Source: Candidatus Zixiibacteriota bacterium (GTDB lineage: Bacteria > Zixibacteria > MSB-5A5 > GN15 > FEB-12). From it: a stretch of 14,880 nucleotides of DNA. The position numbers were made by a program, and so were the translations under genes. Position 1 is the stretch's first letter; each line of letters begins with the position of its first letter. The notes beneath the pieces are model-generated. The model had not been told where the DNA came from. It worked only from the letters and a program-made list of their open reading frames with translations, and ran no database searches. The DNA lies in assembly GCA_041742355.1 (NCBI GenBank), contig JBGSIV010000173.1, forward strand, positions 1 to 14,880, in the 5' to 3' direction. Below, one piece after another: positions 1 through 14,880 of this stretch.

Positions 1-2
1 CC

Positions 3-785
3 ATGGCTGCGGGAGGGGTGGCCCGGGCGTTTGCGGGCGTCACAATGCCACGGCGCGACGTGACGATCAAGGGACTGCCCGCATCGCTCGACGGAATCCG
101 GATTCTCCAGCTGTCGGATCTGCACCTCCGGCACTATGTCACGCTCGAGGATCTCGAAGAAGTGGTGAAAATGGCCGAGGCGGAGCAACCGGATCTGGTG
201 CTCGTAACCGGCGATATCGCCGACGACCTGGAGATGCTGCCGGGAGCGATTGAACTGATTCACGGGTTGCGCGCCCCGCTGGGCACATTCGCCTGCCTCG
301 GCAACCACGAGTACTTCCGGGGAGTGGATGACGTGCGGCGAATTTTCGACCGCTCCCCGATTCCGCTGTTCATCAACCAGGGGCAGCGCATCCCGGTCAA
401 CGGCCACAGCCTCTATATTGCGGGGATCGATGATCCGCGATCGATGGGCGCCAAGGACCACGCGTTCTACGAGCGGACAGTCGATATCGCACTCGACGGC
501 GCGGGGGCGACCGATACGATCATCCTGATGAGCCACCGTCCGGATGCCTTCGACTACGCCGCCACGCGGGGAGTCGAACTCACGCTCTCGGGGCATACGC
601 ACGGCGGACAGATCGGAATCATGGGGCGCTCGGTGTTCGAGCCGGTGTGGCCGGATCGCTACTTGTGGGGGCACTATGAGCGAGAGGGCGCCCAGTTGTA
701 CACGACCTCGGGCATGGGACACTGGTTCCCGTTCCGCCTCGGTTGTCCGCAGGAAGTCCCGCTGCTGGTGTTGCGTCGAGCATGA
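3..785 (+). CDS. Calcineurin-like metallophosphoesterase (YkuE/YaeI-like), probably 5'-truncated by the window edge
   Basis: All five metallophosphoesterase motifs are present: LSDLH, TGDIAD, LGNHEY, MSHRPD and SGHTHGGQ, plus a C-terminal TSGMG..FRLGCP typical of the YkuE group. Confidence 0.9.
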   Translation: MAAGGVARAFAGVTMPRRDVTIKGLPASLDGIRILQLSDLHLRHYVTLEDLEEVVKMAEAEQPDLVLVTGDIADDLEMLPGAIELIHGLRAPLGTFACLGNHEYFRGVDDVRRIFDRSPIPLFINQGQRIPVNGHSLYIAGIDDPRSMGAKDHAFYERTVDIALDGAGATDTIILMSHRPDAFDYAATRGVELTLSGHTHGGQIGIMGRSVFEPVWPDRYLWGHYEREGAQLYTTSGMGHWFPFRLGCPQEVPLLVLRRA

Positions 786-877
786 TCATCGCGATGAAAC
801 CGCGTTCCGAGTGCAAATGTCGCGCGTGCGACGACGAAAAAAAATTTGCCAACCGGATATAAAACTGCACTTTTTCC

Positions 878-907
878 TTGCAAAAATTTTTCAAAAAAAT
901 GTATGTT
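878..907 (+). promoter_or_regulatory. Putative sigma70 promoter for the histone-like/SWIB gene
   Basis: TTGCAA (878-883), 18-nt spacer, TATGTT (902-907), inside an AT-rich island (about 836-908) in a GC-rich genome. Confidence 0.4.
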
Positions 908-1044
908 TGTGCGGAAGTGATAGTGGCGCCTCGCGAAAGCGATGCTGACGACACGCGAGGTCCCTTGAAAAAGAAAGCAACCAACGCGCATAGAGTGACA
1001 AGAACCACCGTTTTAGAAACCACCAAATGCTAAAGGAGCAACCA

Positions 1045-1620
1045 ATGGCAGTAGCCAAGAAGAAAGCCACCGCGAAGAAGGCGGCTAAGAAGCCGGTCAA
1101 AAAGGCCGCCAAGAAGACCGTGAAGAAGGCCACCAAGAAGGCCGCGCCGAAGAAGTCTGCGAAGAAGGCTCCGGCCGCGAAGAAGCCGCTCAAGAAGAAA
1201 GCCGCCCCGAAGAAGACGGCGAAGAAAGCGGTCAAGAAGACCGTGAAGAAAGCGACCAAGAAAGTCGCGAAGAAGCCCGTCAAGAAGACCGCGGCCAAGA
1301 AGAAAACGGCCAAGAAGACCGCGAAGAAGGCAACCAAGAAAGCGGCAAAAAAAAAGACCGCGACTAAGCGAGCCCCAAATCCGGCGTTCATGAAGCCGTT
1401 GCAGCCCTCTCCGGAACTCTCCGAAGTGGTCGGCAACAAGCCGATGCCGCGGACCGAAGTGACCAAGAAGCTCTGGGCTTACATCAAGAAGAACGGTCTG
1501 CAGGACGCCAAGAACAAGCGCATGATCAACGCCGACGACAAGCTGAAGAAGGTCTTCGGCGGCAAGATGCAGGTCTCGATGTTTGACATGACCAAACACG
1601 TATCCAAGCATCTGAAGTAA
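1045..1620 (+). CDS. Histone H1-like Lys/Ala-rich protein with C-terminal SWIB/MDM2 domain
   Basis: AAAGGAG RBS precedes ATG 1045. About 105 aa of KKAAKK/KKTVKK repeats are followed by the SWIB signature FMKPLQPSPELSEVVG..MPRTEVTKKLWAYIKKNGLQD..NKRMINADDKLKKVFG. Confidence 0.92.
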   Translation: MAVAKKKATAKKAAKKPVKKAAKKTVKKATKKAAPKKSAKKAPAAKKPLKKKAAPKKTAKKAVKKTVKKATKKVAKKPVKKTAAKKKTAKKTAKKATKKAAKKKTATKRAPNPAFMKPLQPSPELSEVVGNKPMPRTEVTKKLWAYIKKNGLQDAKNKRMINADDKLKKVFGGKMQVSMFDMTKHVSKHLK

Positions 1621-1645
1621 GCTGCGCTTTCTGCGAATGATACGC

Positions 1646-1678
1646 ACGGGCCGGTTTCGCGCCGGCCCGTTTCTTTTT
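1646..1678 (+). terminator. Rho-independent terminator
   Basis: Stem ACGGGCCGG/CCGGCCCGT followed by TTCTTTTT, just after the stop at 1620. Confidence 0.85.
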
Positions 1679-1780
1679 GCCCCACCTCCCGCTCACCCCG
1701 AAAGCCCTGTCGCATCGACCTCCGAATCCATATATTCCGCCAGGATACAAACCGCGACCTTCAGCCTGCAGGAGGAAATC

Positions 1781-3910
1781 ATGGCTCGCCGAACCGGCAC
1801 AAGAGAATGGATCAGCCTCACGATAGCGGCAGCGCTCGTGCTGCCCGGGGCAGTTGCAACACTGGCGGCGCCGCCGCCGTCACCCGTCAACATCGTCGTG
1901 GACACGCTGCACGGCGTCGCGGTCGGCGATCCCTACCGCTGGCTGGAGGATTCCGAAGCCGAAGACGTCACCGCTTGGACCGAAGCCCAGTGGACCTACC
2001 TCAGGGAGTATGTCGACGGCTACCCGGACACCGACAGGCTCCGCTCGCGCATCGCGTCGCTCATGCATATCGGCGGCATCGGGGCGCCCAAGGTCTGCGA
2101 CAGCCTGTACATCTTCCACAAGCGCGACAGCTCCCAGAACCACTACGTCCTGTACATGCAGCGCGGCCACCGCGGTGAGCCGACCGTGCTGCTGGATCCC
2201 AACACCTTTTCCGAGGACGGCACGGCGGCCCTGGACTGGACCTTTCTCACCGAGGACGGATCGCTGATCGCTTACGGGATCTCGCAATCAGGGTCGGAGT
2301 TGTCGACCCTGCACATCATGCGCACGGCCGACCGGAGCATGCTGCCCGATACGATCCCGCACACGCGCTGGACGAGCCTCGCCTGGCTGCCCGACAACAC
2401 CGGGTTCTACTACACGCGCTATCCCGAGCCGGGAACCGTTCCGGCCGGCGACGAAAACTACTACCGCTGGGTGTACTTCCACAAGCTCGGGGATGACTGG
2501 CGCACCGACCGGCTGGTGTGGGGTGAAGGACTGCCCAAGGACGCATCGACCAGCGTGCAGATAACGCGGGACGGCCGGCGGCTGTTCTTCGCGGCCTGGA
2601 AGGGGTGGGACGACGTCGACTACTACTACGCCGACCGCTCGACCGGCTCGGATACCCCGACGCCGCTGTTCACGGAATTCAAGGCCGTGCTGAACCTGAT
2701 ACCGCTGGACGACCGCCTGCTCATTTTCACCAACCTCGACGCGCCCCGCTACCGCCTGTTCTCAACGACCTACGACAAAGTCGAGCGGGAACACTGGGTG
2801 GAGATCATCCCCGAAAAGGAGTCGATTCTCGAGGACGTAAACGTGATCGGCGGGCGGCTGGTGGTGGAGTACCTGAAGAACGCCCACTCGGTGGTGGAAA
2901 TGTACACGCTGGACGGCGAGCTTATGAAGGAGCTGGCCATGCCGTCGCTCGGAACCGTTTCCAGCGTCAGCGGTGAAGAGGATGGCGCCGAGCTGTTCTA
3001 CTACTTCAGCTCGTTTAACGTGCCGGGCGCCGTTTACCGCTACGACTTCGCCGCCGACACCACCACGGTATGGGCGCAGATTGACGCCGGGGTGGATGTC
3101 TCCGACCTCGTGGTCAAGCAGGTCTGGTACAATTCCAAAGACGGCACGCCCGTCTCGATGTTCATCGTGCACAAGGAGGGACTCGCGCTCGACGGCAGCA
3201 ATCCGACCTACCTGTACGGCTACGGCGGGTTCAACGTCAACATGGTCCCCGGGTTTTCGCGAACGATGACGATATGGTACGACCAGGGCGGCGTGTACGC
3301 GCTGCCGAACATCCGCGGCGGCGGCGAGTACGGTGAAGAGTGGCACGACGCCGGGAAGTTCGAGAAGCGGCAGAACTCATTCGACGATTTCATCGCGGCG
3401 GCAGAGTACCTGATTGCGGAGAAGTACACGCGGCCGGACAAGTTGTGCATGTCGGGCGGGTCGAACGGCGGCCTGCTGACCGGGGCGGTCCTCGTGCAGC
3501 GGCCGGATCTCTTCGGCGCGGCAATCGTGGCCGTGCCGCTTCTGGACATGCTGCGGTACCACCAGTTCCTCGTGGCGCGGCTGTGGATCCCGGAGTACGG
3601 ATCGAGCGAGGATCCGGAGCAGTTCAAGTACCTGTACGCCTACTCACCGTATCACACCGTCAGGGACAGCGTGAACTACCCGGCCACCCTGCTGACCGCC
3701 GGCGTGTCTGACGGGCGGGTCCACCCGCTGCATGCGCGGAAGATGGCCGCCCGGCTGCAGGCAGCCGACACTTCGACAGACAGCCCGGTGCTCCTGCGCA
3801 TCGAACCCAAGGCGGGCCACGGGCAGGGGAAACCGCTCAGCAAACAGATCGACGAGGTAGTCGACGAGTGGGCGTTCGTATTCAGGGCCCTGGGGATGCG
3901 AATGCGGTGA
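1781..3910 (+). CDS. Prolyl oligopeptidase (peptidase S9A) with signal peptide
   Basis: GGAGGA RBS before ATG 1781; signal-peptide-like N-terminus; DPYRWLED; YGYGGF; NIRGGGEYGEEWH; catalytic GGSNGG (Ser), DGRV (Asp) and AGHG (His). Confidence 0.95.
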   Translation: MARRTGTREWISLTIAAALVLPGAVATLAAPPPSPVNIVVDTLHGVAVGDPYRWLEDSEAEDVTAWTEAQWTYLREYVDGYPDTDRLRSRIASLMHIGGIGAPKVCDSLYIFHKRDSSQNHYVLYMQRGHRGEPTVLLDPNTFSEDGTAALDWTFLTEDGSLIAYGISQSGSELSTLHIMRTADRSMLPDTIPHTRWTSLAWLPDNTGFYYTRYPEPGTVPAGDENYYRWVYFHKLGDDWRTDRLVWGEGLPKDASTSVQITRDGRRLFFAAWKGWDDVDYYYADRSTGSDTPTPLFTEFKAVLNLIPLDDRLLIFTNLDAPRYRLFSTTYDKVEREHWVEIIPEKESILEDVNVIGGRLVVEYLKNAHSVVEMYTLDGELMKELAMPSLGTVSSVSGEEDGAELFYYFSSFNVPGAVYRYDFAADTTTVWAQIDAGVDVSDLVVKQVWYNSKDGTPVSMFIVHKEGLALDGSNPTYLYGYGGFNVNMVPGFSRTMTIWYDQGGVYALPNIRGGGEYGEEWHDAGKFEKRQNSFDDFIAAAEYLIAEKYTRPDKLCMSGGSNGGLLTGAVLVQRPDLFGAAIVAVPLLDMLRYHQFLVARLWIPEYGSSEDPEQFKYLYAYSPYHTVRDSVNYPATLLTAGVSDGRVHPLHARKMAARLQAADTSTDSPVLLRIEPKAGHGQGKPLSKQIDEVVDEWAFVFRALGMRMR

Positions 3911-3951
3911 CACGAGCGGCGAACAGCCGCGCCCGCGTCAGCTTGGATGGC

Positions 3952-3984
3952 ATAAGAAGGGCGCCGTCGGTAGCGAACGGCACC
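3952..3984 (-). terminator. Probable terminator for the minus-strand small gene
   Basis: On the minus strand: GGUGCCGU-loop-ACGGCGCC (one G-U pair that works only on this strand), followed by CUUCUUAU. Confidence 0.5.
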
Positions 3985-4036
3985 TGAACTTGCAGCCGGG
4001 GCGTCCCCCGACCGGATCGTCGACGATGTTCACACT

Positions 4037-4264
4037 CTATCGGTCATCTGCGTCATCGTCGCCGTAGAACCGACCCTCAGTGTCAGCCTCGAGTTCGATG
4101 TCTTCATCATCGAGATCATCGAATTCGGCTTCCAAGCTCTGGTCTTCGTCTTCGTCAAACCTGTCCTCAGCGGCGGACTCGGCGCAGTCAATCGAGCAAA
4201 AGACACGGGTGCCTTTGCGGATCGGCTTGCCGGTGAGCTTTTCGCCACATTCAGCACAGCGCAT
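4037..4264 (-). CDS. Small Zn-ribbon (TRASH/MYM-like CxxC...CxxxC) protein with highly acidic tail, 75 aa
   Basis: MRCAECG...VFCSIDC followed by an Asp/Glu-rich tail; GAGGGAG RBS upstream of the ATG. Confidence 0.75.
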   Translation of the reverse strand: MRCAECGEKLTGKPIRKGTRVFCSIDCAESAAEDRFDEDEDQSLEAEFDDLDDEDIELEADTEGRFYGDDDADDR

Positions 4265-4445
4265 TGTAGAGTCTCCCTCAGTACATGTTTAATCGGGTGC
4301 TAGCGAGAACCGGCTAATTATGTATGCCTGTTCCCACGGAGCAAACATTTTTTACACCGGTTCAGAGAGGTTTTTCTTTATAAATTCACCGCCCTGTCCC
4401 CGAAAATGGAGCGGCGTATGACAGCGCCGGGGACGTCATAAGCCG

Positions 4446-4464
4446 TTATCATAACATATGATAA
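4446..4464. promoter_or_regulatory. Perfect 8-3-8 palindrome, candidate transcription-factor operator
   Basis: TTATCATA-ACA-TATGATAA in the AT-rich divergent intergenic region. Confidence 0.45.
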
Positions 4465-4651
4465 TAGATTTGCACGAGAAGGATCTGTCCTGCCGGGGCA
4501 ACCCGCCCGGTAAGCGCCGGCGCCGGACAACTCCATTTGCCGGAAGCCACGGATCAAAGAATGTCGACGATAGGGAGATAATAAAAGGGCACGCCTGGCA
4601 GCAGGCATGCCCTATAAAGGAGGAATTAGGCTATTTGACTCGCTCGCCCGG

Positions 4652-4720
4652 TTACTTGCCGATCCTCGGATCGAGGTACAGGAACAGGGCGATCTGCTCG
4701 GACAATTCATAGTTGAACAT
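4652..4720 (-). CDS. Candidate 22-aa small protein MFNYELSEQIALFLYLDPRIGK
   Basis: ATG at 4720, TAA at 4652-4654, AAAGGGG SD-like motif 7 nt upstream, and mostly G/C third codon positions like host genes. It is below the ORF-track length cutoff. Confidence 0.4.
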   Translation of the reverse strand: MFNYELSEQIALFLYLDPRIGK

Positions 4721-4957
4721 GGTGGCACCCCTTTCGGTTCGGGTTCGAGACCATCGGGTACGCCGGCGTTCTGGTCTACTATACGAGAAACGGCCGGGCG
4801 AGGTTTCACAGCGGCTGGGAGTTGTGCGGCAATTGGGCAGGCGGCGCGGGAACAGCGGCGGCCAATTTCAGCTTGGCCGATTTTCCGGGCAGCCGTATAC
4901 TGGACCCGGTACGATTTCCGACGGTCAACCTGAGGAGCAGCTCGAAACGGATCACGC

Positions 4958-7099
4958 ATGGATATTCGCCGCCTCAACCTGAGCCTTCTGCTGGTCAGCA
5001 TCCTGATGCTGTTCACCGAAATGGTGCTGATTCGCTGGTTGTCGACCGAATCCCGCATTTTCGCCTATGTCAACAACCTCGTGCTGCTCGCCTGTTTCCT
5101 CGGCATCGGGATGGGAGCGTACTTCGCGAAGCGCACCGTCCGCCTGTGGCTGACGCCGGCCGCGCTGGCGACAATCCTCGTCATGATCCAGGCCCCCCTC
5201 TCATTAAAGATCGACGGCGAGTCGCTCCACCTGTTTCGCGATGTCCCGGTCCTCCTGTCGGCCTTCACCGACTCGGTGATCTGGTATGAGACCACCCAGA
5301 AAGCCATGATGTGGAAGACGCTGCTGGGAATGGTCTCGGTCCTGGCGATCTTTGTCACCGTGCTGATCTCGGTCTTCCCCCTCGGGCAGGTGCTCGGACG
5401 GGATCTGGATTCGCACCCGCGCACGATCGCGGCCTACTCGCTCAACGTGTTCGCCAGCATCGTCGGCGTCTGGGCCTTGGCGGCGATATCGTTCTTCTAT
5501 GGCCCGCCCTTGTTCTGGTTTGTTCTGGTTGTCGGGCTCTACCTCGCACTCTTGCTCGTACAGGCCGAGCGCTCGCGGCTCGATTATATCGCGGCGCCGG
5601 TGTTGCTCGTAGTCGCAGTCGGGCTGCTGATGATTCCCGGCGCGGGAGAACCGCCGATCCGGACTGTCTGGTCCCCCTACCAGAAGCTCGATGTCCACCC
5701 GATGGAGCACCGCTCCCTCGGGGTACAGCGGGGATACCTGCTCAATGTCAATGAGGTCGGGTACATGGGCCTTTTGGATCTGTCGGATTCGTTCGTCACG
5801 CGGTATCCGGCCCTGTTCACCCTCGAGGACCGCCAGTACTCTCAGTACGATATCCCCTACCAGTTCAAACCCGACGCCCGCGAGGTGCTTATTCTCGGCG
5901 CCGGGGCGGGCAACGACGCCGCCGGGGCGCTTCGCCACGGCGTGGAACGGGTGGACGCGGTGGAGATAGATCCGGGGATCTACGCGATCGGCCGGGAGTT
6001 TCATCCGGAGCGCCCGTACGATAATCCGCGGGTGCATGTCATTATCGACGACGCCCGGGCGTACCTCGACCAGACCGATCGGAGCTACGATGTCGTCTCA
6101 GTGGGGCTCCTCGATGCCCACACGCTGTCGTCGTCGTACAACAACACCCGAATCGATCATTATGTCTATACCGAAGAGAGTCTCCGCCGCATGCGGGATC
6201 GCCTCAAGCCCGACGGCATCCTCACGGTGGCGTTCGAGGCGCGGCGGCCCTGGATCCGCCAGCGGCTGTATGATCTGCTGGAGCGGGTGTTCGGCCATGC
6301 GCCGGAGGTGCTCGCCTACCGCCACGGGCAATATGGTTTCGGCGGGACGATGTACGTGGTCGGGCGGGACGCGGATGAAGTGCAGTCGGCGATTGCCGCC
6401 AATCCGCAGTTGAAGCAGTTCGTGACCCTGTTCGGATCGCGGATGGGTCTGCAAGGCGACTCGATCAAGCCGACCACCGACGACTGGCCCTATCTCTATC
6501 TCCACACCGCGCGGATCCCCAATATGCACCTGTCGATCATGGCGATCCTCGGCGTGATGGTGGCCGGGGTGGGGCGGATTGTGGTCCGCCGCACGGGCGC
6601 GCTCGACTGGCACTTCTTCTTCCTCGGGGCGGCCTTCCTCCTCATGGAGTTTCAGAATATCAGCAAGGCTTCGCTTCTGCTCGGCTCGACCTGGCTGGTC
6701 AATTCGGTCATTATCACCGGGATCCTCGTGCTGGTGCTGCTGGCCAACCTCTTTGTGCACCGGTATCGCGTGGAGAACCTCCGGTGGGTGTATGCTGTCC
6801 TGCTGGTGAGCCTGGTGGCAATCTGGCTGGTGCCGCTGAGCCTGTTCAACACCCTTTCATTCTGGCCCCGGGCGATCCTCGGGACCGCCTTTCTCAACCT
6901 CCCCGTCTTCTTCGGTGGGATCATCTTCATCACGTCGTTCCGGAAGACGGCAGCGAAAGATCAGGCGTTCGGGTCGAACCTGCTTGGTGCGGCGGTGGGC
7001 GGTGTGATGGAGTCGTTGTCGTTCGTGGTGGGGATCAATGCGCTGGTGCTCTTGGCGGCGTTGTTTTATGTGCTGGCGATGGTGAAGGCGCGGCGGTAG
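4958..7099 (+). CDS. Membrane protein with central spermidine-synthase-like / class I SAM-binding domain
   Basis: Multiple N- and C-terminal TM helices; WSPYQK; VLILGAGAGND (Gly-rich loop); VEIDP; DDARAYL; TTDDWPYLY. Confidence 0.8.
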   Translation: MDIRRLNLSLLLVSILMLFTEMVLIRWLSTESRIFAYVNNLVLLACFLGIGMGAYFAKRTVRLWLTPAALATILVMIQAPLSLKIDGESLHLFRDVPVLLSAFTDSVIWYETTQKAMMWKTLLGMVSVLAIFVTVLISVFPLGQVLGRDLDSHPRTIAAYSLNVFASIVGVWALAAISFFYGPPLFWFVLVVGLYLALLLVQAERSRLDYIAAPVLLVVAVGLLMIPGAGEPPIRTVWSPYQKLDVHPMEHRSLGVQRGYLLNVNEVGYMGLLDLSDSFVTRYPALFTLEDRQYSQYDIPYQFKPDAREVLILGAGAGNDAAGALRHGVERVDAVEIDPGIYAIGREFHPERPYDNPRVHVIIDDARAYLDQTDRSYDVVSVGLLDAHTLSSSYNNTRIDHYVYTEESLRRMRDRLKPDGILTVAFEARRPWIRQRLYDLLERVFGHAPEVLAYRHGQYGFGGTMYVVGRDADEVQSAIAANPQLKQFVTLFGSRMGLQGDSIKPTTDDWPYLYLHTARIPNMHLSIMAILGVMVAGVGRIVVRRTGALDWHFFFLGAAFLLMEFQNISKASLLLGSTWLVNSVIITGILVLVLLANLFVHRYRVENLRWVYAVLLVSLVAIWLVPLSLFNTLSFWPRAILGTAFLNLPVFFGGIIFITSFRKTAAKDQAFGSNLLGAAVGGVMESLSFVVGINALVLLAALFYVLAMVKARR

Positions 7100-7185
7100 G
7101 GGGTAGTCGAGAAGTGTCTCCCTGTACTGCCGCATTCTACTGCGACTCTGCTTACTGCTGATCCCTTGGCGAGATTTCCCCTTCC

Positions 7186-7215
7186 TTGACTTCGTTCCCT
7201 CAACCCCTCTATACT
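7186..7215 (+). promoter_or_regulatory. Putative sigma70 promoter of the CBS-CGL operon
   Basis: TTGACT (7186-7191), 18-nt spacer, TATACT (7210-7215). Confidence 0.6.
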
Positions 7216-7309
7216 ACCCCGGCGCTTATGAACTTTCCGCCCCCGGCGGTGTTCTATGCCTTATTAAGGCCCGAAAAATAAACTCTCAGCCTATAGAGAT
7301 TGTAAACCG

Positions 7310-8341
7310 ATGAGCAGCAACCAAATCTCCCGCAAGCCGGGAATCCTCGACGAGGTCATGTTCGCCGAAGATATGACCGAAACGGTCGGCAACACCCCCT
7401 TAGTCCGCCTCCGCCGCCTCACCGCCGAACGCGGCATCAAGGGGACTATCCTCGTCAAACCCGAGTTCCTCAACCCGACCGGATCGGTCAAGGACCGCAT
7501 GGCGATTTTCCTCCTGCGGCAGGCCGAGCGCAAAGGGGAACTCAAACCGGGCGGCACGATTGTCGAGGCAACCTCGGGCAACACCGGCGCCGCTGTCGCG
7601 ATGTTCGCCGCGGCAATGGGCTACAAGGCGATCCTGACCATCCCCGATAAGATGTCCAACGAGAAGATCGACGCCCTCAAGGCGTTCGGCGCACAGGTGC
7701 ATGTCTGCCCCACGGCGGTCGAACCGACCGACCCGCGCTCATACTACGAAACCGCCAAGCGGATCGCGGCCGAGACGCCCAACTCATACTTTGTCGGGCA
7801 GTATTTCAACCTCGACAATATCGAGGCCCACTACCGCACCACCGGCCCCGAAATCTGGCGCCAGACCAAAGGGAAGATCGATATCCTCGTCGGCGGGATA
7901 GGCACCGGCGGCACGGTGTCGGGGACGGCCAAGTACCTCAAGGAGCAGAACCCGAAAGTCAAAGTGATCGCCGCCGATCCGGAAGGCTCGGTCTACTACC
8001 ACTTCTTCAAGACGGGCAAAATGCCCGAGGCGCACCCGTACGTGGTCGAAGGAATCGGCGACGATTTCCTCTGCCCCACACTCGACCTGTCGGTGATCGA
8101 CGATGTCTACCAGGTGAGCGACAAGGAATGTTTCCTCGCCGCGCGGGAACTGACGCGCAAAGAGGGGATCATGGGCGGCGGTTCCTCGGGCGGCATAGTC
8201 TCAGTCGCGCTCCGGTACGCGCAGGACATCAACATGGCCGATGACCAGCTCATGGTGGTGATCCTGCCCGATCACGGCGCGAAATATATCAGCAAGATGT
8301 TCAACGACGAGTGGATGCGCGCAAAAGGGTACATGGAGTAA
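7310..8341 (+). CDS. PLP-dependent cystathionine beta-synthase / cysteine synthase family protein
   Basis: GNTPLV, NPTGSVKDR (PLP Lys), ATSGNTG, GIGTGGT, VEGIG. The C-terminal YISKMFNDEWM is CBS-like, and there is no regulatory CBS-domain pair. Start codon is uncertain. Confidence 0.9.
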   Translation: MSSNQISRKPGILDEVMFAEDMTETVGNTPLVRLRRLTAERGIKGTILVKPEFLNPTGSVKDRMAIFLLRQAERKGELKPGGTIVEATSGNTGAAVAMFAAAMGYKAILTIPDKMSNEKIDALKAFGAQVHVCPTAVEPTDPRSYYETAKRIAAETPNSYFVGQYFNLDNIEAHYRTTGPEIWRQTKGKIDILVGGIGTGGTVSGTAKYLKEQNPKVKVIAADPEGSVYYHFFKTGKMPEAHPYVVEGIGDDFLCPTLDLSVIDDVYQVSDKECFLAARELTRKEGIMGGGSSGGIVSVALRYAQDINMADDQLMVVILPDHGAKYISKMFNDEWMRAKGYME

Positions 8342-8347
8342 GAGACA

Positions 8348-9526
8348 ATGGGACACAACAGACAGGATAACTGGCAGTTCGAAACGAAAGCGATCCACAG
8401 CGGCACGGTCCCCGAAGACGGCACCGGATCGGTAACGACCGCGATATTCCCCAGCTCGACCTATCGGGTGGAGTACCCGGGGGATGAGTCGGGGTACGTG
8501 TACGCCCGGTGGAAAAACCCCACCCGCCTCGCGCTGGAGGAGACGCTGGCAAAGCTCGAGAACGGCACCAAAGCGGCTGCGTTCTCCTCGGGGCTGGCCG
8601 CGCTCGACGCCGTGCTCAAGCTTCTCAAGAGCGGCGACCATGTCGTGGCGGTCGACGACCTCTACGGCGGCACCATGCGCCAGTTCGAGCGGATCGCCCG
8701 CCGGTTCGGGCTGGATTTCAGCTATGTCGACGGCCGCGACCCGGTGAATTTCGAACGCGCCACCAAAGAGAATACGAAGCTGTACTGGCTCGAGACCCCG
8801 ACCAACCCGCTCATGCACCTGATCGATATCGAGGCGGTCGTTGCGATCGCAAAGAAGCGGAATATCCTCGTCGGCGTGGACAACACGTTCGCGACCCCCT
8901 ACATCCAGCGCCCGCTCGATCTCGGCGCGGATATCGTGCTGCACTCGATGACCAAGTACCTCGGCGGGCACTGCGACCTGGTGGCCGGGTCGCTGATCAC
9001 GAAGGATGAAGAGCTGGGTCAGCGGGTCTGGTTCAACCAGTACGCCGGCGGCGCGCACCTGGGACCATGGGAGTCGTGGCTGGTGCTGCGCGGCCTGAAG
9101 ACCCTGCACCTGCGGATGGAGCGGCACTCGGTCAACGCGCAGAAGATCGCCGAGTACCTCGAAACGGTCGACGTGATCGACAAGGTGTATTTCCCCGGCC
9201 TCGACGGCAAGCCGGTGCCGAACCGGATGCGCCTCCCCGGCGGGATGGTGGCGTTCACCATCAAGCCGGATTTCGGCTTCGAGGCGGTCAAGGAGTTCGT
9301 CATGTCCCTGCACGTGTTCGTGCTGGCGGAGTCGCTCGGCGGCGTGGAATCGCTGGTGAATCATCCAGCGGCGATGACGCACTCATCGATCCCGAAAGAA
9401 ATCCGCGAGGAGCGGGGCATCACCGACGGCCTGGTGCGGCTGAGTGTCGGCGTCGAGCACATCGATGACTTGCTGATCGATCTCCGGCAGGCATTCGAGG
9501 TGTTGAAGAAAAAGGTCCGGGCGTAG
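8348..9526 (+). CDS. Cystathionine gamma-lyase/synthase (Cys/Met metabolism PLP family)
   Basis: [44 protein letters not shown] (PLP Lys), [19 protein letters not shown]. Starts 6 nt after the CBS gene. Confidence 0.93.
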
Positions 9527-9617
9527 GAGGGGTTCACGGCATAGGTCGGGATCACGGCGTAGGCCGGGTTCACGGCGTAGGTCGGGTTCCGAGGCGCTCC
9601 GCGCCGAGAAACCCGAC
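9523..9617 (+). repeat. Tandem 18-bp repeat (3 units, consensus GTAGGTCGGGTTCACGGC) ending in a complete GTAG-hairpin REP (family E)
   Basis: Units start at 9523, 9541 and 9559. At 9577 follows GTAG-GTCGGGTT..GGCGC-TCC-GCGCC..AACCCGAC (to 9617). Confidence 0.8.
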
Positions 9618-9642
9618 TGCAAGACCACGAATCAGGAGACCG

Positions 9643-9825
9643 CAGACGTAGGTCAGGCTCCTTGGAGCCTGACAAGGCAAAGCAATCGTAGGGCACGACC
9701 CTTTAGCGGTCGTGCCTCTTTTCATGTATGGGGTCGCCCACAGCTTGCTGTGGGATCCGTTAGACCCTGGCCGCAGGTCGTGCCTCTTTTCTTGTAGGGC
9801 AGGAGCCCCTCGGCTCCTGCCATTA
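9643..9825 (+). repeat. Mosaic REP cluster copy 1 (GTAG-hairpin families C-B-A-D)
   Basis: GTAG-GTCAGGCTCC-TT-GGAGCCTGAC (9648-9673); GTAG-GGCACGACC-N7-GGTCGTGCC (9688-9716); GTCG-CCCACAGC-TT-GCTGTGGG (9733-9754); GTAG-GGCAGGAGCC-N4-GGCTCCTGCC (9794-9821). Confidence 0.88.
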
Positions 9826-9934
9826 TCTCTGCACGCACGTTTGATTCAACGTCCGGACCGTACAGGTCCTGACATTGACTCAACGCAGACGTTCGGACAC
9901 TGTCTCTCTTGCGAAATCCAGTCCTGTCGGTCCG

Positions 9935-9955
9935 GGCTCCGTTCGGAGCCTTTTT
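9935..9955 (+). terminator. Rho-independent terminator-like hairpin
   Basis: GGCTCC-GTTC-GGAGCC followed by TTTTT. Confidence 0.6.
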
Positions 9956-10048
9956 CCCGCATTGATGATTGACAACCTCCCCGCACAGATTGAATCTTCT
10001 CCTTATGCGAAGACCAACCACTAATCATTTGTCCAACGGGGAGAGACC

Positions 10049-10963
10049 ATGAAAACAGCAAAGGGATTCATAACCGCCGCCGCTCTTGTCGCACTATTCT
10101 CGCTGCTTGTGTCGTGCCAGAAAGAGGCCGATGACTCAGCCGACGCCACGAAGGACACCATGCAGAACGCCTCGGTCATGATCGATTCGGCCATCTCCAC
10201 CGACAGCGTCCCGATCTACTACGAGGTGCACGGCTCCGGGGAACCGGCGCTCGTATTCGCCCACGGCTGGGGCATCAACGGCGGCTTCTTCAACCACCAG
10301 ATCGAAGCGTTCGACGACTCGTTTACCGTGATCGTGATGGACCTGGCCGGGCACGGCCGGTCGGGGCACAACCGCACCGGCTGGGGGACATCGAAATACG
10401 CCGCCGACATCAACGCCGTGCTCGACGCCGCGCAGGTGAATCAGGCGGTGCTCTTCGGGCACAGCATGTCGGGCGTGTTCGTGGCGGCCGCCGCCGCGGC
10501 AAAGCCGGAACGGATACTCGGCGTGGTCGGGATTGACACCTACCAGAGTTTCCGGGAGAGCTACCCCCGCGCCCAGGTTGATTCGTTCCTTGCGCCGTTC
10601 CGCGTTGATTTCGATTCCGCCGTGGCTGAATTTGCCTGGATGATGCTTCCGAAAACAACTGATACCGCCGTGGCGAACCGCATTATCGCCGAGTTCCGCC
10701 GGGGGGATCAGGAGCCGCTAATCGAAACACTCGACAGCCTGCTGTCGACCGATGCCTCGTCGATATTTGCGTCGCTGCAAGTCCCGGCGCGCGCGATTAA
10801 TGCCGATACGTACCCGACCCAGGTGGACAGCAACCGCACCCTGGTGCCGTCGTTCGACGTGAAAATCATGCAGGGCGTGGGGCATTTCCCGTTTATCGAA
10901 CGGCCGGAGGAGTTCAACCGGCTGGTGCGCGAAACGGTGGCGGAGCTGCAAGCAGGGAAGTAG
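10049..10963 (+). CDS. Alpha/beta-fold hydrolase lipoprotein
   Basis: Lipobox LVS-C; HGWG oxyanion motif; DLAGHGRS; GHSMSG nucleophile elbow; GVGHFP catalytic His; GGGAGAG RBS. Confidence 0.9.
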   Translation: MKTAKGFITAAALVALFSLLVSCQKEADDSADATKDTMQNASVMIDSAISTDSVPIYYEVHGSGEPALVFAHGWGINGGFFNHQIEAFDDSFTVIVMDLAGHGRSGHNRTGWGTSKYAADINAVLDAAQVNQAVLFGHSMSGVFVAAAAAAKPERILGVVGIDTYQSFRESYPRAQVDSFLAPFRVDFDSAVAEFAWMMLPKTTDTAVANRIIAEFRRGDQEPLIETLDSLLSTDASSIFASLQVPARAINADTYPTQVDSNRTLVPSFDVKIMQGVGHFPFIERPEEFNRLVRETVAELQAGK

Positions 10964-10974
10964 CTCGGCTAGGT

Positions 10975-11193
10975 ATAGGGCACGACCCTTCAGATCAGAC
11001 GTAGTTCAGGCTCCTTGGAGCCTGACAAGGCTAACCACACGTAGGGCACGACCCTTCAGCGGTCGTGCCTTGTCTTCTGATGGGACCTGCGAATACGAGT
11101 ACCCCACAGCTTGCTGTGGGATCCGTAAGACTCTGGCCGCAAGTCGTGCCTTGTCTGTTTGTAGGGCAGGAGTCCCTCAGACTCCTGCCATTA
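10975..11193 (+). repeat. Mosaic REP cluster copy 2 (truncated B, then C-B-A-D)
   Basis: Half B at 10975-10993; C at 11001-11026; B at 11041-11069; A at 11099-11120; D at 11161-11189. Same order and similar spacers as 9643-9825. Confidence 0.88.
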
Positions 11194-11236
11194 ACCTAAT
11201 CAATCGGCACGAGTACCCCACAGCTGCTATGTACGT

Positions 11237-11242
11237 TGTCAA
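11237..11242 (-). promoter_or_regulatory. -35 box (TTGACA) of the IS circle-junction promoter; the -10 box TATGCT is at 12599-12604 (minus)
   Basis: Joining the two IS ends through one core gives TTGACA-acgtacatagc-AG-taac-TATGCT, a 17-nt spacer. Confidence 0.85.
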
Positions 11243-11259
11243 GGTCATGTTCGAGGTCG

Positions 11260-11449
11260 TGGCGTGAATTCTAACCAGTCTGCTATTCGCGGCCTCGACC
11301 GTAGTCGAGCCGCAGGTAAGGTTTCCGATTGTTTTCACGTCCGGGGCGGCATACTTGCTGACGTGGCCGGGATCTCACCCGCCACAGCTGTGGGTACGCC
11401 GCACCCGGGAGGATCTATGATCCAGAATTCTTTGCCATTACCGATCGTC
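11260..11449 (-). ncRNA. Predicted bridge RNA / seekRNA of the IS110 element
   Basis: Two stem/internal-loop/stem modules: a target-binding loop at 11341-11408 with guides CCCACAGCU and CAGCAAG, and a donor-binding loop at 11263-11339 with guide AUAGCAG and a cUACGg tetraloop. G-U pairs are compatible with the minus strand. Exact RNA ends are unknown. Confidence 0.82.
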
Positions 11450-12508
11450 CTACGCCGCCGCCTTCAGCACGTACGGGCGCCCGTCCAAGACCACCCGCCG
11501 GCACCGCAACAGCAGCCGCCGGGCGACCGCCACGATGGCCCGCTTGCTCCCCGAACGAGGCAGCACCCGCCGGTACACCGCCCCCAACTCCGCATCGCGT
11601 CGCACCGCCACCCACGATGCTTCCACCAACAGCCCGCGCAGGTAGCCCTTGCCCACCCGGCTGATCCGGCCCAGCCGCACGTGCTCGCCGCTGGAGTACT
11701 GCGACGGCGTCATTCCCACGTAGGCCGCCAGATCATCGCCGTGGCTGAACCGGCTCATATCGCCCAACTCCAACAGCAGCGCCATGGCCGTCACCAGGCC
11801 AATCCCCGGCAGACTCGTCACCCACTGGAACGCGTCCCGGTAGCGCTCGTGCTGCGACAACACCCGCAGCAGGCGGGTCTGGGCCGCCACCTGCTCGCGC
11901 ACGAAGACATACTCTTCCAAAAGCCGGTGAAAGCTCGCCTGGGCAAACTCATCCCCCACCGGCAGCTGCCACAACCCGTCCAGCCACCGTTTCGACCAGC
12001 GCCCGGTGCAGCCGCTGATATCGATGCCGTAGAACATCAGCTCCGCTTTGATCCGACTCTGCAAACGCACCCGATCCCCCAGCAGCTGGCAGCGCCGCCG
12101 CAGCACCTGGCGGTGTCCCCGCAGCTCGGGGTCCGGCACCCAGTTCGCCCGCAAAAGCCCTCGCGACAGCAGCAGAGCCAGCTTCCGGCTGTCCCGCTTG
12201 TCGGTCTTGACCCGATTGCCGTACTCCATCGGGACCAGGCTCGGCGGCGTCACCACCGCCTGCGCGCCCCAGCGAACAAGCGCGTCATGCAAAGTGTACC
12301 CGAAGTATCCCGCCTCGTACACCACCGTCGTCTGCGCCGGACGGTAGGCCCCCAAAAGCCCAAACAACGCGACGCTGCCGGCCGGGATGCTGCCGGTGAA
12401 CAGCTCCACCTCCTCGGTGCGAATCGTCACGTGCCACTGCTTCAGATGCACATCCACACCCACAAAAATCGCCTTGTCCTGAATCGCTTCTGCGTCGTAC
12501 CTTCTCAT
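11450..12508 (-). CDS. IS110-family DEDD transposase/recombinase (352 aa)
   Basis: AGGAGG RBS before ATG 12508. RuvC-like DEDD residues in VGVDVH, VVYEAG and KTDKRDS; SLPGIG; YVGMTPSQYSSG (catalytic Ser loop); GRISRVGKGYLR; AIVAVARRL. Confidence 0.95.
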   Translation of the reverse strand: MRRYDAEAIQDKAIFVGVDVHLKQWHVTIRTEEVELFTGSIPAGSVALFGLLGAYRPAQTTVVYEAGYFGYTLHDALVRWGAQAVVTPPSLVPMEYGNRVKTDKRDSRKLALLLSRGLLRANWVPDPELRGHRQVLRRRCQLLGDRVRLQSRIKAELMFYGIDISGCTGRWSKRWLDGLWQLPVGDEFAQASFHRLLEEYVFVREQVAAQTRLLRVLSQHERYRDAFQWVTSLPGIGLVTAMALLLELGDMSRFSHGDDLAAYVGMTPSQYSSGEHVRLGRISRVGKGYLRGLLVEASWVAVRRDAELGAVYRRVLPRSGSKRAIVAVARRLLLRCRRVVLDGRPYVLKAAA

Positions 12509-12655
12509 CTGAGCCTCCTGGTCGCTGAGGGTCTTGTCGTTACGGTTGTGATTCACGACAAGATACCCGTGGCGAACAGAGGCTCAACTAATACCCGTAG
12601 CATAGTTACTTGCTGTGGGACAGCCGAGGTCATAGCCAGTCACATGAGTAAGAGA

Positions 12656-12677
12656 GTAGCCCACAGCTTGCTGTGGG
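12656..12677 (+). repeat. REP family A (GTAG-CCCACAGC-TT-GCTGTGGG), downstream of RAYT
   Basis: Perfect 8-bp hairpin with a 5' GTAG tetranucleotide. Confidence 0.9.
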
Positions 12678-12719
12678 ATTGCCGAGATACCACAGGATTC
12701 GCCGCGAGTACAGCTGAAT

Positions 12720-13229
12720 CTACAGCGAGGGCGGCCTCCAATCGTCAAGTTCGATCGGAACCGGGCGAACACCATGGTACCAATTGTAGCTCGACCAGCA
12801 CCACTCCCCTGGCTCTGCCACTAAACCGCGCCGCACCGGATTGCTGTGGCAGTAGTGCACTTTGGTTCGAACGACCTCAAGTGAACGGCAATTGTGATCG
12901 AAACACCGTCGATTCCAAAAGACGTGTTTGGCACAGACTTCTGTGAACGGAGGACAGGACTTGAAGTAGGCGATTGCAGAGCGAGACTTGATTTCTCCGA
13001 CGATCAGACCAAGCCGCTGACCTTGGCACGGAATGAGAACAAGATGGACGTGCTCTGGCATGACGACATACCCGATGAGCTTGAAGCCATGTTTCTTCCG
13101 CACCAGCGCCAGCGTTTCAAGGAAGATTTCAATTACAACCGGGTCGGAGAGGAACGGCAAGTACCGGTAGCAGCAGAAGGTTACGAAACGAGCCGTATCA
13201 CAATCGTCGTAATGGCGGAGCCGGGTCAT
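12720..13229 (-). CDS. REP-associated tyrosine transposase (RAYT/TnpA-REP, Y1 HUH family)
   Basis: ARFVTFC, VVMPEHVHL (HUH), FWNRRCFDH, YCHSNPVRRGL (catalytic Tyr + NPV), WCWSS. Flanked by inverted REPs and not accompanied by tnpB. ATG at 13229 is preferred, because the longer ORF-track start lies inside a REP. Confidence 0.9.
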   Translation of the reverse strand: MTRLRHYDDCDTARFVTFCCYRYLPFLSDPVVIEIFLETLALVRKKHGFKLIGYVVMPEHVHLVLIPCQGQRLGLIVGEIKSRSAIAYFKSCPPFTEVCAKHVFWNRRCFDHNCRSLEVVRTKVHYCHSNPVRRGLVAEPGEWCWSSYNWYHGVRPVPIELDDWRPPSL

Positions 13230-13252
13230 TGTCAATACTCGTACTAAGGGAT

Positions 13253-13274
13253 CCCACAGCAAGCTGTGGGGTAC
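13253..13274 (-). repeat. REP family A, inverted copy upstream of RAYT
   Basis: Minus strand GTAC-CCCACAGC-TT-GCTGTGGG. Confidence 0.9.
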
Positions 13275-13379
13275 TCAGTGACACTCTGATGACTCGAAGA
13301 TCCGCCAGTTCCAATGGACTGGCAATCACATTTCTTGAAGGGCGGGTAGGTTGGTAGTGGCTGGTCGGATCCATGGGAA

Positions 13380-13401
13380 CCCACAGCAAGCTGTGGGCTA
13401 C
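13380..13401 (-). repeat. REP family A, second inverted copy upstream of RAYT
   Basis: Minus strand GTAG-CCCACAGC-TT-GCTGTGGG. Confidence 0.9.
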
Positions 13402-13430
13402 TCCTACGTCGAAACCCCCTGTGGAATTGC

Positions 13431-14681
13431 TCACGACTCTTTCGACAACCCCTTCCTCCTCTCCAGCCTCTCCCTCCTCCGCACCAACGCCTTTCGGCGG
13501 GCAGCGGTCAGCCCCGGCCACCTCTCGGCACAGCGCGTGTGCTCCAGCGCCGCAGGGTAATCACGGAGCTTGTGCTCGCAGTAGACGGCCAATTCGAGCC
13601 GGGCCAGGAAACCCTCGCGAGAATCGAACTGCGTCAGGTGCTGCCAGAGCCTGACCGCCTGCTCGTACTCCCCCGTCCGCTTGAACGCCATCGCGTGGAA
13701 GAGGAGGATGTCGGGCGGGAGTGACTCGCCGGGGAGCAGGTGGTCGGAGCCGATGTCAACCACCCGCCGGTTGAGGTCAATCACGTTCGGCAGATCGCGA
13801 CGCCTCCCAAACACGCGCGACAGCGAGTGTAAATCGTCGATGGCGTCAAGCCTCTCCCCTTTCGATTCGAACACCTCCGCCAATATTGTCGCAAGGAAAT
13901 ACAGCGAGACGACATCGTGCCGGTTGTGCTCGAGAACCTTCTCCATGTCATCGAGCTTCTGCCCGGTCAGCCAGTCGAAGAAGACCGACGGCACGAGGAA
14001 ACCGGGGATATCATCGACACGATGGAAACCGAACACCTCGCGTTCGATATTGCCGAGACTGCAATCGCCCAGGCGCCGTCGGAAGAGGCGACGGACACCG
14101 TGAAGCAGATCGATATGGCGGGCGTGGGGGATTTCGCGGCCGACACGGTTGACGATGAAGCGGTCGCGCAGAATCGGCAAATCGAACGCGGCGCCGTTGT
14201 AGGAGGCGAGGACAGTCCGGTCAGTGAATTCCTCGGACACCGCTTCGAGCATCGCGGTCTCGTCTTCGTAGTCGGGCAGAAGATACTGGCGGACCTCGAA
14301 GCCGTATTCTGTCAGAGAGCCGGTTCCGATGAGAAAAGCGGCCGCGCCCGTACCGCCGAGGCCGATCGTTTCGAGGTCGAAGAAGACGACCTTGTCCAGC
14401 GAAACGAGTTCGGGATCATCGCCGGAGGTGTAGGCCAGCGCGGGCAGATGGGTGCGATCGAGCAGGTCGGCCAGGGCGATATCGCCGTGGCGGTAGGTGT
14501 CGGTGCAATGGTAGCGACTGAAGCAGTAGTTGCCGGATCGTCCGCAGACCAGTTCCATTCCGAGCCGCTCCGACAGGAGGCGGTAGCGATCCGGGACGTC
14601 TGCTGGCGGTTTCGCCGCCGGCTTGGTCACGACCAGGTTGCGGACGAGGTCGAGTTTACTGTGAAGGCTCCTTTTGGCCAT
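13431..14681 (-). CDS. YprB/MrfB-like RNase H-fold (DEDD) exonuclease with C-terminal TPR-like helices
   Basis: FFDLETIGLGG, SYNGAAFDLP, HIDLLH, SLGNIEREVFG..RVDDIPG, HNRHDV, and a TPR-like C-terminus (LELAVYCEHKLRDY..AL). Confidence 0.85.
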   Translation of the reverse strand: MAKRSLHSKLDLVRNLVVTKPAAKPPADVPDRYRLLSERLGMELVCGRSGNYCFSRYHCTDTYRHGDIALADLLDRTHLPALAYTSGDDPELVSLDKVVFFDLETIGLGGTGAAAFLIGTGSLTEYGFEVRQYLLPDYEDETAMLEAVSEEFTDRTVLASYNGAAFDLPILRDRFIVNRVGREIPHARHIDLLHGVRRLFRRRLGDCSLGNIEREVFGFHRVDDIPGFLVPSVFFDWLTGQKLDDMEKVLEHNRHDVVSLYFLATILAEVFESKGERLDAIDDLHSLSRVFGRRRDLPNVIDLNRRVVDIGSDHLLPGESLPPDILLFHAMAFKRTGEYEQAVRLWQHLTQFDSREGFLARLELAVYCEHKLRDYPAALEHTRCAERWPGLTAARRKALVRRRERLERRKGLSKES

Positions 14682-14880
14682 GTTGTGCTGTATAGAGAGC
14701 GGACGCCACTTTCAGGCTGTCGAGACGGTCGGTTTGTGCGGCGAGAACGCGAGCGTGGTAGCCGCACAGGTTATTCGGGTCGCCGGTAACGAGCGCGACA
14801 GCGGCCGCGACCCGGCGTTTCGGATCGGCCGCACCGGTTGCCTGCAGGACAAGCGCCTCGAAAGCGCGGTCGGTGGCCAG
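14656..14880 (-). CDS. 3' end of a hypothetical protein running off the window, overlapping the start of the exonuclease gene
   Basis: Open frame from the window edge (LATDRAFEALVLQATG...NNLCGYHARVL...KEPSQ*) with GC-rich third positions. The stop at 14656-14658 overlaps the downstream ATG region, as in an operon. Confidence 0.5.
   Translation of the reverse strand: MATDRAFEALVLQATGAADPKRRVAAAVALVTGDPNNLCGYHARVLAAQTDRLDSLKVASALYTAQHGQKEPSQ

What the first reader, a model, noticed from the sequence alone, without database searches (positions are those of the whole stretch)
11097..13403. Nested system: a RAYT/REP locus parasitised by an RNA-guided IS that targets the RAYT's own REP
Seen: the RAYT gene is flanked by family-A REPs in inverted arrangement (+ strand at 11099, 11213 [interrupted] and 12656; minus strand at 13253 and 13380). 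The IS110 sits about 110 bp from the RAYT stop, inside one of these REPs. Established: RAYTs recognise a GTAG-type tetranucleotide plus hairpin and are implicated in REP spread. Inference: the enzyme that multiplies the targets and the element that consumes them are physically linked, which may be chance or a co-travelling module.
Basis: partly seen in the sequence, partly recalled or inferred. Interest (0 to 1): 0.72.

Follow-up and report, generated by a model that had tools for sequence, protein, structure and literature searches.

The report
RNA-guided IS inside RAYT's repeat
An ordinary RNA-guided jumping gene is aimed at a common genomic repeat, and one of its several copies happens to sit in a repeat next to the enzyme gene linked to that repeat; this looks like chance rather than a partnership.

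Summary
The parts are real. An intact RAYT (12720-13229) is bracketed by inward-facing family-A REPs. An IS1111-type element (11226-12608) sits at the CT in a REP loop, 109 bp from the RAYT stop. Its downstream RNA folds with covariation, and its target loop spells both REP halves.

The link looks like chance. The genome has 4 left and 4 right IS junctions, all in family-A REPs, and only one is near a RAYT. With 83-100 targets, the chance of such a hit is 0.15-0.32. IS110 was found beside 0 of 55 related RAYTs, and a RAYT beside 0 of 19 close IS loci.

The window is probably a misjoin through the collapsed IS. Gene order in 4 of 5 relatives points to contig C242 as the true left flank, so the REPs at 11099 and 11213 probably belong elsewhere.

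Supported: family A is this RAYT clade's repeat (32 of 55 relatives), and guides of related ISs track their own targets. REP-targeting IS110/IS1111 elements are well known (IS621, ISPa11, ISPpu9/10). This scan has noted the same nesting on other DNA. Verdict: new member of a known kind.

The parts
12720..13229 (-). RAYT (TnpA_REP) gene, 169 aa, intact HUH (H60-V61-H62) and Y126-x3-NP
   Evidence: NF047646 above cut-off; PF01797; only PDB match is TnpA_REP 4er8, E 3.4e-7; motifs shared with 3 relatives
11226..12608 (-). IS1111-type IS110-family element, 1383 bp between two CT core copies (11224-11225 and 12609-12610); one of at least 4 copies
   Evidence: junctions; length and imperfect subterminal inverted repeats
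11450..12508 (-). DEDD recombinase/transposase, 352 aa; D19, E65, D103, D106 and S273 read by eye from the sequence
   Evidence: PF01548 + PF02371; NF033542; IS621 and ISCro4 matches
11226..11449 (-). downstream non-coding region, predicted bridge/seek RNA
   Evidence: folding z -3.7; 16 of 25 consensus pairs have a double-sided change across 12 sequences
11386..11394 (-). left target guide, same sequence as the left REP half plus core
   Evidence: 9 of 9 match
11354..11360 (-). right target guide, reverse complement of core plus right REP half
   Evidence: 7 of 7 match
11280..11286 (-). candidate donor guide matching 7 nt of the element's own end
   Evidence: read from the sequence; nearly invariant in homologs; no clean second donor guide found
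11237..11242 (-). -35 box that meets a -10-like hexamer at 17 bp only in the circular form
   Evidence: -35 at 5 of 6 or better in 14 of 18 elements
12611..12619 (+). right half of the interrupted family-A REP (outer REP of the RAYT cassette)
12654..12677 (+). intact family-A REP downstream of the RAYT
13253..13276 (-). intact family-A REP upstream of the RAYT
13380..13403 (-). outer family-A REP upstream of the RAYT
11211..11225 (+). left half of an interrupted REP; a real IS junction, but probably of another insertion site
11097..11120 (+). intact family-A REP; probably not at the RAYT locus in the real chromosome
13431..14681 (-). RNase_H_2-family gene used as synteny anchor
   Evidence: PF13482; neighbours in relatives

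Best explanation
Two known systems meet at a shared sequence. A RAYT gene with inward-facing REPs is the likely source of about 100 family-A REPs in this genome (association shown; catalysis inferred). A recently active IS1111-type element carries, downstream of its recombinase, an RNA whose target loop pairs with both strands of the REP around the CT in the hairpin loop (sequence match shown; pairing inferred from IS621 and ISPa11). It most likely excises as a circle, gains a promoter at the joined ends and recombines into any family-A REP (inferred). It did so at least four times. One hit fell in the outer REP of the RAYT cassette because RAYT genes are surrounded by their REPs. The RAYT probably supplies landing sites, but the two are not a unit.
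For: All 4 left and 4 right junctions lie at the same REP position. A RAYT-like ORF is on 1 of the 7 junction contigs. Guides match the target 9/9 and 7/7. Across 12 distinct guide pairs, 112 of 144 non-core positions match their own flanks, against a permutation mean of 53.7 and maximum of 99 in 20,000. P(at least one of 4-6 copies among 4-5 RAYT-near REPs) is 0.15-0.32. IS110 lies near 0 of 55 RAYT relatives. A RAYT lies near 0 of 19 close IS loci and 1 of 126 wider IS loci. In G137 and G240 (6 and 10 contigs, 5 copies each) the nearest RAYT-like gene is about 3 kb and 15 kb away; in G137 its locus lacks the target repeat. A near-identical IS has other flanks in runs X7, X3 and X2. Family A or a close variant flanks 32 of 55 related RAYTs, on both sides in 25.
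Against: Few events in this genome (4-6), so a modest bias toward the RAYT locus cannot be excluded. Many homolog loci are short: 86 of 126 had a usable flank on at least one side. Collapsed ISs at contig ends can be missed; an end-motif scan of 55 RAYT loci showed none adjoining a REP half, judged by eye. Only 12 other genomes of 284 hold the close IS, and few hold one aimed at the local RAYT's REP, so the cross-genome test is weak. An unchecked scan note (e1-7670569) reports the same nesting in another genome. No RNA or biochemical data.
Confidence: 0.85

Rival explanations
1. Co-travelling module: the RAYT cassette and the IS move together, so the enzyme that multiplies targets arrives with the element that uses them.
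For: The RAYT-REP cassette looks like a gain at this site: its two probable flanking genes are adjacent in 4 of 5 relatives, and its GC is 0.545 against 0.62. The IS sits in its outer REP. The three same-genus genomes have no exact family-A core and no close IS.
Against: 0 of 55 RAYT relatives have an IS110 beside them; 0 of 19 close IS loci have a RAYT; genome overlap is 1 of 12. The IS splits the outer REP and lies outside the inner pair, so a move using the intact REPs would leave it behind (inference). Near-identical IS copies have other flanks in other samples.
Confidence: 0.04
2. Local bias: insertion is favoured at REP-dense or single-stranded RAYT loci (RAYT-bound hairpins, transcription), without co-transfer.
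For: One of 4 right junctions is at the RAYT, which holds 4-5 of 83-100 targets. A similar nesting is noted in another genome (e1-7670569, unchecked).
Against: Within chance (P 0.15-0.32). None of the 10 copies in G137 and G240 has a RAYT within about 1.2 kb, although G240's target family flanks one of its RAYTs (L232).
Confidence: 0.09
3. The IS-RAYT adjacency itself is an assembly artefact.
For: The IS is a collapsed repeat and the window's left join is probably wrong. No piece spans the whole stretch.
Against: The right junction runs through unique sequence into the RAYT. A separate contig of run X1 (12591-13278) holds the last 20 IS-side letters, the half REP and the RAYT; this is below the tool's 31-letter bridging rule, and X1 may be the source sample. 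The C242 left junction fits by gene order, giving a complete site.
Confidence: 0.02

Closest known systems
ISPa11 (IS1111 group; Pseudomonas aeruginosa REP; seekRNA shown) - PMC11187229 passages, PMC1525189 abstract
   Same: Non-coding region downstream of the transposase, subterminal inverted repeats, fixed site and orientation in a REP, guide segments for both target strands.
   Different: Different host, REP and guide. Sequence identity to ISPa11 was not measured. No RNA data here.
IS621 / ISCro4 bridge recombinases - PMC11208160 passages and section 12
   Same: DEDD plus serine domains, CT core, left and right target guides in one internal loop, REP target.
   Different: IS621 has its RNA upstream and only very short subterminal repeats. 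Here the RNA is downstream, and only one donor guide is clear.
ISPpu9 / ISPpu10 of Pseudomonas putida - PMC1525189 abstract; PMC8450116 and PMC12288879 search listings
   Same: Multi-copy IS110-family elements inserted in REPs; KT2440 also has RAYTs (PMC2817692 Table 1 passage).
   Different: Different element and REP. Whether their target REP is the cognate of a KT2440 RAYT was not checked.
RAYT/REPtron (TnpA_REP) - PMC2817692, PMC3479197, PMC8266576, 10.1101/279083 passages
   Same: HUH-Y1 gene with Y-x3-NP flanked by oppositely oriented, genome-wide repeated hairpins. PMC2817692 already states that other ISs use REPs as targets.
   Different: The head is variable (only GT fixed) rather than GTAG/GTGG. 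Subclass not assigned; cleavage not tested.

Membership tests
IS110 family | DEDD domain (PF01548) plus C-terminal serine domain (PF02371) | tested here: met
IS110 family | Fixed target site and orientation around a short core | tested here: met
   8 of 8 junctions at the same CT, same orientation
IS1111 group | Long non-coding region downstream of the transposase | tested here: met
   224 bp downstream, 100 bp upstream
IS1111 group | Subterminal inverted repeats (7-17 bp per PMC11208160; usually 11-13, near-perfect, per PMC11187229) | tested here: inconclusive
   about 9-10 bp with a one-base bulge; fits the wider range, short of the usual one
IS1111 group | Transposase falls in the IS1111 clade | not tested
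   no reference IS1111 proteins were at hand; no tree built
Bridge/seek RNA system | Structured RNA with guide segments for both target strands | tested here: met
Bridge/seek RNA system | Donor-binding guides for both donor strands | tested here: inconclusive
   one 7-nt match is conserved; the second is only partial
Bridge/seek RNA system | RNA expressed, binds the recombinase and directs recombination | not testable with these tools
   needs a bench assay
RAYT/REPtron | HUH and Y-x3-NP motifs; family model above cut-off | tested here: met
RAYT/REPtron | Flanked by inverted REPs that are abundant genome-wide | tested here: met
RAYT/REPtron | GTAG/GTGG tetranucleotide at the hairpin foot | tested here: inconclusive
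   GTAG on 2 of the 3 intact REPs next to the gene but on 19 of 96 genome-wide; GT is fixed
RAYT/REPtron | Binds and cleaves cognate single-stranded REP | not testable with these tools
   needs an in vitro assay
   0 of 55, 0 of 19, 1 of 126
   P 0.15-0.32; low power

The most novel reading that the evidence does not exclude
One IS1111-type clade in this phylum has repeatedly re-aimed its guide at different RAYT-associated repeats (family A here, a variant in G137, another family in G240) and can use up the perfect copies: G137 has 5 insertions and no perfect empty 20-mer left. REP variation around this RAYT clade would then be partly an escape from the IS, a three-way RAYT-REP-IS coevolution readable from genomes. 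Guide tracking is shown; escape or selection is not.
Probability: 0.1. Interest if true: 0.6.

Novelty: new member of a known kind. Interest (0 to 1): 0.24.

Why it matters
As it stands it adds a clean, recently active bridge-recombinase clade with several naturally reprogrammed guides and readable targets, and a RAYT clade with a variable-head REP, in a little-studied phylum. That is useful material but no new mechanism. It also shows that windows from fragmented assemblies can join unrelated flanks across a collapsed IS. A true RAYT-IS module, or REP escape from the IS, would link REP diversification to an RNA-guided parasite; the evidence here is against the first and silent on the second.

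Tried and rejected
Co-travelling module: rejected.

Window read as the true chromosome order: rejected for the left join. I could not find the true right partner of the window's left flank. Neighbours of the hydrolase and cystathionine-lyase-like genes in relatives map to other contigs (C174 interior, C168, C299), not to C64, C65 or C238.

A short pattern search for IS ends in G051 and G034 gave counts like its control and was not informative. The promoter scan of the linear locus found none.

Sequencing runs: no RNA holder listed. No contig joint for an empty site or a circle appears among the rows shown. The RAYT had no cover in X7 and X3 and almost none in X2, which proves nothing. X1 depth (IS 46.6, flanks 7.3-10) fits 5-6 copies but is not a copy number.

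Rows left out of the guide test: 8 of 30 loci lacked a parsed guide or a flank (L002, L021, L051, L052, L053, L055, L158, L164), and 10 repeated a guide already counted. The G240 left guide was parsed one base out of register, which lowers the score. The element itself is one of the 12, and kin are not independent.

Literature: 'IS110 + RAYT + REP' gave 4 listed papers; I read passages of 3 and none of those passages describes a linked module. 'REP-associated tyrosine transposase + bridge RNA' gave 0; 'Zixibacteria + IS110' gave 0. Supplements were not read and ISfinder is not available, so the element may already be catalogued. No structure or complex prediction was run; it would not change the verdict.

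Full report
Observation. The window is contig C173 of a 4.37 Mb, 310-contig genome. The ORF 13229..12720 (169 aa) is a RAYT: NF047646 at 91 bits against a cut-off of 80, only PDB match TnpA_REP, HUH and Y-x3-NP kept. The ORF 12508..11450 (352 aa) is an IS110-family recombinase. The element runs 11226-12608 between two copies of the CT of the hairpin loop, 109 bp from the RAYT stop.

The repeat. The 18-nt core has 76 exact and 96 one-mismatch copies. It occurs in 34 of 61 genomes searched, this one included, with no hits for the reversed control. The head varies: GTCG 46, GTAC 25, GTAG 19 of 96. Of 55 other loci with a related RAYT (42-59% identity), 32 carry family A or a close variant within 300 bp, 18 the exact core, and 25 on both sides facing inward (counts exclude this locus). 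The five other RAYT-like loci in this genome are flanked by other repeats. Family A is therefore very probably this RAYT's repeat; catalysis is inferred from TnpA_REP work (PMC3479197 and PMC8266576, passages).

The IS. Its long non-coding region lies downstream of the gene, as in the IS1111 group (PMC11208160 section 12; PMC11187229 passages). It folds better than 200 of 200 shuffles (z -3.7). Across 12 sequences, 16 of 25 consensus pairs have a double-sided change. One internal loop carries a 9-nt copy of the left REP half plus core and a 7-nt complement of core plus right half. All 79 empty exact copies of that 14-mer lie in the repeat. Joining the ends creates a -35/-10 pair spaced by 17 bp; the -35 is kept at 5 of 6 or better in 14 of 18 elements. 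Subterminal repeats are about 9-10 bp and imperfect. Only one donor guide is clear.

Copies and chance. The assembly holds 4 left and 4 right junctions, identical on the IS side over the 121-129 bp assembled, all at the same REP position. A RAYT-like ORF is on 1 of the 7 contigs that carry them. With 83-100 targets, 4-5 of them near the RAYT, and 4-6 copies, the chance of at least one such hit is 0.15-0.32, before allowing for the fact that the case was picked because it looked striking.

Assembly. The other three copies are cut at contig ends, so the full copy in C173 joins one left and one right flank without proof. No contig of the four runs laid spans the stretch. In G001, G003, G012 and G014 the RNase_H_2 gene right of the RAYT is followed directly by a gene that here lies on C242 beside an IS left junction; G002 differs. 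In G001 the next gene also maps to C242. The real order is probably: C242 gene, REP split by the IS, REP, RAYT, two REPs, RNase_H_2 gene. The REPs at 11099 and 11213 then belong to another insertion site. It also implies that the RAYT cassette was gained at this site, between genes about 70-120 bp apart in relatives. I labelled the C242 protein HDOD-like from recall of its sequence pattern; no call tested that.

Across genomes. Close IS relatives (E up to 1e-70) occur in 12 of 284 other genomes of the phylum, and close RAYT relatives (E up to 1e-50) in 57 of 284. One genome (G137) is in both sets, against about 2.4 expected (Fisher p 0.47; thresholds arbitrary, kin not independent). No RAYT was found in the 19 new close IS loci. 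One was found in 126 wider loci, beside a 38% partial match (L113); 86 of these loci had a usable flank. No IS110 was found in 55 RAYT loci of up to 1.5 kb a side. In G137 one of five copies is about 3 kb from a distant RAYT-like gene (32%) whose locus lacks the target; in G240 the nearest is about 15 kb. Near-identical copies of the IS have other flanks in runs X7 (whole element, 12 differences, REP head at the junction), X3 and X2.

Guide tracking. The two closest relatives (77%, 73%) have the same guides and family-A-like flanks. G137's five copies have changed guides and sit in the matching REP variant. G240's five copies target another palindrome, a relative of which lies beside one of its RAYTs. 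Others target further sequences. Over 12 distinct guide pairs, 112 of 144 non-core positions match their own flanks, against a permutation mean of 53.7. This is the natural reprogramming reported for the family (PMC11187229, passages). Against it: G051's copy matches its guide poorly as parsed (2 of 7 and 3 of 5) and has three extra bases at the end.

Mechanism. Shown: parts, target site, guide match, multi-copy state, RAYT-REP association. Inferred: RAYT-driven spread of family A; RNA expression; excision, circle promoter and strand exchange as in IS621 and ISPa11. Insertion splits the hairpin loop, so that REP is probably lost as a RAYT substrate (loop bases matter for group 3 enzymes; PMC8266576, passages), while the inner REP pair stays intact.

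What is known. IS621, ISPa11, ISPpu9 and ISPpu10 insert into REPs (PMC11208160 passages; PMC1525189 abstract). The paper that named RAYTs already notes that other ISs use REPs as targets (PMC2817692, passages). RAYTs are mostly single-copy and vertically kept (PMC5581495, passages). Searches for a described RAYT-IS110 module found none, nor this element in this phylum; supplements and ISfinder were not seen. Earlier notes of this scan report the same nesting or REP targeting in other genomes; I did not check them. The phylum label Zixibacteria comes from such a note.

Verdict. A new member of a known kind: an IS1111-type bridge-RNA element aimed at a RAYT-associated REP. Its position beside the RAYT is explained by REP density, and part of the described arrangement is probably an assembly join. 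Interest 0.24.

Noticed in passing
window 12611-13403 with G000 C242 start; L238, L240, L241, L242: The RAYT-REP cassette lies between two genes that are adjacent in 4 of 5 relatives, and has lower GC (0.545 against 0.62): a RAYT gain at this site.
   Followed up: partly
genome-wide; L129-L157, L251-L276: The four bases at the foot of family-A hairpins vary (GTCG, GTAC, GTAG here; GTGC, GTGG, GTAA in relatives); only GT is fixed, unlike classical GTAG/GTGG REPs.
   Followed up: partly
G000 C262, C274, C214, C233, C160: Five more RAYT-like loci, each flanked by its own abundant repeat; C233 has an internal stop and C262 matched only in part.
   Followed up: partly
G137 (L159, L168, L171, L173, L175): Five IS copies in one REP variant. 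No perfect empty 20-mer remains, only 8 sites with one mismatch: possible saturation of targets.
   Followed up: partly
L003 (G051:C26): Three extra bases at the element's downstream end, and the two flanks match different REP variants; slippage or another misjoin.
   Followed up: no
window 9520-9830 and 10965-11200: Two paralogous mosaics of several REP families on either side of the hydrolase gene; one of the families flanks the RAYT-like gene on C214.
   Followed up: no
L162, L163, L165, L166, L167, L170, L056, L161: Related elements with different guides sit in other hairpin-like or repeated sequences; whether those are RAYT-associated was not tested.
   Followed up: partly
window 1027-1620: Lysine/alanine-rich repetitive, histone-like protein with a C-terminal part that I recall as SWIB-like; not tested.
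   Followed up: no
L218/L222 (G240:C8) and L260 (G136:C86): Tandem or nearby pairs of RAYT genes.
   Followed up: no

Follow-up and report, generated by a model that had tools for sequence, protein, structure and literature searches.

An insertion sequence in REP repeats with a probable two-loop bridge RNA behind its DEDD recombinase gene

The closest described systems are RNA-guided elements of the IS110 family. For IS621, the description by Durrant 2024 (PMC11208160) gives a bridge RNA with an LTG/RTG arrangement and a CT core, and the same source places the bridge RNAs of IS1111-group elements in the right end. The initial annotation of the locus studied here had treated this arrangement, as well as an RNA downstream of the gene in IS1111-type elements, as established, and both are indeed in print in that source. 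Siddiquee 2024 (PMC11187229) describes IS1111-type seekRNAs in which the top-strand match lies 5' of the bottom-strand match, an order that is reversed in the IS110 type, and reports for the IS1111 family extensions of 7 bp left and 3 bp right of the subterminal inverted repeats. REP targeting by such elements is long known, with ISPa11, IS621 and ISPpu9 as described cases (PMC11208160, PMC11187229, PMC12288879). For ISPpu9, an RNA downstream of the transposase gene (Ssr9) is described that is not needed for transposition (PMC12288879).

The window, i.e., the whole stretch of 14,880 nt that was analysed, very probably holds an intact IS110-family insertion sequence (IS) that encodes a two-loop bridge RNA (seekRNA) behind a DEDD recombinase gene. 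Its architecture is of IS1111 type. The respective features are the following.

11224..12608, minus strand: whole insertion sequence, 1385 bp (one core AG counted; CT on the + strand), delimited by junction comparison and intact REPs
12609..12619, minus strand: left target half-site CCCACAGCA plus left core AG (12610-12609); 4/4 left flanks in the genome end CCCACAGCA-AG
12509..12608, minus strand: left end, 100 nt; with the core, AGTAACT extension, subterminal inverted repeat (IR) ATGCTACG (12603-12596) and -10-like TATGCT (12604-12599)
11450..12508, minus strand: recombinase/transposase gene, 352 aa; ATG at 12508, AGGAGG at 12518-12513; the listed ORF starts at the upstream GTG 12556
11226..11449, minus strand: right non-coding end, putatively encoding the bridge/seek RNA; fold z -4.28, match of covariance model R1
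11341..11408, minus strand: predicted target-binding loop module; outer stem, internal loop and inner hairpin (11385-11363)
11386..11394, minus strand: 5' guide strand CCCACAGCU (LTG in IS621 terms); 9/9 against the right flank; covaries in homologues
11354..11360, minus strand: 3' guide strand CAGCAAG (RTG in IS621 terms); 7/7 against the left flank; covaries in homologues
11280..11319, minus strand: predicted donor-binding loop module; 5' strand TTAC(CT) 11319-11314, inner hairpin 11313-11289, G, 3' strand AATAGCAG 11287-11280
11224..11242, minus strand: right terminus; -35-like TTGACA (11242-11237), IR CGTACAT (11235-11229), AGC (11228-11226), core AG (11225-11224)
11216..11223, minus strand: right target half-site CTGTGGGG; CTGTGGG follows the core in 4/4 right flanks of the genome

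The ends were fixed within the element's own draft genome (310 contigs). Here, a DNA search found three further left and three further right ends, located at contig ends, and exact 20-mers confirm four left and four right junctions. In transposase sense, the left flank ends with ...CCCACAGCA-AG while the right flank begins with AG-CTGTGGGG; given the junctions, the element is therefore 1385 bp long (12608-11224), with a non-coding right end of 224 nt plus core (226 nt) and a left end of 100 nt. All four copies sit between CAGCA-AG and AG-CTGTGGG, i.e., in the same REP (CCCACAGCAAGCTGTGGG as host of the element); neither the position nor the orientation relative to the asymmetric REP centre differs between them. 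The flanks rejoin to an intact REP with one AG and no other duplication. The ends of the four copies are 99-100% identical over 130-139 nt, where one copy is fully assembled and the remaining ones are seen as ends. A circle junction was not found in the assembly.

The window contains 5 intact copies of the 14-mer CAGCAAGCTGTGGG and the 4.37-Mb draft genome 79, compared to 0.06 expected from composition. Including the core, the terminal extensions are AGTAACT (7 bp, left) and AGC (3 bp, right). The subterminal repeat of the window (ATG(C)TACG / CGTACAT) is short, with 7 nt and a 1-nt offset, while relatives reach 9-11 perfect bases.

Further repeats and a second transposase gene surround the element. 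Various hairpin repeats, the REP among them, form a composite block at 9643-9785 and again at 10996-11151, on either side of an alpha/beta-hydrolase gene (10049-10963); the two blocks are 92-94% identical, and the IS interrupts a further REP just past the second one. On the other side, 12720-13262 (minus strand) encodes a REP-associated tyrosine transposase (RAYT; NF047646 with 90.8 bits vs. a cut-off of 80; Pfam Y1_Tnp). Those REPs are presumably spread by this transposase. The RAYT gene is flanked by two inverted copies of the REP targeted by the IS (12660-12673, minus strand; 13257-13270, plus strand), one of which is 40 nt from the IS. A further REP at 13384-13397 lies between the RAYT side and a 416-aa ORF (13431-14681, minus strand) that carries an RNase_H_2 superfamily domain (PF13482, E 5.7e-35) and has no NCBIfam match. 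Joints of 11120-11128 to 12646-12659 in contigs of sequencing runs were considered as empty sites and rejected: given extra letters in between and short sides, they look like REP-to-REP assembly joins.

The minus strand from 11408 to 11341 reads CCGGGTGCGGCGTAC-CCACAGCT-GTGGC[GGGTGAGATCCCG]GCCAC-GT-CAGCAAG-TATGCCGCCCCGG. The initial annotation had described this part as an outer stem, an internal loop and an inner stem; letters and coordinates are as claimed, and the fold agrees. That is, the 68 nt of 11341-11408 fold (ViennaRNA) with an MFE of -40.9 kcal/mol (z -4.11), and 1/200 shuffles folds as well. For the whole 3' end (11224-11449; a fold of 11226-11449 had been suggested as a check), we find -87.7 kcal/mol (z -4.28) with none of 200 shuffles being as stable. 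The loop strands are CCCACAGCT at 11394-11386 and CAGCAAG at 11360-11354 (minus strand). Their combination as CCCACAGCT-N20-45-CAGCAAG is found a single time in the window, and none of 200 dinucleotide shuffles contains it.

Both strands can be read against the flanks of the element. CCCACAGCU is the reverse complement of AG-CTGTGGG, i.e., of the core and the right flank of the transposase-sense top strand. CAGCAAG is identical to the top strand CAGCA-AG (left flank and core) and therefore pairs with the bottom strand. With 9 and 7 nt and the 2-nt core common to each strand, the guides cover the 14-bp site CAGCA-AG-CTGTGGG, which agrees with the 14-nt target proposed earlier; likewise, the element flanks bear out the assertion that the loop strands spell the insertion site CCCACAG-CT-TGCTG (+ strand). 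All 16/16 guide positions of the window match its own target, and none of the other targets among the 32 compared reaches this score. Since the REP target is palindromic, the two guide strands are partly complementary in the free RNA, and such guide-guide pairing could compete with target binding. In the MFE fold, a GCU pairs with an AGC between the guides (11386-11394 and 11354-11360).

Homologues were collected by scanning one genome per species. Of the 455 relatives obtained, the top 80 were retained, corresponding to 79 loci; almost all of these come from MAGs of uncultivated lineages, the labels of which include Zixibacteria, Ignavibacteriota, Latescibacterota, Deltaproteobacteria, Desulfobacterales, KSB1 and Calditrichia. 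Among these best 80 of 455 relatives, the closest is 77% identical and labelled Zixibacteriota; many 352-aa relatives of the recombinase are present in metagenomes. Seven multi-copy sets allowed element ends to be taken from the comparison of copies. Six of them were read for guides together with the window, and one (IgnA) was set aside, its left boundary being not yet fixed. The six sets differ in target but keep the AG core, and in each of them the RNA shows the corresponding strands in the same location, for example:

ZixA: target CCGCA-AG-CGGGTGG, 5' guide CCACCCGCT, 3' guide CCGCAAG
Lat2: target GGCTC-AG-GATGACA, 5' guide TGTCATCCT, 3' guide GGCTCAG
dPIX: target TGGCA-AG-CTGTAGA, 5' guide (CG)TACAGCT, 3' guide TGGCAAG

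For the larger set, ends were called by a rule that combines the conserved motif of the second loop with AG-N4-TATG on the left and, ahead of the right end, a box similar to TTGAC. Applied to the 79 loci and the window, this yielded ends for 47 and both flanks for 45 elements, which dereplicate to 32 elements with 30 different 14-mers; 35 skip entries (loci or matches with ends not callable by the rule) were left out. We scored guide-target agreement in two ways. The position-free score takes the best 9-mer and 7-mer located 20-70 nt apart (maximum 16). Here, cognate combinations reach 14.0/16 on average vs. 10.93 for non-cognate ones (sd 0.89; 978 pairs; 32 elements), no permutation out of 10,000 reaches the observed sum, and the own target is strictly best in 17/32 elements. 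When scoring the non-core positions in fixed columns (covariance model R1, alignment A4), cognate pairs show 8.70/12 vs. 3.37 (sd 1.80) for non-cognate pairs, and 0/100,000 permutations reach the observed sum. The initial annotation had named absent guide/target covariation in homologues as a refutation; such covariation is found, with 32 elements, 30 targets and 0/10,000 permutations. It had further interpreted the hairpin as a target-binding loop, and this reading is upheld: the strands match opposite target strands, overlap at the core, and their equivalents change with the targets in homologues.

Misfits in the fixed columns (3 to 6 of 12) are L019, L034, L050, L064, L066, L069 and L072. 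A one-base register shift (guide-CT, then T) is present in L027, L036, L064, L065, L066, L069 and L072; the lower fixed-column scores of these shifted elements are due to this shift, and their position-free scores are 12-16/16. L019, L034 and L050 stay at 11/16 in the position-free score and may be off-site insertions or have wrongly called ends. For L019 (about 1410-2764; 5/12 in fixed columns), the guides predict TGGCA-AG-CCGTGGG, while the flanks read CAGCA-AG-CAGCCAT. L008, a contig of a Zixibacteriota MAG, encodes a 77% identical transposase and the same two guide strands as the window. On the left it is flanked by CTCACAGCA-AG, which resembles the REP of the window, an indication that related genomes have both the element and the REP family in common.

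Downstream of the first module, a second one has the same build. Its 3' strand relates to the right end: with the core counted, the element terminates on the right in ATAGCAG. Within CGAATAG[N]AG, the variable base is that of the right end ATAG[N]AG in 47/47 elements (28 C, 12 G, 7 T), an agreement that reflects only few independent changes because the homologues are related; the right end was chosen without reference to this base. The 5' strand, with an additional base preceding the final T at the core, is complementary to left-end positions 2-5 in 26/37 elements (31/37 with wobble) and tracks the left-end variants (GTAA-TTAC, GCAA-TTGC, GTGG-CCAC, GTTA-TAAC, GTCA-TGAC). Having a target loop and a second loop in agreement with the termini of the element, the RNA thus qualifies by its sequence as a complete bridge/seek RNA with two loops. 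A candidate outer stem of the donor module (GAAT.CC / GGATTC) is paired to 59% in the MAFFT alignment (A2) and to 62% in the model-fitted alignment (A4), and a shifted pairing of CGTGAA (11339-11334) with TTCACG (11268-11263) is possible in the window.

The stems of both modules were assessed in two alignments. In the MAFFT alignment (41 sequences), 82.2% of the cells are paired vs. 38-43% when the 3' partners are slid; 21/28 pairs show changes on both sides, and 0/500 shuffles reach the covariation score. In a narrower realignment (A3), the outer stem was truncated on its 5' strand in several sequences, and A2 was used instead. The model-fitted alignment (54 hits), the figures of which lean towards structure by construction, has 83.7% paired cells (vs. 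35-48% with slid 3' partners), changes on both sides in 25/28 pairs and again 0/500 shuffles reaching the score; its helices 1, 2 and 4 are paired to 93, 85 and 87%, respectively, with 20/22 pairs changing on both sides. For the individual stems, MAFFT values with model-fitted ones in second place are 92.1% and 93.4% for the outer stem of the target loop (8/10 pairs compensatory in MAFFT, 8-9/10 across alignments), 85.7% and 84.7% for the base of its inner stem, and 85.4% (7/8 pairs compensatory) and 86.8% for the donor hairpin. RNAalifold alone recovers the outer stem and part of the donor hairpin only.

Covariance model R1 matches the window at 11245-11427 (110 bits, E 6e-31), a match by construction since the window is among the 41 sequences from which the model was built. 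Across 57 sources, all 54 hits of R1 lie behind the gene and have its orientation. Within the draft genome of the window, the four IS copies account for every R1 match, and solo copies of the RNA are therefore absent there. Directly after the right end of a related element (L018:2770-2904), we observe a partial second match (51 bits) that comprises the donor loop without the target loop and that may be left over from an earlier element or represent a solo RNA module. A scan of the window with Rfam 15 at gathering scores gave 0 matches, and a permissive scan of 11180-11480 (E up to 10) gave two chance-level matches (sobemo_FSE and MIR7486) far below their gathering scores. That is, no bridge-RNA family is among the Rfam matches; a match to a curated family is not a defining feature of the bridge RNA class.

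The gene start is set to the ATG at 12508 because the homologues are 352 aa long. The protein matches PF02371 (E 9.7e-26) and PF01548 (E 1.3e-10), both above cut-off, and the NCBIfam model NF033542 ('IS110 family RNA-guided transposase') with 218.7 bits vs. a cut-off of 140. In an alignment of 34 homologues, D19, E65, D103, D106, S272 and S273 are invariant. They comprise acidic residues and the conserved serine of the G..P....SG motif, presumably the counterparts of the catalytic residues of IS621. GMTPSQYSSG of the window aligns to GLTPRRYESG of ISCro4, and KTDKRD to KTDAVD. Compared to solved structures, the protein is matched by ISCro4 (E 2.1e-13) and IS621 (E 2.7e-12), mainly in the C-terminal domain. 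The element had been called intact, which is in line with the full-length 352-aa ORF scoring above the NCBIfam cut-off and with four copies whose ends are 99-100% identical.

In a comparison with 72,556 plasmids, the highest identities are 33-36%. IS4321/IS5075, classical members of IS1111, show 22% identity over 84% of the length, and an ISEc45-family gene 31.9%. Judged by these identities, the clade is distant from the named elements compared. The description as 'probably uncharacterised' thus fits, the closest plasmid-borne relatives being at most 36% identical.

With joined ends, TTGACA (11242-11237) is 17 nt from TATGCT (12604-12599). This spacing and a TATG.T box are present in 31/32 elements, where the conservation of the -35 box is partly circular because it is part of the right-end calling rule. 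A promoter scan found 0 promoter-like (sigma-70-like) sites in the linear element. One terminator-like site is located in the element, on the + strand, and a U-tract terminator was not found after the hairpins on the minus strand. These observations fit the hybrid junction promoter described for the family and suggest that the RNA would stem from the long transcript of the circle.

Four sequencing runs were compared, all of them as contigs, so that starts, ends and strand are unreadable. The stretch was not found in any run on record as RNA. One possible RNA run (X20) contains a 254-nt contig (12261-12513) and a short, mostly non-matching piece (11756-11788), with the RNA region uncovered. Among the metagenome contigs of X1, the element forms its own unitig with a depth of 46.6 vs. 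about 7 for the flanks, which is a weak hint only. From the published mechanism of the family, we infer that the RNA would be transcribed, processed and bound by the protein, that the element would form circles with an active junction promoter, and that it may be active at present.

The likeness between hairpin and REP could have an origin other than guidance. In the RNA, CCACAGCTGTGG is a perfect palindrome that shares AGCTGTGG with the REP on the same strand, and REPs are abundant here (79 copies). The hairpin might thus be a REP-like palindrome inside the element, i.e., a captured or remnant target and no guide, which resembles the site only by its REP origin. We assign a negligible probability to this. 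The conserved hairpin separates the two matching strands, of which one reproduces the right flank in reverse complement and the other the left flank directly; such a split is not expected of a captured target. The same split is found in relatives with non-palindromic targets (e.g., L029, L020 and L048 at 15-16/16), and the central AAG of the REP is in the 3' strand only. Given the guide/target covariation in both the position-free score and the fixed columns, a captured REP appears strongly disfavoured. It is very improbable, too, that the structured 3' end mainly stabilises the mRNA, terminates transcription or acts as a regulatory sRNA like Ssr9 of ISPpu9. Its position directly after the stop codon would suit such a role, for which a dispensable downstream sRNA in a REP-targeting IS110-family element is a described precedent (PMC12288879). 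However, no U-tract terminator was found after the hairpins on the minus strand, and the loop sequences change along with target and donor, the stems being preserved through compensatory changes. The latter pattern is not predicted for a terminator or a translational regulator.

A different question is whether a genuine bridge-RNA element is still at work, since the window could hold a fossil copy with a readable but idle guide, i.e., a member of the family that is no longer mobile or does not make its RNA. The lack of a promoter-like site in the linear form, the absence of the stretch from the runs on record as RNA, the possible RNA run without the RNA region, and the fact that one copy only is fully assembled would all be compatible with this. 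We nevertheless consider it unlikely: the ends of four copies are still 99-100% identical over 130-139 nt, the ORF is full-length with all family-invariant residues present, and the guides match the target at 16/16 positions. The depth of the element's own unitig in X1 (46.6 vs. about 7) points in the same direction, as a weak hint only.

The preferred explanation is thus an IS110-family element with a two-loop bridge RNA, and the recombinase is real and, from its sequence, probably active and RNA-guided. The shown part of this explanation consists of what was compared, i.e., the anatomy, four insertions at the same site and in the same orientation, guide/target and guide/donor covariation, and the paired stems. 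In the first loop, CCCACAGCU would pair with the transposase-sense top strand of the target right of the cut, and CAGCAAG with the bottom strand left of the cut. Both would include the core dinucleotide and thereby specify CAGCA-AG-CTGTGGG, the centre of the genome's REP repeat. By analogous pairing, the second loop would recognise the ends of the element as joined in the excised circle. The recombinase would excise the element as a circle, the junction of which would place the -35 box TTGACA of the right end at 17 bp from the -10 box TATGCT of the left end. From this hybrid promoter, transcription would proceed through the gene into the RNA, and the RNA-protein complex would recombine the circle into another REP at the AG core, without target duplication.

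More tentatively, the element may belong to a separate, deep clade of IS1111-like bridge recombinases with a compact RNA (about 130-180 nt) and a target longer than that of IS621, which we deem possible but doubtful. The RNA would then consist of two copies of one module (guide-CT, GTGG...CCAC, G, guide-AG), with a 14-bp target and a 7-nt second guide. If this were true, the 30 natural targets would provide, ready for use, a reprogramming series for genome-editing recombinases of a new family, and the element would be a parasite of the adjoining RAYT/REP system in this genome.

The system is of the kind described in 2024 (Durrant 2024; Siddiquee 2024) and not a new mechanism; what is known about the mechanism is unchanged by the finding. 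It shows that a bridge-RNA guide is readable directly from raw sequence. About 30 related elements, the loop strands of which track about 30 targets at single-position resolution, form a natural reprogramming series. For tool builders, they represent a group of distant orthologues, with at most 36% identity to relatives on plasmids, that has a 14-bp target and a short RNA after the gene. With regard to genome biology, an RNA-guided element uses one REP family as its landing pad (79 free and 4 occupied sites) and adjoins a RAYT gene.

Among the known systems, ISPa11, ISEc11 and ISKpn4 as described by Siddiquee 2024 (PMC11187229) share with the window a DEDD transposase of about 340-350 aa, a long non-coding region downstream of the gene, subterminal IRs with 7-bp left and 3-bp right extensions, and insertion without target duplication. 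Also as here, in the window and equally in the homologues scored, the RNA strand matching the top strand is placed 5' of the one matching the bottom strand. Like the window's element, ISPa11 targets REPs (those of P. aeruginosa; PMC11187229), and for ISEc11 a junction promoter is reported (PMC11187229), while the joined ends show a candidate hybrid promoter here. On the other hand, the inverted repeat of the window is shorter than the 11-13 bp usual for IS1111 members, and the protein is distant from the members reached (22% identity to IS4321/IS5075). Furthermore, unlike the named IS1111 members, elements of the window's type are hosted by uncultivated Zixibacteria-like and other environmental lineages.

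With IS621 (Durrant 2024, PMC11208160; structures 8WT6 and others), the window's RNA has in common the two internal loops for target and donor, each with one strand per DNA strand overlapping in a CT/AG core, as well as a REP target and a hybrid promoter at the circle junction, the latter being predicted here (PMC11208160). In contrast, the RNA of IS621 is described upstream of the gene in the left end, while it lies downstream here, and the IS621 gene has the same orientation as the CT strand, to which the gene is antisense here (PMC11208160). The IS621 target is given as 11 bp, with a nine-base LTG and a four-base RTG (PMC11208160), compared to 14 bp and a 7-nt second guide in the window. 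ISPpu9 and ISPpu10 of Pseudomonas putida KT2440 (PMC12288879) are likewise IS110-family elements inserted at AG inside REPs, and ISPpu10 is described to form a strong hybrid junction promoter (PMC12288879). For ISPpu9, the same source places the bridge RNA before the gene and reports the downstream Ssr9 as dispensable (PMC12288879), whereas here it is the downstream RNA that carries the guides.
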